Source: an uncultured Lachnospiraceae bacterium | GTDB taxonomy: Bacteria > Bacillota > Clostridia > Lachnospirales > Lachnospiraceae | NCBI GenBank assembly: GCA_947384285.1 | Contig: CANDGI010000013.1 | Location: 8,268-72,267 of the forward strand | Length of the DNA stretch: 64,000 bases | Direction of reading: 5' to 3' | Shown here: positions 1-64,000 of the stretch, one piece after another | Position numbering within the stretch: position 1 is the stretch's first letter | How the letters are laid out: the number at the start of each line of letters is the position of its first letter | Translations under genes and position numbers: made by a program | Notes under the pieces: model-generated | Told to the model about the DNA's origin: nothing | What the model saw: only the letters and a program-made list of their open reading frames with translations | Databases searched by the model: none

Positions 1-686
1 GAATTATCGGCGCTATGGAGCTGGAAGTGGAAGCGCTGAAAGGAAAGATGGTGATCCGCCGCAGGGTGGAAAAGGCATCCATGGAATTTTTGGAAGGGAA
101 ATTAAACAACACGGAGGTTGTGGTTGTACGGAGCGGAATCGGGAAAGTAAATGCCGCAGTCTGCGCTCAGATTTTATGTGACTGCTTTAAAGTGACACAC
201 ATCATCAATACAGGCGTTGCCGGTTCTTTGAAGAATGAAATCAATATTGGAGATATTGTGGTATCTATCGATGCCCTTCACCATGATGTGGATGTGCGGG
301 TGTTCGGTTATCCCCTGGGCGAGGTTCCCCAGATGGGCTGCCTGGCATTCCCGGCAGATGAACGTTTGGCTCAGCTTGCAGTGTCATGCTGTAAGGAGGT
401 AAACCCGGAAATTGCCGTATACACAGGAAGGATTGTCAGCGGAGACCAGTTTATCAGCGATAAGCAGGTGAAAGAGAGCATTATCAATAACTTCCAGGGA
501 TTCTGCGTTGAAATGGAAGGCGCATCCATTGCACATGCCGCATATTTGAACCATGTGCCCTTTGTGGTTATCCGGGCGATTTCGGATAAGGCGGACGACA
601 GCGCCGAGATGGATTATCCTTCCTTTGAAAAGGCGGCGGCAGCTCATTCTGCGAAGCTTGTGGAGCATATGCTGCCAGCAATTTAA
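1..686 (+). CDS. mtnN: 5'-methylthioadenosine/S-adenosylhomocysteine nucleosidase (5' end outside window)
   Basis: Frame is open upstream of the ATG at 15 (IIGAM). Motifs SGIGKVNAA, INTGVAG, SGDQF, VEMEGA and RAISD are present. Confidence 0.95.
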   Translation, partial: IIGAMELEVEALKGKMVIRRRVEKASMEFLEGKLNNTEVVVVRSGIGKVNAAVCAQILCDCFKVTHIINTGVAGSLKNEINIGDIVVSIDALHHDVDVRVFGYPLGEVPQMGCLAFPADERLAQLAVSCCKEVNPEIAVYTGRIVSGDQFISDKQVKESIINNFQGFCVEMEGASIAHAAYLNHVPFVVIRAISDKADDSAEMDYPSFEKAAAAHSAKLVEHMLPAI

Positions 687-759
687 AATACCTGTAAGGC
701 AGGAATATGAGGTGGGAAGAATCTTTGGCCGTTGTTTGTATTTAGAAGTTGAAGAGCGA

Positions 760-1046
760 ATAATGAAGTGTCAGACAATTGATAGACTTTGCCGCCCGAT
801 AATGCTATGGGAAAGACGATACAACAATGTGTTTGATGGTTTAGGAGATGGCCATATGCCTGGTATGCCAGACATTGTAAGGGATTCTGTAATTGTTTTT
901 TCAAGATTGCAGGACTGTATGTTATCAGCGGAAAAAATAATGATCTTGAAACATATGAACTAATGGGTATGCGCTGCATGGAATTAAAAGTTCTCTTGTC
1001 AACTGCAGGTGTAAATCTTACAGAACTTGACAGAACCAAAGAATAA
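760..1046 (+). pseudogene. Decayed receiver + Hpt fragment of a hybrid histidine kinase
   Basis: DGHMPGMPD resembles the receiver motif DxxMPxMDG. Frameshifted pieces KNNDLETYELM / YALHGIKSSL / AGVNLTEL resemble the Hpt HxxKSS helix. Confidence 0.45.
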
Positions 1047-1181
1047 AACTGAATAGCAGCAAATAAAAAGGGTGCAAGGTCTATCATTTTTGGATTGTAT
1101 AACCAGAAAAAATATCATATAACGGGAAGGCTGGAAAATGGGTGGCAGGCACCCCCGGTAAATCAGCCGCAGTAAAAAGCC

Positions 1182-1210
1182 GAAGCCTTGTGAAAGCAGG
1201 GCTTCTTTTA
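1182..1210 (+). terminator. Probable intrinsic terminator
   Basis: GAAGCCTTG..CAGGGCTTC stem followed by TTTT. Confidence 0.55.
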
Positions 1211-1290
1211 CATGGGGTATAGGATGGAAATCCATTTTGCAATATTCCCCGTAAAATTTTATAAGAATTTCTTAATTCAGAAAAAATTCA

Positions 1291-1319
1291 TTGTTTCTTA
1301 GGGTTTCCTGTGCTATAAT
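1291..1319 (+). promoter_or_regulatory. SigA-type promoter with extended -10
   Basis: TTGTTT-N17-TATAAT with TG upstream (TGCTATAAT). Confidence 0.55.
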
Positions 1320-1408
1320 CCAGTGAGATAATTTAGAGGAAAGTGTTACGGAACCGCGCAGCCTGCACAAGCTGTTTCTGCGCAGTTTCCAGGAAAAGGG
1401 TGATTTTC

Positions 1409-2089
1409 ATGAAGGAGACAGTAAAAGACTTTTTGTATCGTTATCGGCATGGATGGATTTTATCATATTTTTTGATTTATTTATCCTGGTTTGCATATCT
1501 GGAGCAGACGGTAACCAGGCGTTTTCATGTGATACATATGCCGGTGGATGATTATATTCCGTTTATTGAAGTGTTTGTCATCCCCTATTTCCTGTGGTTT
1601 GGGTATGTGGCGCTTGCAATTGCATATTTCTTTTTTACAAATGCGCAGGATTATTATAAACTCTGTATTTTCCTGTTTGTGGGCATGACGGTTTTTCTGG
1701 TGGTATCTACGGTATATCCCAATGGACATTATTTAAGGCCCAGGGTATTTGAGAGCGACAATATTTTTGTCGCCATGGTGCAGGGGCTGTATATGGTGGA
1801 TACGCCCACCAACCTGTTTCCAAGCATCCATGTGTATAATTCCATTGGGGTGCACCTTTCTGTAATGCACAGCGAGAAGCTGAAGGAAAAAAAGTGGGTG
1901 CGGAGGATTTCATTTGTGTTGATGGCGTCTATCATTGCATCTACCATGTTTTTAAAACAGCATTCTGTGTTTGATGTGATTACCGGGTGCATCATGGCCA
2001 TTGTTATGTATACCCTGGTATATGGCGGCGAATTGCTGACAGGCAGAAGGCGCGTGTATGGCCGTCCCTACAGGCAGATCAATAGTTAA
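1409..2089 (+). CDS. PAP2-superfamily membrane phosphoesterase
   Basis: Multi-TM protein with FPSIHV and KQHSVFDV motifs. Confidence 0.85.
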   Translation: MKETVKDFLYRYRHGWILSYFLIYLSWFAYLEQTVTRRFHVIHMPVDDYIPFIEVFVIPYFLWFGYVALAIAYFFFTNAQDYYKLCIFLFVGMTVFLVVSTVYPNGHYLRPRVFESDNIFVAMVQGLYMVDTPTNLFPSIHVYNSIGVHLSVMHSEKLKEKKWVRRISFVLMASIIASTMFLKQHSVFDVITGCIMAIVMYTLVYGGELLTGRRRVYGRPYRQINS

Positions 2090-2150
2090 AAAATCATCCG
2101 GCGGGCGAACGGTGCCGGAGTATCATAGAAGGATTTGGCAGAATAGTAAG

Positions 2151-2199
2151 AAGACAGTGGAATCGCAACGAAGGAAGTTGTGATATCCACTGTCTTTTT
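2151..2199 (+). terminator. Intrinsic terminator
   Basis: Long stem AAGACAGTGGA..TCCACTGTCTT plus T-run. Confidence 0.75.
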
Positions 2200-2379
2200 C
2201 TTTAAACTGGTGTCATTTTTCACAAAATTGGTATGATAAATAGAACCAATTATAACAAAAATAGAACCAAAACAAGAAAAAGTAAGGAGAAAGAATACCA
2301 GAAAATCCAGAAAACACAAGGCGTTTGTGCAAATTTACCAATAAAAATCAATGTGGTACAGTAATTAAAAAAATTGGTA

Positions 2380-2407
2380 TTGCAAAATGAAAAAGTTTTG
2401 GTATAAT
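2380..2407 (+). promoter_or_regulatory. SigA-type promoter of the PTS/deglycase operon
   Basis: TTGCAA-N16-TATAAT with TG at the extended -10 position. Confidence 0.55.
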
Positions 2408-2530
2408 AAAATCAACAAGTGGATTACTAAACGAACCACAATAAGGCGCGCGGTGGAAAACTTGTTTCCATTGCAGCTTGAGCCTGATTCAAACTGTGCC
2501 GGAGCAAGGCGGAAGGAATGGGTGGTTATC

Positions 2531-3658
2531 ATGAAAAAGGATATGAGATATTATGTGGAGATATCTGGACAGAGAATGGAAGAGAATCTGACACGGAGGA
2601 GAGAGCTTCTGGGGGAGCTTGCAGATTTATACCGGCAAAGCCAGCAGAAAGATATCTGTATCATTGCCTCAGGCTCATCGCTCAACGCAGCGATGGCGGC
2701 GGAAAGCTTTATGAGAAGTTATTGCGGCAGCAGGGTGCTGCTTATGAGCTCCACGGAGTATATGGATTACCGGAGGGAAGAAGCGAAAAGATATTTTTGC
2801 ATCACCATTTCCCAGAGTGGGTGCAGTACCAATACCATAGAAGCCGTAAAGTGCATGAAGGAAGATAAGATCCCGGCGATTGTGCTGACAGGAAATGTGC
2901 ATGCTGGCATGAAAGAGTATGCAGATTGCCTGATTGAGTACGGCGTAGGAAATGAGGCCGTTGATTATGTAACCTTAGGCTTTTCCACTTTGGTGGAATA
3001 TCTGATGCTGCTGGCCGTGGAGGCTGGAAAACAAAATGGGGCGCTGAGCCATGAGGAATGCCAGAGGCTTCTTGCTGAAATAAAGATAGGCTGCCAGGCA
3101 AACAGCCAGATGTACCAGAAGGCAGAGGAATTTACTAGAAAGCATTATCAGGAATTCTTAGAAATGAGCCAGGCGGTAATTGTAAGCGACGGGGCAGGCG
3201 TGGGAATTGCAAGGGAAGCAGCATTGAAGTTCCAGGAGACTTTGAAAATTCCTGCTTTGTACTATGAAAGCGAAGAGTACATCCATGGGCCAAATATGCA
3301 GCTTACCCCGGACTATGCTGTGTTCTTTATCGATACCAATGAAAAACATGGAAGGATGCAGGAAATCTTTGCAGCTACCGGGCTGGTAACGGAAAAAATT
3401 TATATGGTTACCAACAAAAAGGTGGAAGAGAATGAACGGGTGTGCGTCGTAGAGAACCAGGTGGGAAATGAAGTTACGCCGTTGTTTACCGGGGTGCTGT
3501 TCCAATACATTGCAGCCGTGGTAACAGAGGAAAAGAACGGGTTTTTGTGCCACCCATTGTTTGAAAAATTTGAAGAAAAAATTCACTGCAAGACAGAGGA
3601 TTATAAAGAAATCATAAAAGAAAAAGAGGAAATGGAAAGGAGGAAAGAGGATGCGTAA
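2531..3658 (+). CDS. SIS-domain sugar-amine phosphate deglycase (GlmS-like, glucoselysine-6-P deglycase type)
   Basis: ASGSSLNAA, ISQSGCS, EAALKFQET and EEYIHGP motifs; located in a mannose-family PTS operon. Confidence 0.8.
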   Translation: MKKDMRYYVEISGQRMEENLTRRRELLGELADLYRQSQQKDICIIASGSSLNAAMAAESFMRSYCGSRVLLMSSTEYMDYRREEAKRYFCITISQSGCSTNTIEAVKCMKEDKIPAIVLTGNVHAGMKEYADCLIEYGVGNEAVDYVTLGFSTLVEYLMLLAVEAGKQNGALSHEECQRLLAEIKIGCQANSQMYQKAEEFTRKHYQEFLEMSQAVIVSDGAGVGIAREAALKFQETLKIPALYYESEEYIHGPNMQLTPDYAVFFIDTNEKHGRMQEIFAATGLVTEKIYMVTNKKVEENERVCVVENQVGNEVTPLFTGVLFQYIAAVVTEEKNGFLCHPLFEKFEEKIHCKTEDYKEIIKEKEEMERRKEDA

Positions 3659-4064
3659 GTATGTAATTGCAACCCACGGCAGGATGGCGGAGGGCATTCG
3701 GACGACGGTGGAGCTGATTGCCGGGCCCCAGGAAAATTTAATCTGCATCAATGCCTACACAGAGGAATGCCAGGACCCTATGCCGGAATTTCAAAGAATC
3801 CTGGCAGAAAATCCTGAGGATGAGGTGGTTATTATGACGGATTTGATGGGCGGAAGCGTGAATAACAATGCGCTCACGCTGGCCGGGGAGGAACGGGTGC
3901 ATGTGGTTACGGGGATTTCGTTGGTATTTGTAATCGGGATGCTGATGTCAGACCAAGGGGAGGATACGAAGGCGGCTATTGCCGGGGCGCTCAAGGAGGC
4001 TCGGGAAAACATGGTTTACTGCGAAAATCCAGGGACAGAGGAACTGGAAGATGATGAGTTTTAA
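3651..4064 (+). CDS. PTS mannose/fructose/sorbose family IIA
   Basis: IATHG and TDLMGGSVNN motifs. Confidence 0.92.
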   Translation: MRKYVIATHGRMAEGIRTTVELIAGPQENLICINAYTEECQDPMPEFQRILAENPEDEVVIMTDLMGGSVNNNALTLAGEERVHVVTGISLVFVIGMLMSDQGEDTKAAIAGALKEARENMVYCENPGTEELEDDEF

Positions 4065-4082
4065 GAGAAGGAGGATGGAATT

Positions 4083-4550
4083 ATGATTCAAGCGACACGG
4101 GTGGACTATCGGCTTTTACATGGACAGGTGGCAGTTTCCTGGACGTCTGCACTTGGCGCGGACTGCCTTTTGCTGGTCAGCGATACGGTGAAAAATGACC
4201 CTCTGCGGATGAATGCGTTAAAGCTTGCGAAACCTGCCGGGGTAAAGGTGGTGATTAAAAATACCCAGGAGGCAGTAGAGGCCTTAAAGAGCGGGGTGAC
4301 AGATAAGTATAAACTGTTTATTATCTGCGAGGACCTTAAGACTGCCAAAGTGGTTATGGAAGCCACCGGGGAAAAGGATTTGAATATCGGCAATACGCCG
4401 TACCGGGAGGGAACCAAGCAGTATGGGAAAAGCGCCCATCTGCTTCCAGAGGAGGAGCAGATGGTACGGGAAATGATGGAAAGTGGAAAAAATCTTTTTA
4501 TCCAGATGGTTCCCGCAGAGAAAAAGATAAAATGTGAAGGGCTGTTTTAA
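4083..4550 (+). CDS. PTS mannose family IIB
   Basis: RVDYRLLHGQV motif. Confidence 0.93.
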   Translation: MIQATRVDYRLLHGQVAVSWTSALGADCLLLVSDTVKNDPLRMNALKLAKPAGVKVVIKNTQEAVEALKSGVTDKYKLFIICEDLKTAKVVMEATGEKDLNIGNTPYREGTKQYGKSAHLLPEEEQMVREMMESGKNLFIQMVPAEKKIKCEGLF

Positions 4551-4553
4551 CAC

Positions 4554-4646
4554 AGGAGGAAGGCTGATGCGAAGCATTATTCGAAATGCCTTCCGACGAT
4601 TTGCCGCCGGACCAAAAGGAAGGGGGCGTTTCATAAAAAAAGGAGG
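4554..4646 (+). repeat. Dispersed repeat family A, copy A1
   Basis: AGGAGGAAGGCTGATGCGAAGCATTATTCGAAATGCC...GGCGTTTCATAAAAAAAGGAGG; similar copies at 15843, 49499, 61657. Confidence 0.85.
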
Positions 4647-4655
4647 GAACACAGC

Positions 4656-5441
4656 ATGATAGTAAAAACAATACTTATTTTCCTGATTGGCCTGCTGGGT
4701 TATTCGGAATGGCTGACTGGAACCAGCTATCTGCAGCGTCCCATTGTGCTGGGACCGTTGGTGGGTCTGGTGCTTGGGGATATGCAGGCAGGGATAATCA
4801 TGGGCGCCACATTGGAGCTTGCAATGATTGGGGCAATTTCCGTAGGCGCATATAACCCGCCGGATTTGATTTCGGGAACGGTGCTTGGGGTGTCGCTGGC
4901 AATCCAGGCCGGGGCTGGGCCGGAAGCGGCATTGACCCTTGGCATTCCCATCGCCACAGTTATGTTAGCGGTAAATACAGGGCTTGGACAGCCGTTGATG
5001 CTTTTATTTATCCACAAATGTGACAGGGACGCAGAGGATGGCAATGTGAAGGCATTCACCCGGGATATGCTGATTGCGGGATATGTCCAGAATATCTGGG
5101 GGATTATCTGTATCCCCATTGCATTTTATTTCGGAGCCGATGCGGTAACCCGGGTGCTGGGCGTAATTCCAGAGTTTGTACAGACCGGCATGGATATTAC
5201 GGCAGCGCTGCTTCCGGCGCTGGGATTTGCAATGCTGGCGCAGACAATGATGAATAAAAAGGTTGCACCGTTTTTCTTTATCGGGTTCTTTATCGTTGCA
5301 TATCTGGGAGTAACCACCACAGGCGTGGCAATTTTCTCCATCTGCCTGGTGCTGATTATGGTTATGTTTGGGATTATCGGCCCTAAGCCTGGGGCAGTTA
5401 TAGAGGAAGAGGGTACAGGAGGTGATTTTGATGAGTTTTAG
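4656..5441 (+). CDS. PTS mannose family IIC
   Basis: RPIVLGPLVG, GATLEL and LPALGFAML motifs; hydrophobic. Confidence 0.93.
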   Translation: MIVKTILIFLIGLLGYSEWLTGTSYLQRPIVLGPLVGLVLGDMQAGIIMGATLELAMIGAISVGAYNPPDLISGTVLGVSLAIQAGAGPEAALTLGIPIATVMLAVNTGLGQPLMLLFIHKCDRDAEDGNVKAFTRDMLIAGYVQNIWGIICIPIAFYFGADAVTRVLGVIPEFVQTGMDITAALLPALGFAMLAQTMMNKKVAPFFFIGFFIVAYLGVTTTGVAIFSICLVLIMVMFGIIGPKPGAVIEEEGTGGDFDEF

Positions 5442-6264
5442 CATACACGGTGATTATAGCAATAAGCTGACCAAACAGGATTTAAAGAAGGTATTCTGGC
5501 GTTCCATTCCCTATGAGCATTCCTGGAATTATGAGCGCATGGGAAATGTGGGATTTACCTTCGCCATGCTCCCGGTTTTACAGAAATTATATCCTGGCAA
5601 AGAGGATTTGTCCAAAGCCATGAAAAGGCATTTGACGGTTTATAATATCACGCCCTACATCAGCACATTTCCATTGGGAATCAGTGCAGCCATGGAAGAG
5701 GCAAATGCCACCCAGGAGGATTTTGACCCAGAAGCAATCAGCGATGTGAAGGCGGCGCTGATGGGACCCTTATCTGGAATCGGGGATGCATTTTTCTGGG
5801 GAACCTTGCGGGTGATTGCAACTGGAATTGGATGCGCCCTTGCCATGAAGGGGAATCTCCTAGGACCGGTTCTGTTTCTTCTGGCATTCAATATCCCCCA
5901 CTATATCATCCGTTATCTGGGCACATTCCTGGGATATAAGCTGGGAAGTGAATCCATTGCAAAGCTGACTTCGTCCGGCTTGATGAACAGCGTGATGGAA
6001 GCGGCTTCTATTGTGGGCATGATGGTTGTGGGAGCCATGACCATGGAAATGACCGCCATAAACTTTGTAACACAGATTGGAAGCGGTGAGGAAGCTTCCA
6101 CCCTGCAGGACGTGCTGACCGGCATTTTCCCGGGGCTTCCGGTGCTGGCTTTGTTCGGTGTGGTTTACTGGATGCTGAAAAAGAAAATGAATCCGCTGAT
6201 TATTATGCTGCTTCTTCTGGTGTTCGGCATTGCGGGAGCAGGCCTGGGATTCTTAGGGGTATAA
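5431..6264 (+). CDS. PTS mannose family IID
   Basis: SWNYERM and LMGPLSGIGD motifs; AGGAGGTG SD before ATG 5431. Confidence 0.93.
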   Translation: MSFSIHGDYSNKLTKQDLKKVFWRSIPYEHSWNYERMGNVGFTFAMLPVLQKLYPGKEDLSKAMKRHLTVYNITPYISTFPLGISAAMEEANATQEDFDPEAISDVKAALMGPLSGIGDAFFWGTLRVIATGIGCALAMKGNLLGPVLFLLAFNIPHYIIRYLGTFLGYKLGSESIAKLTSSGLMNSVMEAASIVGMMVVGAMTMEMTAINFVTQIGSGEEASTLQDVLTGIFPGLPVLALFGVVYWMLKKKMNPLIIMLLLLVFGIAGAGLGFLGV

Positions 6265-6268
6265 GATT

Positions 6269-6418
6269 ATTTGTAAAAACAATAGAGGCCTTATATAGCG
6301 CCATCCAGGTTGCACTGGGTTTGGCATGGAAAATCATTCCATAATTTGTAAAAACAATGGAGGCCTTATATAGCGCCATCCAGATTGCACTGGGTTTGGC
6401 ATGGAAAATCACTACATA
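6269..6418 (+). repeat. Intergenic 75-bp tandem duplication (2 copies)
   Basis: ATTTGTAAAAACAAT..GGCATGGAAAATCA starts at 6269 and 6344; few mismatches. Confidence 0.95.
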
Positions 6419-6438
6419 AAATTTAGGAGGAAAGAAAA

Positions 6439-7452
6439 ATGGCAATGAGGAATTTTAAATTGGAAAAATATTTAAAGGATGGGGAGAAAACTTACGCATT
6501 AAGAGGCGAGATTGAAAAGGTTGTGGATGAACTGACGGCAAAGGATTATGACAGCGTATGCATGATTGGCATCGGCGGAACCTGGGCAGAGTGGTATCCA
6601 GTGATTGAAGTGGCAAAGAAATATACAGATTTTCCGATTTACCTGGAAAATGCGGCAGAATTTATGATAAAAGACAGAAGGCATCTTTCGGATAAAACCT
6701 TGTTCTTTACCTCATCTGCTTCCGGGGATACCAAGGAGGTTCTGGATGCGGTGAAGTTATGCAAGAGCAATGGCTGGAAGGTATATGGATTTACCAAGGA
6801 TGCAACCACGCCTTTGGCAGAGCTTTTGACCAATCCAATCTATAACGCCTGCGGTGACTGTGAGCATTCCTATTTGATTTATTATTTTGTAATGCTGCGG
6901 ATTTTAAAGAACAGAGGGGAATTCCCCCAGTATGACAGATGGGCGGATCAGATGGAGAACATTTTCAAGGCCCTGGTACAGGTAAGGGAGCAGTTTGAGC
7001 CCCAGGCAGCAGAGATTGCGAAAACATATGCCCATGAGCCGTACACCATGTTTACTGGTTCCGGCGTCCTGTGGGGGGAGACATATCTGTTTACCATGTG
7101 CATTTTAGAGGAAATGCAGTGGGTAAGGACCAAGGCGGTAACTTCCGCAGATTTCTTCCATGGCCCGCTGGAGCTGGTGGACGACAGGGTTCCAGTATTT
7201 GTAATCATGGGCGAAGACGAATGCCGGCCATTGGATGAGAGGGTGGAGCGGTTTGTAAAGAAGCATACCAAAAAGCACGTCATTATTGATACGAAAGACT
7301 TCCCGTTGGAAGGAATTGATGATGAATTCCGGGTAATCTGTTCCCCTATGATTATCACGGCAATCTTAACGGAGCGGCTGGCTATCCACTATGAGCTGAA
7401 TACCGGGCACAGCCTGGAATTCAGAAGATATTACCGCCAGTTTGCATATTAA
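6439..7452 (+). CDS. frlB: Fructoselysine-6-phosphate deglycase (FrlB family, SIS)
   Basis: CILEEMQW, FFHGPLE and C-terminal RRYY are typical of FrlB. Confidence 0.8.
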   Translation: MAMRNFKLEKYLKDGEKTYALRGEIEKVVDELTAKDYDSVCMIGIGGTWAEWYPVIEVAKKYTDFPIYLENAAEFMIKDRRHLSDKTLFFTSSASGDTKEVLDAVKLCKSNGWKVYGFTKDATTPLAELLTNPIYNACGDCEHSYLIYYFVMLRILKNRGEFPQYDRWADQMENIFKALVQVREQFEPQAAEIAKTYAHEPYTMFTGSGVLWGETYLFTMCILEEMQWVRTKAVTSADFFHGPLELVDDRVPVFVIMGEDECRPLDERVERFVKKHTKKHVIIDTKDFPLEGIDDEFRVICSPMIITAILTERLAIHYELNTGHSLEFRRYYRQFAY

Positions 7453-7453
7453 G

Positions 7454-8113
7454 ATGGTGAAAGCGGTAATTTTTGACATGGACGGCGTCATAGTTGACAG
7501 CGAACCGGTGTATCTGGAATGGCTGCGTGGGTTCCTGAAGGAATGCCAGGTGGCGGTTTCAAAAGAAGAGCTTATGGGGATGGTGGGCATATCTTCCCAG
7601 AATTACCAGAAGAACCTAGAACGCTGGTGGCGGCGTTCGGGGAAAAGGCTTCCCCAGGGGGAGACCCCCTGCCAAATGTTTGACCGATACACAGCGAAAC
7701 AGGATTTTTCGCCGGATGCGTTGAAAAATCCTCATGTTACCCCTTTGTTTGAGGAGTTGAAAGCCAGAGGCATCAGGATTGCCCTGGCTTCTTCCTCTTC
7801 CATGAATGACATCAGGAAAATAGTAAAAGGTACGGGGCTTTTCCCGTATCTGGACCTAATTGTCAGCGGAGCGGATTTCGCAGAAAGCAAACCGAACCCG
7901 GAAATCTATCTTCATACCATGGACAGATTGGGAGTTGGACGGGAATCCTGTATTGCTGTGGAGGATTCGGAATATGGGATACAGGCAGCTAAGCGGGCAG
8001 GGATTTTTGTGGTGGCAAAGAAGGAGGAGCGGTTTGGATTTTCCCAAAAGGAGGCGGATGCCCAGATTCAGGATCTGGATCAGCTTTTGGGGCTTTTGGA
8101 AGTCCTTCCATAG
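7454..8113 (+). CDS. HAD-IA family phosphatase
   Basis: FDMDGVIVDSE, ASSS, KPNPEIY and EDSEYG motifs. Confidence 0.9.
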   Translation: MVKAVIFDMDGVIVDSEPVYLEWLRGFLKECQVAVSKEELMGMVGISSQNYQKNLERWWRRSGKRLPQGETPCQMFDRYTAKQDFSPDALKNPHVTPLFEELKARGIRIALASSSSMNDIRKIVKGTGLFPYLDLIVSGADFAESKPNPEIYLHTMDRLGVGRESCIAVEDSEYGIQAAKRAGIFVVAKKEERFGFSQKEADAQIQDLDQLLGLLEVLP

Positions 8114-8179
8114 AAGGAGGCGGATGCCCGGATTCAGGACCCGGATCAGCTTTTGGGGCTTTTAAAGGTCCTTCCATAG
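8048..8179 (+). repeat. 66-bp tandem duplication of the HAD gene 3' end
   Basis: 8048-8113 is repeated at 8114-8179 (AAGGAGGCGGATGCCC...CCTTCCATAG). Confidence 0.95.
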
Positions 8180-8265
8180 CAGGCAACTGGTATATTTTTC
8201 CACAAAATGGGTTGAAAAAGAGAACCAGAACTGGTATATTGATTTCATCAGGGAGGACAGAGGAA

Positions 8266-9027
8266 ATGAAGCTGTTAAATAAAGATGAATTTCTTGCCAA
8301 TGAATTGAAATTTTATTTTATGCAGGAAAATCTCAAAGAAGGGGACAAACTTCCTTCGGAACGGGAGCTTGCAGAAGAATATGGGGTGCAGCGTGTCACC
8401 GTGCGTTCTGCATACCAGATTTTGGAGGAAGAGGGAATTGTGGAAAACCGTACCAGAAGCGGCCATTACATGGGCCATGGGAGGATACGCACGGATTTGT
8501 GCCAGATACAGTCCTTCCGCGAGAAGGCAAAGAGCCTTGGGATGGATAGTGAGAATAAGCTCCTGGCTTTTGAGCTGGTAGAGGTCGATAAAGGACTGTC
8601 TAAGAAAATCAAACTGCCCATTGGGACTGTTTTAAATAAGATTACCAGGATCCGCAAGGTCAGGAGGGAGGAAGAGATGTTCCCGGTGGCCATTGAATAC
8701 GCCTATATACCCGAGGCCATGGCGGAGAAATTGATGAAATATGATTTGGAGGAGCGTTCCCTGTTCCAGATTTTATCCCAGGAATACGGCAGGGTTCCAA
8801 AGCGGGAGGAACAGGTGGTGGAGATTGTATATGCGGATGAATTCGAGGCAAGGACACTGCAGGTGGATCAGCGGACTACACTGGTTATGAAGGAAGGGAT
8901 TACTTACGATGATAAGGGCAATATCCTGCAGTTTCTGCATACAGTGATGAAGAAGGACTGGGTGGTTTTCGAGCAGGGGAACGACAGAATCCGCCAGAAA
9001 ATGGAAGAGGTGGCACATGGATTATAG
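8266..9027 (+). CDS. GntR (HutC/UTRA) transcriptional regulator
   Basis: LPSERELAEEYGVQRVTVR wHTH plus UTRA-like C-terminus. Confidence 0.9.
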   Translation: MKLLNKDEFLANELKFYFMQENLKEGDKLPSERELAEEYGVQRVTVRSAYQILEEEGIVENRTRSGHYMGHGRIRTDLCQIQSFREKAKSLGMDSENKLLAFELVEVDKGLSKKIKLPIGTVLNKITRIRKVRREEEMFPVAIEYAYIPEAMAEKLMKYDLEERSLFQILSQEYGRVPKREEQVVEIVYADEFEARTLQVDQRTTLVMKEGITYDDKGNILQFLHTVMKKDWVVFEQGNDRIRQKMEEVAHGL

Positions 9028-9751
9028 AATGCCTTTGTATATCCAGATTCAGGATATTATTATTAAGAAAATTGAAGAGCGGATATTTCTTCCAGGCGAA
9101 ATGATTCCCAGCGAGAGGAAGATGGCAGAAACCTACGGCGTGAACCGTATGACGGTAAAGCGTGCCATTGAAAAGCTGGTGGAGGAGGGTTACCTTGTGC
9201 GTAAGCCTGGCTCCGGCACTTATGTGGCAAAGTGGGACAACAAGAAAATTGATTATGATGATGCGCTGCAAGGAAGCAATGTGGGCATCACAGCTATGCT
9301 TAAAACGATAGGGGTGGAGCTGACCAACCGGGTGCTTGGAAGCGGGGAGATCTGCGGCAGCAGATATTTGAATTACCAGCTGGGATTGGAAAAGGACAAA
9401 ACGGTCTTCGGCCTGCACCGCGTTCGTCTTGGAGACGGCGCGCTGTTTGCCGTGGAGTATACTTACCTGCCCAAGCATTATTTTGAGGATGTGGAGAAAA
9501 TGGATTTTGGAAAGGTTTCCCTTTATGATTATATGGATGCGAAAGGCCATCTTCCGGTTCATTTTACCATCCGGCTGACCATCTGTGACGCCAGCGCCAA
9601 GGTGGCTGGCCATTTGCAGGTGGAACGAGGAACCACGGTGTATATGCTTGAGTACCAGGGCGCAGACAAGGATTATAATATTGTGGAGTATACCAAGAGC
9701 TATATGAATCCGGCCTTTGCAGAGTACCGGTATAATGCAGGGGATGCGTAA
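9017..9751 (+). CDS. GntR (HutC/UTRA) transcriptional regulator
   Basis: PLYIQI, IPSERKMAETYGVNRMTV and GSGTYV motifs. Confidence 0.92.
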   Translation: MDYRMPLYIQIQDIIIKKIEERIFLPGEMIPSERKMAETYGVNRMTVKRAIEKLVEEGYLVRKPGSGTYVAKWDNKKIDYDDALQGSNVGITAMLKTIGVELTNRVLGSGEICGSRYLNYQLGLEKDKTVFGLHRVRLGDGALFAVEYTYLPKHYFEDVEKMDFGKVSLYDYMDAKGHLPVHFTIRLTICDASAKVAGHLQVERGTTVYMLEYQGADKDYNIVEYTKSYMNPAFAEYRYNAGDA

Positions 9752-10041
9752 GCACTTGGGTTTTGGCATGGTTTGCAAAGGAAAACCCTTTTTGGCGGCG
9801 AAGATTATATCCGTGTGGGAAATAAAATCGACGCCTTAAGGAGCAGCCGCCTTCATAAATTGTCCGCTTGGACAGGTGTTACACTTTTCTCTAAATCCGC
9901 TATGATTAAAAACAAATAGCAATTGCTTTTGGGATGAGGGCGGTGAGAACTGTGGGAGTGTTGGAAATGACAGATAAAGAATTAAGAGCTGGAAAGAAGG
10001 AACAACAAGGATTACGGATGCAGAAATTTTCCTGCCGGATT

Positions 10042-11037
10042 TTACGTTACAGGCATATAATGGTCAAGGTATTCCAATATCTTCCTCATATATTCTCCAT
10101 ACACTTTATTGTCATTTTGTAAGCCATGGCCGGAATGCTCACATAAATAGTAATCATGGGGCACATGGTTCTCTTCCAGGGCTTTTTTTAGCCTTTTGGA
10201 GCCTTTATAGGGCTGAACCTTATCATATTTTCCGTATGCTACGAGAGTGGGAACGCTGTTCTCATCTATCCAGAGCAGGGCGGAAATGTCTTTTATCTCC
10301 TGGTCGTATTCCGGCGTGCCAAATTCTGCCGTAAGCTCTTTGCCAGCCATTGCCCCAAACATTGCCCTTGCAGCGTCATCGCTTTCCTTGCTTCCCCTGT
10401 CAAACCCATAGCAGTTCCAGTCCTCCGGGTAAAAGGAGGATGGGCCTACAGCCCCAAAGGCCATTTTCACAGGAACAGGGGAGGCTTTGGCATCTCGATA
10501 CGCATACAGCAGGGCAAGGCAGCAGCCTGCAGAGCCGCCGGAAATGGCCATTTTGTCAATGTGATACCCCAATTTTTCCGCTTCTGCAATGACATGGGGG
10601 ATGCTTTCTTTGATTTCCATGGATTGAGAGTATACGCTTGCATCAGGCTGTTCCTGGCTGACCAGGGTATAGTTGATGCCTGCGGCCACATATCCTTTTG
10701 AGCAGAGCCACTCCAGCATTTCTGCGTCGCCTGATTTGTCCCCGCTTGTAAAGCCGCCTGCATGGAGATATACGACCAGGCCATAGCTGCTTTTGGAATT
10801 ATCAGCTGGAACATAGAGGTCAAACTTATTTGCCTCGCCTTCACCGTAGGCCATATCGGTATATGCCTTGCCCGTCGAATCGTTCCAGTCAGCTTTAAAT
10901 TCACCGCCGAATGGGTCATGCTTCATTTTAAATGCGATCGACCCTAAAAAAGCGGCAATAAATGAAAAAGCATAGATAAATCCCCACATAACTCTTCCCT
11001 TCTTTTTCTCTTTTTGGATTTTTTTCTCTTTACTCAT
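10042..11037 (-). CDS. Membrane-anchored alpha/beta hydrolase (esterase/lipase)
   Basis: N-terminal TM, HAGGF, GGSAG nucleophile elbow, C-terminal SGHG. Confidence 0.88.
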   Translation of the reverse strand: MSKEKKIQKEKKKGRVMWGFIYAFSFIAAFLGSIAFKMKHDPFGGEFKADWNDSTGKAYTDMAYGEGEANKFDLYVPADNSKSSYGLVVYLHAGGFTSGDKSGDAEMLEWLCSKGYVAAGINYTLVSQEQPDASVYSQSMEIKESIPHVIAEAEKLGYHIDKMAISGGSAGCCLALLYAYRDAKASPVPVKMAFGAVGPSSFYPEDWNCYGFDRGSKESDDAARAMFGAMAGKELTAEFGTPEYDQEIKDISALLWIDENSVPTLVAYGKYDKVQPYKGSKRLKKALEENHVPHDYYLCEHSGHGLQNDNKVYGEYMRKILEYLDHYMPVT

Positions 11038-11168
11038 AAAAAGTTACCTCCAAACATTGTGCCGCCGATTAAGGCATTCATAGCTGCCCGGACGGCAAGG
11101 CGTCCCAGGATTGCGCCTATGGCAATGATGATAAATAAAATAAGAATGCGTTTTTGTGTAAGTGTCAT
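11034..11168 (-). CDS. 44-aa small membrane protein (not in ORF track)
   Basis: MTLTQKRILILFIIIAIGAILGRLAVRAAMNALIGGTMFGGNFL; AAGGA SD; TGA overlaps the ATG of the hydrolase. Confidence 0.7.
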   Translation of the reverse strand: MTLTQKRILILFIIIAIGAILGRLAVRAAMNALIGGTMFGGNFL

Positions 11169-11240
11169 TTTCCGTTCCTTTCTGCCCGCTTGATGATGGG
11201 GCCGGATGGTTGATTTTTGAAATAAGGTGTGTTACCATCT

Positions 11241-11269
11241 TTGTGAGACATTTGTATTGTCGATATAAT
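11241..11269 (+). promoter_or_regulatory. SigA-type promoter of TetR gene
   Basis: TTGTGA-N17-TATAAT. Confidence 0.5.
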
Positions 11270-11309
11270 TGTATCAGCGATTTTTAAAATGTCAATAGGA
11301 GGAGAAGAA

Positions 11310-11843
11310 ATGAGACAAAACAGAGAAAATGTATCACCGATGAGCAATGAAGGGAGAAATCTTTATGTGATAGAGCACATCACGGAATCTCTTCTGGCAT
11401 TATTGCAGGAAAAAGAAATGGAAGATATTTCCATCCGCGAATTATGTGAAAATGCAGGGATTGGACGGGCCTCCTTCTATCGCAATTTTAATAGCAAGGA
11501 AGATATTTTAAGGGCATATATCAATCAATTGTTTCATGGGTGGAGAAGTGGATGGGAAAAAAACAGCAGTATGCCTCTTAGCTTGGCTGTTGGCATGATA
11601 TTCGAACATTTTGAACAGCATAAACCCTTTTATCATCTTCTGGGTCAACGGAATCTGGCTTATTTGCTGAAAGACGTTATTTTAGACATGATGGAATTAA
11701 AACCGGATCTGCCCAAAGGTGAGGCCTATGCAAAGGCTTTTGCTGCATACAGCCTGTATGGCTGGATTGAGGTGTGGTTCCAGCGGGGAATGAAGGAATC
11801 TGCAGAAGAAATGAAACAGCTGTTCCAAAGCCAGGGGCTGTAA
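11310..11843 (+). CDS. TetR/AcrR family regulator
   Basis: ISIRELCENAGIGRASFYRNF HTH; AGGAGG SD; an alternative start at 11340 is possible. Confidence 0.92.
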   Translation: MRQNRENVSPMSNEGRNLYVIEHITESLLALLQEKEMEDISIRELCENAGIGRASFYRNFNSKEDILRAYINQLFHGWRSGWEKNSSMPLSLAVGMIFEHFEQHKPFYHLLGQRNLAYLLKDVILDMMELKPDLPKGEAYAKAFAAYSLYGWIEVWFQRGMKESAEEMKQLFQSQGL

Positions 11844-12220
11844 CCGATAGATGAATCATCTATACTGGATAAATTAAATTGTGATATGGGAGCTTCGCTG
11901 CTTCAGGCGGCAGTATTGGGACTGGAAATGTGGGCGTTGCAGGTTTGCAGAAATCTGTTATAATGAAATTGGAGAAGATGTAATTATACTCTAAAACATA
12001 ATTGATTTGTTATATGGACTGCAATTTTCTTATAAAAATCTGTCGGCGCGCAGGTATTATAGAAATCCAGCAGAGCAGTTTGGAAAATAAGAGGGATGCG
12101 AAATTAATTTAGGGACGAAAACGCAGGCAGCATCAGAATCTGGCTTCCAGAAAACAGATGTGAAAACAACATCCAAGGGAAAGAGTATTGCCGGGACGAG
12201 GGAAGGAGGTTGTAAACATC

Positions 12221-12316
12221 ATGATGGGCTTGCCGGAAAGCATGATCGCCCAAATTTTGAACGTGGGGCTGAATATTGTGCAGGAATGGGCAACAGGGAC
12301 AGCCGTGACAAGATAA
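12221..12316 (+). pseudogene. C-terminal HTH-like remnant of an Rpn/PD-(D/E)XK transposase-like protein, or small orphan ORF
   Basis: MMGLPESMIAQILNVGLNIVQEW..., preceded by REGG-like codons and AAGGAGGT. Confidence 0.45.
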
Positions 12317-12351
12317 TAAGAGCAGATATAGCTTTGAAAGAGTGAGGACAG

Positions 12352-12915
12352 ATGAACAATGTGATAATCAATCCATCCGAGAGAATCAAAAGAAAATTTA
12401 TAGAGGCGCTGAAAATTTTAATGCAGTCAGAACCTTTAGACCGGATTACCGTTACCGAGATTGTAAACGCCTGTGAGGTGACCAGGCCTACGTTTTACCG
12501 CTATTTCAAGGACAAATATGATTTAGTGAACTGGTATTTTGATATCCTTGCCCAGAAATCCTTCCGGCAGATGGGCGTAAGCCTGTCGCTGCGGGAAGGG
12601 CTGGTGAAGAAATTCCAGCTGATGATGGAAGAACGGGTGTTTTTTTCCTCTGCATTTTCTTCTTCTGCACAAAATTGCCTGATTGATTACGACTATGAAT
12701 GTATCTATCAGTTTTATCAGGATGTGATATATAAAAAAGATCCGGCTCTTCTGACCCCTGAGATTGATTTCCTGCTGCGGATGTACTGCCACGGTTCCAT
12801 CTTTATGACGGCAGAATGGACGAAAAACCATATGGATCTGCCGCCGGAGGAAATTTCAGGCCGTCTGCTGGATGCGCTGCCGCCGAAATTGTATGAATTG
12901 TTAAAAGATTTGTGA
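12352..12915 (+). CDS. TetR family regulator (DhaS-like C-terminus)
   Basis: ITVTEIVNACEVTRPTFYRYFKDKYDL. Confidence 0.92.
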   Translation: MNNVIINPSERIKRKFIEALKILMQSEPLDRITVTEIVNACEVTRPTFYRYFKDKYDLVNWYFDILAQKSFRQMGVSLSLREGLVKKFQLMMEERVFFSSAFSSSAQNCLIDYDYECIYQFYQDVIYKKDPALLTPEIDFLLRMYCHGSIFMTAEWTKNHMDLPPEEISGRLLDALPPKLYELLKDL

Positions 12916-12928
12916 AAATTAAGAATAC

Positions 12929-13008
12929 GTTACAGCCAGGTAAAAATGTAACATATATTACAGTTTCATCTGCCTGTAACGTATGTTACATTTGCCAGGA
13001 AGTGTAAC
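12929..13008. promoter_or_regulatory. Triple palindromic operator array TTACA-N12-TGTAA
   Basis: Sites start at 12929, 12957 and 12985 (28-bp period), between the TetR and dehydrogenase genes. Confidence 0.8.
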
Positions 13009-13080
13009 TTGTATCTGGGTGTTCTGGAACCTACAATAAAAGTACAAATATTTTACAGAAAAAGAAAGGAAGGTATTTTT

Positions 13081-14187
13081 ATGGGTAACATTCCAGAGAT
13101 AGCAAAAATAGCAGTATTGACAGGGGAAAAAAGAATCGATATCAAAGAACTGCCAATCCCGGAAATCAATGACGATGAGGTTCTTGTGAAGGTTGAGGGA
13201 TGCGGAATCTGCGGAACCGACGTCCATGAATACAAGGGTGATCCCTTTGATTATATTCCCATTCAGCTTGGCCATGAGGGAACCGGAACCATTGTAAAAA
13301 TCGGCAGGAATGTAACGGCGGATTATTCTGGGAAGCCGCTTAAGGAGGGCGATAAAATTGTAACTGGATTAAAGCCCTGCGGAACCTGCGATACTTGTAA
13401 AAACCACCCGGAACAGATTCACTTATGTGACGGCGGAGAGATTTTCGGCTTGTTAGCAGGGGAAGATCATTTTTTCAACGGCTGGTTCGGCGAATATATC
13501 AAAATCAACGCCGGAGGGGTTATTTTCAATGTATCAGACATGGAGGATTTAGACAGCCGCCTGTTGATTGAGCCGGCAGCGGTGGTTGTTCATGCGGTAG
13601 AGCAGGCAAAGCAGATTTTTAATTTCAAACACAATTCCTATGTCTTGGTTCAGGGCTGCGGACCCATCGGATTGCTTTTGCTGACAACCGTGCGCACTAT
13701 GGGCTGTAGGAATATCATTGCGGTAGACGGGGACGAAAAGCGTCTTGCAATGGCTCAGAAATTAGGGGCGGAATGGACCGTTAATTTCATGAAAGAGGAT
13801 GGGGAAGCTGTTGTAAAAGAAATTACCGAAGGCAAAGGGGCAGAGATGGCGTTCCAGTGCACTGGTTCTCCGAAGGCTGCTTCCACCATTTGGCATTATG
13901 TACGCAGGGGCGGATCCATGTGTGAATTGGGATTTTTCGTAAATAACGGCGATACCACTTATAACCCCCACCTGGATATCTGCAATAAGGAAATCAAGGT
14001 CATTGGCTCCTGGACCTACCAGGCAAAGGACTGGCTGCATGCAATGGAAATGCTCAAAGAGGCTGCAGCAATCGGTTTGCCAGTTGGAGAACTGGTTTCC
14101 CACAAATTCCCGTTGGATGAAATCAATGAGGCAATGGAGACGAATATCCGAACGGATGGGTTTAAGATTGCGATTGTGAATGGGTAA
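13081..14187 (+). CDS. Zinc-dependent alcohol/polyol dehydrogenase (MDR family)
   Basis: CGICGTD, GHE, structural Zn CxxCxxC and GCGPIG motifs. Confidence 0.92.
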   Translation: MGNIPEIAKIAVLTGEKRIDIKELPIPEINDDEVLVKVEGCGICGTDVHEYKGDPFDYIPIQLGHEGTGTIVKIGRNVTADYSGKPLKEGDKIVTGLKPCGTCDTCKNHPEQIHLCDGGEIFGLLAGEDHFFNGWFGEYIKINAGGVIFNVSDMEDLDSRLLIEPAAVVVHAVEQAKQIFNFKHNSYVLVQGCGPIGLLLLTTVRTMGCRNIIAVDGDEKRLAMAQKLGAEWTVNFMKEDGEAVVKEITEGKGAEMAFQCTGSPKAASTIWHYVRRGGSMCELGFFVNNGDTTYNPHLDICNKEIKVIGSWTYQAKDWLHAMEMLKEAAAIGLPVGELVSHKFPLDEINEAMETNIRTDGFKIAIVNG

Positions 14188-14262
14188 CGGCTTGTTCATA
14201 TTGCAGAGAAAAGTAATATGAGAAAACGGAAGGATGGTAAGAGGCGGCAGCCAGCCATAGGC

Positions 14263-14294
14263 CGGGAATCTGGAAACAGATTCCCGATTTTTTT
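14263..14294 (+). terminator. Intrinsic terminator
   Basis: CGGGAATCTG-GAAA-CAGATTCCCG plus T-run. Confidence 0.85.
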
Positions 14295-14480
14295 ATGTGC
14301 CTGGTGATGAAACGGTTCAAGCGGATCAAGAATTTGAGGGAGCGGTGCATAAAAATAATAACCAGGCTCTGGATTTCCATCTGCTACGTTGCCATCAATC
14401 GCTGCAGCTCATTCTTGCGCCTTGCAGATGAACATTTATCCTGCGTAAAATTCTGCGGTATTTAACCGCCGGAGTAATAG
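14295..14480 (+). mobile_element. Possible degenerate IS4-family transposase 3' remnant
   Basis: KRFKRIKNLR...ITRLWISICYVAI resembles the IS4 C-terminal FKWIKQxL...TQIWIA pattern. Confidence 0.3.
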
Positions 14481-14574
14481 CTGCATAGAACAGATTGGTA
14501 AAAATTCAAGAAAAGTTTGCAATAGAATTGATTCAAAGATATAATATAGGAATCAAATTATGGAGGAAAAGAAA

Positions 14575-15303
14575 ATGAATGAAATCATAAAATCGCTGCA
14601 CATGAGAAAATCCGTCCGTGTGTTTACCGAGGAGCCAATCTCGCCAGAGGACCGGGAAAGCATATTAAATGCTGCCCTCCAGGCGCCCACCGCAGGCTGC
14701 CAGCTTTTGTACACTATTTTAGATATCACAGACCAGGGCAGAAAAGAAAGGCTTGCTGAACTCTGCGACCACCAGCCCTTTATAGCAAAAGCAAAGCTGG
14801 TATTGATTTTCTGTGCAGACTGCCGGAAATGGCTTACCTTTTATAGAGAAGCCGGACTTTCGCCAAGAAAGCCTGGAACAGGTGATTTGCTGCTGGCGGC
14901 AGAGGATGCAGTGATTGCGGCTCAGAATGCGGTAACGGCGGCGGAGAGCCTTGGAATCGGCTCCTGCTATATCGGTGACGTGATGGAACGGGCAGAAGAA
15001 ATGAAAGAGCTTTTGGCTCTTCCAAAATATGTGTATCCAGCCTGTATGCTGGTGTTCGGGCATCCCGCCCAGCAGCAGAAGGAACGGAAAAAGCCAGAAC
15101 GGTTCCGCCTTTCGGATATTGTCTGTGAGAATGCGTATCAGGATAAAAGCAGCCAGGAAATCCGGGCAATGTTCTCAGGAAAGACGGAAGCAAAAGGTTA
15201 TGAGGAATGGATGGAAGCATTCTGGAAAAGAAAATATGAATCAGATTTTTCCAGGGAGATGAGCCGTTCCATGGATGTATACTTAAAGGATTTCCAGTCA
15301 TAA
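14575..15303 (+). CDS. Nitroreductase family protein (NfsA/Frp-like)
   Basis: RKSVRVF, QAPTAG, AAESLGIGSCYIG and KPER motifs. Confidence 0.9.
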   Translation: MNEIIKSLHMRKSVRVFTEEPISPEDRESILNAALQAPTAGCQLLYTILDITDQGRKERLAELCDHQPFIAKAKLVLIFCADCRKWLTFYREAGLSPRKPGTGDLLLAAEDAVIAAQNAVTAAESLGIGSCYIGDVMERAEEMKELLALPKYVYPACMLVFGHPAQQQKERKKPERFRLSDIVCENAYQDKSSQEIRAMFSGKTEAKGYEEWMEAFWKRKYESDFSREMSRSMDVYLKDFQS

Positions 15304-15395
15304 AGAACTGCCATGGAAAAGCAGATTTTTATTGCTGCTTTGCCAGAGTATGTTCAAACACGCGCGAATGAGAATGAAAGGGATGGGTGCTTATC

Positions 15396-15869
15396 ATGAA
15401 AAGATATGTGACAGGTATATTGCTGATGGCATGGATGGCAGTTATTTTTCTTTTTTCTGCCCAAAATGCAACGGAATCCTCTCAGACCAGCCAGTCCGTA
15501 TCCTACCGGATTGCCAAATGGCAGGACAGGCTGCTTGGGCAGGAAAAGACAGAGGAGGAACTGCTCATTCAGGCAGAGAAGATGCAGCTTGTCATCCGCA
15601 AAGGCGCCCATATGAGCGAGTATGCATTGCTGGCCATTCTTTTCCTGGCGCATTTGGGATGCTATTCATTCAGCAGGAGGAAAACGATCCTTCTGGCATT
15701 GGCGCTGTCTGTGTGTTATGCGGCTGCCGATGAATTCCATCAGCTGTTCGTGCCAGGCCGGGCTGGCAGGTTTGCAGATGTTTGTATTGACGGCATAGGG
15801 AGCCTGGCAGGAATATTTTTTTATTCCATAGTTGTTTTGTGCAGGAAGGATGATGCGAAGCATCATTAG
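15396..15869 (+). CDS. VanZ family membrane protein
   Basis: IRKGAHMSEY and DEFHQLFVPGR motifs. Confidence 0.9.
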   Translation: MKRYVTGILLMAWMAVIFLFSAQNATESSQTSQSVSYRIAKWQDRLLGQEKTEEELLIQAEKMQLVIRKGAHMSEYALLAILFLAHLGCYSFSRRKTILLALALSVCYAAADEFHQLFVPGRAGRFADVCIDGIGSLAGIFFYSIVVLCRKDDAKHH

Positions 15870-15931
15870 GAATGCCTTTTGGTGGTTTGCCGCTGGAGCG
15901 AAGGGAAGGGGCATTTCATGGAAAAAGGAGG
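15843..15931 (+). repeat. Dispersed repeat family A, copy A2 (overlaps vanZ stop)
   Basis: AGGAAGGATGATGCGAAGCATCATTAGGAATGCC...GGCATTTCATGGAAAAAGGAGG. Confidence 0.85.
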
Positions 15932-16081
15932 AATGTGGATTTGGGAAGGCATTTGAACAGTATGGTTCCTTTTGAAGCATGGAAACAGATTGCCGGGACG
16001 CGGTTTTTCATATAATTTTAGCAGGATATCCTGCAATTTTAACACGATATCCCACAATTTTGAAACGGCAAAACAGTTGCC

Positions 16082-16164
16082 TGAGCCTATAGGCCTATGA
16101 TAAAATAAAAAATGGAAATTTGTCCGGTTTTTATTTTATCATAGGATCTTTTACCATAGGCTCA
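16082..16164. promoter_or_regulatory. Long inverted repeat in the chemoreceptor leader
   Basis: 18-bp perfect IR CCTATGATAAAATAAAAA / TTTTTATTTTATCATAGG nested in TGAGCCTAT / ATAGGCTCA. Confidence 0.6.
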
Positions 16165-16216
16165 TAGTATATCATGCAGCTTATGAAGTATCATGAAGCA
16201 GGGAGGGAATCTTACA

Positions 16217-17719
16217 ATGGATGCACAGAAGAAAGAATACAGCAGAGAGAAATCGGCCAATCAGTTTGTCCTCATTATCATGACGGTTATCGACGCCTTT
16301 TTATTTGCAGGCTACATAAAAGATTACCAGCAGGGAAATATTGGATTTGGATTTATGCTTTCCGTGGTGATTGCGGTGTTGGTTTCCCTTGCAGCCTCTT
16401 ACGCTGTGTTCCTGAAAAAGCGGGATACGGATAAGTTTAAGCATGTGTCCATGACAGGATATGTTGTAGTGTACAGCCTGGCAGTGTTCGGGGCACAGAA
16501 CGATTTGGTGTTTCTCATGGTGTTTCCGCTGACGGTAATTTATATCCTTTATTATGATTTCAAAGTGATTCTTCGGATTGCAGTAGTCTTTGGAGCAATC
16601 AATGTGGCGGATCTGGTATATGCGGTTGCATTTTTAAAGCATATGCATTCCGGAAACCAGTGGAACAGCGCCTCATTTTTGCTGCAGGGCGCATCGGTGC
16701 TTGTATATCTGACTGTGCTTTGCGGAACCACAAAGCTTTCTAACCGGAATAATGATCTGCGGATTGCAAGCCTGAATGAGGAGAAGGAGAAAAGCGCAGG
16801 GCTTTTGGAGGATGTGCTGGAAGTGGTGTCCGTTGTCCGCAAGAATTCCCAGGAGGCGGAAGAACATATCAAAGTGCTAAGCCAAAACATTGCTTCTGCT
16901 TCCTCGGCATTGGGGGATATTTCTACAGGAAATAGCATTAACACAGAAAACATCGGAAAACAGACGGTCATGACAGGGAATATCCAGAGTATGATTTCAA
17001 GAACCAAGGAAATGTCCGATGAAATGCTGGAGTTATCCAAGCAGTCCGCCCAGGCAGTCAGAGAAGGGCAAAAGGCAGCAGACAGCCTGCAGATGCAGTC
17101 AGAAAAAACCAGGGAAGCCAATGGAAGGGTGGTGGAATCTGTGGCCAGCCTGATTGGGAACGCCAAGGCGGTGGAGGAAATTACAGAACAGATTTTTGCT
17201 ATTTCAAGCCAGACCAATCTGCTGGCTTTGAATGCTTCCATAGAAAGCGCCCGGGCGGGGGAAGCCGGCAGGGGCTTTGCCGTGGTTGCAGACGAGATAC
17301 GGATGCTTGCGGATGAGACACGGAAATTGACAGAGGAGATACAGAAGATTGTCTCTGAATTAAGGCAGAATGCAGATACAGCCAAAAATACGGTAGACAA
17401 TGTGATGGAGGTTACCCATGAGGAATATGAAATCATCCGCAGCACAGAGGGACAGTTTTCCAGCATCGGAGAAAAGATGGGCGTGCTGGATCAAAATGTA
17501 CAGGAGATATACAAAAAGATTGATGAAATCCTTACCTCAAACCAGGCGATTGTGGACAGCATCAACCAGATATCCGCAGTAAGCCAGGAGGTATTTGCCA
17601 GCACACAGCAGGCGGTGGAGCTGGGAGAGGACACCAACAGGCAGGCCGAGCAGGTGAGGGAGCGTATGGAGGAGCTGAGGAAAACCGTAGATTCTGTAGA
17701 TAAGTATATGACAGCTTGA
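16217..17719 (+). CDS. Methyl-accepting chemotaxis protein with multi-TM sensor
   Basis: [31 protein letters not shown]; several N-terminal TM helices. Confidence 0.95.
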
Positions 17720-17871
17720 CGCCTGGAAATGGTGGATTTCATCGGTATGTTTTTACATTTTTCTTACAATTTCCTGAATACTTTTTCTGAAGTTTCCGAT
17801 ATAATATCTATCGGTACCATACGCGCCGAAGTGTGCAGAAATAAGGACGGAAGAAGAGGACAGGATGCAGG

Positions 17872-18537
17872 ATGATAAAAATTTTGATTGTAGAAGATGA
17901 TGCCAATATAGCAAAGCTGATGGAAGCTACTGTGGCAATCGGCGGTTACGAAGGAATTGTGTGTAACAACGGCGCGGAGGCTTTTGAGGAGATAGAGCAC
18001 GGAAATTATGATTTGATACTGCTGGACGTGATGCTGCCGGATATGAACGGCTTTGAGATTATGCAGAAACGTACCAACACAGAGACCCCGGTGATTTTTA
18101 TTACTGCAAAACAGGAATTGACCGATAAGGTGCGGGGGCTCCGGCTGGGGGCTGAGGATTATATTGTGAAGCCTTTTGAAGCCATGGAGCTTTTGGCGCG
18201 GATTGAGGTGATCCTGCGCCGGGTGAAGCGGACGGAGAATATCTATTCTTATGGGAATATCTCTGTGAACGTGGAAGAACATACCTGCAAATCCAATGGG
18301 GAGGAGGTTTATCTGACGCCCAAGGAATTTGAAGTGCTTGTGTTTTTTATCCAGCACAAGGATGTTGCAATTTCCAGGGATCGTTTGCTTGCGGCAGTCT
18401 GGGGCTTTGAATACGAAGGGGAGACAAGAACCATTGACATCCACATCCAGCAGCTCCGCAAAAAACTGAATCTGAAAGATAAACTGGTGACCATACCTAA
18501 GCTGGGCTACCGGCTGGAAAGCGCAAAGGAGCAGTAG
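17872..18537 (+). CDS. OmpR-family response regulator
   Basis: Receiver (LLDVMLP, KPF) plus wHTH (RTIDIHIQQLRKK). Confidence 0.95.
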   Translation: MIKILIVEDDANIAKLMEATVAIGGYEGIVCNNGAEAFEEIEHGNYDLILLDVMLPDMNGFEIMQKRTNTETPVIFITAKQELTDKVRGLRLGAEDYIVKPFEAMELLARIEVILRRVKRTENIYSYGNISVNVEEHTCKSNGEEVYLTPKEFEVLVFFIQHKDVAISRDRLLAAVWGFEYEGETRTIDIHIQQLRKKLNLKDKLVTIPKLGYRLESAKEQ

Positions 18538-18538
18538 T

Positions 18539-19954
18539 ATGAAATTATGGCAGAAGGTTTTCTTATATACGTTGATACTGGTGATGCTGGCAGTAAGCAT
18601 GACCAGTATTTTGCTGTTAAAAAACAGTTTTTCTTTTGCATTGGACCAGAAAAAGCAGAGCGTGTACAGTGAACATGAATTTTTGGTTACCAGCTTTAAA
18701 AGCATGATGATTACAGAACGGCTGAAGGAAAATGCCATTGTATTGGAAGAGAAGAAGCTGAAAAAATTTATGGAAGAGACCTTTGGGAAAAACGATAAGG
18801 GCAGCGGGATTCTTTTCTGCAATGCCCAGAATGAGCAGGTTTACAGCAACCGGGAAATGCTTGTGCCAGCCGGACTGCTGGAGGCGGTTCGGGACACGGG
18901 GAAAAGCTATATGCAGGTGGACGGCTACCAGCTGTACACGGCATCCGCAGAAAGCATGGAGGGAAAGACCTATTATGTAGTGATGGAAAACGATATTTCG
19001 GATGTCATGGAAATCCATGAGAATATGCTGTGGCAGATTCAGGTTATCAGCATGGTATGCGCGGTGGTGATTGCGCTGATTCTGCTGGTTGTGGTGAAGA
19101 TACTGCTGCATCCTCTAAAGAAAATTAATGAGGGCACCCGTTCCATTGCCCAGGGGAATTATCAGGAACGCATTCCAGAGCGGGGGCATGACGAGCTCTC
19201 CGAGCTTGCCCATAATATGAACTGCATGGCAGAGGCGGTGGAGACCAATGTACAGGCCTTAGAGCATGTAGCGGAGGACAGGAAGCATTTTATTGACAAT
19301 CTTTCCCACGAGATGAAAACGCCCCTTACATCTATTTTAGGATTTTCAGATTTATTACAGATTAAAAAGGACATTACGGAGGAAAGCAGGATTGAGTATG
19401 CGGGAATCATCAAATCCGAGGCAACCCGGATGCGTACCCTTTCTGGAAAATTGATGGAATTAATTACAGTCGGAGAAACAAACCTGGATTGGAAACAGGA
19501 GGACATGGGAGAACTTTTTTCTGAAATCGGAACTTCGCTAAAAGTCATTGCAGATAACAGGAATATGAATCTGGCCTGTGAGTCAGAGCCAGGAAATTTG
19601 TGTGTGGACAGGGAGCTGTTTAAGTCGCTGCTTTATAATCTGGTGGACAATGCGGTGAAGGCCTCTGCAGAGGGCAGCAGGATTCAGGTGAAAGGAAGGT
19701 TTGAGGATGGTCAGTTCTATATCGAAGTGCTGGATGAAGGGGTAGGCATTGCTAAGGAGGAAATGGAGAAGATTACCCAGGCGTTTTATATGGTAGATAA
19801 AGCCAGAAGCAGAGCCAACGGCGGTGCGGGGCTGGGGCTTGCTTTATGCGAGGAGATTGTATCCCTCCATCAAGGAAAGATGAAGTTTGAAAGCCGCCCG
19901 GGGGAGGGAACACGGGTACTCATTAGGATGAAAGGAGGCCTTTCCTATGCGTAG
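18539..19954 (+). CDS. HAMP-domain sensor histidine kinase
   Basis: SHEMKTPLT, NLVDNA, DEGVGI and GAGLGL motifs. Confidence 0.95.
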   Translation: MKLWQKVFLYTLILVMLAVSMTSILLLKNSFSFALDQKKQSVYSEHEFLVTSFKSMMITERLKENAIVLEEKKLKKFMEETFGKNDKGSGILFCNAQNEQVYSNREMLVPAGLLEAVRDTGKSYMQVDGYQLYTASAESMEGKTYYVVMENDISDVMEIHENMLWQIQVISMVCAVVIALILLVVVKILLHPLKKINEGTRSIAQGNYQERIPERGHDELSELAHNMNCMAEAVETNVQALEHVAEDRKHFIDNLSHEMKTPLTSILGFSDLLQIKKDITEESRIEYAGIIKSEATRMRTLSGKLMELITVGETNLDWKQEDMGELFSEIGTSLKVIADNRNMNLACESEPGNLCVDRELFKSLLYNLVDNAVKASAEGSRIQVKGRFEDGQFYIEVLDEGVGIAKEEMEKITQAFYMVDKARSRANGGAGLGLALCEEIVSLHQGKMKFESRPGEGTRVLIRMKGGLSYA

Positions 19955-20975
19955 GGTAAAGTCTATGCTTTTGACGGTTTTGTGTATGGGGATGATTCTG
20001 GGAGCCGGGTATTTTGTCATTGTAGAGAGCGGACAGAAGGTTCTGGAAAAGGAGCGGGTTTTGGAAGAATCATCCTATGAAGATACCAGCTCCAATATTT
20101 TTTACGGTAAAATTGAAGAAAATATTGAATTATTCCCATGGAGTTATTATCCAGAGGAAGGGGAGGAAAGGATTCTTGGGGAGTATCCCAGATTTCAGGA
20201 AGCGGTACTGGGATGGGAAGCCAAGGGTTTTGAAGAGGAATTAAAGGCGGTGCAGGAATGGTATCTCTACCAGCTTATTGCCTGCGAAAGCAATACCCGG
20301 CTGGAAGAAGTGGGCAAGTGGTACCGTGAAAGCCAGAAGAGCATTATGGACAGTATGGTTATGGTGGATACGCCTCAGTTTGGTTCCATTTATTTTTACC
20401 AGGATATCCTGGAATTAGAGAAAAAACAGTACCAGGTGCGGATTGCCTGTAATGAATGGAATATCATAAGCTTTGCCTGCATGGAATACCGCAATGGGCA
20501 AAAGCAGAATCGGGATGTATGGGAGGAGGGAAAGCAAAAGCTGGTTTCCGTTTTGGAGCGCGCGGAAGAGAAGATGACAGGATATTTTGACTATATGATG
20601 TTTCTGCGTTATCAGAGCATTGAGTATTTTGCGGATGAAGCGGAGGGAGAATATATCAATGCTTATCTGGAGGGATTTCATTGGCTGGAACAGATTTTGG
20701 ACAACAAAGAGTATGAGCTTTCGTATATGCCAAAGAAAGTCCAGATCATTATGAAGGAGCTGGGATATGCTGCGGAAAGTACGATAGAAGCCAATGCATT
20801 AAGCGATAAAGAAAAGGAGAGCATCATGGAGGATTCCCAGCCGGGCTATTCCTACCAGATTGTGGAATTAAAGGATATGATTCTGCTGCTGATGCAGGGA
20901 CAAGAGACCCTTGGGGTTTATTATGACCCCATTGCCCAGAGGTTTTGCGGCTATAATTTCTTTTATGAATATTAA
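19947..20975 (+). CDS. Hypothetical membrane-anchored protein coupled to the two-component system
   Basis: 342-aa ORF, N-terminal hydrophobic helix, AGGAGG SD, overlaps the kinase stop. Confidence 0.75.
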   Translation: MRRVKSMLLTVLCMGMILGAGYFVIVESGQKVLEKERVLEESSYEDTSSNIFYGKIEENIELFPWSYYPEEGEERILGEYPRFQEAVLGWEAKGFEEELKAVQEWYLYQLIACESNTRLEEVGKWYRESQKSIMDSMVMVDTPQFGSIYFYQDILELEKKQYQVRIACNEWNIISFACMEYRNGQKQNRDVWEEGKQKLVSVLERAEEKMTGYFDYMMFLRYQSIEYFADEAEGEYINAYLEGFHWLEQILDNKEYELSYMPKKVQIIMKELGYAAESTIEANALSDKEKESIMEDSQPGYSYQIVELKDMILLLMQGQETLGVYYDPIAQRFCGYNFFYEY

Positions 20976-21080
20976 ATTTTTCGAAAGCATTTTGAAAAAC
21001 GGTTGTGCTATTGGATACTCTGGCTTATAATGAAACCATGCTTCGGATGATAAATTTCGGAAGGAAAGAGGAGATGGAAG

Positions 21081-22727
21081 ATGAGTGATACAGAGAAGTT
21101 TGACGATACAGATTTTCGGGAAGTGGTTTTGGACGCAGAGGGAAAAGGCAAAGATGCTGAACCAGAAAAGGGCAGGGATATCCCACAGGAAGATTTGGGT
21201 GCTTCTGGCAGTGTTCCGGAAGAAGGCAGCGAATCTTTGGGGAAAGTTCCGGGAGAGGGCAGTGAATCTTCGGGTAATGTTCTAGGAGAAGCCGATGGCT
21301 CTTCAGATGGCGCAGTTTCGGGCGGGCCAGGAAATGGAGAAAGCGAATATGAGGATATCTGCTATATCTGCCACCGGCCGGAGAGCAAGGCTGGCAAGAT
21401 GATTAAGATACCTAATGAAATATGCATCTGTGCCGATTGCATGCAGAAAACCTTTGACAGCATGAACCATGTGGGATTTCCCATTGGGGATATGAGCAGT
21501 TTTGGTAACATGCCCAACATCAGCATGATTAACATATCTGATTTATCGAGTATGGGCATGAATATGATGCCAAAGAACCAGAAATTAAAAAAGAAGAAGA
21601 AAAAAGAGGAGAAGAAGGAGAAGCCTGTGCTGAACGTTAAGTCCATCCCGGCTCCCCACAAGATAAAGGCAAGCCTGGATGAATATGTGGTGGGGCAGGA
21701 GCATGCCAAGAAGGTTATGTCCGTGGCAGTCTATAACCATTACAAGCGGGTAGGCTGCGATATCCAGGATGGCGTGGAAATTGAGAAATCCAATATGCTG
21801 ATGATAGGGCCTACGGGAAGCGGGAAGACCTACATGGTGCGGATGCTTGCAAAATTGCTGGATGTGCCTCTTGCCATTGCGGACGCAACTTCCCTGACAG
21901 AAGCCGGATACATTGGAGATGATATTGAAAGCGTGGTTTCCAAGCTTTTAGCCGCTGCAGATAATGATGTGGAAAAGGCGGAGCATGGGATTATTTTTAT
22001 TGATGAGATAGATAAGATTGCCAAGAAGAAAAATACCCACCAGAGGGATGTAAGCGGCGAGAGTGTGCAGCAGGGAATGCTAAAGCTCTTGGAAGGAGCG
22101 GAAATTGAGGTTCCGGTAGGGGCAAACAGCAAGAATGCCATGGTGCCCCTTGCCACGGTAAATACCAAGGATATCCTGTTTATCTGCGGCGGCGCCTTTC
22201 CTGATTTGGAGGATGTGATTAAGGAACGCCTGAACAAAAAATCTGCCATGGGATTTCATGCGGATTTGAAGGATAAATACGATAAGGAAGAAAATATCCT
22301 GCACCGGGTGGAAGTGGAGGATATCCGCAAGTACGGTATGATACCTGAATTTTTAGGGCGGCTTCCGGTGATTTTTTCATTGGACGCCTTATCCGAGGAT
22401 ATGCTGGTGCGTATTTTGACGGAGCCAAGGAATGCGATTATCAAACAGTACCAAAAGCTCCTTGCCATGGATGAGGTGAAGCTGGAATTTGAGGAGGAGG
22501 CGCTGCGCTCCATCGCCGGGAAAGCAAAGAAAAAGGATGTGGGCGCTAGGGCATTGCGCTCCATTATTGAGGAGTTTATGCTGGATATCATGTATGAGAT
22601 TCCAAAGGATGACAATATCGGCACGGTGACGATTACCAAAGATTACATAGAGAATCAGGGAGGTCCCATCATCAGCATGCGGGGCTGCCTGGCGTTGGAA
22701 GAGAAAACAGCGGCAGCAGGAGCTTGA
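21081..22727 (+). CDS. clpX: ATP-dependent Clp protease ATP-binding subunit ClpX (with N-terminal extension)
   Basis: C4 zinc finger, GPTGSGKT, DATSLTEAGYIG, IDEIDK and RDVSGESVQQ motifs. Confidence 0.93.
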   Translation: MSDTEKFDDTDFREVVLDAEGKGKDAEPEKGRDIPQEDLGASGSVPEEGSESLGKVPGEGSESSGNVLGEADGSSDGAVSGGPGNGESEYEDICYICHRPESKAGKMIKIPNEICICADCMQKTFDSMNHVGFPIGDMSSFGNMPNISMINISDLSSMGMNMMPKNQKLKKKKKKEEKKEKPVLNVKSIPAPHKIKASLDEYVVGQEHAKKVMSVAVYNHYKRVGCDIQDGVEIEKSNMLMIGPTGSGKTYMVRMLAKLLDVPLAIADATSLTEAGYIGDDIESVVSKLLAAADNDVEKAEHGIIFIDEIDKIAKKKNTHQRDVSGESVQQGMLKLLEGAEIEVPVGANSKNAMVPLATVNTKDILFICGGAFPDLEDVIKERLNKKSAMGFHADLKDKYDKEENILHRVEVEDIRKYGMIPEFLGRLPVIFSLDALSEDMLVRILTEPRNAIIKQYQKLLAMDEVKLEFEEEALRSIAGKAKKKDVGARALRSIIEEFMLDIMYEIPKDDNIGTVTITKDYIENQGGPIISMRGCLALEEKTAAAGA

Positions 22728-22942
22728 CAGGGTGCCGAAAACAAGTGAAACGATGGGGCGCCAGGGAAAATATGGAATTTATCATTTATCCCCTGTCTTA
22801 CCGGAAAGAAAACGAAAAGCAGGGGATGATGAGGAAGCATTGCGGAAAGAGGTTATGGAGAAGGATGATTGACATTGCCAAGGGAAATCTGGAGGATAGC
22901 GCCTCATTGAGTTTCCCAGCAGATTTAGCCGCGGCAGCCTGA

Positions 22943-22969
22943 ATATTTTTCCGGCTTTATACATAATAT
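22943..22969 (+). promoter_or_regulatory. Possible mother-cell sporulation (SigE/SigK) promoter
   Basis: ATA-N16-CATAATAT upstream of the Csp-type protease. Confidence 0.4.
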
Positions 22970-22992
22970 GATAAAAAAGAAAAGAGCAGCTT

Positions 22993-24672
22993 ATGGAATG
23001 TGAAGAAGCCGTGTATTCCAATGATTATTATGATTTTATCATGGAATATGTATTGCAGGGCAGGCCGGTGATTAAGGACTGCACGCAGAAGATAAATGAT
23101 ATTTTCGAGATTGCATACCTGTCCAGGAACAGTAACCTTCTTTTGAATATTCAGAATTATGAATATACTTCAATTCCGAAATGCTATACCCTTTTGGACG
23201 AGAGTGCTTTGGAAGCAAGCGGAATATTGAGGATTCAGAACCAGCCCGCCCTGTCCTTAAAGGGACAGGGCGTTTTGATTGGATTTTTGGACACCGGAAT
23301 CAATTACGAAAACCCTGTATTCCGCAACAGCGATGGGAGCACCAGAATTGCAGCAGTTTGGGATCAGACAGACAGGAGCGGTACACCGCCGGAGGGCTTT
23401 ATTTATGGAAGCGAATATACGAGCGCCCAGATTAATGAAGCGCTGCAGTCTGGAAATCCCAGAGAAATTGTGCCGGTTACCGACCCGGACGGACACGGGA
23501 CGTTCATGGCCAGCGTTGCGGCTGGAACCCAGATTCCAGAGGAGGAATTTATTGGCGCGGCTCCCTATGCCAAAATTGCCATGGTAAAGTTAAAGCCTGC
23601 GAAGGAGTATCTGAGAGAGTTCTTTTTTATCCCGAAAAACGCAGAGGCATTCCAGGAAAATGATATTATGGCTGGTCTGGAGTACCTAGACAGGCTTGCA
23701 CGAAGGCTCCATATGCCCATGGTGGTCTGTTTTGGGCTGGGAACCAATATGGGAAGCCATACAGGGGTGAGCCATCTGGCTTCTATGTTGAATGCCATGG
23801 CTTTGCGCGTTGGCCGGGCGATTGTGACTGCTGCTGGAAATGAGGGGAATGAAAGGCATCATTATTTCGGGCGGATGGAGGAAGGCCAGTCCTACCAGAA
23901 TGTGGAAATCAGCGTCGGGGAACGGGTAGAGGGATTTGCGGTGGAGCTTTGGGCAAGGGCTCCCCAGCGTTTTATCGTGGAAATTATTTCGCCCACCGGG
24001 GAACGGATGCCCAGCGAGTATATCTTATCGGGCGGAAGGGAGTACCGGTTTCTTTTCGAAAATACAAGCGTGACTGTGGATTACCGGATTACCGGGATTT
24101 TGGACGGGGCACAGGTAATTTACATGCGTTTTGAGAATCCTTCCCAGGGATTGTGGAATATCCGGGTGTTTCCAGAAGCGGATATGGCAAGCGTATTTAA
24201 TATGTGGCTGCCTATGAAAGAATTGCTGTCAGGAGAAGTGTTTTTTGTCCGTTCGAACCCAGATACTACCGTTACCGTTCCTGCCACTACCATTGTCCCA
24301 ATCAGTGTTGGGGCCTATGATGTAAGGGATAACAGCATTTATCTGCGTTCTGGCCGGGGATTTACCCCCAATGGGCTGGTGAAGCCAGATTTGGTGGCGC
24401 CGGGAGTGGGGGTGTTTGGCGCCGGGCAGCGGAATCAGTTTACCACCCGGGATGGAACCAGCGTTGCGGCGGCCGTTACGTCAGGCGCAGTGGCCTTGGT
24501 GTTGGAATGGGGAATTGTCCGGGGCAATTATACGACAATCACCAACAATGAGATTAAGAATGTGTTAGTCCGCGGTGCGGCAAGGGACAGTAAAAGGACT
24601 TATCCCAATAAAGCATTTGGCTGGGGAAGATTGGATTTGTACCAGGCCTTTGAGGATTTCCGCATCCGGTAA
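22993..24672 (+). CDS. S8 subtilisin-like protease, Csp (spore germination) type
   Basis: LDTGI, DGHGT, AAGNEG and DGTSVA give an intact D/H/S triad; internal insertion typical of Csp proteases. Confidence 0.85.
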   Translation: MECEEAVYSNDYYDFIMEYVLQGRPVIKDCTQKINDIFEIAYLSRNSNLLLNIQNYEYTSIPKCYTLLDESALEASGILRIQNQPALSLKGQGVLIGFLDTGINYENPVFRNSDGSTRIAAVWDQTDRSGTPPEGFIYGSEYTSAQINEALQSGNPREIVPVTDPDGHGTFMASVAAGTQIPEEEFIGAAPYAKIAMVKLKPAKEYLREFFFIPKNAEAFQENDIMAGLEYLDRLARRLHMPMVVCFGLGTNMGSHTGVSHLASMLNAMALRVGRAIVTAAGNEGNERHHYFGRMEEGQSYQNVEISVGERVEGFAVELWARAPQRFIVEIISPTGERMPSEYILSGGREYRFLFENTSVTVDYRITGILDGAQVIYMRFENPSQGLWNIRVFPEADMASVFNMWLPMKELLSGEVFFVRSNPDTTVTVPATTIVPISVGAYDVRDNSIYLRSGRGFTPNGLVKPDLVAPGVGVFGAGQRNQFTTRDGTSVAAAVTSGAVALVLEWGIVRGNYTTITNNEIKNVLVRGAARDSKRTYPNKAFGWGRLDLYQAFEDFRIR

Positions 24673-24688
24673 AGAGAGGAGACAGGAG

Positions 24689-25141
24689 ATGAAGTATGCA
24701 ATGGCGGCGGCAGCTGTGTTTGCCGGAGATTTTTTTCTGAAAGAGCATATAGAAAAACGAAGAGGGTGTAAGGAGGAAACAAAAATCTGCGGCGGCAGGG
24801 TGGTGATAAAAAAATACCATAACAAAGGAGCCGCATTGAATTTTATGGAGCAGCAGCCAGCAGCTGTAAAAAAAGTCTGTGGGGCTGTACTGCTGCTTTT
24901 GGGGATCCTGTGGTCTTTCTTTTTCCGAAGAAAAGCAAATCCCTGCCTTTTGCTGGGCTTAAGCCTTGCCATTGGCGGCGGGGCCAGCAATTTTTATGAC
25001 AGGATGACACGAGGGTATGTGGTGGACTATTTCAGTTTTTGCACGCCCTGGAAATGGCTGAATCGAATTATATTCAATATTTCCGATTTTTGTATTTTTC
25101 TGGGCAGCTTGCTGATCATATTATCTGGAAAGGATTTATAG
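24689..25141 (+). CDS. lspA: Signal peptidase II
   Basis: NKGAA, GGASNFYDR, VVDY and FNISD motifs. Confidence 0.88.
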   Translation: MKYAMAAAAVFAGDFFLKEHIEKRRGCKEETKICGGRVVIKKYHNKGAALNFMEQQPAAVKKVCGAVLLLLGILWSFFFRRKANPCLLLGLSLAIGGGASNFYDRMTRGYVVDYFSFCTPWKWLNRIIFNISDFCIFLGSLLIILSGKDL

Positions 25142-25169
25142 AGATTGCGGGGCAGCTTGGTGGAATATG

Positions 25170-25219
25170 CCATAAATGGCATCTGTGGATGGTCTGCTGA
25201 CAGGCAGGACTGGCGCTGG
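25170..25219 (+). repeat. Degenerate family B repeat copy
   Basis: CCATA..CATCTGTGGA..GTCTGCTGACAGGCAGGACTGGC aligns by eye to the family B consensus. Confidence 0.4.
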
Positions 25220-25302
25220 AAGGATGTGGTTCTTTTCAGAGGGGAAAGACAGCGGTATAAGATTTGCAGGCAGTTATACCGCTGTCTTTTATTTACAATG
25301 TT

Positions 25303-26310
25303 TTATTGTCCGGCTGGCTCAAGGCGGATGGTAGATTCTCTGGCAATGATACGGGATTCCAGTTCATACATACGTGGTTCTGCATTGTTGTTTATTTGAT
25401 CCAATAGGATTTCTACGGATTTTTTTCCAATCTCATCCAAAGGCTGCGCCAAAGCGGTGAGCTTGGGACTGATTTCCTTGGACAGCAGGGAATTGTCAAA
25501 ACCTGCAATGGCAATATCCTGTGGGACGGCGTAACCTAATTCCCGGAAAGCAGTGATGGCTTCACAGGCTGTGATGTCGTCGTTGGCCAGATATGCTTCA
25601 CAGTGCAGTCCTGAATCTTTTGCATATTGCTTTACCAGCTTGTAGACCAGGCTGGCGTTCATGTTTTTCGGCGCCGGACATTCAATCACATCGGTTAGGC
25701 CGACCTGGCAGGCAGACAAATACTGCTGAAATCCCGCATATTTCAGTGCGGAGGTGGATTCCTTGGTGGGGCCGATATAGCCTATTTTCTGAAAACCCAT
25801 GTTTAGAAAATGCCGGGCAATCTGCTGGCCGCCATTGTAATGGGAGATATATACACTGCTGAATCCATCCATCCGCTTGGTAATCATTACGGCTGGAACC
25901 TGCAGGCGCTGGTAAGCGGGAAGGCTCTGCTTTGTAGAAACCGGAACGGCAATGATGCCGTCCACTTTCCGCTGGCGCAATTGAGTAAGAATATTCTTTT
26001 CCTTCTCCAGGCTGCGGTGGGTGTTGCAGATAATAATGCTGTATCCTTCATAAAATGCCTGGTTCTCTATTGACTCTATAATTTCGCTGAAAAAAGGGTA
26101 GGCGATTTCTGGAACCAGCAAGCCGATGATGTTTGTCCGGTTTCCGGCCAGGCTTTGGGCAATGAGATTGGGTTCATAATCCAGTTCTTTCACCCAGTGG
26201 AGTACTTTTTGCCGTGTCTCTGGCTTAACAGAAGGGTGATTAGAAAGAACTCTGGAAACTGTGACCCTGGAAACTCCTGCTTTGTTGGCAATGTCCTGCA
26301 TACTAACCAC
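25303..26310 (-). CDS. LacI family regulator
   Basis: SMQDIANKAGVSRVTVSRVL HTH; GTG start after AAGGAGG. Confidence 0.93.
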   Translation of the reverse strand: MVSMQDIANKAGVSRVTVSRVLSNHPSVKPETRQKVLHWVKELDYEPNLIAQSLAGNRTNIIGLLVPEIAYPFFSEIIESIENQAFYEGYSIIICNTHRSLEKEKNILTQLRQRKVDGIIAVPVSTKQSLPAYQRLQVPAVMITKRMDGFSSVYISHYNGGQQIARHFLNMGFQKIGYIGPTKESTSALKYAGFQQYLSACQVGLTDVIECPAPKNMNASLVYKLVKQYAKDSGLHCEAYLANDDITACEAITAFRELGYAVPQDIAIAGFDNSLLSKEISPKLTALAQPLDEIGKKSVEILLDQINNNAEPRMYELESRIIARESTIRLEPAGQ

Positions 26311-26443
26311 GGCAATCCCTCCTTTCTTCCTCTGCAGAATCGTTTGGCCCGCATTGAGCCAAACAGGCATTTATCACGAAATGCTGCTTCATAACCTTAC
26401 ATAAAAATATTTTATTCCAGACAATCAGGATTGTCAAGAATGA

Positions 26444-26472
26444 AAAGAGCCGCCCTTATGGGCGGTTCTTTT
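26444..26472. terminator. Intrinsic terminator downstream of the PTS gene (bidirectional form)
   Basis: AAGAGCCGCCC-TTAT-GGGCGGTTCTT flanked by A and T runs. Confidence 0.8.
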
Positions 26473-26536
26473 GGGGTTCCATGAAATTCTGCCTTAGCGG
26501 ATGTTTTCGCCTTTAGAACTAAACAAGACAGCGGTA

Positions 26537-28462
26537 TTATGCCGTCAGGCGCATCAGGGGATCGCCGGGCATAAGGTTTTTGGAGGCCGCTGCTTCCACA
26601 GATGCCAGGTCGTCAGAATTCGTAACGATTACCATAATGGTTGCAGGGTGGCCGGCTGCCTTGATTTTTTCCAGATCCATGGTCAGAAGCAGGTCTCCTT
26701 TTTTCACCGCTTGGCCTTCCTTGACGTGGCTCTTGAAGCCGTCGCCCTTCATTGCTACGGTGTCTATGCCTACATGGATAAGCAGTTCCACACCGCCCGC
26801 TTCAATGCCGATAGCATGGAGTGTGTCAGCCAGCTGGGCGATTGTGCCATCCATAGGGGAATAAACCTTGCCGATTTCCGGCTCAATGCCGCAGCATGCC
26901 CCAAGGATACCCTCGGAAAATGTTGGATCAGGAATTTCTTCCATGGGAACGAAAGTCCCTTTTGCTGCAGCGCCTAGCACATCCGGGAAGGGCGCAGGAG
27001 CAGGTACAGGCACAGGGGCAGGCGCAGGTGCATCCTTTTTTACTGCAGTTTCGGTTTCCATGACTTCTGGAGGTACTGCGAAGAACCAGCACAGGCAGAA
27101 AGCAGTGATAAAAACAGAAAGAGCAAGTATCACGTACATGGCTAACTGGGAGGGGCTGTATATGTACAGCAGCATGCCAGGGATCGTGGTGATGCCATTT
27201 CCGGTGCCTTTCATTCCAAGCAGCATGGCGATCATGCCTGCCACGCCGTTGATGGAGCAGCTGAGAAGGAACGGCTTCATGCCATAACGCAAGATAACGC
27301 CGAACAATGCTGGCTCACCGATGCCCAATAGGGCAGATACGGTAGCACTGGGGCCGATGGCACGGATTTCTTTCTTTTTGGCTTTTATGGAGATGGCAAG
27401 GCACACACCAGCCGAGGAAAAGCCGCACATGCACAAGATAGCGTTGAAAGGATTGAAGCCGGTGCTGGCTAACAGGCTGATTTCCAGCATATTGAATATA
27501 TGATGGACACCTGTAAGGGTGATGATAGACCAGAAGAAGCCAACGATAAGGCCGCCGATGCCAAAAGGAAGCTCCAAGGCATATTCCACAATGACTAACA
27601 GGACGTTTTCCAGTGCATGGAGGAGAGGCCCGATTGCCAGCAGCGAGAGAATCAGCATAATAAACAGCACCAGAAAAGGTGTCACCATAAAGTCAAAGAC
27701 AGCGGGAATAGTTTTCCGCAGTTTCTTTTCCAGCTTGCTGCCGATGACGCCGGCTACGAAGGCTGGCAGGATGCTGCCTTGGTAACCTACAATTGGAATG
27801 AAACCAAAAAGCATAAGGGGCGTCACACCGCTGGCAGGATCTGCCACAGAGTAGGCATTTGGCAGGGAGCCGTTTACCAGCATCAGCCCCAGGATAAGCC
27901 CCAGGACAGGGGAACCGCCAAATACGCGAAACGTGGACCAGCAGACAATCGCAGGTAAAAATGCAAATGTAGTGCCTGAGAGCACATCTACCAGAACTTG
28001 AAAGGTTTGCGGGATATCGGCGTTCGTCATGCCCAATAGAGCCAGGAAGTTATCATTGAGCAGGGCTCCCTTTAAACCAAGAAACAGACCGGTGGCTACC
28101 AGGGCGGGGATAACAGGCACAAAAACATCCCCAAAGGTACGGATGGCTTTTTGCAGCTGGTTTTTCCCATCCATTTTGGCTTCTTTCGCTTCGCTTGCAG
28201 TGGTTTCTGCAATGCCCAGCTGGGTAATCTGTTCATAAACCCGGTTGACATGGCCGGTGCCGAAGATAATCTGATACTGCCCGGCAGTGAAAAAGGTTCC
28301 TTTCACTGCATCAATTTCGCCAACTTTTTCATCGTTTGCCAGAGAACGGTCTGCCACAATGAGACGCAGGCGGGTGGCGCAATGGGCGGCAGATTTGATA
28401 TTCTCTGGCCCGCCCACGGCCTGAATGACTTCTTTTGCAATTTTTGCATAATCGTAACTCAT
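26537..28462 (-). CDS. scrA: PTS sucrose/beta-glucoside family EIIBCA (ScrA-like)
   Basis: HCATRLR (IIB), GYQGSILP and GIGEPALFG (IIC), LIHVGIDTV (IIA). Confidence 0.8.
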   Translation of the reverse strand: MSYDYAKIAKEVIQAVGGPENIKSAAHCATRLRLIVADRSLANDEKVGEIDAVKGTFFTAGQYQIIFGTGHVNRVYEQITQLGIAETTASEAKEAKMDGKNQLQKAIRTFGDVFVPVIPALVATGLFLGLKGALLNDNFLALLGMTNADIPQTFQVLVDVLSGTTFAFLPAIVCWSTFRVFGGSPVLGLILGLMLVNGSLPNAYSVADPASGVTPLMLFGFIPIVGYQGSILPAFVAGVIGSKLEKKLRKTIPAVFDFMVTPFLVLFIMLILSLLAIGPLLHALENVLLVIVEYALELPFGIGGLIVGFFWSIITLTGVHHIFNMLEISLLASTGFNPFNAILCMCGFSSAGVCLAISIKAKKKEIRAIGPSATVSALLGIGEPALFGVILRYGMKPFLLSCSINGVAGMIAMLLGMKGTGNGITTIPGMLLYIYSPSQLAMYVILALSVFITAFCLCWFFAVPPEVMETETAVKKDAPAPAPVPVPAPAPFPDVLGAAAKGTFVPMEEIPDPTFSEGILGACCGIEPEIGKVYSPMDGTIAQLADTLHAIGIEAGGVELLIHVGIDTVAMKGDGFKSHVKEGQAVKKGDLLLTMDLEKIKAAGHPATIMVIVTNSDDLASVEAAASKNLMPGDPLMRLTA

Positions 28463-28733
28463 AGCTTCCTCCTTAAATAATTATTTTGATACATTACAGA
28501 ATGTTTCGTAATGTACGCGTGTTCATCATGAATGGAGAATAACATGCAAGTGAATGGGAAGTCAATATAACAGCTAAAAATAATTTAAAAATAGCATTTT
28601 AAACAAAAAATGTTTCTTCATTTTGTTAAAAACAGAAAAAGAAGCGTGATGGATTGACAGGCATATTTTTCAAATATATAATAAACAAAATGAAAGCGAG
28701 TTCATGATGAAGATTTCATGCAGGGAGGTTATT

Positions 28734-29564
28734 ATGGAACAGAAATTAATTTTTTTAGATATTGATGGCACTTTGACGGAACCTGGGAAAAATGTTCCGC
28801 CCCAATCTGCTGTCAGCGCAGTCTGCCAGGCCAGGAAAAAGGGGCATAAGGTGGTTTTGTGCTCCGGGCGGAATTACGGGATGCTTTTTCCTGTGATGCA
28901 GTATGGTTTTGACGGGCTGGCTGCCAGCGCCGGAGGGTATATTGAGTATAACGGACAGGTGGTTTATGACTGCCCCATGACCCCGGAGCAGCAGGCCAGG
29001 GTATTGGATGTTTTTAAGGAAAACGGCATTTACCGTACAATAGGGGGCAGGAACCACAGTTATACAGATGAGGGGTTTAAGGAATTTCTAGCAGAAAATA
29101 TACAATCGAAAGCCAACAGCGAGCTTCTGCGGTGGAGGATTCAGATTGAAAATGAATTGGGCATCCATCCCATGTCTGAATATGACGGGGAGCCTATCTA
29201 TGGGATGGCATTCATGAGCCGCGGGGCGGAGCGGCTGAAAAAACCTATGCAGGAATTGCAGGAAGAATTTGATTTCTGTGTGCAGGATGAGGATGCCTGC
29301 GGCATCGTGAATGGAGAATTGTCAAGCAAGGCTTTCGATAAGGGAAGGGCGGTGGAAAGGCTGTGCAGCTTCCTGGGTATTTCCAAAGAGGATACCATTG
29401 CTTTTGGAGACAGCATGAATGATTTGGAGATGCTTCAAGCTGTGGGAACCAGCGTCTGTATGGCCAATGGCAGCCCTTCTCTTTTGAAGATTGCCCATAT
29501 GGTATGCCCGTCCGTAACAGAAGACGGTCTTTCCATTGCTTTTGAAAAATTGAAATTGCTATAA
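28734..29564 (+). CDS. Cof-type HAD-IIB hydrolase
   Basis: FLDIDGTL, CSGR and FGDSMNDLEM motifs. Confidence 0.92.
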   Translation: MEQKLIFLDIDGTLTEPGKNVPPQSAVSAVCQARKKGHKVVLCSGRNYGMLFPVMQYGFDGLAASAGGYIEYNGQVVYDCPMTPEQQARVLDVFKENGIYRTIGGRNHSYTDEGFKEFLAENIQSKANSELLRWRIQIENELGIHPMSEYDGEPIYGMAFMSRGAERLKKPMQELQEEFDFCVQDEDACGIVNGELSSKAFDKGRAVERLCSFLGISKEDTIAFGDSMNDLEMLQAVGTSVCMANGSPSLLKIAHMVCPSVTEDGLSIAFEKLKLL

Positions 29565-29579
29565 GAAAACAGGTGATAA

Positions 29580-30569
29580 TCAGGTGGTTCCTCGTTCCAC
29601 AATGGAAACTGGCAGGACAATATGATCCGCCAAATGTGCGCTCTGGGCAAGCTGCTGGAAGAGAAGCTCTGTGGCGCGCCTGGCCATGGCAAATGGGTCC
29701 TGGCGTACCGAAGAGAGGGCAGGGTAGCATTGGCGGCATACAGAAGTATCATCAAAGCCAATTACTTTCACTTGTTCAGGAACCAAGAAACCATTTTGCT
29801 TGAGCGCCTGCAAGGCTCCGCTGGCACGCAGGTCGCTGGAAGCAAAAATTCCGTCGAACTCTATTTTCTTTTTGATGGCGTAGCACACAAGGTCCCGTGA
29901 CCGTTCGTATGGATGGTCCGGGCTTTCTATGTTAAGAACTAATTCTGGAAGGACGGGAAGCTGGTATTCCTTTAATGCGTCCTGATATCCCCTTTTGCGG
30001 GAGGAGATTACAGAAGCGTGCTGGCTTCTGCCGATAAACAGGATTTTTTTGCATCCCTTCTGGATTAAGAGCTCTGTTGCCATGCAGCCCCCGATATAAT
30101 TGTCCGATTCCAGGCAGAGGAATCTGCCGGAAGCCTTAGGAATCCGGTCAATGAACAGTACCGGAAATGGTGCGGATGCCGCCAGGGATACCAGTTCTTC
30201 AGAACCTAAAAAGGAGATAATAGCGGATACCTTTAACTCCGTCAGCCCTTCAAAGCAGAAACGTTCCCGGGAGGGAATTTCATCGGTGCTGCTGATATAA
30301 CAGTGGAAATTCTGGGTGTATAACTCCTGCTCCAGGCAGCGGACGGTCTCGGCAAACCATTCGTTGGTTAGATTGGGAACCAGGATGCCGATTTTTGGCA
30401 GGGCTTGGTTTTTGACGGAGTAATTCAATTCTTTTGCAATATCCATGACCCGGTTTTGGGTTTCTTTGGAATAACCTCCCTGATGGTTTAGGACACGGGA
30501 TACGGTGGCGGTGGAATAGCCGCTCTTTTGGGCGATATCTTTGATGGAAATGTCTTTTCTAGGTTTCAA
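29580..30569 (-). CDS. LacI family regulator
   Basis: SIKDIAQKSGYSTATVSRVL; probable TTG start after AAAGGAG. Confidence 0.9.
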   Translation of the reverse strand: MKPRKDISIKDIAQKSGYSTATVSRVLNHQGGYSKETQNRVMDIAKELNYSVKNQALPKIGILVPNLTNEWFAETVRCLEQELYTQNFHCYISSTDEIPSRERFCFEGLTELKVSAIISFLGSEELVSLAASAPFPVLFIDRIPKASGRFLCLESDNYIGGCMATELLIQKGCKKILFIGRSQHASVISSRKRGYQDALKEYQLPVLPELVLNIESPDHPYERSRDLVCYAIKKKIEFDGIFASSDLRASGALQALKQNGFLVPEQVKVIGFDDTSVCRQCYPALSSVRQDPFAMARRATELLFQQLAQSAHLADHIVLPVSIVERGTT

Positions 30570-30752
30570 TGGGGGTGCTCCTTTCAAAAAGGCGGGGGAT
30601 TTGGGGGCTGCCTGCCGTTGCCTGTGTGCCAAAAGCCCGGTTGTGTTGTGTCTGGTGGCTGGTTTTTTGTATTATCTGATTTTTCGTGCATTGTGCCTGT
30701 TGATTGTATTATTTATTATACAGAATGTTCTTGGTTATGTAAAGGAAAAAAG

Positions 30753-30764
30753 CGTAACGTTACG
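30753..30764. promoter_or_regulatory. LacI-type operator palindrome
   Basis: Perfect palindrome CGTAACGTTACG. Confidence 0.7.
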
Positions 30765-31006
30765 TTTTAGGCAGCTTATATTTGTTTCTTTCAATGGCAA
30801 GGTGGGTTCAGTGTGTATTCAGCTTGAGTGTGGGTGGATTGGAAAAATGTGGTTTCTTTTCAGGGCGTGGCCGAGGAATCGGGCATTAAAAATGAGCGGG
30901 ACGTCATAAAACTTGTAAAGGAAATTCGTGCAGAAAGAGGAGGACAATACATAAACTGGTTTTGTCCTCTTTTATAATTGACGAATTAACTGCCGAAAGA
31001 GTAATA

Positions 31007-31018
31007 TGTAACGTTACG
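31007..31018. promoter_or_regulatory. Second LacI-type operator palindrome
   Basis: TGTAACGTTACG, same core as 30753. Confidence 0.7.
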
Positions 31019-31284
31019 TAATAATATGAGAAAAGCAAGTGTAAAATCTGTTGACTTTTGCGGAAGGACGAATTATAATAGGATAATGAAAGAGGAAAAC
31101 ATAAAAAATAAGTAAATTTACGTAATTCTCTATGTAAAGAAAAGCAAAGAGGACAGGACTGCATAGAGATACAACGCCAGCAGTGCCAACCGTGCACCGC
31201 AATGATTCAAAGCATAAAGCACAAAGTGTCAAGCTTATATTTCGATACCCAGGAAAGACCAGAGCACTTTTAGGAGGAAAAAAC

Positions 31285-32301
31285 ATGATAACAATCGCAT
31301 ACGTAGGATTTGGCGTCAGCGTCCGGGAATACCACATCCCATATGTAGAAAATGACAAACGGATAAAAGTAAAATACGTCTTCCGCCGGGAAGAAGACAT
31401 TGCCCAGAATTCCGCATACGAGCCCTTCTACCCGGAAATCACATTTACCACAGACTTTACACAGATTCTTCAGGATGATGAGGTGGATCTTGTGGTGGTC
31501 AGCGCGCCAGATCCCTTCCATGTGCCCTATGCCAAACAGATTTTAAACGCAGGAAAACATGCATTGATTGAGAAGCCTTTCTCCAAGACGGCCAGGGAGG
31601 CCAGGGAAGTGTTTTCCCTGGCAAAGGAAAAGGGGCTGGTCTGCATGCCCAACCAAAACAGGCGTTTCGACGCAGATTTCCTTGCCTTGAAGGAAGTATT
31701 GGAGAGTGGGAAAATCGGGCAGCTTGTCCGTCTGGAAAGCCATTACGATTATTTTAAGGAAAATGGCTGGTATGATCATCTAGGGACATTGTACAATCTT
31801 GCGGTGCATACCATAGACCAGGTCATCAGCCTGCTTGGCATGCCAAGCGATACGCGCTTTGACGTAAGGAGCATTCACCATCCCGGCGTTGGGGACGACT
31901 ATTATGATTTGGAGTTCTATTACAAAAATGCGAAAGCTTCTGTCAATACCAGCATGTGCGTGTTGATTGATTATCCCCGCTTCACCCTCCATGGGACGAA
32001 AGGAAGCTTCACCCTGCCCCCGGTGATTCATAATTCTGGAAAGAAAAAGGAAGTGGGCCGCCACATCATCAGCCGGGAGCCTGCGCCAGAGGAACGGTGG
32101 GGAACCCTTGTATACAAAAATGAGGCGGGAGAGACAGTGACAGAGAAGGTTCCGGTAGGATGTGCCCGTTATGAAAAAATCTATGACAGCCTGATTGGAG
32201 CCATTGAACGAGGAGAGGAAAAATGCGTCAAGGACGAAGAGGTTGCCAAAGTGCTTGAAATCCTGGAAGAAGCAACGGAAATTGCAAAATCTCACAAATA
32301 A
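31285..32301 (+). CDS. Gfo/Idh/MocA family oxidoreductase (YhhX-like)
   Basis: VGFG, IEKPF and QNRRFDADF motifs. Confidence 0.9.
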   Translation: MITIAYVGFGVSVREYHIPYVENDKRIKVKYVFRREEDIAQNSAYEPFYPEITFTTDFTQILQDDEVDLVVVSAPDPFHVPYAKQILNAGKHALIEKPFSKTAREAREVFSLAKEKGLVCMPNQNRRFDADFLALKEVLESGKIGQLVRLESHYDYFKENGWYDHLGTLYNLAVHTIDQVISLLGMPSDTRFDVRSIHHPGVGDDYYDLEFYYKNAKASVNTSMCVLIDYPRFTLHGTKGSFTLPPVIHNSGKKKEVGRHIISREPAPEERWGTLVYKNEAGETVTEKVPVGCARYEKIYDSLIGAIERGEEKCVKDEEVAKVLEILEEATEIAKSHK

Positions 32302-32401
32302 TATAATAGGATAAGAAAAAATTTTTCGCGTATTGTTTTAAAACAATACCATATTGCATCATTGGCAGAACAATATTTTAGAAGAAGGGAATCGTAACAA
32401 T

Positions 32402-33394
32402 ATGGAAGAAATCAGGTTAGGAACCATTGGAAGCGGAGTCATTGTGCATTCCATCCTGGATGCGGTCAAGGAGACGGAGGGCATTACCTGCCGCGCCGTT
32501 TATTCCAGGACGCAGGAAAAAGGACAGGAACTGGCAGAGGAATATGAGGTATCGAAAGTATACACGGATTTGGATGCGATGCTTGGGGATGAAGAAATAA
32601 ATTTTGTTTACGTGGCGTCCCCGAACCTTCTGCATTATGAGCAGACAAAACGGGCATTGCTGGCAGGGAAAAACGTAATCTGCGAAAAGCCCTTTTGTAC
32701 CAAGGCCGGGCAGGCACAGGAGCTGGCAGCCCTTGCCAAGGAAAAGCATTTGTTTTTGATCGACGCAGCCCCCACGGCATTTCTGCCGAATTTTGAAATT
32801 TTAAAACGGGAGCTTCCAAAGGTTGGCAAGGTGAAGCTGGTGCTTAGCAATTACAGCCAGTATTCCAGCCGCTATGACCTTCTGGAGCAAGGAGAAGTCC
32901 CCAATATTTTCAACCCTGAATTCGGCGGCGGATGCTTGATGGACATCAATTTTTATAACGTATACCTAAATGCCGCCCTGTTTGGAAAACCCAGAAAATC
33001 CGTGTATTATCCCAACATTTATGGAAACCTGGCGGACACCTCGGGCATCCTTATCATGCAGTATGACGGCTTCGTCAGCCAGTGCGCCGGAGCAAAAGAT
33101 ACCTGGGGCGTAAATTCCGTGCAGATTGAAGGAGAAAAAGGGTACATCTATATCAAAGACGGAAGCAATGGAATCGCAGAAGTAAAAGTGGTAACCAAAG
33201 AAACCCAAGAGGTTTTTAACCAGCAGAACAATCTCAACCGCTGGTTCTATGAAGTGCAGAACTTAACCAAAATGGTTCTTGCAGGAGACCACGAAAGCAA
33301 TGATAGAAACCAAAAGGTCATGCTGGACGTAATGGAAATCCTGGAATCCTCCCGAAAAGAAGCCGGGATTTTCTTCCCCGGAGATGAGAACTAA
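32402..33394 (+). CDS. Gfo/Idh/MocA family oxidoreductase
   Basis: IGSG, ASPNLLH, CEKP and QYSSRY motifs. Confidence 0.9.
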   Translation: MEEIRLGTIGSGVIVHSILDAVKETEGITCRAVYSRTQEKGQELAEEYEVSKVYTDLDAMLGDEEINFVYVASPNLLHYEQTKRALLAGKNVICEKPFCTKAGQAQELAALAKEKHLFLIDAAPTAFLPNFEILKRELPKVGKVKLVLSNYSQYSSRYDLLEQGEVPNIFNPEFGGGCLMDINFYNVYLNAALFGKPRKSVYYPNIYGNLADTSGILIMQYDGFVSQCAGAKDTWGVNSVQIEGEKGYIYIKDGSNGIAEVKVVTKETQEVFNQQNNLNRWFYEVQNLTKMVLAGDHESNDRNQKVMLDVMEILESSRKEAGIFFPGDEN

Positions 33395-33457
33395 CGAAGG
33401 CTTTCGCCAATGCGATGATTCCAGGCGCAGCGGCATGGCATTTCATGAATAAAGGAG
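33395..33457 (+). repeat. Family A, degenerate copy A5
   Basis: CGAAG..AATGC...GGCATTTCATGAATAAAGGAG directly before the kinase ATG. Confidence 0.55.
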
Positions 33458-33464
33458 CGCAGCC

Positions 33465-34382
33465 ATGGAAGAAAATTACATCATAGGCATTGATATCGGC
33501 GGCACGAATTTCCGCATTGGCGCCGTAGGCAGAGGGCAGCAGACCCGCTTCTTCCGGAAAATCCCGGTGGGAGAAGTATTCTGCCAGGAAAATACCTTGA
33601 AAGCCTTGGCGGAGTATATAAAAAAGTATATCTCCCAGCTGGACAAAAATGCGGCGGCAATAGCCATCGGCCTGCCCGCTACCTTAAACCGTCAGCGGAC
33701 AATTCTCTTACAGGCTCCTAATATCCCCCATATGGAAAACCTGCCCGTTGCCAGAACCCTGGAAGAAATGTTCCGCATTCCTGTTTATCTGGAAAAGGAT
33801 GTTTCCATGGCTCTTTACTATGATAAGCAGAAATATAAGATTCCAAGCTGCGAGGTGCTGGCAGGATGCTACTTTGGCACAGGGATTGGCAATGCCATCA
33901 TGGTAAACGGCCATATCCTGGCCGGGAAGGATGGGACAGCAGGAGAGCTGGGGCATATCCCTGCAGATGGAAGCAGCCTTCCCTGCGGATGTGGGAATAC
34001 AGGCTGTATGGAAAATCTTGCCGGAGGAAAATATCTGGCAGGGCTGTGCCGTGGAATATATAAAGATACCTACGTTGGAGACGTATTTACGGCACATGGG
34101 AAGGAGGAACTGCTGCTTGAGTTTGTGGACAGGATTGCCATGACGGTTGCAACGGAAATCAATATTCTGAACCCAGACTACATATTGGTTGGCGGCGGAG
34201 TCCCCGCTATGAAGGATTTTCCCCGGAAATATCTGGATGAGCGGATTCATTTCCATGTGCGCAAGCCCTGCCCGGAAATGAGTCTTCAGGTGATTTATAC
34301 CGAAGATGAAGAAGATAAATGTGTAGTTGGGGCGGCATTGTACGCTGCCGAGAAATTAAAAACTAAAAATGAAATAAATTGA
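33465..34382 (+). CDS. alsK: ROK-family sugar kinase, D-allose kinase-like
   Basis: GIDIGGT, AGELGH..CGCGNTGC; GGGVPAMKDFP...RKP resembles the AlsK C-terminus. Confidence 0.75.
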   Translation: MEENYIIGIDIGGTNFRIGAVGRGQQTRFFRKIPVGEVFCQENTLKALAEYIKKYISQLDKNAAAIAIGLPATLNRQRTILLQAPNIPHMENLPVARTLEEMFRIPVYLEKDVSMALYYDKQKYKIPSCEVLAGCYFGTGIGNAIMVNGHILAGKDGTAGELGHIPADGSSLPCGCGNTGCMENLAGGKYLAGLCRGIYKDTYVGDVFTAHGKEELLLEFVDRIAMTVATEINILNPDYILVGGGVPAMKDFPRKYLDERIHFHVRKPCPEMSLQVIYTEDEEDKCVVGAALYAAEKLKTKNEIN

Positions 34383-34416
34383 AAATTTTTGAATCTTCCT
34401 GATAAATGCAGAAATG

Positions 34417-34617
34417 CAGGCATTGGGGAGATTTTTTTATGAAAGTATCCGGTTTCCGCAGCAGGATGCCATGGAGCCTGCCGGACGATAGGTTAAGCGC
34501 GGTAGTATGTTGATTATGAAAGGTGGAGCTTCTGTGGCAGAGAGAACCATGCGGCTTGCAGTACAATAAGCTGCATATCATGAGGTTTCCGGTATGTTCC
34601 ATGGGAATTCCTGGATA
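34417..34617 (+). repeat. Family B repeat, degenerate tandem array (3 units)
   Basis: Units begin ATGAAAG/ATGAGG at 34439, 34516 and 34580; shared TCCGG/CCATG/GCCGGA elements. Confidence 0.7.
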
Positions 34618-34724
34618 AAATGATAAAAAATGGAATAAAAGGAAAGAATATGAATTTCCTATTGTGAAAAATGTACAATTTCCTCCTTTAAAATTCAACA
34701 AAATGATGAAAAGTATGAAATGTA

Positions 34725-34753
34725 TTGACATAAAATGAAAAAAGTATTATTAT
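34725..34753 (+). promoter_or_regulatory. SigA promoter of the isomerase/ABC operon
   Basis: TTGACA-N17-TATTAT. Confidence 0.7.
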
Positions 34754-34807
34754 AAATGCAACAAGTTGAAAATATTTGAAAAATATTGGAATGTGGGAGG
34801 AAAAGAA

Positions 34808-35728
34808 ATGAATTACGCAGGGAGATTTAATTCTTTTATTTTTAAAGGGCAGAATGTCTATGATGCCATTGAGGCATATAAAAATATGGATGGAATTACA
34901 CATCTGGAATTCAATTATCCAGAGCATATTGCAGGATATGATTTGGAAGAATTGAAACGGGCGATGGAGCCTTTAAAGGTAAACGGGCTTGCCCTTAGGT
35001 GGAGGAAAGAATTTCTGGATGGAGATTTGACGAACCCGGATGAGACGCTGCGGCAAAAGGCTATAAAGATGGCGAAGGATGCTGCGGATGTCTGCCGTAA
35101 GCTGGGCGGAAGCATAATTACGCTGTGGCTGGAAAATGATGGATTCGATTATCCGTTCCAGATGGATTATGAAAAATGCTGGAAGCAGGTGGTTGAGGCG
35201 GTAAGGGAAATCGCGGATTATGCCCAGGATATTAAAATCAGCATTGAGTACAAGCCTTATGAGGAACGGGAATTTGCGATGATTGACAGCGCGGGCATGA
35301 CATTTTACCTGATACAGGAGGTGGACAGGGACAATGTGGGATGCACCTTGGATTTCTGCCATATGTTAATGAAGCATGACAGCCCGGCGTATGGACTGGC
35401 TCTGGCAGCGTCAAAGGGAAAATTGTTCGGCCTGCATATGAATGATGGCTATGGATGGAAGGACAGCGGATTGATTTTCGGATCTGTGAACTTCTCCCAG
35501 TCAGCGGAATTTATCTATTATCTGGAGCGGTATGGCTACGATGGGGTGGTATTTTTTGATACATTCCCAATCCGGGAGGAATCAAAAGCGGAATGCCGCG
35601 CCAATATTGAGGCCTTTGAGCTGATAAAAAAGAAGGTTGATGCCATCGGCGTAGAGGGGATTAATGAAATTGTATCGAAACATGACGGAATCAGCGCACA
35701 GCATTTGATTCTGGACATGATGAGATAA
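34808..35728 (+). CDS. Xylose-isomerase-like TIM-barrel sugar isomerase
   Basis: DGFDYPFQ, EYKPYE, LDFCH, HMNDG and FDTFP motifs. Confidence 0.85.
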   Translation: MNYAGRFNSFIFKGQNVYDAIEAYKNMDGITHLEFNYPEHIAGYDLEELKRAMEPLKVNGLALRWRKEFLDGDLTNPDETLRQKAIKMAKDAADVCRKLGGSIITLWLENDGFDYPFQMDYEKCWKQVVEAVREIADYAQDIKISIEYKPYEEREFAMIDSAGMTFYLIQEVDRDNVGCTLDFCHMLMKHDSPAYGLALAASKGKLFGLHMNDGYGWKDSGLIFGSVNFSQSAEFIYYLERYGYDGVVFFDTFPIREESKAECRANIEAFELIKKKVDAIGVEGINEIVSKHDGISAQHLILDMMR

Positions 35729-35792
35729 AGGCTGTATCTGGTATGTACAGCAGAAAAATTTAAACCATTACAACAAAAAGGAGGAGAAAGTA

Positions 35793-36968
35793 ATGAAAAA
35801 GAAAGTTTTAGCAGTTTTACTGGCAACGGCAATGGTATTTACCCTCACAGCATGCGGGTCAAATGGAGGTTCCTCGAATTCCAAAAATGATGGAGGTTCA
35901 TCCAGCAGCCAGACAGAAGAATCCAACGAGGAGCCAGCTGGGGACGCGGAAGAATCTACCGATGGCACAGAGGAAGAACCGGCAGAAGACGCTGGAAGTA
36001 CAGGAGAATTCAACCCGGATCAGGCCGAGGATGCTATGACAATTGAAGAAGTCCGTGAAAAGAATGGCGTGGAAGTGCCGGTAGACAGCGGGAAAAAGCT
36101 TGGCGTGGTAATGAAATCCCTTTCCAATGAATTCTGGAGAACCCTCCAAGAAGGATATGAACAGGCAGCAGCAGATACAGGACTGAGCATTGACATCCAG
36201 GCAACCACGGACGAAGGCGACGAGACAGGCCAGCAGACCATGACAGAGGCATTGACCACACAGGGCGTGGACGCTCTGCTGATGAGCCCTATTTCTGATT
36301 CTAACCTGACATCGGCGGTGGAAAGCGCCAATGATGCAGATGTCCTTACGGTAAATGTAAACGATGGATTGATTGCAGAAGCGAACCATTATGTAGGACC
36401 TAATGCTTACCAGAATGGGCAGCTTGCAGCAGAATGGATTTCCGGGAAGCTGGGAGATGAAGGCCAGGTGGCAATTGTGGTTGGTATGGCGAAAGCTTTT
36501 GCAGCCAGAGAGCGTACCGCAGGATTTAAGGATTGGGTTTCTGATAACAATTCCAAGCTTGAAATCGTAGCAGAGCAGAATGCAGACTGGGATCGCCAGA
36601 AAGCAAAAGAGCTGGCAAATACCTGGATTACCCAGTATCCAGACTTGAAAGCTATTTTCTGCAACAATGACGATATGGCTCTTGGCGTAGTAGAAGCGGT
36701 AGAAGAGTCCAATGCCGACATTCTCGTAGTAGGCGTGGATGGAATCGGAGAAGCTTATGAATCTATCCGTGCTGGAAAATTAGATGCTACGGTAGATTCC
36801 TTCCCATTCTATATGGCACAGGTAGCGGTAGAATGTACACTCCGCTCTTTGGCTGGACAGGAACTTCCAAGTGCAGTTGCAACTCCTCAGGCATTGATTG
36901 ATTCTGAAAATGTAGATACAGATGCTGCAGAGATTATCAACTGGACAGCTCCCACATATACAAAATAA
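35793..36968 (+). CDS. Monosaccharide ABC substrate-binding lipoprotein (AlsB/RbsB-like)
   Basis: Lipobox LTAC, acidic linker, KSLSNEFW, ADWDR and NDDMALG motifs. Confidence 0.9.
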   Translation: MKKKVLAVLLATAMVFTLTACGSNGGSSNSKNDGGSSSSQTEESNEEPAGDAEESTDGTEEEPAEDAGSTGEFNPDQAEDAMTIEEVREKNGVEVPVDSGKKLGVVMKSLSNEFWRTLQEGYEQAAADTGLSIDIQATTDEGDETGQQTMTEALTTQGVDALLMSPISDSNLTSAVESANDADVLTVNVNDGLIAEANHYVGPNAYQNGQLAAEWISGKLGDEGQVAIVVGMAKAFAARERTAGFKDWVSDNNSKLEIVAEQNADWDRQKAKELANTWITQYPDLKAIFCNNDDMALGVVEAVEESNADILVVGVDGIGEAYESIRAGKLDATVDSFPFYMAQVAVECTLRSLAGQELPSAVATPQALIDSENVDTDAAEIINWTAPTYTK

Positions 36969-36975
36969 GCGATAA

Positions 36976-37045
36976 ATGCATGGGAAGGGGAATCCGTAAC
37001 CACCCAGATACCGTAGGGGCTGCGGGATTCCCCTCCCGCATTTTT
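36976..37045 (+). promoter_or_regulatory. Strong intercistronic stem-loop after the SBP gene
   Basis: AGGGGAATCCG..CGGGATTCCCCT stem with T-run. Confidence 0.65.
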
Positions 37046-37048
37046 ACG

Positions 37049-37078
37049 AGGAGGAAGGGGCATTTCATAAAAAGGAGG
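37049..37078 (+). repeat. Family A, 3' fragment A6
   Basis: GGAAGGGGCATTTCATAAAAAGGAGG provides the SD for ATG 37089. Confidence 0.65.
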
Positions 37079-37088
37079 AAGGACCAGA

Positions 37089-38591
37089 ATGGGAAAAGCT
37101 GTAGAATTTGTGGGAATCAACAAATACTTTCCAGGCGTGCATGTCTTAAAAGACATATCTTTCTCGGTGGAAGAGGGAGAAGTGCATGCGCTGCTGGGGG
37201 AAAACGGAGCGGGAAAATCTACAATATTAAATATACTTCATGGGGTATATTCTGAATATGAAGGAGACGTTTTTCTTCATGGAAAAAAAGTTGCTTTTAA
37301 AAATCCGAATGACGCCATCTTGAATGGCAATATATCAAAAGTCCACCAGGAGACGATGGTGGTAGAAGAACTGACGGTTGGACAAAATGTAACGTTGGGA
37401 TATCAGCCGAAAAAGGGCTTATTTATAGATTTTAACAAGATGCATAAGGAGGTGGATGCAATTCTTACGGAGCTGGACTGCCGGTTCCGTTCCAGGGATA
37501 TTGTAAAGACATTGACGGCAGGGGAAAAGCAGATGCTTGCCATCGCGAAGGCGATTTATCATCATTCCAATATCATTTCCCTGGATGAGCCTACCGCTTC
37601 CCTGACATCCAAGGAAACGGAGGCGCTGTTTGCCGTCATACGGAAATTAAAGGCGGATGGAATTACCATTTTATATGTAAGCCATCATTTGGAAGAGATT
37701 TTCCAGATTTGCGACAGGGCGTCAATCATGCGCGACGGGGAATATATTGAGACTTTGGAGATCAAGGATACCACGGAGGATGAATTGATCCATGCCATGG
37801 TGGGAAGGAGCGTTTCGGCGGTGGCTTCCAGGCTGAAACCTTCCAGGGCCGCAGATGAGGTTGTCTTAAAAGTAGAGCATCTTTCCGATAATGATGGAAA
37901 ATACAAGGATGTAAGCTTTGAATTACATAAGGGAGAAATTTTGGGCTTTTATGGGCTGGTAGGCGCGGGAAGGACAGAGGTAATGAGGGTTTTGGCTGGC
38001 GCAGACCGGAAAATCAGCGGGAATATTATTTTTAAGGGGCAGGAAATCAAGGGAAATTGGAATTCCACAAAAGCATTGAAATATGGAATCGGCATGCTTC
38101 CAGAGGACCGGAAAACACAAGGCTTTAATAAATTAGACACGAATTACAATAATATCGCTATTTCCAGCTTGGAGAAATATATGTCCGGGGTCTTTACCAG
38201 TGAGGCGAAAAAATTAAAGAATGCAGAACGTTTCTTTGAAGAACTGGATATTCATCCCAATAAGCCGGAGTATCTGACAGTGAATATGTCTGGCGGAAAC
38301 CAGCAGAAGGTGATTCTTGCCAGATGGATGTCCACAAACATTGATGTTATTATCTTTGATGAACCCACCAAGGGCGTGGATGTGGCGGCAAAGGCTGAAA
38401 TTTACCGCCTGATGGAGGAATTGGTGGAAGAAGGCAAGAGCCTGATTGTGGTATCCAGCGAGCTGCCGGAAGCAATGGGCTTAAGCGACCGCCTGATTGT
38501 GATGAGTGAAGGCAGGATTACAAAGGAGCTTACGGACCGGGAAGCATTTCATTCAGATGAGATTTTAAATTATGCGATTGGAGGAAACTAA
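37089..38591 (+). CDS. Sugar ABC transporter ATP-binding protein (RbsA type)
   Basis: GENGAGKST, DEPT and SGGNQQK motifs; two ABC domains. Confidence 0.95.
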   Translation: MGKAVEFVGINKYFPGVHVLKDISFSVEEGEVHALLGENGAGKSTILNILHGVYSEYEGDVFLHGKKVAFKNPNDAILNGNISKVHQETMVVEELTVGQNVTLGYQPKKGLFIDFNKMHKEVDAILTELDCRFRSRDIVKTLTAGEKQMLAIAKAIYHHSNIISLDEPTASLTSKETEALFAVIRKLKADGITILYVSHHLEEIFQICDRASIMRDGEYIETLEIKDTTEDELIHAMVGRSVSAVASRLKPSRAADEVVLKVEHLSDNDGKYKDVSFELHKGEILGFYGLVGAGRTEVMRVLAGADRKISGNIIFKGQEIKGNWNSTKALKYGIGMLPEDRKTQGFNKLDTNYNNIAISSLEKYMSGVFTSEAKKLKNAERFFEELDIHPNKPEYLTVNMSGGNQQKVILARWMSTNIDVIIFDEPTKGVDVAAKAEIYRLMEELVEEGKSLIVVSSELPEAMGLSDRLIVMSEGRITKELTDREAFHSDEILNYAIGGN

Positions 38592-38592
38592 A

Positions 38593-39561
38593 ATGAAGGC
38601 TATTTATACAAAATATAAACGGGAGATTCTCGTATTCCTTGCAACTATTATTTTAGGCGTCGTTTTTACCGTTTTAAATCCCAACTTTTTGATGTGGAGA
38701 ACAATGCTGACCATTTTTCAGCAGATGGTGCTGAACGGCTTGCTTGCAGTGGGAATTATGTTTACAATCTTAACAGGCGGCATTGATCTTTCCATTGGCT
38801 GTACCTTTGCCATAGTGGGAATTGCAGTTGCAAACTGCTGCGTCAGGGGGATGAATCCCTTCCTTGCTATTATCATCGGCCTTGCAGTAGGCGTTGTCCT
38901 GGGTGCGTTTAACGGATTTCTTGTTACAAACTTAAAGCTGCAGCCCTTTATTGCAACCCTTGGCACCATGAGCTTATACCGTGGTATTGCTTATGTGGTA
39001 ACAGGCGGCGCGCCTGTCACAAATGTTCCAGATAGTTTCCGTAATATTTTCAACGGCCAGATGCCAGGCGGCATCCGCTATTATGTGATTGTTATGGTGG
39101 TTGTATTTATCATTGCCCATGTCATCCTGTCAAAAACCAGAACCGGGGATTATCTGTATGCGGTAGGCGGCAACGAGGAAGCGGCAAAGCTCTCCGGTGT
39201 AAATGTAAGAAAGACGAAATATATTGCATACATTGCAAGCGGCGCCTGTACCGCAGTTGCAGGATTGGTTATGCTGGCAAGCCTAGGCTCTGCAGAGGCA
39301 ACAGCGGGCATCGGCTATGAGACAAATGCCATCGCTGCTGCAGCAATCGGCGGAACCTCCATGGCAGGAGGCCGGGGCACGGCTCTTGGCACATTTTTCG
39401 GAGCTCTTCTCCTTGCAGTATTGAAGGTTGGAATGGTAGTTATCAATGTGGATTCCTTCTGGCAGTACGTCGTAACAGGCCTTATCATTGTGGCAGCTTC
39501 TTATTTCGAATTCATGAAGGGAGACCTTGCAGCATTTGCAGCCCGCCATAAAAAAGCATAG
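38593..39561 (+). CDS. Sugar ABC transporter permease (RbsC type)
   Basis: GGIDLS, PFIATLG and GGNEEAA motifs. Confidence 0.95.
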   Translation: MKAIYTKYKREILVFLATIILGVVFTVLNPNFLMWRTMLTIFQQMVLNGLLAVGIMFTILTGGIDLSIGCTFAIVGIAVANCCVRGMNPFLAIIIGLAVGVVLGAFNGFLVTNLKLQPFIATLGTMSLYRGIAYVVTGGAPVTNVPDSFRNIFNGQMPGGIRYYVIVMVVVFIIAHVILSKTRTGDYLYAVGGNEEAAKLSGVNVRKTKYIAYIASGACTAVAGLVMLASLGSAEATAGIGYETNAIAAAAIGGTSMAGGRGTALGTFFGALLLAVLKVGMVVINVDSFWQYVVTGLIIVAASYFEFMKGDLAAFAARHKKA

Positions 39562-39577
39562 AGAACGGGGATGATGG

Positions 39578-40483
39578 ATGATGAGAGATAAAATTACAGT
39601 AATTGGAAGTTTGAATTATGACATTGTTGTAAAGATTCCCCGCCTGCCCAAGCTGGGGGAAAACCTTCTGGCAGACGAGACTGTATTCAGTGCAGGGGGG
39701 AAAGGCGCAAACCAGGCCGTGCAGGCTTCAAAGCTGGGTGTGCCTGTCTATATGGTAGGATGCGTGGGGGAGGATGCCCATGGGGATTTTCTTCTGGAAG
39801 CGGCGGAAAAATACGGCGTAAATACAGAATATGTCCGCAGATGCAGCGAGCATACTGGCATGGGGCTTATCAATGCGCTGAAGGATGGAAGCGTATTTGC
39901 AAGCATTGTCCGGGGCGCAAATTTTGCAATGGCAAAAGAAGATATAGATAAGGCCCAGGAGCTTCTGAAAGAGACGTATCTTGTAATCCTCCAGATGGAG
40001 ATTCCTCAGGAAATCAACGAGTATGCCATCGAAAAGGCAAAAGAATGCGGATGCAAGGTGCTCCTGAATGCGGCTCCGGCGGCGGAAATACCCCTGGACT
40101 ATTTGAAGATGTGTGATATAATAGTGGTAAATGAGGTAGAAGCCGGCTTTTATCTGAAGGCCGATGTGAAAAATGAGGAAGAGGCAAGGAAGGGAATTGC
40201 TGCTTTGGCAAAAGCTTATGAGACGGATATTATTATAACCCTGGGGAAAGCTGGAGCAGTTGTTTCCGAGCAGGGCAGCGTATCATTTATCCCGTCCCAT
40301 AAAGTGCAGGCCATTGAGACCACCGGTGCAGGAGACAGCTTTATCGGAGCTGTTGGATATGCGCTCTTAAATGGCCAAAGCCTTACAAAGGCTTGCGGGT
40401 TTGCCACCTGCTGCAGCGCTGTTACAGTCTGCCGCCTTGGCGCGCAGGATTCCATGCCCTTCCTTAGAGAAGTGGAACAGTAA
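39578..40483 (+). CDS. rbsK: Ribokinase (PfkB family)
   Basis: GSLNYD, GGKGANQA, QMEI, NAAPA and TTGAGDSF motifs. Confidence 0.85.
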   Translation: MMRDKITVIGSLNYDIVVKIPRLPKLGENLLADETVFSAGGKGANQAVQASKLGVPVYMVGCVGEDAHGDFLLEAAEKYGVNTEYVRRCSEHTGMGLINALKDGSVFASIVRGANFAMAKEDIDKAQELLKETYLVILQMEIPQEINEYAIEKAKECGCKVLLNAAPAAEIPLDYLKMCDIIVVNEVEAGFYLKADVKNEEEARKGIAALAKAYETDIIITLGKAGAVVSEQGSVSFIPSHKVQAIETTGAGDSFIGAVGYALLNGQSLTKACGFATCCSAVTVCRLGAQDSMPFLREVEQ

Positions 40484-40624
40484 GGGGGCTTGGGATGCCC
40501 TTCCTTGAAGAAGCGGTAAGGGGGCTTGGGATGCCTTTCCTTGAGGAAGTGAAACGATAAGGAGGGCATAGGAAGCCGCCTGTGGGAAGTAAACAATAGG
40601 GAGGGCTTGGGATGCCCTTCCTTA
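40454..40624 (+). repeat. Degenerate 36-42 bp tandem array extending from the rbsK 3' end (about 5 copies)
   Basis: ATGCCCTTCCTT-like units at 40454, 40495, 40531, 40573 (degenerate) and 40612. Confidence 0.85.
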
Positions 40625-40679
40625 ACAGAATTTAGACAACAGAGAATGGATGCCGGGCATCCTGGGAGGAATGGGGATT

Positions 40680-41420
40680 ATGATACCTTATCAGAGAAGA
40701 ACACAAATGCTGCAGCTGCTGGAGAAGAATGAAGTGGTTTCCTTGGACAGCTTCTGCGGGGAATTGAAGGATGTTTCTGAATCTACCGTGCGGAGGGATT
40801 TGAAGACGTTGGAGGCAGAAGGCCAGATTATACTTCTTCGGGGCGGCGGAGCCCGTCTGAAAAAGGGGTCATATGAAGTTCCTATGAATTCCAAATCAAT
40901 TAAAAACGTCAATGAGAAAGAGGATATTGCAAGGTATGCGGCAGGCCTGGTGAAGGATGGGGAATCCATCTACCTGGATTCTGGAAGCACAGTGCTGCGC
41001 ATGGTAAAATATTTGAAGAATAAGGATATCACAATTGTCACCACCAACGCAATGATTCTTTCTGAAATTCAGGAGACGAAGCTGAAATGCTTTCTGGCAG
41101 GCGGAGAAATCAACGTTTCCAGCGCTTCTATCCTGGGAACGAAGACCAACAGTGATTTGTCTGTGCTGTATTTTGATAAAGCGTTTTTGGGAGCAAACGG
41201 CTTTTCCGACAGGGCTGGAATCAGCACCCCGGATCTGCGGGAAGCAGAGAAAAAGCAAATCGTATGCCGAAACTCCACAGAAACTTATGTATTATTGGAT
41301 AGCAGTAAAAGCGGCAAAAATACCCTGAGCAAAGTCTTTGAATTAGGGGAAGTCACGATTATCTGCGATAAAGAGACAGATATGCTGATTACCAGCGGAA
41401 ATTATATTGTAGCGAGATAG
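40680..41420 (+). CDS. DeoR/GlpR family regulator
   Basis: VSESTVRRDL and YLDSGST motifs. Confidence 0.92.
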   Translation: MIPYQRRTQMLQLLEKNEVVSLDSFCGELKDVSESTVRRDLKTLEAEGQIILLRGGGARLKKGSYEVPMNSKSIKNVNEKEDIARYAAGLVKDGESIYLDSGSTVLRMVKYLKNKDITIVTTNAMILSEIQETKLKCFLAGGEINVSSASILGTKTNSDLSVLYFDKAFLGANGFSDRAGISTPDLREAEKKQIVCRNSTETYVLLDSSKSGKNTLSKVFELGEVTIICDKETDMLITSGNYIVAR

Positions 41421-41505
41421 ATTTCCAGCCTGCCGCATTTCGATACACAGGAAAGGCAGGATTAATGAAGAGTTCGATTTAGGCTGCTGCAGAAAAGATA
41501 AGAGT

Positions 41506-41553
41506 ACAGGATATGGTATTTCCACAGAGTGGATATGCCATATCCTGTTTTTT
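41506..41553 (+). terminator. Intrinsic terminator
   Basis: ACAGGATATGGTAT..ATGCCATATCCTGT plus T-run. Confidence 0.8.
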
Positions 41554-41659
41554 CGTTTATAGAACATTGTGCCTTATAAAGAAGATTGTCCAAAATGATA
41601 ATCTTATTGTATCTTCCCTGTGGCTTCCCGCCAGTATTCAAGTTAAAATTTTTGAGTGT

Positions 41660-41788
41660 GAAAAGGTTTTAAAATAAAAGTAATAATAGGAAAAAGTTTT
41701 AAAATAACAGTTGACAAACCGGGAAAAAGCTGTTATTATAACAATACAAACTTTCGAATCAACAATTTACAGAAAAAAGTTTTTAAAA
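41660..41788 (+). promoter_or_regulatory. SigA promoter with flanking direct repeats (candidate DeoR operators)
   Basis: TTGACA(41711)-N17-TATTAT with TG; GAAAA(G/A)GTTTTAAAATAA at 41660 and 41690, variant near 41772. Confidence 0.65.
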
Positions 41789-41907
41789 CGAAAGTAAAGG
41801 TTGAAGAAATGGAAAAGAATGGTAAAATGAAAGGGGTAGATCATTATGAAGTGAGAGAAGGGAAAGCATAGCTTAAGCTTGGCTATGTTTTTGCAGGAGG
41901 TATAAAA

Positions 41908-42669
41908 ATGGATACAATGGAACAGCGCAGGAATACAATCGTAGATTTGGTGAATCAAAGCGGAAATATCAGCTTTGCACAGTTAAAGAAAAAATTTCCC
42001 CAAATATCTGAAATGACACTGCGCACAGATTTAAAGGCTCTTGACGAAGCAAAACGAATTGTCCGGGTGCATGGGGGTGCAAAATCTGTAGATGTGGTAA
42101 TAGGAACTGATGATATGTTAAGCCGGAGGCTGGTGCGCAACATTGAGGCAAAGCAATTAATCGCACAAAAAGCATTGCGGTTTATTCGGAAGGATACCAC
42201 GATTTTTTTGGATTCTGGGAGCACTACCACGGCATTGGCGTCTTATATGCCAGACCAGTCAAATCTGATTTATACCAATTCCCTGACCTGTGCGGCGGAG
42301 CTTTCCAGATTAAAGGAACCCGCGGTGCATGTGGTGGGAGGGATTATGAACCGGTACAGCATGAGCGTATGCGGAATCCATACCATTCAGGAGGTGCAAA
42401 GAATCAATTTTGACCAGGTGTTCATGGGTGTGACCAGTTACAGTGACCAGACAGGATTTACCTGCGGCGTGGACGAGGAAGCGGTTTTGAAAAAAACAGT
42501 GATGGATCAGGCCGAGCAGAGAATTATTCTGATGGATTCCTCCAAAGTGGGAGTGAAAAGTACATATTCTATCTGCGGGCTAAAGGATGTGGACGTCATC
42601 ATATCGGATGGCGGCCTTCCAGAAGAATTTGAAGAAGCCTGCAGGGATATGAACATACAGATTATTTAG
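41908..42669 (+). CDS. DeoR/GlpR family regulator
   Basis: ISEMTLRTDL, RVHGGA and FLDSGSTT motifs. Confidence 0.92.
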   Translation: MDTMEQRRNTIVDLVNQSGNISFAQLKKKFPQISEMTLRTDLKALDEAKRIVRVHGGAKSVDVVIGTDDMLSRRLVRNIEAKQLIAQKALRFIRKDTTIFLDSGSTTTALASYMPDQSNLIYTNSLTCAAELSRLKEPAVHVVGGIMNRYSMSVCGIHTIQEVQRINFDQVFMGVTSYSDQTGFTCGVDEEAVLKKTVMDQAEQRIILMDSSKVGVKSTYSICGLKDVDVIISDGGLPEEFEEACRDMNIQII

Positions 42670-42700
42670 GTTTCCCCAGGGGGTTTCCACACTGCAGAAG

Positions 42701-42771
42701 GTTTACACATGAAAGTCCTCGGTTTCCGCAGCAAGGATAGCCATGGGGACAGCCGGCTGGGCATAATGGAG
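42701..42771 (+). repeat. Family B repeat copy
   Basis: GTTTACACATGAAAGTCCTCGGTTTCCGCAGCAAGGATAGCCATGG..GCCGGCTGGGCATAATGG. Confidence 0.8.
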
Positions 42772-42833
42772 TCCGGTTATGCATTTTACGGCAAAGCTTT
42801 TATTAAGAGCAGCGAATGTAAAGGAGATTATTT

Positions 42834-44696
42834 ATGAAAAATGGAGTTCAGCGTTTTGGTAAATTTCTCTCAGCAATGATCATGCCCAATATCGGCGCGT
42901 TGATTGCATTCGGTTTCCTTGCTGCGTTTTTTAACGGCAGCGGTTGGATTCCGCATGAGGGGTTTGCAACAATCTTTTCAGCAATTTTAGTTTATTTGAT
43001 TCCCATTTTAATCGCATCTACAGGCGGAAAATTGATTGGCGGCGAGCGAGGCAGCATTGTAGCGGCGATTGCAGTGGTAGGCGCAATTATGAGCGATCCG
43101 AATACCACGATGCTGATGGCAGCTATGATTATGGGTCCTCTGGCAGGCTTTTGCATTAAGAAGTTTGATGATGCCATGGACGGACACATGCCGGCAGGAT
43201 TTGAAATGCTGATTAACAATTTTTCCGTAGGCATCATAGGAATGCTGTTGGCAATGATGGGATTTTTAGCAGTAGGGCCCTTCATGAACCTGGTGCTTGG
43301 GATTTTGTCTGGAGGGGTAAACTTCCTTGTAGAACACAGTGTATTGCCGCTGATTGCTGTCTTTATTGAACCGGCGAAGGTTTTGTTCCTGAATAATGCT
43401 ATTAACCACGGCATTTTCACACCGATTGCAACGGCACAGGCAGCAGAGACAGGAAGATCTATCATGTATATGCTGGAAGCAAATCCAGGCCCAGGCCTTG
43501 GCGTATTGCTGGCATACATGTTTTTCTGCAAAGATAAGGAAACAAAGCAGTCTGCGCCTGGTGCGGTTATCATCCATCTTTTGGGAGGTATCCACGAAAT
43601 ATATTTCCCGTATATTTTGATGAACCCGCTTGTGATTGTAGGGCCGATTTTGGGAAATATGGCAGCAATTTTCTGGTTCAATCTGACGGACTGCGGAATG
43701 GTAGGCCCCGCTTCCCCGGGCTCCATCATTGCATATCTGATGATGACGCCAGGAGATAAGATGGTTCAGGTTATTGTGGGCGTGGTAATCGCTACCGTGA
43801 TTTCCTTTGTAGTTTCCGCCGCAATTGTACGTATGTCCAAAGGCAAGAGCCTGGAGGAAGCCCAGGAAGAGATGGCAAGCCGGAAGGCAGAGGCAAAAGG
43901 AACAGCTGCGCCGGTGGCAATTACAAAAGCAGAAGGTGTGAGAAAGGTAGTATTTGCCTGTGACGCAGGCATGGGCTCCTCGGCAATGGGCGCTACAAAA
44001 TTCAGGAACCGGGTAAAGGCGTTAAGGCCGGATTTGACCGTTATCAATACATCCGTAGATACCATTCCGCAGGATTGCGATATCGCGGTTGTCCAGGTTA
44101 CCTTAGTAGACCGGGCGAGGAAATGCGTGCCCAATGCACAGATGGTAACCATTAACAATTTCCTGGCAGACCCTGCCCTGGATGCATTGTATGCACAGCT
44201 GACACAAGGCGGACAGCAGACTGGCGCACCCCAGGCAGCGGGAAATGCACAGGTGAAATCCTCTGCAGCCAGCGGAAAAGAAATTTTGGTAAAAGATGGA
44301 ATTAGGCTGAACTTAAAGCCGGTTTCCAAGGAAGAAGCCATCCAGGCAGCCGGAGAGCTGCTGGCTAAGCTTGGCTATGTAGACCCATCCTACATTGATG
44401 CAATGCAGGAGCGTGAAAAGCTTGTGACTACATATATGGGGCTTGGGGTAGCAATTCCCCATGGAACCTCCCAGGCAAAAGGAACGGTAAAGAAAACAGG
44501 CATCGTAGTGATGCAGTATCCAGAAGGCGTTGCGTTCGGGGATGAAAAGGCACAGCTTGTGTTCGGTATTGCCGGCGTAGGCGACGAGCATCTGGAGCTT
44601 TTGGAGAAAATCTGCGGCATGCTGGAAGATGAAAAAGTACTGGAAGAATTCAAGAAAACGAATAATATTGACTGGGTATTAGAAAAATTACAATAG
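42834..44696 (+). CDS. mtlA: PTS mannitol-family EIICBA
   Basis: MPNIGA, FLNNAINHG, GGIHEIYFP, ACDAGMGSSAMGA and AIPHG motifs. Confidence 0.9.
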   Translation: MKNGVQRFGKFLSAMIMPNIGALIAFGFLAAFFNGSGWIPHEGFATIFSAILVYLIPILIASTGGKLIGGERGSIVAAIAVVGAIMSDPNTTMLMAAMIMGPLAGFCIKKFDDAMDGHMPAGFEMLINNFSVGIIGMLLAMMGFLAVGPFMNLVLGILSGGVNFLVEHSVLPLIAVFIEPAKVLFLNNAINHGIFTPIATAQAAETGRSIMYMLEANPGPGLGVLLAYMFFCKDKETKQSAPGAVIIHLLGGIHEIYFPYILMNPLVIVGPILGNMAAIFWFNLTDCGMVGPASPGSIIAYLMMTPGDKMVQVIVGVVIATVISFVVSAAIVRMSKGKSLEEAQEEMASRKAEAKGTAAPVAITKAEGVRKVVFACDAGMGSSAMGATKFRNRVKALRPDLTVINTSVDTIPQDCDIAVVQVTLVDRARKCVPNAQMVTINNFLADPALDALYAQLTQGGQQTGAPQAAGNAQVKSSAASGKEILVKDGIRLNLKPVSKEEAIQAAGELLAKLGYVDPSYIDAMQEREKLVTTYMGLGVAIPHGTSQAKGTVKKTGIVVMQYPEGVAFGDEKAQLVFGIAGVGDEHLELLEKICGMLEDEKVLEEFKKTNNIDWVLEKLQ

Positions 44697-44697
44697 A

Positions 44698-44753
44698 CCA
44701 TAGTAAGGATGGCCATCTGGCCCGCCGCAGGGCAGGCAGAGCATGCTGGTGGG
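44698..44753 (+). repeat. Family B repeat, partial copy
   Basis: CCATAGTAAGGATGGCCAT..CCGCCG..GGCAGGC..GCATGCTGG aligns to the 3' two-thirds of the unit. Confidence 0.6.
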
Positions 44754-44803
44754 TGTATAATAGGGACATAATAAAAAAATATAAAAAACCAGGAGGTAAA
44801 GGT

Positions 44804-46063
44804 ATGAAAGCAAGAGGCGTAAGGTTGTATGGAGTAAATGATATCAGGTTAGAGGAGTTCGAACTTCCCGAAATCAAAGAGGATGAAATTCTGGTAAAGG
44901 TTGTCAGCGACAGTATCTGCATGTCTACCTGGAAAATGGTGCAGGCAGGAAAGAATCATAAGCGTGTGCCGGAAAATGTGGCAGAGCATCCGGTTATTAT
45001 CGGCCATGAATTTACCGGGGATATCGTAAAAGTAGGGGAGAAATGGAAAGGCCAGTTCCATGAAGGCAAGAAATTTGCCCAGCAGCCGGCAATTCCTGGG
45101 CAGATGGAATCTCCAGGATATTCCTATGAATATTTCGGAGGCGCTTCCACTTACTGCATTTTCCCAGGGGATGTAATTGAGAAAGGATGCATCTGGGAGT
45201 ATGAGGGGGACAGCTACTTTGAAGCTTCCTTAGGTGAGCCTATGAGCTGCTGCATTGGCGGATACCACAGCAATTATCACAATGAGCATCTTTCCTATGA
45301 GCACAAAATGGGCACCTTAGAGGGCGGAGATATTCTGATTCTCGGCGGATGCGGCCCGATGGGCCTTGGGGCAGTCAGCTATGGCCTTACTTTTGAAAAC
45401 AAGCCGAAGCGCATTGTTGTAACCGACATCAATGATGCCAAGATTGCCAGGGCAAAGGAAGTAATTCCAGAGTCAGAGGCAGCAGAAAAAGGCGTGGAGC
45501 TCCATTATGTCAATACAGCAAATATGGAAGATCCGGTTGCAGAACTGAAAGCAATCACAGGCGGCAAAGGCTACAGCGATGTATTTGTATATGCTCCGGT
45601 TAAGAGCATTGCAGAGATGGGGAACAGGCTTCTGGCAGAAGACGGATGCATGAATTTCTTTGCAGGGCCTACCGATACACAGTTTTCTGCAAGCATGAAC
45701 CTCTATGACTGCCATTATGCAAGAACCAAGATTATGGGTTCCACAGGCGGCAACACAGACGACATGAAAGAAGCTATTGAAAAATCTGCCAAAGGGCTGA
45801 TTAACTCTGCAGTTATGGTAACACATGTAGGCGGCATGGATTCTATCGTGGAAACCACAAAGAACCTGCCCAATATCCCGGGCGGCAAGAAACTGGCTTA
45901 TACTCAGTTTGATATGCCGATGACGGCCATTGAGGATTTTGGAAAATTAGGTGAGCAGGATCCCTTCTACAAAGAGTTGGATGAGTGCTGCAAGAGACAT
46001 AAAGGGCTTTGGTCCAAGGAAGCAGAGGATATGCTGTTTGAGCATTTTGGCGTAAAGGCGTAA
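44804..46063 (+). CDS. Zinc-binding polyol-phosphate dehydrogenase (SorE/YggP-like)
   Basis: SDSICMSTWK, GHE, GGCGPMG and NFFAGP motifs. Confidence 0.8.
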   Translation: MKARGVRLYGVNDIRLEEFELPEIKEDEILVKVVSDSICMSTWKMVQAGKNHKRVPENVAEHPVIIGHEFTGDIVKVGEKWKGQFHEGKKFAQQPAIPGQMESPGYSYEYFGGASTYCIFPGDVIEKGCIWEYEGDSYFEASLGEPMSCCIGGYHSNYHNEHLSYEHKMGTLEGGDILILGGCGPMGLGAVSYGLTFENKPKRIVVTDINDAKIARAKEVIPESEAAEKGVELHYVNTANMEDPVAELKAITGGKGYSDVFVYAPVKSIAEMGNRLLAEDGCMNFFAGPTDTQFSASMNLYDCHYARTKIMGSTGGNTDDMKEAIEKSAKGLINSAVMVTHVGGMDSIVETTKNLPNIPGGKKLAYTQFDMPMTAIEDFGKLGEQDPFYKELDECCKRHKGLWSKEAEDMLFEHFGVKA

Positions 46064-46233
46064 TCAGCAATAAGAAATAAGAACTGCATCAGCTGCAGGA
46101 TAAATGTTGGGAAGGGACAGTCTTTGACAGGGGCAAGGGCTGTCTCTTTCTTTCGGATTCTTTAGGTGTTTAGGAACAATTTCTTACGCAGAATGGCAAA
46201 ATTTTTGTGCTGCGCTTTTCTGATTTATCCAGG

Positions 46234-46314
46234 TTAGGAGATTTCATTTTCCATTGGTTTTAGTTTTTTATCCATAATGTTGGAGATGGCAAGCAATAAT
46301 TCGTTGTCTGTCAT
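46234..46314 (-). pseudogene. Truncated small coiled-coil hypothetical protein
   Basis: MTDNELLLAISNIMDKKLKPMENEIS* with GGAG SD; stops after 26 codons. Confidence 0.45.
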
Positions 46315-46617
46315 GGCAATCTCCATTCCGCCGCCAAGTCGGCGGCACAAATAGTAACGAAAGGCTGTCCTCTGCTTTCTTTCACAGTATCGTACTCCTT
46401 ATAAAATTCTATGAGATTTCGTCATCAAGGTAACAGGGCAGCTGTTTGGCTGTAAGTATATCATAGCTGGGGCAGTGCGTCATTTAATTTGTGGTTGAAA
46501 ATCAAGGAGAAAATTTTTTGAAGATATAAGGGATACATGGTATAATAATGGCAGATGTTTGGAGTGTGCAGGTGGTGGGACAGCTTGTTTGTGCCTTGGA
46601 AAGGAATGGTGAAACAG

Positions 46618-47283
46618 ATGAAGAAAATACTCGCGGTAGATGACGAACAGGATATCCGTACATTATTAAAAGAATATCTGGAATTGGAAGGCTATCTGGT
46701 TTATACGGCAAAAAACGGCATGGAAGCCATGGAAGGCCTGAAATACCAGCCAGATTTAATCATATTGGACATCAATATGCCGGACATGGACGGCCTTACA
46801 GTCTGCGAGAAAATCAGGGATTATGTGGACTGCCCCATTTTGTTCCTCACTGCCCGGACAGAGGAACAGGACAAGGTCAGCGGATTTAAGGCAGGCGGGG
46901 ACGACTATATTTTAAAGCCCTTTGGGATGGATGAACTGCTGGCCCGGGTGGAAGCCCATCTGCGCCGGGAGGAACGCAGGCAGCAAAACAGCAGCGTCTA
47001 TCTGAAAGGGGACCTTATGGTGGATTTTTCCGGGCATCAGGTATTGCTGGAGGGAAAAGACGCCAGGCTTACTAAGACGGAGTTTTCCATTGTGGAGCTT
47101 TTGCTGTCCCACAGCGGCCAGGTGTTTGAAAAAGAGCAGATTTATGAACGGGTTCGTGGATTTGACGGGGAGGCGGATGCATCCATCATTGCGGAACATG
47201 TACGGCGCATCCGCCAGAAAATCGACAAAAAGACGAAACATATCGAGACAGTCTGGGGTGTGGGTTATAAATGGATTGGCTAG
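46618..47283 (+). CDS. OmpR-family response regulator
   Basis: LDINMP, KPF and ETVWGVGY motifs. Confidence 0.95.
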   Translation: MKKILAVDDEQDIRTLLKEYLELEGYLVYTAKNGMEAMEGLKYQPDLIILDINMPDMDGLTVCEKIRDYVDCPILFLTARTEEQDKVSGFKAGGDDYILKPFGMDELLARVEAHLRREERRQQNSSVYLKGDLMVDFSGHQVLLEGKDARLTKTEFSIVELLLSHSGQVFEKEQIYERVRGFDGEADASIIAEHVRRIRQKIDKKTKHIETVWGVGYKWIG

Positions 47284-48485
47284 AAGAAAAAGCAAAACAG
47301 CTTCGGAAATATTTACAGGAAGAATCCCTGGTCCGCACATTGGTGTGGTATCTGTCCATTGGCATGGCAGGGGTTTTCACCTTGTATTGGATTACCAGGA
47401 ACATCTGCCTGGCATGGCTGGATGTATTGGAAAGGCGCAGGGACAGCCTGCTGCCTGGCAGCCAGCAATTTCAGAGCATGGCGGAATGGGGCGCAGCAGT
47501 GATGGGAGGCGGAGTAAAATTTGGAAGCGAAGAGCTTCTTTTGAACCTGCTTCGGCTGTTTTACAATAGCTGCCTGTACCTTTATATTATTATCTGTTTT
47601 GCAATTGTAGGGAAAATTTTTTTGGAAACAAAAATAAAGCCTGCGGTTTCTGCCGTCGCACAGAGCCTGAATTATATTAATATGGGAGATTACAGCCATG
47701 AAATATCCTGGCGAAGCCCGGATGAAATGGGCCTTCTCTGCCAGGAAGCGGAGCAGATACGAAGAACTCTTTTGAAAAATAGGAAGGATCAGTGGAGACA
47801 GCAGGAGGAGCAGCGGAAAATCAATGCGGCATTTGCCCATGATATCCGTACGCCTTTGACTGTCATCCGGGGCTACACAGAATTTCTCCAGAAATATGTG
47901 CCTCAGGGGAAGGTTACAGAGGAGATGCTGCTGGAGAAATTGAAAACCATCCACGAACAGGAGGAACGCCTGTTTCGCTTTTCTGCAACTATGACCACCA
48001 TCCAGAACATGGAAAAATGGGAAATTTCCGGGAACTGGTATGAGGTTTCGGCCTTGCGGGAGGCCATGGAAGCGGTGGTGGAGGGCATTCGTCCTGGTAC
48101 AGACAGGAACATCAGCCTGCATGTGGATATTTCCCATCAGCAGGTATTTCTGGACAAAAATCTTTTGATGGAGGTCTTTGAAAATCTTTTAAATAATGGC
48201 CTGCGGTATGCCAGGGCATCCATTCAGGTGGAAATGGAAATGAATGGAAAAGAACTTATCTTGTTTGTGAAAGACGACGGGCCAGGATTTTCAGAAAAGG
48301 CATTGCGAAGCGGCATGGAAACATATTTCAGCGAGGAGGAAAACAGCAGGGAGCATTTCGGCATTGGATTATCTATCTGCCGGATGCTCTGTGAAAATCA
48401 TGGAGGAAGCCTTTCTCTTCAGAACAGCGTAACACAGGGAGCCATTGCAGCCGCTGCGCTGGCTGTTGGCGTGCGGGCAAGGTGA
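47271..48485 (+). CDS. Sensor histidine kinase
   Basis: AHDIRTPLT, ENLLNNG, DDGPGF and HFGIGL motifs. Confidence 0.93.
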   Translation: MDWLEEKAKQLRKYLQEESLVRTLVWYLSIGMAGVFTLYWITRNICLAWLDVLERRRDSLLPGSQQFQSMAEWGAAVMGGGVKFGSEELLLNLLRLFYNSCLYLYIIICFAIVGKIFLETKIKPAVSAVAQSLNYINMGDYSHEISWRSPDEMGLLCQEAEQIRRTLLKNRKDQWRQQEEQRKINAAFAHDIRTPLTVIRGYTEFLQKYVPQGKVTEEMLLEKLKTIHEQEERLFRFSATMTTIQNMEKWEISGNWYEVSALREAMEAVVEGIRPGTDRNISLHVDISHQQVFLDKNLLMEVFENLLNNGLRYARASIQVEMEMNGKELILFVKDDGPGFSEKALRSGMETYFSEEENSREHFGIGLSICRMLCENHGGSLSLQNSVTQGAIAAAALAVGVRAR

Positions 48486-48609
48486 AGAGGAAGATTTGAA
48501 AAAGAATCATAATTTTATAGGAAATTCGTAGATAAATTCTTTTTATACTATGTTCCATAAGCAGGGCGCGCTCTGATTTGCGCCTGCTGCAGAAAGAGAG
48601 GAAAGGATT

Positions 48610-49500
48610 ATGGGCAGCGCCAGGATAGAAATTAAGGATTTATCCAAAAATTATGGAAAAAAACAGGCCTTAAACCATGTAAGCCTGGAAATTGAACAAG
48701 GAATGTTCGGGTTATTGGGGCCCAATGGAGCGGGAAAAACCACATTGATGAAAGTATTGACGACCCTGACAAAAAAGAGCAGCGGCCAAGTAAGCTTGTG
48801 CGGAATTCCTGTGGAGCAATGCAATGAGATACGCCGAATGACCGGCTATCTCCCCCAGGATTTTTCCATGTATGGGAATATGGGGGCGTATGAGGCTTTG
48901 GATTATCTAGCGGTATTATCCGGCATGGATAAGAAAAAGCGGGTCGAAAAGGTGCCCGAAATGCTTGAAAAAGTAAATCTGGGCGACCAGCACAAGACAA
49001 AGGTAAGGGCTATGTCCGGCGGCATGAGACGCCGCCTTGGAATCGCCCAGGCAATCATCCATGACCCCAGGATTATTGTGGTGGACGAACCCACTGCCGG
49101 GCTGGATCCAGAGGAACGGGTAAGGTTCCGAAACCTGCTCTGTGAAATCGCCAAAGACAGGATTGTAATTCTGTCTACTCACATTGTAGGGGATATTGAG
49201 GCAACCTGTGAAAATATTGCTGTGCTAAGCCAGGGGGAAATTCTGTTTCGGGGAACCGTATCCCAATTGCTGGAATCTGTGCGGGGAAAGGCCTATACCA
49301 TGGAAGTGTCTGCCATGGAGCTTCCCATGGTGAAGGAGCAGTTTCTGGTAACCGGAATCCTTACCAATGGAAGTACGGCTAATATCAAGATTATTGCAGA
49401 TGAGCCGCCGGTGAAAGGGGCAAAACCAGCGAGACCGGACGTGGAAGACGCCTATATGTACCTGATGAGCCATGCTTCTGCCTTCCCATGCAGGGAATAG
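48610..49500 (+). CDS. ABC-2 type exporter ATP-binding protein
   Basis: GPNGAGKTT, MSGGMRRR and DEPTAGLDP motifs. Confidence 0.95.
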   Translation: MGSARIEIKDLSKNYGKKQALNHVSLEIEQGMFGLLGPNGAGKTTLMKVLTTLTKKSSGQVSLCGIPVEQCNEIRRMTGYLPQDFSMYGNMGAYEALDYLAVLSGMDKKKRVEKVPEMLEKVNLGDQHKTKVRAMSGGMRRRLGIAQAIIHDPRIIVVDEPTAGLDPEERVRFRNLLCEIAKDRIVILSTHIVGDIEATCENIAVLSQGEILFRGTVSQLLESVRGKAYTMEVSAMELPMVKEQFLVTGILTNGSTANIKIIADEPPVKGAKPARPDVEDAYMYLMSHASAFPCRE

Positions 49501-49580
49501 GAGGAAGACCGATGCGAAACATTATTCGAAATGCCTGCCGGCGGAACGAAGTGGAGGGGGCATTTCATTGAAAAAGGAGG
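49499..49580 (+). repeat. Family A, copy A3 (internal deletion of about 11 bp)
   Basis: AGGAGGAAGACCGATGCGAAACATTATTCGAAATGCC...GGCATTTCATTGAAAAAGGAGG. Confidence 0.85.
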
Positions 49581-49587
49581 CGCCAGT

Positions 49588-50832
49588 ATGTTTGGTACGT
49601 TATTTTTGAAAGAATGCAGACAGGTGTTAAGAAGCATGGTTTACTATTTGTACGTGGTAATCTTTGTGATGTTTCTTTCCAGCCAGATGGGGGAAGTGGT
49701 CACTGCAGATCTGGATCGGCCAAAGCCGGGGCAGGAAAGCTATGGTTCCACTAGCAGCCACGAGGAGGGCGCGGTGATGGAAAAAATATTGGCGGGCCTT
49801 GTGATGGAAACATACCACAATTCTTATGCCACTTATCCCATGGGCTTTTACCGGGGCGTCACATTGAATGAAAGGGAACTGGCAGAGATGGCGTCTATCA
49901 TTGAGGAATGCACAGGAAAAAGCTGGGATGAGATACTTGAAAATATGGAAAACCATTTTGCAAAGTCAGACCAGACCACCATGGAGGGAGCTTTGCGGGC
50001 CCAGATATCATATTCTGTTGTCCCGAAAGCTTCCCTTAGCTATGAAGAATTCTGTGAAAATATGGAAAAGGCCTGTGAAATCATAGGGGCTGGAAGCTCT
50101 TATACACAGAAGCATCTGGATGCAGGCGTAGGGGTTCCCATGACTTATGAGCAGGCGGTGGAGGAATTTGAAACTCTTTGCGGAAAAGACAGGATTACAG
50201 GGGCTGTGGTAAGGCTGTTTTGTGACTATGCCGGAATTATTCTTTCCATTCTTCCTATTTTTCTGGGCGTGACACGCTGCCTTCGGGATAAACGAGCCAA
50301 GGTAAGCCAGGCAGTGTTTTCCCGCAGCACTTCGGCATTCCAGATTATCGCAAGCCGTTACCTGGCCAATGTGTGCATGGCATTCCTCCCGGTGGCAATT
50401 ACCATATTTGTGGTGCAGATGCCCTATCAGTATCATGCAAGAACCATAGGGATCACGCCGGATGCACTGGCATTTTTGAAGTACAGCCTTGTGTGGCTGC
50501 TGCCGGAGATTATGATAGTGCTTGCAGTATCGTTTTTTATCACAGAACTTACAGAAAATGTAATTTCTATTTTTATCCAGGTTTTCTGGGCAATTGGCAG
50601 TGTGTTTGGCGCAGCGGGCCTGCAAGGGGATTTTGGATTCCACTTGATTGCCCGGTGGAATGCATTGGGGAATACCAGCGCGTTTTGGAGCCAGCGGCAG
50701 GAGCTGTTTTGGAACCGAGGGTTTTATTTCGCCCTGGCGGTTCTGTTTCTAGGTTTGACCGTTGGGTTTTATGAGAAAAAGCGCAGGGAAGGAGAGACTG
50801 TTTATGGAAAGATATTTAAGCGCAGGAAGTAG
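49588..50832 (+). CDS. ABC transporter permease
   Basis: N-terminal TM, large loop, multi-TM C-terminus; follows the ATPase. Confidence 0.85.
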   Translation: MFGTLFLKECRQVLRSMVYYLYVVIFVMFLSSQMGEVVTADLDRPKPGQESYGSTSSHEEGAVMEKILAGLVMETYHNSYATYPMGFYRGVTLNERELAEMASIIEECTGKSWDEILENMENHFAKSDQTTMEGALRAQISYSVVPKASLSYEEFCENMEKACEIIGAGSSYTQKHLDAGVGVPMTYEQAVEEFETLCGKDRITGAVVRLFCDYAGIILSILPIFLGVTRCLRDKRAKVSQAVFSRSTSAFQIIASRYLANVCMAFLPVAITIFVVQMPYQYHARTIGITPDALAFLKYSLVWLLPEIMIVLAVSFFITELTENVISIFIQVFWAIGSVFGAAGLQGDFGFHLIARWNALGNTSAFWSQRQELFWNRGFYFALAVLFLGLTVGFYEKKRREGETVYGKIFKRRK

Positions 50833-51421
50833 CTTTGTCCGCAGGCAGTACGCGCCCCATCTGCTGGCTGCGCTGGTGCTTTGCTGCATGTCAGGTTTCT
50901 TTGTGAGCTTTCGGAACCTGGATGCTTTGCAGGCTGCGAAGGTGATGGAGATGTACGCGGCATTTCTTGGAATCCTTTTGATGACGCCTTTGTTCCTGCC
51001 AGAGCAGAACCGGGAAATCTGGCTGCTGGAAAAATCCAAGGCAACGCCTTTGTGGAAGCTGTACCTGCTCCGCCTGGCGATAGCCACAGTGCTTGTGGCA
51101 GCGGAGGTAACGGTATTCTGCCAGATGATGCGGCAGGGGAACAGCCAGTTTGACGGGAAGGCGTTGTGGATTGGCTCTTTCTGTGAGAATTTTTTCCTGG
51201 GAAGCATTGGGTTTTTTGTCAGCGGAATCACCAATCAGGCAGTACTGGGCTATATGGTATCCATCGTGTATTTTTTTGCAAATATAGGCGCGTCCAGGTA
51301 TCTAGGGAAACTTGCCCTGTTCCAGATGATGAAGGGAGAGTATGGGTTTATCCTTCCCATGGCGGCTGCGGCATTGGCTCTTGCGGCAGGAGGGATTGTG
51401 CTGAGGGAAAAAATAGGTTGA
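50804..51421 (+). CDS. ABC transporter permease (second membrane subunit)
   Basis: Hydrophobic 205-aa ORF overlapping the previous gene. Confidence 0.8.
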   Translation: MERYLSAGSSFVRRQYAPHLLAALVLCCMSGFFVSFRNLDALQAAKVMEMYAAFLGILLMTPLFLPEQNREIWLLEKSKATPLWKLYLLRLAIATVLVAAEVTVFCQMMRQGNSQFDGKALWIGSFCENFFLGSIGFFVSGITNQAVLGYMVSIVYFFANIGASRYLGKLALFQMMKGEYGFILPMAAAALALAAGGIVLREKIG

Positions 51422-51555
51422 GTGTTGAGTTTGGGAAGGAAAGAGAGAATACGCTCTAGGGCATATAGATAAATTCAGAAAGGAATACGCCGAAGATCAA
51501 TAAGATATTCAATATAAAGGATATGAATAGAATATCGGGATAAATGCTGCAGGCA

Positions 51556-51598
51556 AAGGGATTCTGGCAAAGTGGCTGCTGCCAGAGTCCCTTGTTTT
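51556..51598 (+). terminator. Intrinsic terminator
   Basis: AAGGGATTCTGGCA..TGCCAGAGTCCCTT plus T-run. Confidence 0.75.
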
Positions 51599-51794
51599 CT
51601 GGGATCTGCTAAAACGGCATGGGAGCGGCAGTTATGGGACTGCAGCATTCATAAGTCTGCTTCTTCTGGCATGGGTTCTTATTATGCAGATATCTTTTTT
51701 GAAAAATTATGGAAAACAGGTTAGATTTATGATATATTATGCTTAAAAAAGTACTTAAAAAAAGTATGGGAGATAAAATGGATAAAAAGAAAAT

Positions 51795-52088
51795 TTTGAG
51801 CGGTTAAAGCAGGGGGAGCAGGAAGCAGCCTGTCTTTGGGAGCAGTATACGTCTTATCTGGCTATGGCAGTGAATAATATTCATATGGTCTTAGACTGTG
51901 ATATTGTTCTGGGAGGATATGTAGGAAGCTGTATGGGTGAGCTTGTCCAGAATATCCGGGACAAAGTATTGGAAAGGAATACATTTAAAGAAGAAAGTTC
52001 TTTTATTAAAACCTGTAAACATAAGACAGGGGCTGCTGCGTTAGGGGCATCATTAAAAGTGCTAGAACTGTTTGTAGAACAGATATAA
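51795..52088 (+). pseudogene. C-terminal fragment of a ROK-family regulator
   Basis: WEQYTSYLAMAVNNIHMVLDCDIVLGGYVG..AAALGA; no N-terminal HTH or ROK motif upstream. Confidence 0.75.
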
Positions 52089-52336
52089 AATCTGGTTAAG
52101 CATTAATATCCTCCATAACGAAAAAGGAAGTTTTGTTTTAAGGGATTTCAGAGATGGAATCTCTTTTTTTGTTGCAAATTACTAAAAACAAAATTGGCAT
52201 TTTGGAAGAAGTGACGAAAGTTGTTAGATTCTTGATTTTCTATTGACAAAAAGGTATGTGCCAAATAATAAAACTATTTAATAAAGTATCAAACAAAGAA
52301 AAGGAGGAACTAATTTATGAAAGGAGAAAGGCAAAC

Positions 52337-52918
52337 ATGTATGATGTAGCTGCATTAGGGGAACTGCTGGTTGACTTTATCCAAAATGGAAGCAGCCAGA
52401 ATGGAAACTTGGAGTTTGAAGCAAATCCGGGAGGCGCGCCATGCAATGTGCTTGCAATGCTGGCGCGGCTTGGATATCAGACCGCTTTTATTGGGAAAGT
52501 GGGTGATGATTCTTTTGGAAGGATGTTAGGGAAGATAATTCAGGAGACAGGAATTTCAGCAGAAGGGCTGATTTATGACAGAAATGTAAAAACGACGCTG
52601 GCTTTTGTCCATTCACTGGCAGACGGCGACAGGGATTTTTCATTTTACAGAAATCCGGGGGCAGACATTATGCTGGCGGAGCAGGAAGTCAGCGAAAAAC
52701 TGGTGGAAGGGTGCAGGATCTTCCATTTTGGCTCCCTTTCCCTTACCGATGAACCAGCAGAGTCAGCAACAAAAAGAGCCGTTGCTGTTGCGAAGGAAGC
52801 AGGAAAACTGATTTCTTTTGATCCAAATTACAGGGAACCGCTATGGGAAAATGAGGAACAGGCAAAAGAGGCAGCCTGCCTGTTTTTTCTGATTCGGCAT
52901 TACAAAAATTTGGAATAA
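52337..52918 (+). pseudogene. 3'-truncated PfkB carbohydrate kinase (fructokinase-like)
   Basis: GELLVDF, PGGAPCNV and FDPNYR present; ends at 193 aa without the DTTGAGD motif. Confidence 0.85.
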
Positions 52919-53163
52919 TTGTTTAGAAAAGATTGACGAAAAAAGAGAAACGCGGTAAAATTAAAAAAGAATGCCATAGGAAAATATAAACATGAAACCC
53001 AATATGTATCAGACAGTTTTGGTACAGCGGCGTTCTTGTCTGCATTTCGGATATGGCATCTATCCGAAAGATGTATATCGCATGTGTTTGTTTAAGGATA
53101 ATTCGCGGTGGAGAGGTATATCAGCATATTTCGGAAATTCATAAAAAGGACGGAGAGAGAGGT

Positions 53164-54876
53164 ATGTTAGAAAAGCTAAATAGTATGAGGATTCGAGAGC
53201 GCCTCAAAAGAGCATTTACTTTAATTTCAGCAATGATGGCGACAGTTGCAGTGATTGGGGTAGTCGCAATGGTTATTATGTCCAATATGTATGCAGATGC
53301 GTTAGTGGATTATGGATTTGCCCAGGGCGACGTGGGCAGGGCAATGGCAAGCTTTGCAGATACAAGATCGGCATTGCGGGGTACAATTGGATATGAGGAG
53401 CAGAGCGCTATTGATTCCATGGTGGCACAGCATGAGCAGTGCAAGGCGGAATTTACGACAGAATTTGAAAACCTTGAGAAGTCTATGGTGACGGAGGCTA
53501 ACAAGAAAATCTATAAGGAGCTTCAGGAAAAGCTGGTAGACTATTGGGCGCTGGAGCAGCAGATTATGGATTTGGGAGCAACCACAGACCAGGAGAAATG
53601 CATTCAGGCTCAGGAAATGGCCATGAATGATTTGGCGTCCATGTATGAGGAAGTTTATAATGACCTGACAGAGATTATGAGCGTTAAGGTTACAAACGGA
53701 TCCGCATTATCTAACAGGCTTTTTATTATAAGTATTGTAGTGCCTGTAATTATCGCTGTGGTTATTGTGCTGGCAATCGTTTTGTCAAGCCATCTTGGCA
53801 CAGGGATTGCCGATGGCATTGTTACGCCGACCGTGAAGTTAAGAGATCGTTTGGAGAAGTTTGCGCAGGGCGACCTCTCTTCTCCTTTTCCGGATGCAGA
53901 TACCCAGGATGAGGTTGCCGAGATGATAGAGATAGCCCGGCATATGGCAGCAACCTTGAACTTTGTCATTGCCGATGAGGAGAGGCTGTTAGGAGAGATG
54001 GCCAATGCCAATTACGATGTCCGTTCTGAGGATTCCACCAGATACAGGGGGGATTTGGAGCAGATTTATCTGTCTTTGCGTGAGTTGAAGAGACAGATGG
54101 CTACGACCATTCAGTCCATTGACGAAGCTTCTACCCAGGTATCAGCAGGCTCCACCAATTTGGCGGAGGCTTCCCAGAGCCTGGCAGAAGGGGCAACAGA
54201 GCAGGCTGGCGCCGTGCAGCAGATGCAGGCAACCATTATGACAATTACAGATAACATTGTGCTGGCAGCGGAAAAGGCAGAGGAATCTTATCAGCTTGCA
54301 CAGCAGTATGCAGATGAGGCAGACCGCAGCCGCGGCGAGATGGAAATGATGGTAGCTGCAATGGAGCGTATCAATGAAGCGTCCCAGAAGATTGGAAATA
54401 TTATTTCAGAGATTGAAGACATTGCATCCCAGACAAACCTGCTTTCCTTGAATGCTTCCATTGAGGCTGCAAGGGCAGGAGAGGCAGGAAGAGGATTCTC
54501 TGTTGTGGCAGATCAGATCCGCCAGCTTGCAGAACAGAGCTCTACAGCGGCGGTTGAGACCAGAGAACTGATTGAGGGTGCCATCCGCGAGGTAGAGCAA
54601 GGAAATGAAGCGGCAGAACGTGCATCTGCTTCTATCAAGATTGTGGTAGAGGGTATTGGAAAGATCGCATCCTCCTCCAAGATGGTAAGCAGCACATCTG
54701 CAGACCAGGCAACAGCCATGAAGCAGGCAGAACAGGGTGTAAACCAGATTTCAGAAGTGGTTCAGTCCAATTCGGCTACAGCGGAAGAATCTTCTGCAAC
54801 CAGCGAGGAATTGTCCGCACAGGCAGTTTGTTTGGATGAGTTGATTGGTAAATTTATTTTGCCGTCAGATCTTTAA
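53164..54876 (+). CDS. Methyl-accepting chemotaxis protein (4HB-type sensor, HAMP)
   Basis: Two TMs; [23 protein letters not shown]. Confidence 0.95.
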
Positions 54877-54899
54877 AAGCAAGAATGGTAACATAACGT

Positions 54900-54932
54900 A
54901 CGGAGGCTTTTTTTGAAGGCCTCCGTTTTTTT
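54900..54932 (+). terminator. Intrinsic terminator
   Basis: ACGGAGGCTTT..AAGGCCTCCGT plus T-run. Confidence 0.85.
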
Positions 54933-54938
54933 GAAAAT

Positions 54939-55178
54939 ATGTGGATGCCTGTTTTTGGCAAGAGTTACCAGCAATATATCTTTAGCATCATTAAAAAATG
55001 GAAAAGTGATTTGCTGGATGCTTATCCCTGGCTGAAGGGGAAGGATTATGATATGGCCAGTGAAATGCTGCTGGACATGGGAGATTCATTTTTGTTTATT
55101 TTGGATGAATGGGACTATCTATTTCATAACAAATTCATGAGCGAGGAGAATATAGTTCTGCCTGGAAAGGAATGGTGA
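54939..55178 (+). pseudogene. Internal fragment of an AAA-ATPase-like protein
   Basis: Walker-B-like FLFILDEWD with no Walker A or C-terminus. Confidence 0.6.
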
Positions 55179-55183
55179 AACTT

Positions 55184-55651
55184 ATGGAGAATTATTTTCC
55201 AATATTTATCAATATGGAGGGAAAACGGGTGCAGGTATTTGGCGGTGGGACGATTGCTGCCAGGCGTGTGTCCGTTCTATTGGAATTCGGAGCCAAAGTG
55301 CGGGTGGCGGCGCCGGAAATATCCGAAATGTTAGAAGAACTGGCGCAGCGGAATAAGAATCTGGTGTTGGAATACCGTCCATACCAGCCAGGAGAATTGC
55401 AGGAAGCAGAAATTGTCATTGCCGCAACCGGAGACGGCGCGGTGGATGAGATGATTTTCCGGGAGTGCCGGCATAAGGACATCCCGGTCAATATAGCCTC
55501 TGATAAGGAGAAATGTGATTTTTATTTCCCAGGAATTGCAAGGGAGGGAGAGATTACAGTGGGAGTGACTGCCAGCGGCAGAAACCACCAAAAGGCGGCT
55601 GAGGTAACGAAGGAAATCCGAAGGCTGCTGAAAGAAATTATGCCCGTATAA
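55184..55651 (+). CDS. Precorrin-2 dehydrogenase/sirohydrochlorin ferrochelatase (SirC/CysG N-terminal type)
   Basis: YFPIF, GGGTIAARR, IAAT and CDFYFP motifs; alternative start at 55172. Confidence 0.88.
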   Translation: MENYFPIFINMEGKRVQVFGGGTIAARRVSVLLEFGAKVRVAAPEISEMLEELAQRNKNLVLEYRPYQPGELQEAEIVIAATGDGAVDEMIFRECRHKDIPVNIASDKEKCDFYFPGIAREGEITVGVTASGRNHQKAAEVTKEIRRLLKEIMPV

Positions 55652-55690
55652 CAACGGCTGGGCAAACGGCCTATTATTTTTGGATGCAAT

Positions 55691-55805
55691 ATGAAATTGA
55701 TTTCATAATACTATACAAAAAATTCTGGATAGAATTGGTTAGTGTGACAATTTACAAAAAAAAGTTTGCAGGGTAATATTATACCATAAATGAAATCGAT
55801 AACAT
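55691..55805. promoter_or_regulatory. Two LacI-type operators upstream of the GH13 gene
   Basis: ATGAAATTGATTTCAT (55691-55706) and ATGAAATCGATAACAT (55790-55805). Confidence 0.65.
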
Positions 55806-55891
55806 AAGCTTTGAGTGGGCATTATGATGTTTTCCTGGAATGCCCTGCAAGGATAGTATAACAAACTAAAAAATAATAGGAAGGTGAGAGC

Positions 55892-57805
55892 ATGAGCAAG
55901 AAGGAGAAAAAGAACCTCATGGCAGAGGATAAGAAAACTGGAAAAAAGGTTTTGCCAGTAGAGGAGACGGTATCTGGAGACGAAATTTTTCAAGAGAGAT
56001 TAAAGAAGCATCATGATGAGCTCCGGTGGCTTTATATGGAATTATACCAAAATGACTCTATGTTTGCAGAGCTTTGTAATGAGCTGAGGCGGTTTTACCT
56101 GGAAAGAAATGAGGAATTGAAGGCTGCCGACTGTAAACGGGAGAAAGAGCGGGAATGGTATAAGCGAAATGACATGATGGGGATGATGCTCTACATTGAC
56201 AATTTTGCAGGAAATATGAAAGGCGTGGAACAAAAGCTTGATTATATTGACCAGTGCAATGTGAATTATATCCATCTAATGCCGTTTTTGGATACTCCAA
56301 AAGGGCGCTCCGACGGTGGATATGCTGTATCGGATTTCCGCAAGGTGCAAGAAGAACTGGGATCTATGGAGGATTTGGAGAGACTGACGGCTGCCTGCCA
56401 TAAAAAAGGAATCAATATCTGCATGGATTTTGTAATGAACCATACCTCGGAGGATCATGAGTGGGCAAAGAGGGCCCGCCAGGGCGAAGGGGAGTATATG
56501 AGCCGCTACTTCTTTTTTGACAATGACAGGGAACCGGCTTTGTATGAAAAGACAGTGCCCCAGGTATTTCCTACCACCGCTCCAGGGAATTTTACATGGC
56601 TTCCTGAGATGGGATATTTTGTAATGACCACCTTTTATCCCTACCAGTGGGATTTGAATTATAGAAATCCGAGGGTATTCAATGAGATGATGTACAACTT
56701 CCTTTATCTGGCAAACAGAGGGATTGATATTATCCGAATTGATGCAGTGCCCTATATTTGGAAGGAGCTGAATACCCCATGCCGCAATCTTCCCCAGGTA
56801 CATACCATTGTGCGCATGATGCGCATTATCAGCGAGATTGTCTGCCCAGGCGTTCTTCTGCTGGGAGAGGTTGTCATGGAGCCGGAAAAGGTTGTGCCTT
56901 ATTTTGGAACCCTGGAGAAGCCGGAATGCCATATGCTTTATAACGTTACCACAATGGCAACGACCTGGCATACGGTGGCGACAAGGGACGTAAAGCTATT
57001 GAAAAGACAGCTTGATATTGTTAATTCCCTTCCGAAGGATTATGTATTTTTAAATTATCTCCGCTGCCATGATGACATCGGATGGGGTCTTGATTTCGGC
57101 ACCCTGATGACAGAAGGGATTGGGGAACGGAGCCATAAACAGTACCTGAATAATTATTTCCAGGGATATGCAGGGGAAAGCAAAAGCCGCGGAGAGCTTT
57201 ACAACTATGACCCTGTGACCGGAGACGCCAGGTTCTGCGGAACCACTGCATCCATGTGCGGCGTAGAGAAAGCTGGGTTTGAGCAGAATGGCCAGGAAAT
57301 GGAGCAGGCAGTCAAAATGGATTTGATGCTCCATGCATATATGTTTATGCAGTCAGGCATTCCCGTGCTGTACAGCGGAGATGAGGTTGGCCAGGTCAAT
57401 GATTATACCTATAAGGATAATCCCGACAAAGCGGCGGATTCCCGCTATATCCACCGGGGAAAGATGAATTGGGATCTGGTGAAAGACATTGATGATACAA
57501 CCACCGTATCAGGGAAGATTTTCCAGGGATTGAAGCAGTTAGAGACAATCCGCAAGGCAGAAAAAGCATTTGTGTCAAATGCCGACACCTGGACCATCGA
57601 CACCTGGGATCCATCTGTATTGTGCATTGGCAGGTATTATGACGGAGACAAGATTATCGGCCTGTTTAATTTCAGCGAGTTTGATAAAACAGCATGGATT
57701 AACGAGGACGATGGAGATTATGTGGAATTGATTTCAGGAGAAGAGATGAAGCCAGTCGGGGTTAATATTCCGGCATATGGATTTTATTACCTGAAAAAGA
57801 AATAG
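55892..57805 (+). CDS. Amylosucrase-like GH13 glycoside hydrolase
   Basis: SDGGYAV, NHTS, QWDLN, RIDAVPYIWK, YLRCHDDIGW and DSRYIHR motifs. Confidence 0.88.
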   Translation: MSKKEKKNLMAEDKKTGKKVLPVEETVSGDEIFQERLKKHHDELRWLYMELYQNDSMFAELCNELRRFYLERNEELKAADCKREKEREWYKRNDMMGMMLYIDNFAGNMKGVEQKLDYIDQCNVNYIHLMPFLDTPKGRSDGGYAVSDFRKVQEELGSMEDLERLTAACHKKGINICMDFVMNHTSEDHEWAKRARQGEGEYMSRYFFFDNDREPALYEKTVPQVFPTTAPGNFTWLPEMGYFVMTTFYPYQWDLNYRNPRVFNEMMYNFLYLANRGIDIIRIDAVPYIWKELNTPCRNLPQVHTIVRMMRIISEIVCPGVLLLGEVVMEPEKVVPYFGTLEKPECHMLYNVTTMATTWHTVATRDVKLLKRQLDIVNSLPKDYVFLNYLRCHDDIGWGLDFGTLMTEGIGERSHKQYLNNYFQGYAGESKSRGELYNYDPVTGDARFCGTTASMCGVEKAGFEQNGQEMEQAVKMDLMLHAYMFMQSGIPVLYSGDEVGQVNDYTYKDNPDKAADSRYIHRGKMNWDLVKDIDDTTTVSGKIFQGLKQLETIRKAEKAFVSNADTWTIDTWDPSVLCIGRYYDGDKIIGLFNFSEFDKTAWINEDDGDYVELISGEEMKPVGVNIPAYGFYYLKKK

Positions 57806-57817
57806 GGAACCGTGCAG

Positions 57818-58807
57818 ATGAATATTGCAGATATTGCGAGACTGGCAGGCGTATCCAGGGCAGCCGTTTCACGTTATTTTAATGATGGATATATTTCTAA
57901 AGAGAAGCGGGAGGCAATCCGCAAGGTGGTGGAAGAAACAGGATACCGCCCGTCTGTCCAGGCGCAGACTCTTCGGACGAAGAAAACGAAAATGATTGGC
58001 GTTATTGTGCCGAAGGTTGCTTCTGCATCCATTGGGAGGATTGTGGAAGGCGTGCTTTCGGTTTTGAATGAGAGCAGGTATCAGACCCTTCTGGCAGTGA
58101 CCCAGAACGATCCGAAGAAAGAACTGGAATATTTGTCCGCCTTCCATGAAAAACAGGTGGATGGCGTGATATTAGCGGCAACTGTACTGACGCCGGAGCA
58201 TAAGTGTTTGTTAAAAACCGTATCGGTTCCGGTTGTCATTGTGGGGCAGCAGTTATCTGGACATTACTGTGTGTTCCATGATGATTACCATGCCACCTGC
58301 AGCCTGACAAAATTGTTCCTGGAAAATGGAAGGAAGAAGCTGGGGTATATAAGTGCAATCCAGCAGGATCAGGCGGTGGGGGCTGAGCGCTTCCGGGGCT
58401 TCCAGGATGCAGTGTGCGGCATGGGATGTGAGGAGCTTATGGATCATTTTGTAACCGCCTCCTTTTCTGTGGCCTCCGGGTATGAAAAGACAAGGGAGCT
58501 TTTGGAAAGGTACAGGGATTTGGATGGCATCATTTGCGCGACGGATTCCATGGCAGCTGGCTGCATGCAGTATCTGCGCGACCATAAGATTGAGGTTCCG
58601 AAACAAATTCTCGTGGCAGGCCATGGGGATTCCGACCTGGCAAGGGTGACAACGCCGCCTTTGGTTACCGTCCATTATTTTTATGAAAAAAGCGGGGAGA
58701 TTGCAGTAAAGATGCTGCTGGAATTGCTGGGACAGGGGAAAACAGCGTTACAGGAAGTAAAGCTGGGATATGAAATTGTTGGTTTGAAAGATAACCGGGG
58801 TGCGTAA
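57818..58807 (+). CDS. LacI family regulator (ScrR-like)
   Basis: MNIADIARLAGVSRAAVSRY; GTG at 57812 is an alternative start. Confidence 0.92.
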   Translation: MNIADIARLAGVSRAAVSRYFNDGYISKEKREAIRKVVEETGYRPSVQAQTLRTKKTKMIGVIVPKVASASIGRIVEGVLSVLNESRYQTLLAVTQNDPKKELEYLSAFHEKQVDGVILAATVLTPEHKCLLKTVSVPVVIVGQQLSGHYCVFHDDYHATCSLTKLFLENGRKKLGYISAIQQDQAVGAERFRGFQDAVCGMGCEELMDHFVTASFSVASGYEKTRELLERYRDLDGIICATDSMAAGCMQYLRDHKIEVPKQILVAGHGDSDLARVTTPPLVTVHYFYEKSGEIAVKMLLELLGQGKTALQEVKLGYEIVGLKDNRGA

Positions 58808-58892
58808 GCAAGGAAACACTTATCGACGAATGCCTCTTTTTGTGCTATGATAATGGATGTATTACCATAGACAACAGAAAGGGGCATTTTTG

Positions 58893-61670
58893 ATGGACGA
58901 ATCATCAGATGATAAGTCAATAAAATATATTACTGCAGGCCTTTTAGCCCATGTGGATGCAGGAAAAACAACCTTATCGGAGGCTCTGCTGTATACTGGC
59001 GGCAGCATCCGCAAGCTGGGACGGGTGGACAACGGGGATGCCTTTTTGGATACCTGCCAATTAGAACGGGCCAGGGGCATTACCATATTTTCCAAACAGG
59101 CGCTGCTGCAGGCCGAAGATATGGTGGTTACGCTTTTGGATACCCCGGGCCATGTGGATTTTTCAGCGGAAATGGAGCGCACCCTGCAGGTTCTTGACTA
59201 TGGAATCCTGGTAATCAGCGGAGCGGACGGCCTGCAGGGCCACACCCGTACCCTGTGGCGGCTGCTGGAAAAATATCAGATTCCGGTATTTCTTTTTGTC
59301 AACAAAATGGATCAGCCAGGAACAGATAAAGAAGCGCTGATGGGACAGCTGCGTGCAGGGCTAGATGGGAACTGCCTGGATTTTACCCAGGCAGATACGG
59401 AAGAATTTTATGAAAATGCAGCCATGTGCGAGGAGGAAGCGCTGGAATATTTTCTGGAGCATGGCAGCCTTAAGAAAGAACAGATTCAGGGAATGATTGC
59501 CAGGAGAAAGCTTTTTCCATGTTTTTTTGGTTCCGCCTTGAAGCTGGCAGGCATCCTGGAATTCCTGGAAGGCTTTGGAACCTATGCCTGTCCCAAGGAA
59601 TATCCCGGGGAATTTGGCGCAAAGGTATTTAAGATAACCAGGGACAGCCAGGGGAACCGCCTTACCTGGCTGAAAATTACCGGGGGAAGCTTGAAAGTAA
59701 AGACAGCGCTTACGGTAAACTCCCCATCATGCCTGGCCAGCCGTCCGGCGGACTCCATGGATGTCCCTGCTATGGAAGCCGGAGGCTTTCATGGTAAACA
59801 GGAAAAAGTAAACCAGATACGCATTTATTCTGGGGAGAAATATGGGATGGTGGATGAAGCAGTTCCCGGGATGGTTTGTGCGGTGACAGGATTGAGCGAT
59901 ACCAGGCCGGGAACCGGGCTTGGAAGGGAGCAGCATGCCATGCCGCCGCTTTTAACGCCGGTGCTGACCTATCGGCTGGATGTCCCAGAAACCTGCGATA
60001 CCGCTGTTATGCTGTCAAACCTGTACCAATTGGAGGAGGAGGAGCCGGAGCTTCATATTGTCTGGGATCAGCAGCTTAAGGAAATACAGGTGCAGATTAT
60101 GGGGGAGGTACAGCTTGAAATCATAAAGAGCCTGATTGCAGAGCGGTTTGGGGTGGAGGTAACCTTTGGGGCAGGAAATATTTTGTACAAAGAAACCATC
60201 GCCCATCCGGTGGAGGGCGCGGGCCATTATGAGCCCCTGCGCCATTATGCAGAGGTGCATCTTTTGCTGGAGCCGGGAGAGCCGGGAAGCGGGCTTGTCT
60301 TTGACACCTGCTGCAGTGAGGATGTGCTGGACAAGAACTGGCAGAGATTGGTATTGACCCATCTGGAGGAAAAAATGCACCGGGGCGTACTGACGGGTTC
60401 TGAGATTACAGATATGAAAATTACGCTGGCTGCAGGCCGCGCCCATCAAAAGCACACAGAGGGAGGGGATTTCCGGCAGGCCACCTACCGGGCGCTGCGG
60501 CAAGGACTGATGGAAGCGGAATCCATCTTGCTGGAGCCATATTATAATTTCCGGCTGGAAGTGCCGGAGTCCATGATCGGCCGGGCGATGACAGATATTG
60601 ACAGGATGCATGGAACCGCAGAACCGCCCCAGATACAAGGGGAGATGGCAGTATTTACCGGCAGCGCCCCGGTGGCAGCTATGGGGGATTACCAGAGGGA
60701 AGTGATTTCTTATACCAGAGGAAATGGAAGGCTTTCCTGCAGCCTGAAAGGATATGAGCCTTGCCATAATTCCAAAGAGGTTATAGAAAAGACAGCTTAT
60801 GACCCGGAGCGTGACCTGGAGAACTCCCCGGATTCTGTATTTTGTGCCCATGGAGCTGGTTTTTTGGTGAAATGGGATGAAGCAAAATCCCATATGCATG
60901 TGGAACTCCCGGATTTTCTGCGGAAAAAAATCCAGGGCAGCATTCCGGTAATGGAAAGGGAGAACCTCAAGGAACAGGCAGGGCGGCAGAAGGATTTGAA
61001 CGAGGAGGCCTGGATCGGGGAAGAGGAAGTGAACGCCATACTCTCCCATACCCTGGATGCCAATAGAAGGGAAAAGCAGCCCGGGAAAAAGGGATTTCAT
61101 AAGAAAAAAAGCGTATCCGCCCAGAGAGCCGCTCCTGTGACCCGCACCTACCAGAGCCAGGAGCCCAAAGAAGAATATATGCTGGTGGATGGCTACAATG
61201 TGATTTTTTCCTGGGAGGATTTGAAGGAGCTGGCGGAAGCAAACATTGACGGGGCAAGGGGAAGGCTCCTTGATATCCTTTCCAACTATCAAGGAGTCCG
61301 CAGATGCAATATGATTGCAGTGTTTGATGCCTACCGGGTGCAGCAGCATAAAACGGAAATCCTGGATTACCATAACATCCTTGTAGTGTTTACCAAGGAG
61401 GCAGAGACTGCGGATCAATATATTGAAAAGTTTGCCCATGAAAATGCCCGGAAATACCGGGTGACCGTGGTAACCTCCGATGGCTTGGAGCAGATTATTA
61501 TCCGGGGCCAGGGCTGCGGGCTGATTTCTGCCAGGGAGTTCCAGGAGGAAATCAAATCATCTATGGAGACAGCCCGGCAGGAATATGAAGGAAAGCAGGA
61601 AAAGAGCAGGAATTATCTCAAGGATGCCATTCCAGAGGAATTTAAGAAAAGGATAAAGGAGGAAGGCTAA
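58893..61670 (+). CDS. TetM/EF-G-like translational GTPase fused to a C-terminal NYN (YacP/Rae1) ribonuclease domain
   Basis: AHVDAGKTT, RGITI, DTPGH, NKMD; C-terminal VDGYN, VFDAY, TADQYIE, VTSD. Confidence 0.9.
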   Translation: MDESSDDKSIKYITAGLLAHVDAGKTTLSEALLYTGGSIRKLGRVDNGDAFLDTCQLERARGITIFSKQALLQAEDMVVTLLDTPGHVDFSAEMERTLQVLDYGILVISGADGLQGHTRTLWRLLEKYQIPVFLFVNKMDQPGTDKEALMGQLRAGLDGNCLDFTQADTEEFYENAAMCEEEALEYFLEHGSLKKEQIQGMIARRKLFPCFFGSALKLAGILEFLEGFGTYACPKEYPGEFGAKVFKITRDSQGNRLTWLKITGGSLKVKTALTVNSPSCLASRPADSMDVPAMEAGGFHGKQEKVNQIRIYSGEKYGMVDEAVPGMVCAVTGLSDTRPGTGLGREQHAMPPLLTPVLTYRLDVPETCDTAVMLSNLYQLEEEEPELHIVWDQQLKEIQVQIMGEVQLEIIKSLIAERFGVEVTFGAGNILYKETIAHPVEGAGHYEPLRHYAEVHLLLEPGEPGSGLVFDTCCSEDVLDKNWQRLVLTHLEEKMHRGVLTGSEITDMKITLAAGRAHQKHTEGGDFRQATYRALRQGLMEAESILLEPYYNFRLEVPESMIGRAMTDIDRMHGTAEPPQIQGEMAVFTGSAPVAAMGDYQREVISYTRGNGRLSCSLKGYEPCHNSKEVIEKTAYDPERDLENSPDSVFCAHGAGFLVKWDEAKSHMHVELPDFLRKKIQGSIPVMERENLKEQAGRQKDLNEEAWIGEEEVNAILSHTLDANRREKQPGKKGFHKKKSVSAQRAAPVTRTYQSQEPKEEYMLVDGYNVIFSWEDLKELAEANIDGARGRLLDILSNYQGVRRCNMIAVFDAYRVQQHKTEILDYHNILVVFTKEAETADQYIEKFAHENARKYRVTVVTSDGLEQIIIRGQGCGLISAREFQEEIKSSMETARQEYEGKQEKSRNYLKDAIPEEFKKRIKEEG
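59714..59799 (-). repeat. Family B repeat copy inside the GTPase coding sequence
   Basis: Reverse complement GTTTACCATGAAAGCCTCCGGCTTCCATAGCAGGGACATCCATGGAGTCCGCCGGACGG.. matches the copies at 34439 and 42701. Confidence 0.8.
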
Positions 61671-61747
61671 TGCGAAGCATTATTAAAATGCCTTCTGACG
61701 ACTTGCCGCCGGAGTGAAGCAAAGGGGCATTTCACTGAAAAAGGAGG
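61657..61747 (+). repeat. Family A, copy A4
   Basis: AGGAGGAAGGCTAATGCGAAGCATTATTAAAATGCC...GGCATTTCACTGAAAAAGGAGG. Confidence 0.85.
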
Positions 61748-61757
61748 AAGAGTGAAG

Positions 61758-62741
61758 ATGGAATTAATAAACCGTCCCCGCAGGCTGCGGGGAAGTGGAA
61801 TTTTGCGTAAAATGGTACGGGAAACCAGAATGGATAAATCCTCTTTGGTATATCCTATGTTTGTTGTGGAAGGAAATAATATCAAAGAAGAAATCCCTTC
61901 CATGGCGGGGCAGTACCGTTACAGCGTAGACCGGATGGAAGAAAAACTGGTCGAGCTTCAGGATGCAGGAGTTTCCAGCATTATGCTGTTTGGAATTCCT
62001 GCGGATAAGGATGAGATGGGAAGCGGAGCCTATGCCCAGGATGGAATTGTCCAGAAGGCATTCCGCAAAGCTAAGGAAGCCTGTCCGGGGCTGTATCTGA
62101 TTGGGGATGTTTGCATGTGCGAGTATACCTCCCATGGCCACTGCGGAATACTTTGCGGCCAGGACGTGGACAACGACAAAACCCTTACATATCTGGCAAA
62201 AACGGCGCTTTCCCAGGTACAGGCAGGGGCGGATATGGTGGCTCCTTCCGATATGATGGATGGGCGTGTGGCAGCAATCCGCAGGATGTTAGATGAAAAT
62301 GGGTATATCAATACGCCCATTATGTCTTATGCGGTGAAGTTTGCTTCTTCCTTTTACGGGCCATTCCGGGATGCGGCGGATTCCGCTCCGGCCTTTGGCG
62401 ACCGCAAATCTTACCAGATGGATTACCACAACCGCAGGGAGGCGTTAAAGGAGGCTGCGCTGGATGCGGCGGAGGGCGCGGATATCCTGATGGTGAAGCC
62501 TGCCATGGCTTACGGGGATTTGATTCGGGAGGTAAAGGACAGGACAGATCTTCCCATTGCCGCTTACTCGGTCAGCGGGGAATATGCCATGGTAAAAACA
62601 ACGGCACAAGCAGGATTTATTGATGAAACCAGCATTATGTGTGAAATGGCAGCCAGCGCCTTTCGGGCAGGAACCGATATCTATCTCACCTATTTTGCCC
62701 AGGAACTGGCGAAGTGCATGGATGATGGATTGATTGGATGA
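61758..62741 (+). CDS. hemB: Porphobilinogen synthase
   Basis: RPRRLR, DVCMCEYTSHGHCG, APSDMMDGR and MVKP motifs; GTG 61752 is an alternative start. Confidence 0.97.
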   Translation: MELINRPRRLRGSGILRKMVRETRMDKSSLVYPMFVVEGNNIKEEIPSMAGQYRYSVDRMEEKLVELQDAGVSSIMLFGIPADKDEMGSGAYAQDGIVQKAFRKAKEACPGLYLIGDVCMCEYTSHGHCGILCGQDVDNDKTLTYLAKTALSQVQAGADMVAPSDMMDGRVAAIRRMLDENGYINTPIMSYAVKFASSFYGPFRDAADSAPAFGDRKSYQMDYHNRREALKEAALDAAEGADILMVKPAMAYGDLIREVKDRTDLPIAAYSVSGEYAMVKTTAQAGFIDETSIMCEMAASAFRAGTDIYLTYFAQELAKCMDDGLIG

Positions 62742-62855
62742 TGCTGCAAAGGATGCACCCTATTTGGATAAGGATAAAAATATAGGATTGGAAGTTCTGG
62801 GACGTCATTGCAAAGCTGGGGAAACAAGATTAGCATAAATAGAAAGGGATAAGAT

Positions 62856-64000
62856 ATGGGAAAATCAGAAACATTGTTTGAAAGGGCGGTAAAAGTAATG
62901 CCAGGGGGCGTGAACTCTCCGGTGCGCGCTTTTGGTTCTGTTGGGAGCACTCCCAGATTTATAAAAAGCGCTAAAGGCGCCTGCCTCTACGACGAGGATG
63001 GAAACAAATATATAGATTACATTGGCTCCTGGGGACCGATGATTTTAGGCCATGGGCAGCCGGAGGTTCTTAGCAGCGTCATAGATGCCTGTAAGCGGGG
63101 CTTAAGCTTTGGGGCGGCCACCGCTCCAGAGGTGGAAATGGCGGAATTGGTCTGCAGCCTGATTCCATCCATAGAAATGGTGCGGATGGTCAATTCCGGC
63201 ACAGAGGCGGTGATGAGCGCCATCCGCCTAGCCAGAGGATATACGAAACGGAATAAAATTATAAAGTTTACCGGGTGCTACCATGGGCATTCGGACGGGC
63301 TTTTGGTAAAGGCAGGCTCCGGCGCTATGACGTCAGGAATCCCGGACAGCCTGGGCGTACCGGCAGGCTGCACACAGGATACCCTATCCGCTGATTACAA
63401 TAGCCTGGGCAGTGTAACAGAGCATTTTCAAAGATGCGGAGAGGAAATTGCGGCAGTAATTGTGGAGCCTGCAGCGGCAAATATGGGGGTTGTTCCTCCT
63501 AAGCCAGGTTTCCTTGAAGGCCTGCGCAGCCTTTGTGATGAATATGGCACTCTATTGATTTTTGACGAAGTAATCACTGGATTCCGGCTTGGCATCAGCG
63601 GCGCCCAGGGCTATTATGGCATTGAGCCGGATCTTACCACCTTTGGAAAAATTATCGGCGGCGGCATGCCGGTAGGAGCTTACGGCGGAAGACGGGAAAT
63701 TATGGAACTGGTGGCTCCGGCAGGCGGCGTGTACCAGGCAGGAACCTTAAGTGGAAATCCTGTTGCCATGGCGGCAGGGATTGCACAGCTTACGATTTTA
63801 AAAGAGCATCCCGAGTATTATACAGATTTGAATGAAAAAGCAAATAAGTTCTATCAGGACATGCAAAAGATTCTTAAGAAATCCGGGCGTCCTTACCAGG
63901 TAAATCATGTAGGTTCCCTGGGATGCCTGTATTTTACAGAAAAAGAAGTGGCAGATTACGAAAGTGCGAAAACCTCTGACACAAAGGCATTTGCAGATTA
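62856..64000 (+). CDS. hemL: Glutamate-1-semialdehyde 2,1-aminomutase (runs off the window end)
   Basis: [26 protein letters not shown]; [21 protein letters not shown] and GKIIGGGMP motifs. Confidence 0.96.

Follow-up and report, generated by a model that had tools for sequence, protein, structure and literature searches.

GA-cis elements of a gut Lachnospiraceae genome are probably mobile repeats that insert at Shine-Dalgarno sequences

Among the described repeats of bacterial genomes, REPs are usually located 3′ of genes and occur in both orientations, and the BOX repeats of Streptococcus pneumoniae, built of boxA, boxB and boxC, are not known to be bound to Shine-Dalgarno (SD) sites or to a single orientation. 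IS900, a member of the IS110 family, targets the stretch between ribosome-binding site and start codon and does so in a single orientation. The support that PMC8141618 provides for the insertion site of the IS900 relatives is indirect only. The REP2 (CREN) repeats of Neisseria and the IR-A/IR-B repeats of Borrelia are dispersed units which contain two internal stem-loops and a ribosome-binding site, and which lack terminal inverted repeats (Delihas 2011, PMC3184786).

The element described here belongs to the Rfam family GA-cis (RF02987), whose P1, P2 and P3 fold it shares. The original description reportedly treats GA-cis as a likely cis-regulator, and the "cis" in the name is said to refer to the location directly 5′ of protein-coding genes, adjoining the SD sequence. 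The family is typed in Rfam as "Gene; sRNA". It comes from a survey of 224 motifs, the main text of which does not discuss it (PMC5737381), and it is one of the families whose structure gained one covarying pair in Rfam 15 (PMC11701678). The window, meaning the whole 64-kb stretch of DNA that was analysed, covers positions 8268–72267 of contig C13 of a 3.23-Mb draft genome with 83% completeness. The Rfam 15 scan of this window places GA-cis at 4551–4637, 15837–15922 and 61654–61738, in matches spanning all 88 model positions. The first-pass annotation had left room for a new family, which this result takes away: because three window copies exceed the GA-cis gathering score of 34.7 bits, the family is already catalogued. 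What is known is best read as the family itself, a candidate structured RNA, and what is new as the members reported here together with their interpretation as mobile repeats homing to SD sites. No description of SD-targeting repeats in Lachnospiraceae was found in the open-access literature.

GA-cis resembles REP2 and the Borrelia IR repeats in lying directly 5′ of unrelated genes and in carrying a ribosome-binding site. However, those repeats also carry a promoter and the ATG, whereas the GA-cis copy at 4554 has no promoter-like site and the start codon of the downstream gene lies 4–11 nt outside the repeat; about half of the GA-cis copies are intra-operonic, and there is no sequence similarity between the families. 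Like BOX, GA-cis is a modular, hairpin-rich and transcribed intergenic repeat with a variable number of tandem modules, an uncertain route of mobilisation and an amplification that took the form of an old burst, but again the sequences are not similar. With IS900 and its IS110 relatives, the element shares site- and orientation-specific insertion at translation-initiation regions. IS900 and its relatives, in contrast, are autonomous, measure about 1.4 kb and encode a DEDD transposase, a gene that the studied genome lacks, and no similarity between their ends and GA-cis was found. The likeness to the REP/REPIN-RAYT systems and to the palindromes derived from IS200/IS605 concerns the hairpin-based, strand-specific organisation and the lack of terminal inverted repeats and of a classical target duplication; the difference is that Y1/RAYT genes do not co-occur with GA-cis.

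The reading preferred here, to which a probability of roughly 80% is assigned, is that GA-cis is a non-autonomous, orientation-specific mobile repeat inserting at SD sequences, and not a gene-specific switch. According to this proposal, a unit of about 88 nt would land on or beside the AGGAGG of a gene, in the sense strand, giving the order AGGAGG, two-domain structured core, A-rich AGGAGG, original spacer and start codon. In this way, the gene behind it would still have a ribosome-binding site at the correct spacing. Insertion would be tolerated, even between packed or overlapping cistrons, because the unit restores a spaced, A-rich SD. In two of the three frames, the element would also give a stop codon to an upstream ORF which formerly ran through the SD. 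Within one genus of gut Lachnospiraceae, different lineages would each have amplified the family on their own, with head-to-tail arrays sharing one AGGAGG and with decay proceeding through internal deletion. The fold would be kept because the mobilising machinery recognises the sense strand, either as single-stranded DNA or as RNA, while an effect on the mRNA is possible and would be secondary. The competing proposal closest to regulation is a cis-regulatory RNA, riboswitch-like or a protein-binding leader, which gates the SD and whose regulon was spread by duplication; this is regarded as quite unlikely, for reasons that accompany the individual results below.

The members found in the window are collected in Table 1. 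The four near-copies noticed from the letters at 4554, 15843 (more exactly 15842), 49499 and 61657 are real, both on direct reading of the window and in the profile search (nhmmer, 87–105 bits). Of the two partial copies, the one at 37049 stands as a remnant, and the one at 33395 gave no match in either the nhmmer or the covariance-model search.

Table 1. GA-cis copies and copy-like sequences of the window (window coordinates).
Feature	Position	Strand	Evidence
Full GA-cis copy	4554..4647	+	Rfam RF02987 61.1 bits; nhmmer 105 bits
Full copy, 5′ AGGAGG degraded to CAGGAAGG	15842..15931	+	Rfam 37.9 bits; nhmmer 99 bits
Doubtful, highly decayed copy before ROK kinase gene (ATG 33465)	33395..33457	+	3′-end resemblance
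Internally deleted remnant	37049..37078	+	nhmmer model positions 70–107, E=0.014
Copy with 11-nt deletion	49499..49580	+	nhmmer 86.6 bits; no Rfam-model match
Full copy at GTPase-hemB junction	61657..61747	+	Rfam 57.0 bits; nhmmer 100 bits

The copy at 4554 occupies the entire spacer between the PTS IIB (4083–4550) and IIC (4656–5441) genes. Its 5′ AGGAGG is located at 4554–4559 and its 3′ AGGAGG at 4641–4646, 9 nt 5′ of the ATG at 4656. The inverted repeat search pairs its P1 strands, GGAAGGC (4558–4564) and GCCTTCC (4588–4594), and the tip of its mini-hairpin is GCGAAGC. In this single copy, which was looked at for such signals, neither a promoter-like site nor an internal terminator was found. 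The copy at 61657 is similarly framed by AGGAGG at 61657–61662 and 61742–61747, the latter 10 nt 5′ of the hemB ATG (61758). The copy at 49499 lies between the stop codon of an ABC ATPase gene, whose TAG overlaps the 5′ AGGAGG (49499–49504), and the ATG of an ABC-2 permease gene at 49588, with the 3′ AGGAGG at 49575–49580. The deletion in this copy takes out the 3′ strand of P1, and for this reason it falls below the Rfam threshold. The remnant at 37049 consists of a 5′ AGGAGGAAGG fused straight to a 3′ GGCATTTCATAAAAAGGAGG, an arrangement that fits loss of the stretch from one internal GGAAGG repeat of the element to the other; it provides the SD 10 nt 5′ of an ABC ATPase gene (Pfam ABC_tran, ATG 37089). 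At 33395, only GGCATTTCATGAATAAAGGAG resembles the 3′ end of the element (18/21 match).

The terminal AGGAG(G) had been placed 7–10 nt 5′ of the next ATG in five of the six cases, and this spacing was reproduced for the starts at 4656, 33465, 37089, 49588 and 61758. The exception is the copy at 15842, which follows the VanZ gene: its 3′ AGGAGG (15926–15931) adjoins no gene start, and the next gene, encoding an MCP, begins only at 16193, about 250 nt away. A copy which precedes no gene is not expected of a regulator gating an SD. Pfam assignments of the flanking genes (PTS IIB/IIC of the sorbose family, ROK kinase, ABC ATPases, ABC-2 permease and ALAD/hemB) agree with the gene calls made from the letters.

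The history of the copies is most directly visible at orthologous junctions. All three junctions that were compared (IIB-IIC, GTPase-hemB and ABC ATPase-permease) are empty in sister species and contain a single AGGAGG between stop and start, the arrangement anticipated in the first-pass annotation. At the IIB-IIC junction, the sister genome G061 reads TAACACAG-AAGGAGGAAC-ATGGAATG, i.e., TAA-CACAG-AAGGAGGAAC-ATGG-AATG, where the studied genome contains 94 nt framed by two AGGAGG. The GTPase-hemB junction of G061 reads TTGAGGAGGAAAAGTGAAGATG, also represented as ...CAGTTGAGGAGGAAAAGTGAAGATG, and it is empty in nine of nine sister species in which both flanking anchors could be aligned (G061 and eight others). 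In at least 10 sister species, the ABC junction is empty and has the form TAGGAGGTGGAAGCATG or TAGGGGGTG..ATG, also represented as GAATAGGAGGTGGAAGCATG or GAATAGGGGGTG...ATG, in which stop codon and single SD overlap. Since the ABC junction is filled only in the studied genome, the copy there is a derived insertion and not the product of a loss elsewhere. Judged from these alignments, the three window junctions are insertions in the lineage of the studied genome. Such absence from three of three junctions speaks against a regulator belonging to the genes concerned.

The insertions also touch the upstream genes, whose stop codons come from the GGC-TAA/TGA-TGC of the element: at 61668–61670 for the GTPase ORF (58857–61670), where the TAA overlaps the internal ATG of the element, and at 15867–15869 for the VanZ ORF (15387–15869). 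In G061, the GTPase ORF passes through the single SD and overlaps hemB. The insertion would thus have rewritten the C-terminal residues of the upstream protein. Filled sites have AGGAGG on both sides, both flanks look native, and left and right AGGAGG vary without co-variation. With a boundary inside AGGAGG, a target duplication and an SD borne by the element are indistinguishable. A 12-nt direct repeat (AACACAG..) around the copy at 4554 was considered as a target duplication and rejected, as both of its halves are present at the empty site of G061. Polymorphism in the population was looked for in Logan DNA contigs from four metagenome runs; the assembly breaks or becomes tangled at the element, and no joint of an empty allele was seen.

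The genome-wide searches extend the pattern well beyond the window. The nhmmer profile built from the four window copies yields 48 matches at E<=1e-5, and the covariance model yields 39, 29 of them above the gathering score; these numbers are far above chance and agree with the earlier expectation of many copies genome-wide. Placement was analysed on a rough gene map drawn from open reading frames (2,975 ORFs, 90% coding). The orientation follows the next gene in 46 of the 48 copies (binomial p=8e-12 against 0.5, with tandem copies not being independent), and both neighbours are on the same strand for 42/48 copies, compared with 73% for all genes. Around half of the copies abut or overlap the stop codon of the upstream gene. 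The 3′ AGGAGG (GGAGG) is located 4–11 nt 5′ of the start of a long ORF in 23 of the 24 full copies that were parsed; nine further copies were skipped by the parser, and inspection by eye shows a nearby start codon after the 3′ GGAGG in seven of them. The 3′ AGGAGG thus stands at SD distance from start codons. By local GC skew, 38/48 copies are co-directional, versus 76% of all genes, so the copies show no more replication-strand bias than the genes do, and copies at head-on genes keep the direction of the gene. The orientation is set by the gene, not by the replication fork.

The genes served in this way have no common theme. Downstream of the copies are genes for GerA, an anti-sigma-type kinase, phosphoglucomutase (PGM), DapA, polyphosphate kinase (Ppk), SpoVAD, a GT2 transferase, HisS, MalQ, a response regulator, Ddl, ThiW, MscS, MgtE, MutS, an MFS transporter and a GH32 hydrolase. 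The 30 flanking genes with an annotation have no relation to one another, essential housekeeping genes are among them, and the lack of a shared function, noted at first for the window flanks, holds for the genome-wide neighbours as well (Pfam). The regulatory proposal can point to the location of the copies in mRNA, adjoining the SD; a set of targets without a theme, with essential housekeeping genes among them, is difficult to reconcile with it. Copy number, orientation, SD spacing, empty sites and unrelated genes are all as predicted by the mobile-element interpretation of the first-pass annotation, which they support.

An argument in favour of a regulator comes from the structure. In an alignment of 39 copies from 15 genomes, 86.6% of cells pair in the Rfam-type fold, 13 of 19 pairs show changes on both sides, and none of 500 shuffles scores as high. 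The consensus fold consists of P1, which encloses a hairpin with a CGAAG loop, followed by a second hairpin. P1, GGAAGGC/GCCTTCC in its common form, covaries to GGAACGC/GCGTTCC, GGAAAGC/GCTTTCC, GGGAAGT/ACTTCCC and GCCGC/GCGGC, and includes the final two G of the 5′ AGGAGG. The many G-U pairs show that only the sense strand folds. A conserved, covarying and sense-strand-specific fold with invariant unpaired bases (CCGACGA) would also suit a role in the mRNA. The same proposal could draw on an alternative pairing, since inverted-repeat analysis indicates two possible partners for GCCUUCC, the 5′ GGAAGGC and the 3′ GGAAGG.

The stem originally described, GAAATGCC/GGCATTTC with tolerated G-U substitutions, competes with P1 and P3. 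It can form, as 86% of cells pair and one pair is U-A in 21 copies and U-G in 16, which also counts on the side of a switch. It is not the conserved fold: as the main structure it was rejected with two covarying pairs, 289 of 500 shuffles scoring as high, and a low pair probability. The predicted mean pair probability is 0.13 for this stem in the studied genome and 0.00 in other species, compared with 0.52 for P1 and 0.57 for P3, and the stem predominates only in copies with a damaged P1, such as that at 49499. An alternative stem with so low a predicted probability weakens the regulatory proposal. A hidden 5′ SD with a free 3′ SD was likewise examined and rejected, the accessibilities that ViennaRNA predicts for the two not differing significantly (0.55 vs 0.61, p=0.21), which is not what a structure gating one of them would give.

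The tip of the first hairpin is GCGAAGC, replaced by GCGGAGC or GCGTAGC in the variants of G028 and G032, so that GCG..AGC is kept. Loci L056–L171 were left out of the tip counts, as they had been fetched with a pattern containing GCGAAGC and are biased in this respect. The GCGNAGC motif is known as an extraordinarily stable DNA mini-hairpin (PMC13037366). The tip may thus hint, and no more than hint, that the fold is relevant as single-stranded DNA.

Another proposal is a small peptide encoded by the element, serving as a leader or upstream ORF. It would start from the 5′ AGGAGG, followed after 7 nt by an ATG opening MRSIIRNAFRRFAAG..., and most copies do carry this strong SD-ATG, with one consensus frame open across the element. 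The predicted products, however, range from 1 to 40 aa, the frame shifts among copies, and all three mod 3 classes occur among the distances that separate the ATG and the 3′ landmark. In C35:17830, L027 and L046, the ATG is changed to ACG with a compensating change of CAT to CGT, which keeps the hairpin, and the variants of G028 and G032 as well as the Rfam consensus have no ATG at this position. Because the frame is not kept, a conserved small protein is rejected, and the coding proposal as a whole appears extremely improbable.

The distribution of the family is narrow and uneven. Of 36 species sampled from one genus, 22 carry GA-cis, the copy number ranging from 0 to >24; one genome from each of 24 further families of the order was searched, and none gave a match. 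The carriers are Lachnospiraceae isolates and MAGs from the gut of mouse, rat and rabbit, and many copies are located at contig ends. Such variation, from 0 to >24 copies inside one genus, is hard to expect of a regulator. In the low-copy genomes, the possibility of a founder gene was considered and dropped, because the downstream genes differ among these genomes; the regulatory proposal would require the same genes rather than differing ones.

Relatives contain a second subfamily with another 3′ hairpin (TGGCAGGTGACGCGAAGCGGCGCGTGCCGATACC), head-to-tail arrays with a period of 83–88 nt in which one AGGAGG is shared, and arrays of half-units. In the studied genome, three 59-nt 3′ halves form an array at C19:1317–1500 and two 45-nt 5′ halves at C25:29590–29676, and a full tandem pair precedes the Ddl gene at C10:18327–18497. 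In this last case, the internal ATG of the second unit is in frame with Ddl, so that an ORF of 378 aa would compete with that of 351 aa. The existence of half-units and tandem arrays is a further point against the regulator. In comparison with the Rfam entry ("Gene; sRNA"), the empty sites, arrays, subfamilies and unrelated genes indicate a mobile repeat.

For all 24 full copies of the studied genome, the nearest neighbour in sequence is another copy of the same genome. The mean pairwise identity among these copies is 76% and the maximum is 91%; identity to the consensus reaches 92% with a mean of 85%. These values point to an old, lineage-specific burst as the probable source of the copies. 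Present-day activity of the family is not implied, as copies of at most 91% pairwise identity are old. Two insertions, judged by shared location, predate speciation: the copy at the MFS gene, common to the studied genome and to G061 (which has three tandem units there), and the copy at the ABC-ATPase gene, common to G013, G026 and G008. Retention at such orthologous sites favours the regulator, which may hold for individual long-retained copies and does not explain the family.

If GA-cis is a mobile repeat, an enzyme should move it. One candidate explanation is a MITE-like derivative of an HUH/Y1 element (IS200/IS605, RAYT) or of an IS110-type IS, mobilised in trans; this is rather unlikely. 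On this explanation, a cut 3′ of AGGAGG in the sense strand would account for the missing inverted repeats, the orientation and the arrays. Indeed, either half of the element contains a hairpin, there are no terminal inverted repeats but only internal stems, and the two ends of the consensus (AGGAGGAAGGC... and ...GAAAAAGGAGG) repeat each other directly rather than in inverted form. The hairpin tip fits the GCGNAGC mini-hairpin of DNA, with N varying between A, G and T (PMC13037366), and arrays sharing AGGAGG are expected if insertion occurs 3′ of a target equal to the end of the element itself.

The gene content does not follow this explanation. No RAYT, IS200/IS605 or IS110 partner, as suggested earlier, was found. 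The search for the Y1 transposase (PF01797) in the studied genome returned only a 22-bit fragment. G005, G007, G012 and G071, with 9–21 copies, lack Y1, and copy-free genomes have it in abundance, a test limited by the draft state of the assemblies; Y1 thus does not track GA-cis across the genus. The IS110 DEDD transposase (PF01548) has no match in the studied genome or in six GA-cis-rich genomes (G006, G007, G011, G012, G016 and G030), while IS110 abounds in G026, G031 and G061, where GA-cis is scarce, so that it is anti-correlated with the element. No sequence similarity to GA-cis is seen in 26 IS loci, including, by nhmmer, 20 IS110 loci. A composite of 5′ half, gene and 3′ half was found neither in the genome itself nor in 116 related loci (0.86 Mb). 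That the orientation is dictated by the gene rather than by the replication strand also counts against the MITE-like explanation.

Returning to the SD-inserting mobile repeat, its mechanism of reading the SD on the sense strand could be of a new type. The suggestion, a tentative and rather doubtful one, is a recombinase, HUH-like or guided by RNA, that works in trans and has by now disappeared from most genomes, or else an RNA-mediated route; some copies would then have been co-opted as structured insulators between cistrons, uncoupling the translation of neighbouring genes. The matter has practical sides. A family of about 50 copies per genome calls for caution in annotating its members as regulators or sRNA genes, and the mobility of GA-cis would account for contig breaks in Lachnospiraceae assemblies. 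The element would illustrate how selfish DNA can live inside operons when it brings along stop codons and a substitute for the ribosome-binding site. The identity of the enzyme that places DNA at AGGAGG in a single orientation is a testable question, and such an enzyme is a potential tool for site-specific insertion. If a new mechanism of the suggested kind is at work, GA-cis would be the founding example of a class of "SD-homing" elements in gut Firmicutes.

Several minor observations accompany these results. G026, G031, G061 and G067, the larger genomes of the genus, with few or no GA-cis copies, contain up to 34 IS110 matches and up to 15 IS200/IS605 matches, many of which have identical scores that suggest recently duplicated copies. 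On contig C60 of G036 (L005 361–550), a cobalamin riboswitch (RF00174, 111.6 bits) is located about 1 kb 5′ of a GA-cis copy, which is probably a coincidence. A weak CRISPR-DR21 match on the minus strand of the window, at 30248–30284, is most likely due to chance (27.9 bits, with the gathering score at 48; E=0.98). Contig C13 itself (77.6 kb) carries copies at 3467/3527, 6991, 12814, 24108, 45315, 57761 and 69919, all on one strand, which amounts to 6–7 independent loci where about one is expected from some 42 loci in 3.23 Mb; local hopping, or a preference for this region, may lie behind the clustering.

Follow-up and report, generated by a model that had tools for sequence, protein, structure and literature searches.

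We found that one unit of a short, dispersed two-hairpin repeat lies inside the reading frame of a translational GTPase gene and lengthens it by exactly 26 codons. A copy of this selfish repeat very probably entered the GTPase-NYN gene recently and in frame, leaving an intact protein with an extra loop. The analyzed window (the whole stretch of DNA, 64,000 nt) belongs to the genome of a mouse-gut Lachnospiraceae (Clostridia), available as a short-read metagenome-assembled genome (MAG) of 74 contigs that is 83% complete.

The host gene (58893..61670, plus strand) encodes an EF-G/TetM-like translational GTPase with a C-terminal NYN domain of the YacP/Rae1 type, as identified from the open reading frame list, Pfam and solved relatives, the best of which are TetO and TetM. 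The reading frame itself is open from 58857, and the database gene call starts at Met13 and gives a protein of 925 aa. Pfam recognizes GTP_EFTU, EF-G_D2, EFG_III, EFG_IV, EFG_C and NYN_YacP, and the motifs AHVDAGKTT, DTPGH and NKMD are visible in the translation. The protein is an EF-G/TetM-type GTPase, with a GTP-binding G domain followed by EF-G domains II, III, IV and V and then by the NYN domain, an architecture common to thousands of homologs.

The insertion (59715..59792, minus strand), identified by nhmmer and by the gap in orthologs, has a net length of 78 nt and represents a complete repeat unit, oriented antisense to the GTPase gene. It encodes VNSPSCLASRPADSMDVPAMEAGGFH, and the host frame, uninterrupted from 58857 to 61670, reads ...KTALT-VNSPSCLASRPADSMDVPAMEAGGFH-GKQEKVNQ..., with TALTVNSPSCLASR... 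and ...EAGGFHGK among the junction peptides. The profile match of the in-gene copy spans 59725-59794 on the minus strand (nhmmer E=1.7e-15). A profile iterated on the genome with the entire GTPase gene masked recovered the same copy in a whole-genome nhmmer search with E=5.2e-15 (56.6 bits) over model positions 2-71 of 71, so the similarity between insert and family is far above chance. The claim of the first-pass annotation that a family-B repeat of about 26 residues sits in this frame, with the frame kept open, is thereby borne out, as is the significance of the nucleotide alignment on which it depended.

Two copies of GGTAAAC (gene orientation) border the insert. The left one (59714..59720, minus strand) reads GTTTACC on the element strand, where it forms the junction motif at the 3' terminus of the unit; the right one (59793..59799, minus strand) contains TTAC and lies ahead of the unit when the element strand is read, and it codes for G-K where the closest species has GAGAAG (E-K). 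The first-pass annotation had noted that these copies are spaced by 79 bp, which is not a multiple of three, and had called for a compensating indel or different boundaries. The spacing of 79 is real, but the motif belongs to the repeat itself and only 78 nt are gained; the ortholog comparison, by giving this net length, settles the frame problem. The boundaries are ambiguous by about 6 nt. Simple cut-and-paste of a TTAC-to-TTAC segment would not reproduce the site, since such a segment measures 79 nt against a net gain of 78.

Ortholog comparison indicates that the insertion is specific to this lineage, as the earlier reading had proposed. An exact 26-residue gap is found at the insert in 28 aligned orthologs, and at the DNA level the closest species shows a single clean 78-nt gap. 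None of the 48 other species of the genus has the 26 residues (two-part matches), and most of them also lack the repeat family. Fourteen cluster members from other assemblies carry the insert at the identical codon, and the insert is absent from P0004 (89% identical) and P0005 (84%). Among metagenome variants with 95% identity, the same site holds 44 residues (P0003, and P0122 on 58 contigs) or 70 residues (P0126 and P0133), equivalent to about 1.7 and 2.7 units as judged from the protein sequence. Only the in-frame lengths of 26, 44 and 70 residues were seen in the population. Because these lengths occur at one site and always in frame, the GTPase copy appears to behave as a small variable tandem array, and the single unit in this assembly might have arisen by collapse of the 1.7-unit allele, which is the commoner one. 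Distant orthologs carry unrelated extras of 14-25 residues at the same turn of domain II.

Structure prediction suggests where the added peptide is accommodated. The AlphaFold model of the G domain plus domain II (mean pLDDT 83.5, pTM 0.83) has a single internal stretch below pLDDT 50, residues 279-299, which falls within the insert (residues 275-300); the insert is modeled as low-confidence coil, and the domain II strands on either side of it, 272-275 and 302-305, are confident. In the alignment with TetM, the insertion site corresponds to the turn SEK/EKIK. The model of the full-length protein was poor (pLDDT 62). The insert therefore probably adds an extra disordered surface loop in domain II at a position that appears compatible with the fold, in line with the peptide loop that the first-pass annotation had envisaged there.

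The family to which the insert belongs is a repeat of about 78 nt with two hairpins, represented genome-wide by 123 profile hits at 95 loci. Twenty of these loci are arrays of 2-4 head-to-tail units with a period of 77-79 nt, the remaining loci include single copies, and unit lengths in the family include 78 and 54 nt. The three intergenic relatives named earlier, at 34439, 42701 and 44698, proved to be real members: one at 34438..34498 (plus strand, E=2.8e-11) with a second, weak unit behind it at 34514-34581 (E=0.006), one at 42709..42768 (plus strand, E=2.7e-9) that starts with GGTTTACACATGAAAG, and a partial copy at 44698..44748 (plus strand, E=4.3e-10) covering model positions 21-71, the half with hairpin B. 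Units are joined through GTTTAC: this motif separates neighboring units in all arrays and closes most single copies at their 3' end. A flanking direct repeat of GTTTAC or TTAC is part of this periodic unit and therefore need not be a target duplication.

Hairpin potential is evident in the family consensus, whose reverse strand folds with z=-4.7. Compensatory pairs, counted on a profile-anchored alignment, occur within the hairpins (at pair 11-17, for example, 33 copies have CG and 17 have TA), and the strands are asymmetric, as A.C mismatches at three pairs become G.U/G.T on the reverse strand. RNAalifold on a MAFFT alignment of 63 copies found almost no consensus structure. Rfam searches with the in-gene copy and the arrays returned no family, only a chance-level match to Glutamine-II (E=0.1). 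Intergenic copies lie in both orientations with respect to flanking genes (29 vs 23). The family thus consists of short repeats that are scattered in many copies and can form hairpins. It also resembles MIRU-like variable tandem repeats in its 40-100-bp units, head-to-tail arrays and strain-variable unit number, the last of which was seen at one locus only, the GTPase gene (26, 44 and 70 residues). We found no description of this family in the literature; in-frame repeats of the type of Rickettsia palindromic elements (RPE) are already known.

The GTPase gene is not the only gene colonized. A genome profile scan identified ten further open frames that hold a copy, nine of which were verified against orthologs as lineage-specific in-frame insertions. 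These copies, absent from the compared orthologs, lie in a topoisomerase, an RluD-like protein (21 aa), a PRTase, CobD, a CbiJ fusion (26 aa), AddB, a Mem_trans protein (23 aa), an FAD protein (11 aa) and a CAAX protease (26 aa); a second CAAX protease (L036, C16:32464) is a further candidate. Pfam domains flank the intragenic copies on both sides. The FAD-protein copy is a partial element of 33 nt, and a suspicion that it was a false positive with unbroken ortholog matches was dismissed, as the alignment showed the 11-residue gap in all five orthologs. Four loci (C4:75533, C5:2175, C6:18786 and C48:20095) were rejected as gene-body insertions since they reflect upstream read-through, with Pfam domains on one side or none. 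From these comparisons, copies of the repeat lie within several unrelated protein genes with the frame kept and with no counterpart in orthologs, and the first-pass suggestion of an RPE-like phenomenon in a Clostridia lineage is supported by the nine verified genes.

Nine of the 11 intragenic copies are antisense to their genes. The GTPase uses the reverse-strand frame giving PAMEAGGFH. Of 69 near-full-length copies located elsewhere than at the eleven intragenic loci, 66 have this frame open, and the forward frames are open in 6-19. About 12% of the loci are intragenic, as against about 87% coding sequence in the genome, which we take as a sign of purifying selection. The median score of intragenic copies is 37.7 bits against 48.2 bits for the others, a difference in divergence that is not significant (p=0.26).

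No mobilizing enzyme emerged from the search. A RAYT or IS200-type transposase was set aside as unsupported: Y1_Tnp is represented in this genome by a 22-bit fragment only, the element-rich relative G046 has no Y1_Tnp, no phyletic correlation with the family was seen, and element ends are missing around six Y1 genes in relatives, although the incompleteness of the MAGs weakens this negative. A GIY-YIG nuclease partner was also discarded, as the genome has just UvrC and one small unlinked gene. The consensus ends match at 5-6 of 20 positions, which is the chance level, for all four boundary choices, giving no sign of the terminal inverted repeats of a MITE, and no parent insertion sequence with the same ends was found in this genome or in the relatives examined. 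An exact TTAC precedes 23 of 60 first units (background 0.35% per position), although its AC corresponds to profile columns 1-2 and the true flank is TT alone; TTAC also occurs within 14 nt of the 3' end of the unit in 24 of 62.

Collectively, these observations suggest the following history. The element is best described as a small gene-less selfish repeat, MIRU/REP-like, whose unit of about 78 nt contains two hairpins and is bordered by TTAC-containing GTTTAC motifs, and a recent ancestor of this species very probably acquired it in the GTPase-NYN gene. The insert probably survived because its net length is 26 codons, because the unit, read in this direction and frame, is free of stop codons, and because its target is a beta-turn of domain II tolerant of extra length. 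Once in the gene, the copy probably gained or lost units or part-units like the intergenic arrays. The added loop would be neutral or nearly so, and we infer that the GTPase with the insert is produced and working. Our best guess for the mode of movement is single-strand and hairpin-guided, with insertion beside TTAC-like sites and regeneration of a TTAC-like site at the element's own 3' end; such regeneration at each insertion would account for the head-to-tail arrays. An extension of this history, in which the family is a hairpin-guided mobile-element relic or passenger that generates strain-variable loops in housekeeping proteins, some of them selected, seems to us possible but unlikely; a role as a generator of in-gene variable-number loops is suggested by the 26-codon period together with one frame that is nearly always open.

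Other explanations of the insert were weighed against this history. The insert is intact in many independent assemblies and has grown in frame to 44 and 70 residues, and in EF-G-type factors it is domain II that lies toward the small subunit of the ribosome, so that a length-variable loop kept by positive or diversifying selection might alter contact with the ribosome or a partner. We consider such an adaptation improbable, as the peptide is the mere translation of a mostly intergenic repeat, recurs in unrelated proteins, enzymes as well as membrane proteins, comes out as disordered in the structure prediction and is missing from all the other species of the genus, and purifying selection alone would leave in-frame lengths. 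A role at the RNA or DNA level, with hairpins that pause translation, mark an RNase site or serve recombination so that the nucleotides and not the peptide matter, draws on the two stable hairpins of the consensus with their compensatory changes and strand asymmetry; it is very improbable, because much of the pairing is gone from the in-gene copy (z=-1.2 for its sense strand and z=-0.5 for the complement, where the consensus reaches -4.7) and the mixed orientations of intergenic copies speak against a transcript-level function of the family.

The fragmented state of the MAG could in principle have placed a repeat in the gene by mis-assembly, or the resemblance could be fortuitous. Both flanks belong to the same gene in the same frame, 14 cluster members from other assemblies share the insertion codon, and an independent model gives E=5e-15; artefact or chance is effectively refuted and has almost no probability left. 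The preferred reading remains the recent in-frame entry of a selfish repeat copy.

Among known systems, the closest outcome is that of the RPE (Ogata et al. 2000, 2002, as summarized in PMC10969869 and PMC3184786). As far as these summaries describe them, RPE and the present family are both short, hairpin-forming dispersed repeats with an open frame, found in and between genes, and both occur in frame in many unrelated housekeeping genes, adding a fold-compatible peptide. In contrast to the obligate intracellular alphaproteobacterial host and the units of about 105-150 nt summarized for RPE, the host here is a free-living gut anaerobe (Bacillota, Lachnospiraceae) and the unit is 78 nt; the present family also forms head-to-tail arrays with a strain-variable in-gene unit number, and only about 12% of its loci are intragenic. 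With host phylum and unit length both different, the relation to Rickettsia RPE families 1-10 is one of analogy only.

Mycobacterial interspersed repetitive units (MIRU) include classes of 77 and 53 bp, set apart by an internal deletion of 24 bp, and the 78- and 54-nt units of the present family parallel them. Further likenesses to MIRU (Supply et al. 1997, in the description given by PMC3184786) are units of 40-100 bp that form direct tandem arrays and occupy some tens of loci, internal GC-rich inverted repeats, open frames and strain-variable copy number. Phylum and sequence differ, and in that description MIRUs lie mainly between operon genes, overlapping gene ends, and not in enzyme loops.

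The family shares with REP/BIME-RAYT and IS200/IS605-derived elements the lack of terminal inverted repeats, and it may share with them strand-asymmetric hairpins and a conserved TTAC beside the 5' side of the hairpin and again at the 3' end. IS608 inserts 3' of TTAC. The unit is, however, longer than REP, its arrays are direct and not alternating, no RAYT/TnpA with matching ends was found here, and only the 23 of 60 first units mentioned above follow an exact TTAC. MITEs and the ERIC, BOX and Correia repeats are likewise small non-autonomous repeats for which in-frame fusions are possible, according to the accounts in PMC3184786 and PMC10969869. The present family differs from them in having no terminal inverted repeats, and neither a clear target duplication nor a parent insertion sequence was found.

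In-frame gene colonization by tiny repeats is best known from the reduced intracellular genomes of Rickettsia and Wolbachia, and the RPE-type outcome now appears in a free-living gut Firmicute. The 26-codon unit and the change of unit number between near-identical strains may make the birth and growth of a protein loop traceable within one species, and the approximately 95 loci are potential strain-typing markers for these mouse-gut bacteria. For annotation, a repeat origin should be considered when conserved proteins of Lachnospiraceae show odd loops of low complexity, and the extragenic status of repeat families should not be presumed.

The gene at window 58857-61670 (+) encodes a protein of 937 residues, in which Pfam places, after a GTP-binding domain of the EF-Tu type, domains II-V of EF-G and, at the C-terminus, an NYN domain of the YacP type; TetO and TetM are its best solved relatives. 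The fusion of a TetM/EF-G-like GTPase and a YacP/Rae1-type NYN nuclease domain in one protein (window 58893-61670) is very common: of the ~8000 candidates scored, most are 850-960 aa long and all have an identical Pfam set. The GA-cis RNA motif (Rfam RF02987) occurs three times, at window 4551-4637, 15837-15922, and 61654-61738; one copy begins before the GTPase gene ends, in its final codons, and spans the gap up to the next gene.

Window 59714-59799 reads ACG-GTAAAC...CATG-GTAAAC-AG, or ...KTALT-VNSPSCLASRPADSMDVPAMEAGGFH-GKQEKVNQ... in translation. The first-pass annotation had recognized here a copy of a dispersed repeat family within the GTPase reading frame, and this was confirmed: the frame stays open, and the reverse complement of the segment aligns, by eye and with MAFFT, with the intergenic stretches named by the annotation. 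The nucleotide match is statistically significant in an independent profile for which the GTPase gene was masked in full and array units alone were used (E=5.2e-15, 56.6 bits, covering positions 2-71 of the 71 in the model); for the three intergenic copies in the window, the values were E=2.8e-11, 2.7e-9, and 4.3e-10.

In the 3.23-Mb genome to which the window belongs (74 contigs, 45% G+C), BLAST returned dozens of partial matches to the GTPase segment, commonly ~78 nt apart. An iterated nhmmer profile identified 123 copies distributed over 95 loci, of which 75 have one unit, 13 two, 6 three, and 1 four. The units of the head-to-tail arrays share the consensus GTTTAC-TATGAAAGCCTCCGGCTTCCATAG-TAAGGATGGCCATGCGGCCCGCCAGACGGCTGGCTGTGCATGATGGGG with a period of 77-79 nt; Rfam holds no family matching the repeat, and no terminal inverted repeats were found at the unit ends. 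Two hairpins are predicted for the reverse strand of the consensus, with a folding energy of -35.4 kcal/mol (z=-4.7), and in the GTPase copy this fold has decayed (z=-1.2). Compensatory changes were observed across 73 copies (for example, pair 11-17 is CG in 33 and TA in 17), and three hairpin pairs are commonly A.C mismatches, which turn into G.U/G.T when the reverse strand is read; this suggests that a single strand forms the structure. The repeat lies in both orientations relative to neighboring genes (29 vs 23), which speaks against a transcript-level role.

Comparison with orthologs revealed that the GTPase insertion is lineage-specific. All 28 orthologs aligned from relatives' genomes have a gap of exactly 26 residues at the insert, and when all 49 genus genomes were searched, each of the 48 other species matched in two parts (query residues 1-102 and 129/130-234) and lacked the peptide. 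Against the closest species, G042 (81-86% protein identity around the insert), the DNA alignment contains one clean 78-nt gap, with CTTACA/GAGAAGCAG in G042 and CTTACG/78 nt/GGTAAACAG in the window. The net gain is thus 78 nt, exactly 26 codons. The 79-nt spacing of GGTAAAC, for which the annotation had called for a compensating indel or different boundaries, does not correspond to the actual ends of the insertion. Repeat units meet at GTTTAC, their junction motif, and the right-hand GGTAAA stands in place of two variable native codons; the insert ends are ambiguous by ~6 nt. For the 79-nt TTAC-to-TTAC segment, a simple insertion reproduces the site only if one base is lost.

A protein-database cluster 95% identical to the window's protein carries a longer insert at the identical codon. 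The majority of its members have a 44-residue insert (...SMDVPAMEAGGFHSKPSSSLVIPAMEAGGFH-GKQ), one such sequence occurring on 58 contigs, and two have a 70-residue insert with an additional full 26-residue unit. The 18-residue part-unit is 8 residues (24 nt) short of a full unit; read from the protein alone, the missing 24 nt would be those of the consensus that form the second hairpin's loop and its 3' arm. Every insert length observed keeps the frame. The insert is absent from proteins 89% and 84% identical to the window's, of which the one at 84% comes from 'Lachnospiraceae bacterium 3-1'. Judging by these protein sequences, the in-gene copy behaves as a variable array that differs between strains. 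On a 24.5-kb metagenome contig, the gene is called as two proteins of the P0003 cluster, P0127 and P0134 (505 aa and 438 aa); the 505-aa front part bears the 44-residue insert, and the break lies far downstream of it.

The AlphaFold model of the full-length GTPase was poor (pLDDT 62), and that of the G domain with domain II was good (mean pLDDT 83.5, pTM 0.83, 61 aligned sequences). In the latter, residues 279-299 are the sole stretch besides the N-terminus with pLDDT <50; they fall within the insert (model residues 275-300), which is predicted as a low-confidence coil between strands 272-275 and 302-305, consistent with the new domain II loop proposed by the annotation. When aligned with TetM, the insert falls in the turn that joins '...RVSEK' to 'EKIKV...'. 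Distant orthologs (P0049, P0100, and L027) carry unrelated extras of 14-25 residues at the same turn, which therefore tolerates added length and is a natural hot spot of length change.

A census of copies lying wholly inside long open frames, with Pfam domains checked on both sides and orthologs of five relatives aligned, identified nine more lineage-specific, in-frame insertions in the window's genome. They are found in a topoisomerase (~30 residues), an RluD-like pseudouridine synthase (exactly 21), a PRTase_2/TRSP protein (~23, in a variable linker), CobD (~21), a CbiJ fusion (26), AddB (in a variable linker), a Mem_trans permease (23), an FAD-dependent protein (11 residues, 33 nt, hairpin A only), and a CAAX protease (exactly 26), and several share the GTPase insert peptide PSC.A.RPAG.MAIPAMEA.GFH. 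Together with the GTPase copy, they support the suggestion of a phenomenon in a Clostridia lineage comparable to Rickettsia palindromic elements (RPEs). Intragenic loci make up ~12% of repeat loci, vs ~87% of the genome being coding by a crude ORF call, a depletion to be expected were most intragenic insertions lost. In 66 of 69 near-full-length copies from elsewhere than the eleven intragenic loci, anchored on the profile, no stop codon interrupts the reverse-strand frame that the GTPase uses; the other reverse frames are open in 46 and 21 of them, and the forward frames in 6-19. When a 78-nt unit enters a gene antisense and in this frame, the protein gains 26 residues without other change, in keeping with the antisense excess among intragenic copies (9/11).

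In the relative G019, the orthologs of the topoisomerase, CobD, AddB, and PRTase (L172, L187, L200, and L186) have their own different, longer inserts of 50-70 residues at the same loops, which may come from a second repeat family or from ancient copies that have diverged. The Mem_trans permease ortholog of the element-rich genome G013 (L223) has a different ~20-residue insert in the same central loop. Arrays in the window's genome at C4:75657-75804, C5:2653-2800, and C6:19041-19189 lie just 5' of genes and are open in frame with them, so automatic callers could add repeat-derived N-termini; the genes behind such arrays include a 2-hydroxyacid dehydrogenase and a D-Ala-D-Ala carboxypeptidase.

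Of 60 first units, 23 have an exact TTAC in front of them, vs a per-position background of 0.35%; the AC of this motif falls in profile columns 1-2, leaving only TT as true flank. GTTTAC or a near variant lies 3' of most last units, and at the two junctions readable in DNA the native sequence, GGTTACT for the FAD-dependent protein and TTCTTTCC for the CAAX protease, is similar to the junction segment of the unit, GTTTACTATGAAA. These data fit an element that would insert beside TTAC-like sites and may regenerate such a site at its own 3' end, which would make arrays. IS608 inserts 3' of TTAC. Among the Y1 transposase and GIY-YIG genes examined, no mobilising enzyme was found: the presence of Y1 genes in genus genomes does not follow that of the element, none of six Y1 loci of relatives has element ends, the window's genome has only a decayed Y1 fragment, and GIY-YIG genes are unlinked to the repeat. 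The decayed fragment (G000:C59:3720-3953; L214 1471-1704) is an IS200-type 77-aa ORF adjoining a toxin-antitoxin-like gene pair; a partial repeat copy lies 1.2 kb downstream, probably by coincidence.

With a three-unit query, the family was detected in 16 of 49 genus genomes, four of which (the window's own, G047, G046, and G013) contain it in abundance. The exact core 19-mer occurs in many mouse-gut Lachnospiraceae MAGs, Petralouisia muris, and one 'Eubacterium sp.' MAG, and it also matches singly, by chance, in GC-rich genomes. We found no paper on such a repeat family in Lachnospiraceae. Small repeats fused in frame to genes include RPEs above all, and also ERIC, BOX, and others (PMC10969869; PMC3184786); mycobacterial interspersed repetitive units are the nearest match in unit size, direct arrays, and strain polymorphism (PMC3184786). 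The family is previously undescribed and its mode of action already known, the notable points being the 26-codon period and an in-gene array of strain-variable length.

Follow-up and report, generated by a model that had tools for sequence, protein, structure and literature searches.

Clostridial Rae1 is mostly fused to a Tet-like translational GTPase

In Clostridia, the endonuclease Rae1 (YacP) occurs mainly as the C-terminal part of a translational GTPase, and this fusion takes the place of stand-alone Rae1. The member described here, a Tet-like translational GTPase and an NYN_YacP domain in one clostridial ORF, is encoded in a window of 64,000 nucleotides, the whole stretch of DNA analysed, from an uncultured Lachnospiraceae bacterium. 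The protein is probably a Rae1 nuclease held on a tether and gated by GTP, which cleaves mRNA where ribosomes stall or collide. New in this analysis are the predominance of the fusion in Clostridia, its nearly constant status as the sole NYN_YacP copy, the distinctness of its GTPase subfamily from the Tet proteins, the existence of unfused orthologues, and a repeat-derived insert in this copy. The fusion joins Rae1 to a factor-site GTPase in bacteria that include the gut genera Blautia, Dorea, Agathobacter, Faecalibacterium and Ruminococcus, and it offers a concrete hypothesis for the recruitment of Rae1 to stalled ribosomes.

Work from 2025-2026 defines Rae1 as a collision-triggered mRNA endonuclease of Gram-positive bacteria that hands ribosomes to tmRNA. 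The enzyme makes its cut in the mRNA 12 nt 5' of the codon in the A site of the stalled ribosome, requires collisions and feeds trans-translation (PMC12407103; PMC13622287; bioRxiv 10.64898/2026.10.09.757949), and all Rae1 substrates defined by experiment are mRNAs cleaved in a translation-dependent manner. These papers contain no structure of ribosome-bound Rae1 and no account of how Rae1 finds collided ribosomes, and the two 2026 preprints among them, one with a survey of Rae1 in 18,663 genomes, do not mention the fusion. The preliminary description of this locus, made from the letters alone, placed the architecture among Firmicutes annotations. The observed architecture is confirmed, with the correction that it was already in print: Atkinson 2015 (PMC4342817) and later Matelska et al. 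2017 (PMC5499597) described a TetM-like/NYN_YacP fusion, left its function open and gave its extent as "ten species" or "some Clostridia". The present gene, of the same architecture and taxon, is a member of that group. A literature search found no functional study of the fusion and no experiment on any member of its family, which agrees with the same description.

The gene lies in a single uninterrupted ORF at window positions 58857-61670 on the + strand. Its likely start is the ATG at 58893, with a ribosome-binding site 7 nt 5' of it. The features are as follows.

58823-58851, + strand: promoter-like site 5' of the fusion gene (TCGACG, 17-nt spacer, TG-extended TATGAT), a consensus match only; in a promoter scan, such sites are no commoner in the region than in shuffled sequence
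58893-61670, + strand: fusion gene of 925 aa plus stop, translational GTPase and Rae1/YacP NYN nuclease, with ribosome-binding site AAAGGGG at 58879-58885
58929-59576, + strand: G domain, aa 13-228, with G1 AHVDAGKT, G2 RGITI, G3 DTPGH and G4 NKMD (Pfam GTP_EFTU, E 3e-46)
59613-59903, + strand: domain II, aa 241-337 (Pfam EF-G_D2, 26.9 bits, just below the 27-bit cut-off)
59715-59795, + strand: insert of 26-27 aa that keeps the reading frame, within a loop of domain II, from a 78-79-bp genomic repeat family (blastn)
59955-60170, + strand: domain III, aa 355-426 (Pfam EFG_III)
60177-60518, + strand: domain IV, aa 429-542 (Pfam EFG_IV)
60528-60776, + strand: domain V, aa 546-628 (Pfam EFG_C)
60750-60908, + strand: family-specific C-terminal module, about aa 620-672, common to fused and unfused forms
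60909-61178, + strand: charged tether, aa 673-762, mostly predicted disordered, with one semi-conserved helix from W707 to N724
61179-61658, + strand: NYN_YacP (Rae1) domain, aa 763-922, with D766, D812, D841 and D863 (Pfam PF05991)

Pfam thus identifies an EF-G/Tet-like GTPase fused to Rae1, and all the G motifs and five GTPase domains bear out the complete G-domain motifs and EF-G-like domains first read from the translation. The motifs lie at aa 19-26 (AHVDAGKT), 61-65 (RGITI), 83-87 (DTPGH) and 137-140 (NKMD). An alignment of 60 family members shows them to be invariant, including the catalytic His87 within DTPGH. Domain II is confidently predicted by AF2 except at the insert, and Foldseek matches to the whole model are EF-G family structures only.

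The nuclease domain falls where it had been placed (about 61170-61670) and matches PF05991 at 170.1 bits against a gathering score of 24.6 (E 5e-50, model positions 1-162 of 166). It also matches the B. subtilis YacP structures 5MQ8 and 5MQ9 (E 5e-20) and is modelled with a pLDDT of about 95. The expected acidic motifs are all present, as VDGYN (aa 765-769), VFDAY (810-814), ETAD (838-841) and VTSD (860-863), with catalytic residues assigned by alignment and from Matelska 2017 (PMC5499597). Across 48 fused proteins, conservation reaches 98% or more at most NYN motif residues, the four Asp among them to judge by the conservation line, and the conserved motifs align with those of B. subtilis YacP. 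Both active sites of the fusion are therefore conserved. B. subtilis Rae1 likewise has an NYN_YacP domain with DGYN, three other Asp motifs and a helical C-terminal tail, but it stands alone, with a length of about 170-180 aa (the PDB chains have 181 aa), whereas here the domain forms the C-terminus of a 925-aa GTPase.

Between the two enzymes lies the charged linker of the preliminary description, confirmed as a segment rich in E, K, A, R and S that is mostly predicted disordered (pLDDT below 50 at aa 695-709 and 721-755). In the 48 fused proteins this E/K/A/R/S-rich tether measures 67-111 aa, with a median of 83.5. Because its sequence and length vary, it is better seen as a leash than as a rigid domain.

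Two parts of the GTPase set the family apart. The tip loops of domain IV, GHYEPLRHYAEV (aa 444-455) and GRAHQKHTEGGDFR (aa 515-528), are unlike those of ribosomal protection proteins and EF-G in the alignment, and residues H445, E447, P448, L449, H451, Y452, H521, T522, G524, G525, D526, F527 and R528 are invariant. Since the loops are both invariant and unique to the family, they suggest a specific contact in the decoding region. The second part is the C-terminal module of about 50 aa, which fused and unfused GTPases share and which ribosomal protection proteins and EF-G lack. It is predicted to fold as a helix, a beta-hairpin and short helices (pLDDT about 88-95 in the full model). Within it, C624, Y636, D641, S648, F650, C651 and G654 are invariant and W661 and H669 nearly so, and its profile matches 946 cluster representatives. 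Neither the module nor the tether matches a Pfam family even at E 10. Folded alone (pLDDT 78), the module has no structural match at Z >= 2 among 48,161 chains, a result that says little for so small a fold. C624, C651 and H669 might form a zinc site, but just two Cys are invariant.

Genome comparison shows that the fusion stands in for free Rae1. NYN_YacP is single-copy in nearly every genome, and the domain of the fusion is the sole NYN_YacP match in this one. In the bacterial family of the window, about 132 of the 150 NYN_YacP matches listed (about 88%) sit in open frames that reach 840 aa or more; for the class Clostridia the figure is about 91 of the 150 listed (about 60%). The rlmB-sigH slot, canonical for yacP, is empty on its contig in this genome, in contrast to the stand-alone yacP operon of B. 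subtilis (Matelska 2017, PMC5499597) and to a relative with unfused Rae1, which keeps the order cysE-cysS-mrnC-rlmB-yacP-sigH. The fusion is thus distinct from the free, single-domain Rae1 of the cysS-mrnC-rlmB-yacP-sigH cluster. It is kept in at least 20 families, and the closest named relatives of the present protein are from Lachnospiraceae. About 12% of genera in the window's family have no NYN_YacP match at all, which indicates that the function is dispensable.

The proposal that stalled ribosomes receive the nuclease by way of the GTPase gains strength from this replacement of stand-alone Rae1 across Clostridia, together with the recent definition of Rae1 as a collision-triggered mRNA endonuclease. 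We infer ribosome binding, an mRNA substrate, specificity for stalls or collisions, and gating by GTP. By homology, the N-terminal 670 aa would bind the factor site of the 70S ribosome, with domain IV reaching towards the decoding centre and GTP being hydrolysed on the sarcin-ricin loop. The charged, flexible tether of 70-110 aa would keep Rae1 near the mRNA of the bound ribosome or of its collided neighbour. There, the Rae1 domain would cleave the mRNA at the stalled or collided ribosome, leaving a truncated mRNA as a substrate for rescue by tmRNA, in the manner of the B. subtilis Rae1 (CART) pathway, while GTP binding and hydrolysis may limit the nuclease's stay at the ribosome. This genome encodes both tmRNA and MutS2.

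On one ribosome, the -12 cleavage position is a long way from the factor site. A simple equation of factor site with cleavage site therefore fails, the tether matters, and the model requires either a long tether or binding to the trailing ribosome. The latter leads to a bolder reading, which we regard as possible but doubtful: the GTPase may represent an unrecognised class of translational GTPase that senses stalled or collided ribosomes and bears its own invariant domain IV tip and C-terminal module as hallmarks, docking in the factor site of the trailing ribosome and swinging Rae1 to the entering mRNA. The mRNA entering the trailing ribosome would correspond to position -12 of the stalled ribosome in front. 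If this is true, the same surface may recruit free Bacillus Rae1, and the limits on tether length would set the distance from docking site to cut.

A similar design is seen in MutS2/RqcU and SmrB, which combine a ribosome-binding or NTPase module with a small nuclease domain at collided ribosomes; SmrB, like Rae1, feeds trans-translation. Their folds (ABC-type ATPase and SMR) are unrelated to those of the fusion (translational GTPase and NYN).

The fusion gene looks vertically inherited rather than mobile. This view rests on three observations: the fused GTPases group together, flanking genes are not conserved, and only two "plasmid" records, both very large, contain the fusion. An all-against-all BLAST of flanking ORFs from 21 loci in different families found no conserved neighbour and none common to more than a few loci; one neighbour group appears in 5 of the 21, with no fixed position or strand. 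PADLOC gives no defence-system match for the locus. In a tree built without the unfused gene of Ligilactobacillus salivarius, the GTPase parts of the fused proteins fall into a single clade (SH-aLRT 100). When that gene is added, support for the fused clade is 20, and the joint clade with it has 100. Because the L. salivarius gene nests with the fused clade, it is either a pre-fusion relic or a secondary loss, and the tree cannot tell the two apart. The NYN tree, with 167 columns and poor resolution, shows only that fused domains cluster with unfused domains from their own order (SH-aLRT 97); it is compatible both with one origin of the fused NYN domains and with several.

Unfused orthologues bear on what the GTPase does by itself. 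They carry the same domain IV loops and C-terminal module as the fused form, and some of them occur in five genomes without any NYN_YacP match; one is found on L. salivarius megaplasmids. Since some genomes have the GTPase where no Rae1 is found, it has a role beyond delivery that does not need Rae1. It could then be a rescue or recycling factor itself, splitting or resetting stalled ribosomes, with the fusion co-localising two steps and no aiming involved. This reading would be in keeping with the megaplasmid-borne and Rae1-free orthologues, with the analogy to MutS2 (an NTPase with an SMR nuclease-type domain) and with the splitting of ribosomes by EF-G and RRF (Atkinson 2015, PMC4342817). 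It is nevertheless rather unlikely: the 21 loci offer no splitting partner or conserved neighbour, and the retention of the fusion in those 20 or more families, the bounded tether and the accompanying loss of stand-alone Rae1 suggest that physical coupling matters.

Another possibility concerns the substrate of the nuclease. Atkinson 2015 (PMC4342817) raised the idea of an rRNA RNase, and the NYN_YacP neighbours mrnC and rlmB first hinted at rRNA or tRNA processing (PMC4342817, PMC5499597). The GTPase would then place the nuclease on rRNA or tRNA instead of mRNA, for inactivation or degradation of damaged ribosomes or for rRNA maturation, and the tether would let NYN reach rRNA near the factor site. 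The translation-dependent cutting of mRNA in all defined Rae1 cases, the match to B. subtilis YacP of the motif residues that are 98% or more conserved among fused proteins, and the grouping of fused with same-order unfused NYN domains, although weakly resolved in the 167-column tree, make this improbable and favour the tethered, mRNA-cutting Rae1.

The relation of the GTPase to tetracycline resistance was assessed with profiles, phylogeny and loop comparison. Its best profile match is tet_protect, its best matches among solved structures are Tet(O) and Tet(M), and it shares with Tet(M), Tet(O) and Tet(W) a five-domain EF-G-like body and intact G motifs. On NCBIfam NF012153 (tetracycline ribosomal protection), however, it scores 397.7 bits, about half the curated cut-off of 775, whereas true resistance proteins in related genomes reach 819-834 bits. 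The Tet(M)/(O)/(W)/(Q)/Otr(A) sub-models give 235-301 bits against cut-offs of 900-1425. Fused and unfused GTPases together form a single clade (SH-aLRT 99) that is separate from that of the resistance proteins (also 99), and the GTPase shows only about 30% identity to true resistance proteins from its own bacterial family. It also falls short of EF-G, with 267.6 bits on TIGR00484 against a cut-off of 659.4. The EF-G loop I motif GGxGQ(F/Y)G is absent, the family's loop I being 4 aa shorter and reading YEPLRHYA. By its sequence, the GTPase is its own subfamily, nearest the Tet ribosomal protection proteins without being a true member.

Differences at functional sites of Tet(M) point the same way. 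In domain IV loop III, RAHQKHTEGG replaces YYSPVSTPA, and the YSPVS tip is absent from the family together with the equivalent of Pro509, which in Tet(M) overlaps the drug site (PMC7456112, PMC4750697). The C-terminal helix region, important for Tet(M) (PMC7456112, PMC4750697), is replaced by the family's module. In favour of resistance, the loop keeps the length found in Tet(M), and Tet(M) loop III mutants stay active as long as the shape of the loop is preserved (PMC4750697). True resistance genes have a patchy distribution (7 of 61 genera) and occur beside the fusion in the same genomes, in contrast to the fusion itself, which is widespread in the family and class and has no mobile context found. 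Upstream of the ORF there is no Rfam leader or attenuator RNA, unlike tet(M); the sole match, GA-cis, lies downstream. That the fusion is a ribosomal protection protein against tetracycline or another antibiotic, with the nuclease as an accessory, is therefore highly improbable, given its low score, separate clade, own domain IV loops and different C-terminus, and the preliminary description was justified in preferring a role other than resistance. Its remark that such proteins often bear tetracycline-resistance labels applies to some source names; PGAP gives some members Tet family names. Automatic naming of these genes as Tet(M)-family resistance is frequent and could make resistome counts from gut metagenomes too high.

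The domain II insert is a more local feature of this gene. Tandem copies of the 78-79-bp repeat occur on five contigs of the same genome (blastn), and the insert is modelled with pLDDT below 50 at aa 279-298. It is missing from relatives at 86% and 82% identity, and a relative at 94% identity carries about 1.6 repeat units.

The fusion encoded at 58893-61670 is best read, with somewhat better than even confidence, as a tethered Rae1 (YacP) that a factor-site GTPase would carry to the ribosome. The gene itself is genuine and intact. Its boundaries were taken as an ATG preceded by an AAAGGGG ribosome-binding site 7 nt 5' of it; starts of relatives fall at about residue 8-13 of the window reading frame.

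58823-58851: promoter-like site shortly upstream of the ATG, with a TG-extended -10 box; the scan gave no excess of sites over shuffled sequence
58857-61670, + strand: single long open reading frame of the region
58893-61670, + strand: fusion gene, 925 aa, with Pfam domains GTP_EFTU, EF-G domains II, III, IV and C, and NYN_YacP at aa 763-922 (E 5e-50)

Pfam recovers the GTPase-nuclease architecture of the preliminary description, and all the motifs listed there are found in place. An AF2 model (mean pLDDT 85, pTM 0.69) gives high confidence to domains I-V, the C-terminal module and the NYN domain; aa 695-709 and 721-755 are modelled with little confidence. Across 48 fused proteins the tether measures 67-111 aa (median 83.5), is rich in E, K, A, R and S, and contains one semi-conserved helix, from W707 to N724.

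This architecture is already in print, uncharacterised, from "ten species of clostridiales" (Atkinson 2015, PMC4342817) and "some Clostridia" (Matelska 2017, PMC5499597); the window gene is a further member, and the distribution found here is far wider than either report stated. NYN_YacP matches occur in 176 of 201 genera of the same family, almost always exactly one. Judged by eye from open-frame lengths, about 132 of the 150 family matches listed lie in frames of 845-1080 aa and about 11 in frames of 172-260 aa, the remainder being disrupted or cut at contig ends. Of 300 genomes sampled from the class, all of them 90% complete or better, 198 have a match; the same reading gives about 91 fused and 55 free among the 150 matches listed, with the fused form in at least 20 families. 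Both halves are present in all 20 extracted fused genes and in the 120 best-ranked database relatives. Among the named carriers are Blautia, Dorea, Agathobacter, Butyrivibrio, Lachnospira, Faecalibacterium prausnitzii, Ruminococcus, Intestinimonas butyriciproducens, Flavonifractor, Anaerovorax odorimutans and Fusibacter. One class-sample gene (G307:C2:126183-128758) appears as two open frames of 588 and 351 aa on one strand, and may be disrupted or truly split.

For the C-terminal domain the structural match is B. subtilis YacP/Rae1 (crystal structures 5MQ8, 5MQ9; E 5e-20), whose motifs align with VDGYN, VFDA, ETAD and TSD of the fusion. NYN_YacP is defined by a first Asp followed by GYN and by an active site with at least four Asp residues (Matelska et al. 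2017). Conservation of most NYN motif residues reaches 98% or more among the 48 fused proteins, and reading the conservation line places the four Asp residues among them. Given this conservation, the structural match and a pLDDT of about 95 for the domain, the nuclease is very probably active.

The GTPase half does not appear to be a resistance protein. Its top NCBIfam model, tet_protect, reaches 397.7 bits where the curated cut-off is 775; the specific Tet models are missed by even more, and EF-G models are likewise not reached. Bona fide ribosomal protection proteins of the same bacterial family score 819-834 bits and share about 30% identity with the fusion. They occur in 7 of 61 genera, in two copies in some, and every genome with one also has the fusion. 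In a maximum-likelihood tree, fused and unfused orthologues form one clade (SH-aLRT 99) separate from the resistance proteins (99).

The tip of domain IV is diagnostic. Loop III reads G(R/K)AHxKHTxGGDFR in this family, whereas resistance proteins carry YYSPVSTPADFR and EF-G carries GSYHxVDSS; loop I reads GHFEPLRHYAEV and lacks the EF-G motif GGxGQ(Y/F)G. These loop residues are invariant in 60 family members. Loop III of Tet(M), which includes Pro509, overlaps the tetracycline site; the protein's C-terminal extension, with its C-terminal helix, is also important for function (PMC7456112, PMC4750697). Members of the fusion's family carry another conserved module there, about 50 aa long (GYxPCHN ... 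DSVFCxHGAGFxVxW ... YMH); it is common to fused and unfused forms, and its C624 and C651 are invariant. Drug displacement is unlikely but conceivable, because loop III is as long as that of Tet(M), whose loop mutants remain active where loop shape is preserved (PMC4750697). Scores below the Tet cut-offs, a position outside the resistance clade and a different domain IV tip all favour the earlier view that the function is not antibiotic resistance, and "Tet(M) family" annotations of such genes need correction.

Genomic context shows that the fusion stands in for free Rae1. In a relative with free Rae1 (G137), the gene lies in a cysE-cysS-mrnC-rlmB-yacP-sigH cluster (L005:1649-6154), the same neighbourhood as in B. 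subtilis (Matelska 2017, PMC5499597). The window genome has a cysS-mrnC-rlmB-sigH cluster (contig C63:461-3744) with no yacP between rlmB, ending at 1180, and sigH, whose match starts at 1051. In this assembly (3.23 Mb, 83% complete), the window gene is the single NYN_YacP match and sole yacP-like sequence, and no second Tet-like GTPase was found.

Same-family genomes with free Rae1 also have an unfused GTPase orthologue, unlinked to Rae1. These orthologues (650-698 aa, 42-46% identity to the window protein) also fall under the Tet cut-off and share the loops and C-terminal module. Both genes are free in one class-sample family (f38); five genomes (G216, G231, G244, G262, G292) have the GTPase without any NYN_YacP match, and many families have free Rae1 without the GTPase. 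Since unfused orthologues exist, some in genomes without an NYN_YacP match, the GTPase has its own function, and the fusion is a Rosetta-stone type link of that function with Rae1. Ligilactobacillus salivarius megaplasmids carry an unfused orthologue (50.6% identity) that groups with the fused clade. The copy on NZ_LT604075.1 (L150:3992-5926; about 51%, same C-terminal module) is divergent from adjoining rpsN (ribosomal protein S14) and a "putative metal homeostasis protein"; these neighbours and the module's conserved Cys/His residues hint at a link to zinc.

Rae1 cuts mRNA 12 nt upstream of the stalled ribosome's A-site codon, at the ribosome's tail end rather than within the A site (PMC12407103). 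It requires several collided ribosomes and a cytosine-poor site (bioRxiv 10.64898/2026.10.09.757949) and makes tmRNA substrates, the CART pathway (PMC13622287); the fusion is absent from the text of these last two papers, one of which surveys Rae1 in 18,663 genomes. Both tmRNA and MutS2 are present in the window genome. In the tethered reading, the factor-site GTPase would bring Rae1 to the ribosome. In disomes, the leading ribosome's -12 position would be mRNA entering the trailing ribosome, near the latter's factor site. A fusion docked on the trailing ribosome would thus have its nuclease well positioned, while on the leading ribosome the tether would have to span the 30S subunit. The interest of the fusion, with the correction of names, is that it makes Rae1 recruitment testable.

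The gene is flanked by a LacI-type regulator and hemB; 21 loci share no conserved neighbour, and the locus yielded no defence-system match and no RNA family upstream of the gene. Downstream, an Rfam GA-cis RNA (RF02987; 61654-61738; 57 bits, gathering score 34.7, E 9e-11) shares the final 17 nt of the ORF, fills the gap to hemB (61752-62741) and may be a leader of haem genes. Canonical fusA was not found in the 83%-complete assembly; its sole EF-G-like ORF (C5:32432-34522, 696 aa) has degenerate G motifs (GHGGSGKT; DTPGY for DTPGH; TEMD for NKxD) and looks like an EF-G paralogue.

Residues 275-301 (59715-59795) correspond to a single unit of a 78-79-bp repeat, inserted in frame in domain II. 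Tandem copies stand on at least five further contigs of the genome (C45, C6, C1, C4, C72), those on C45 directly adjoining mutS2. The insert is missing from relatives at 86% and 82% identity; one at 94% has about 1.6 units with the frame kept. The AF2 model predicts the insert to be a disordered loop of domain II.
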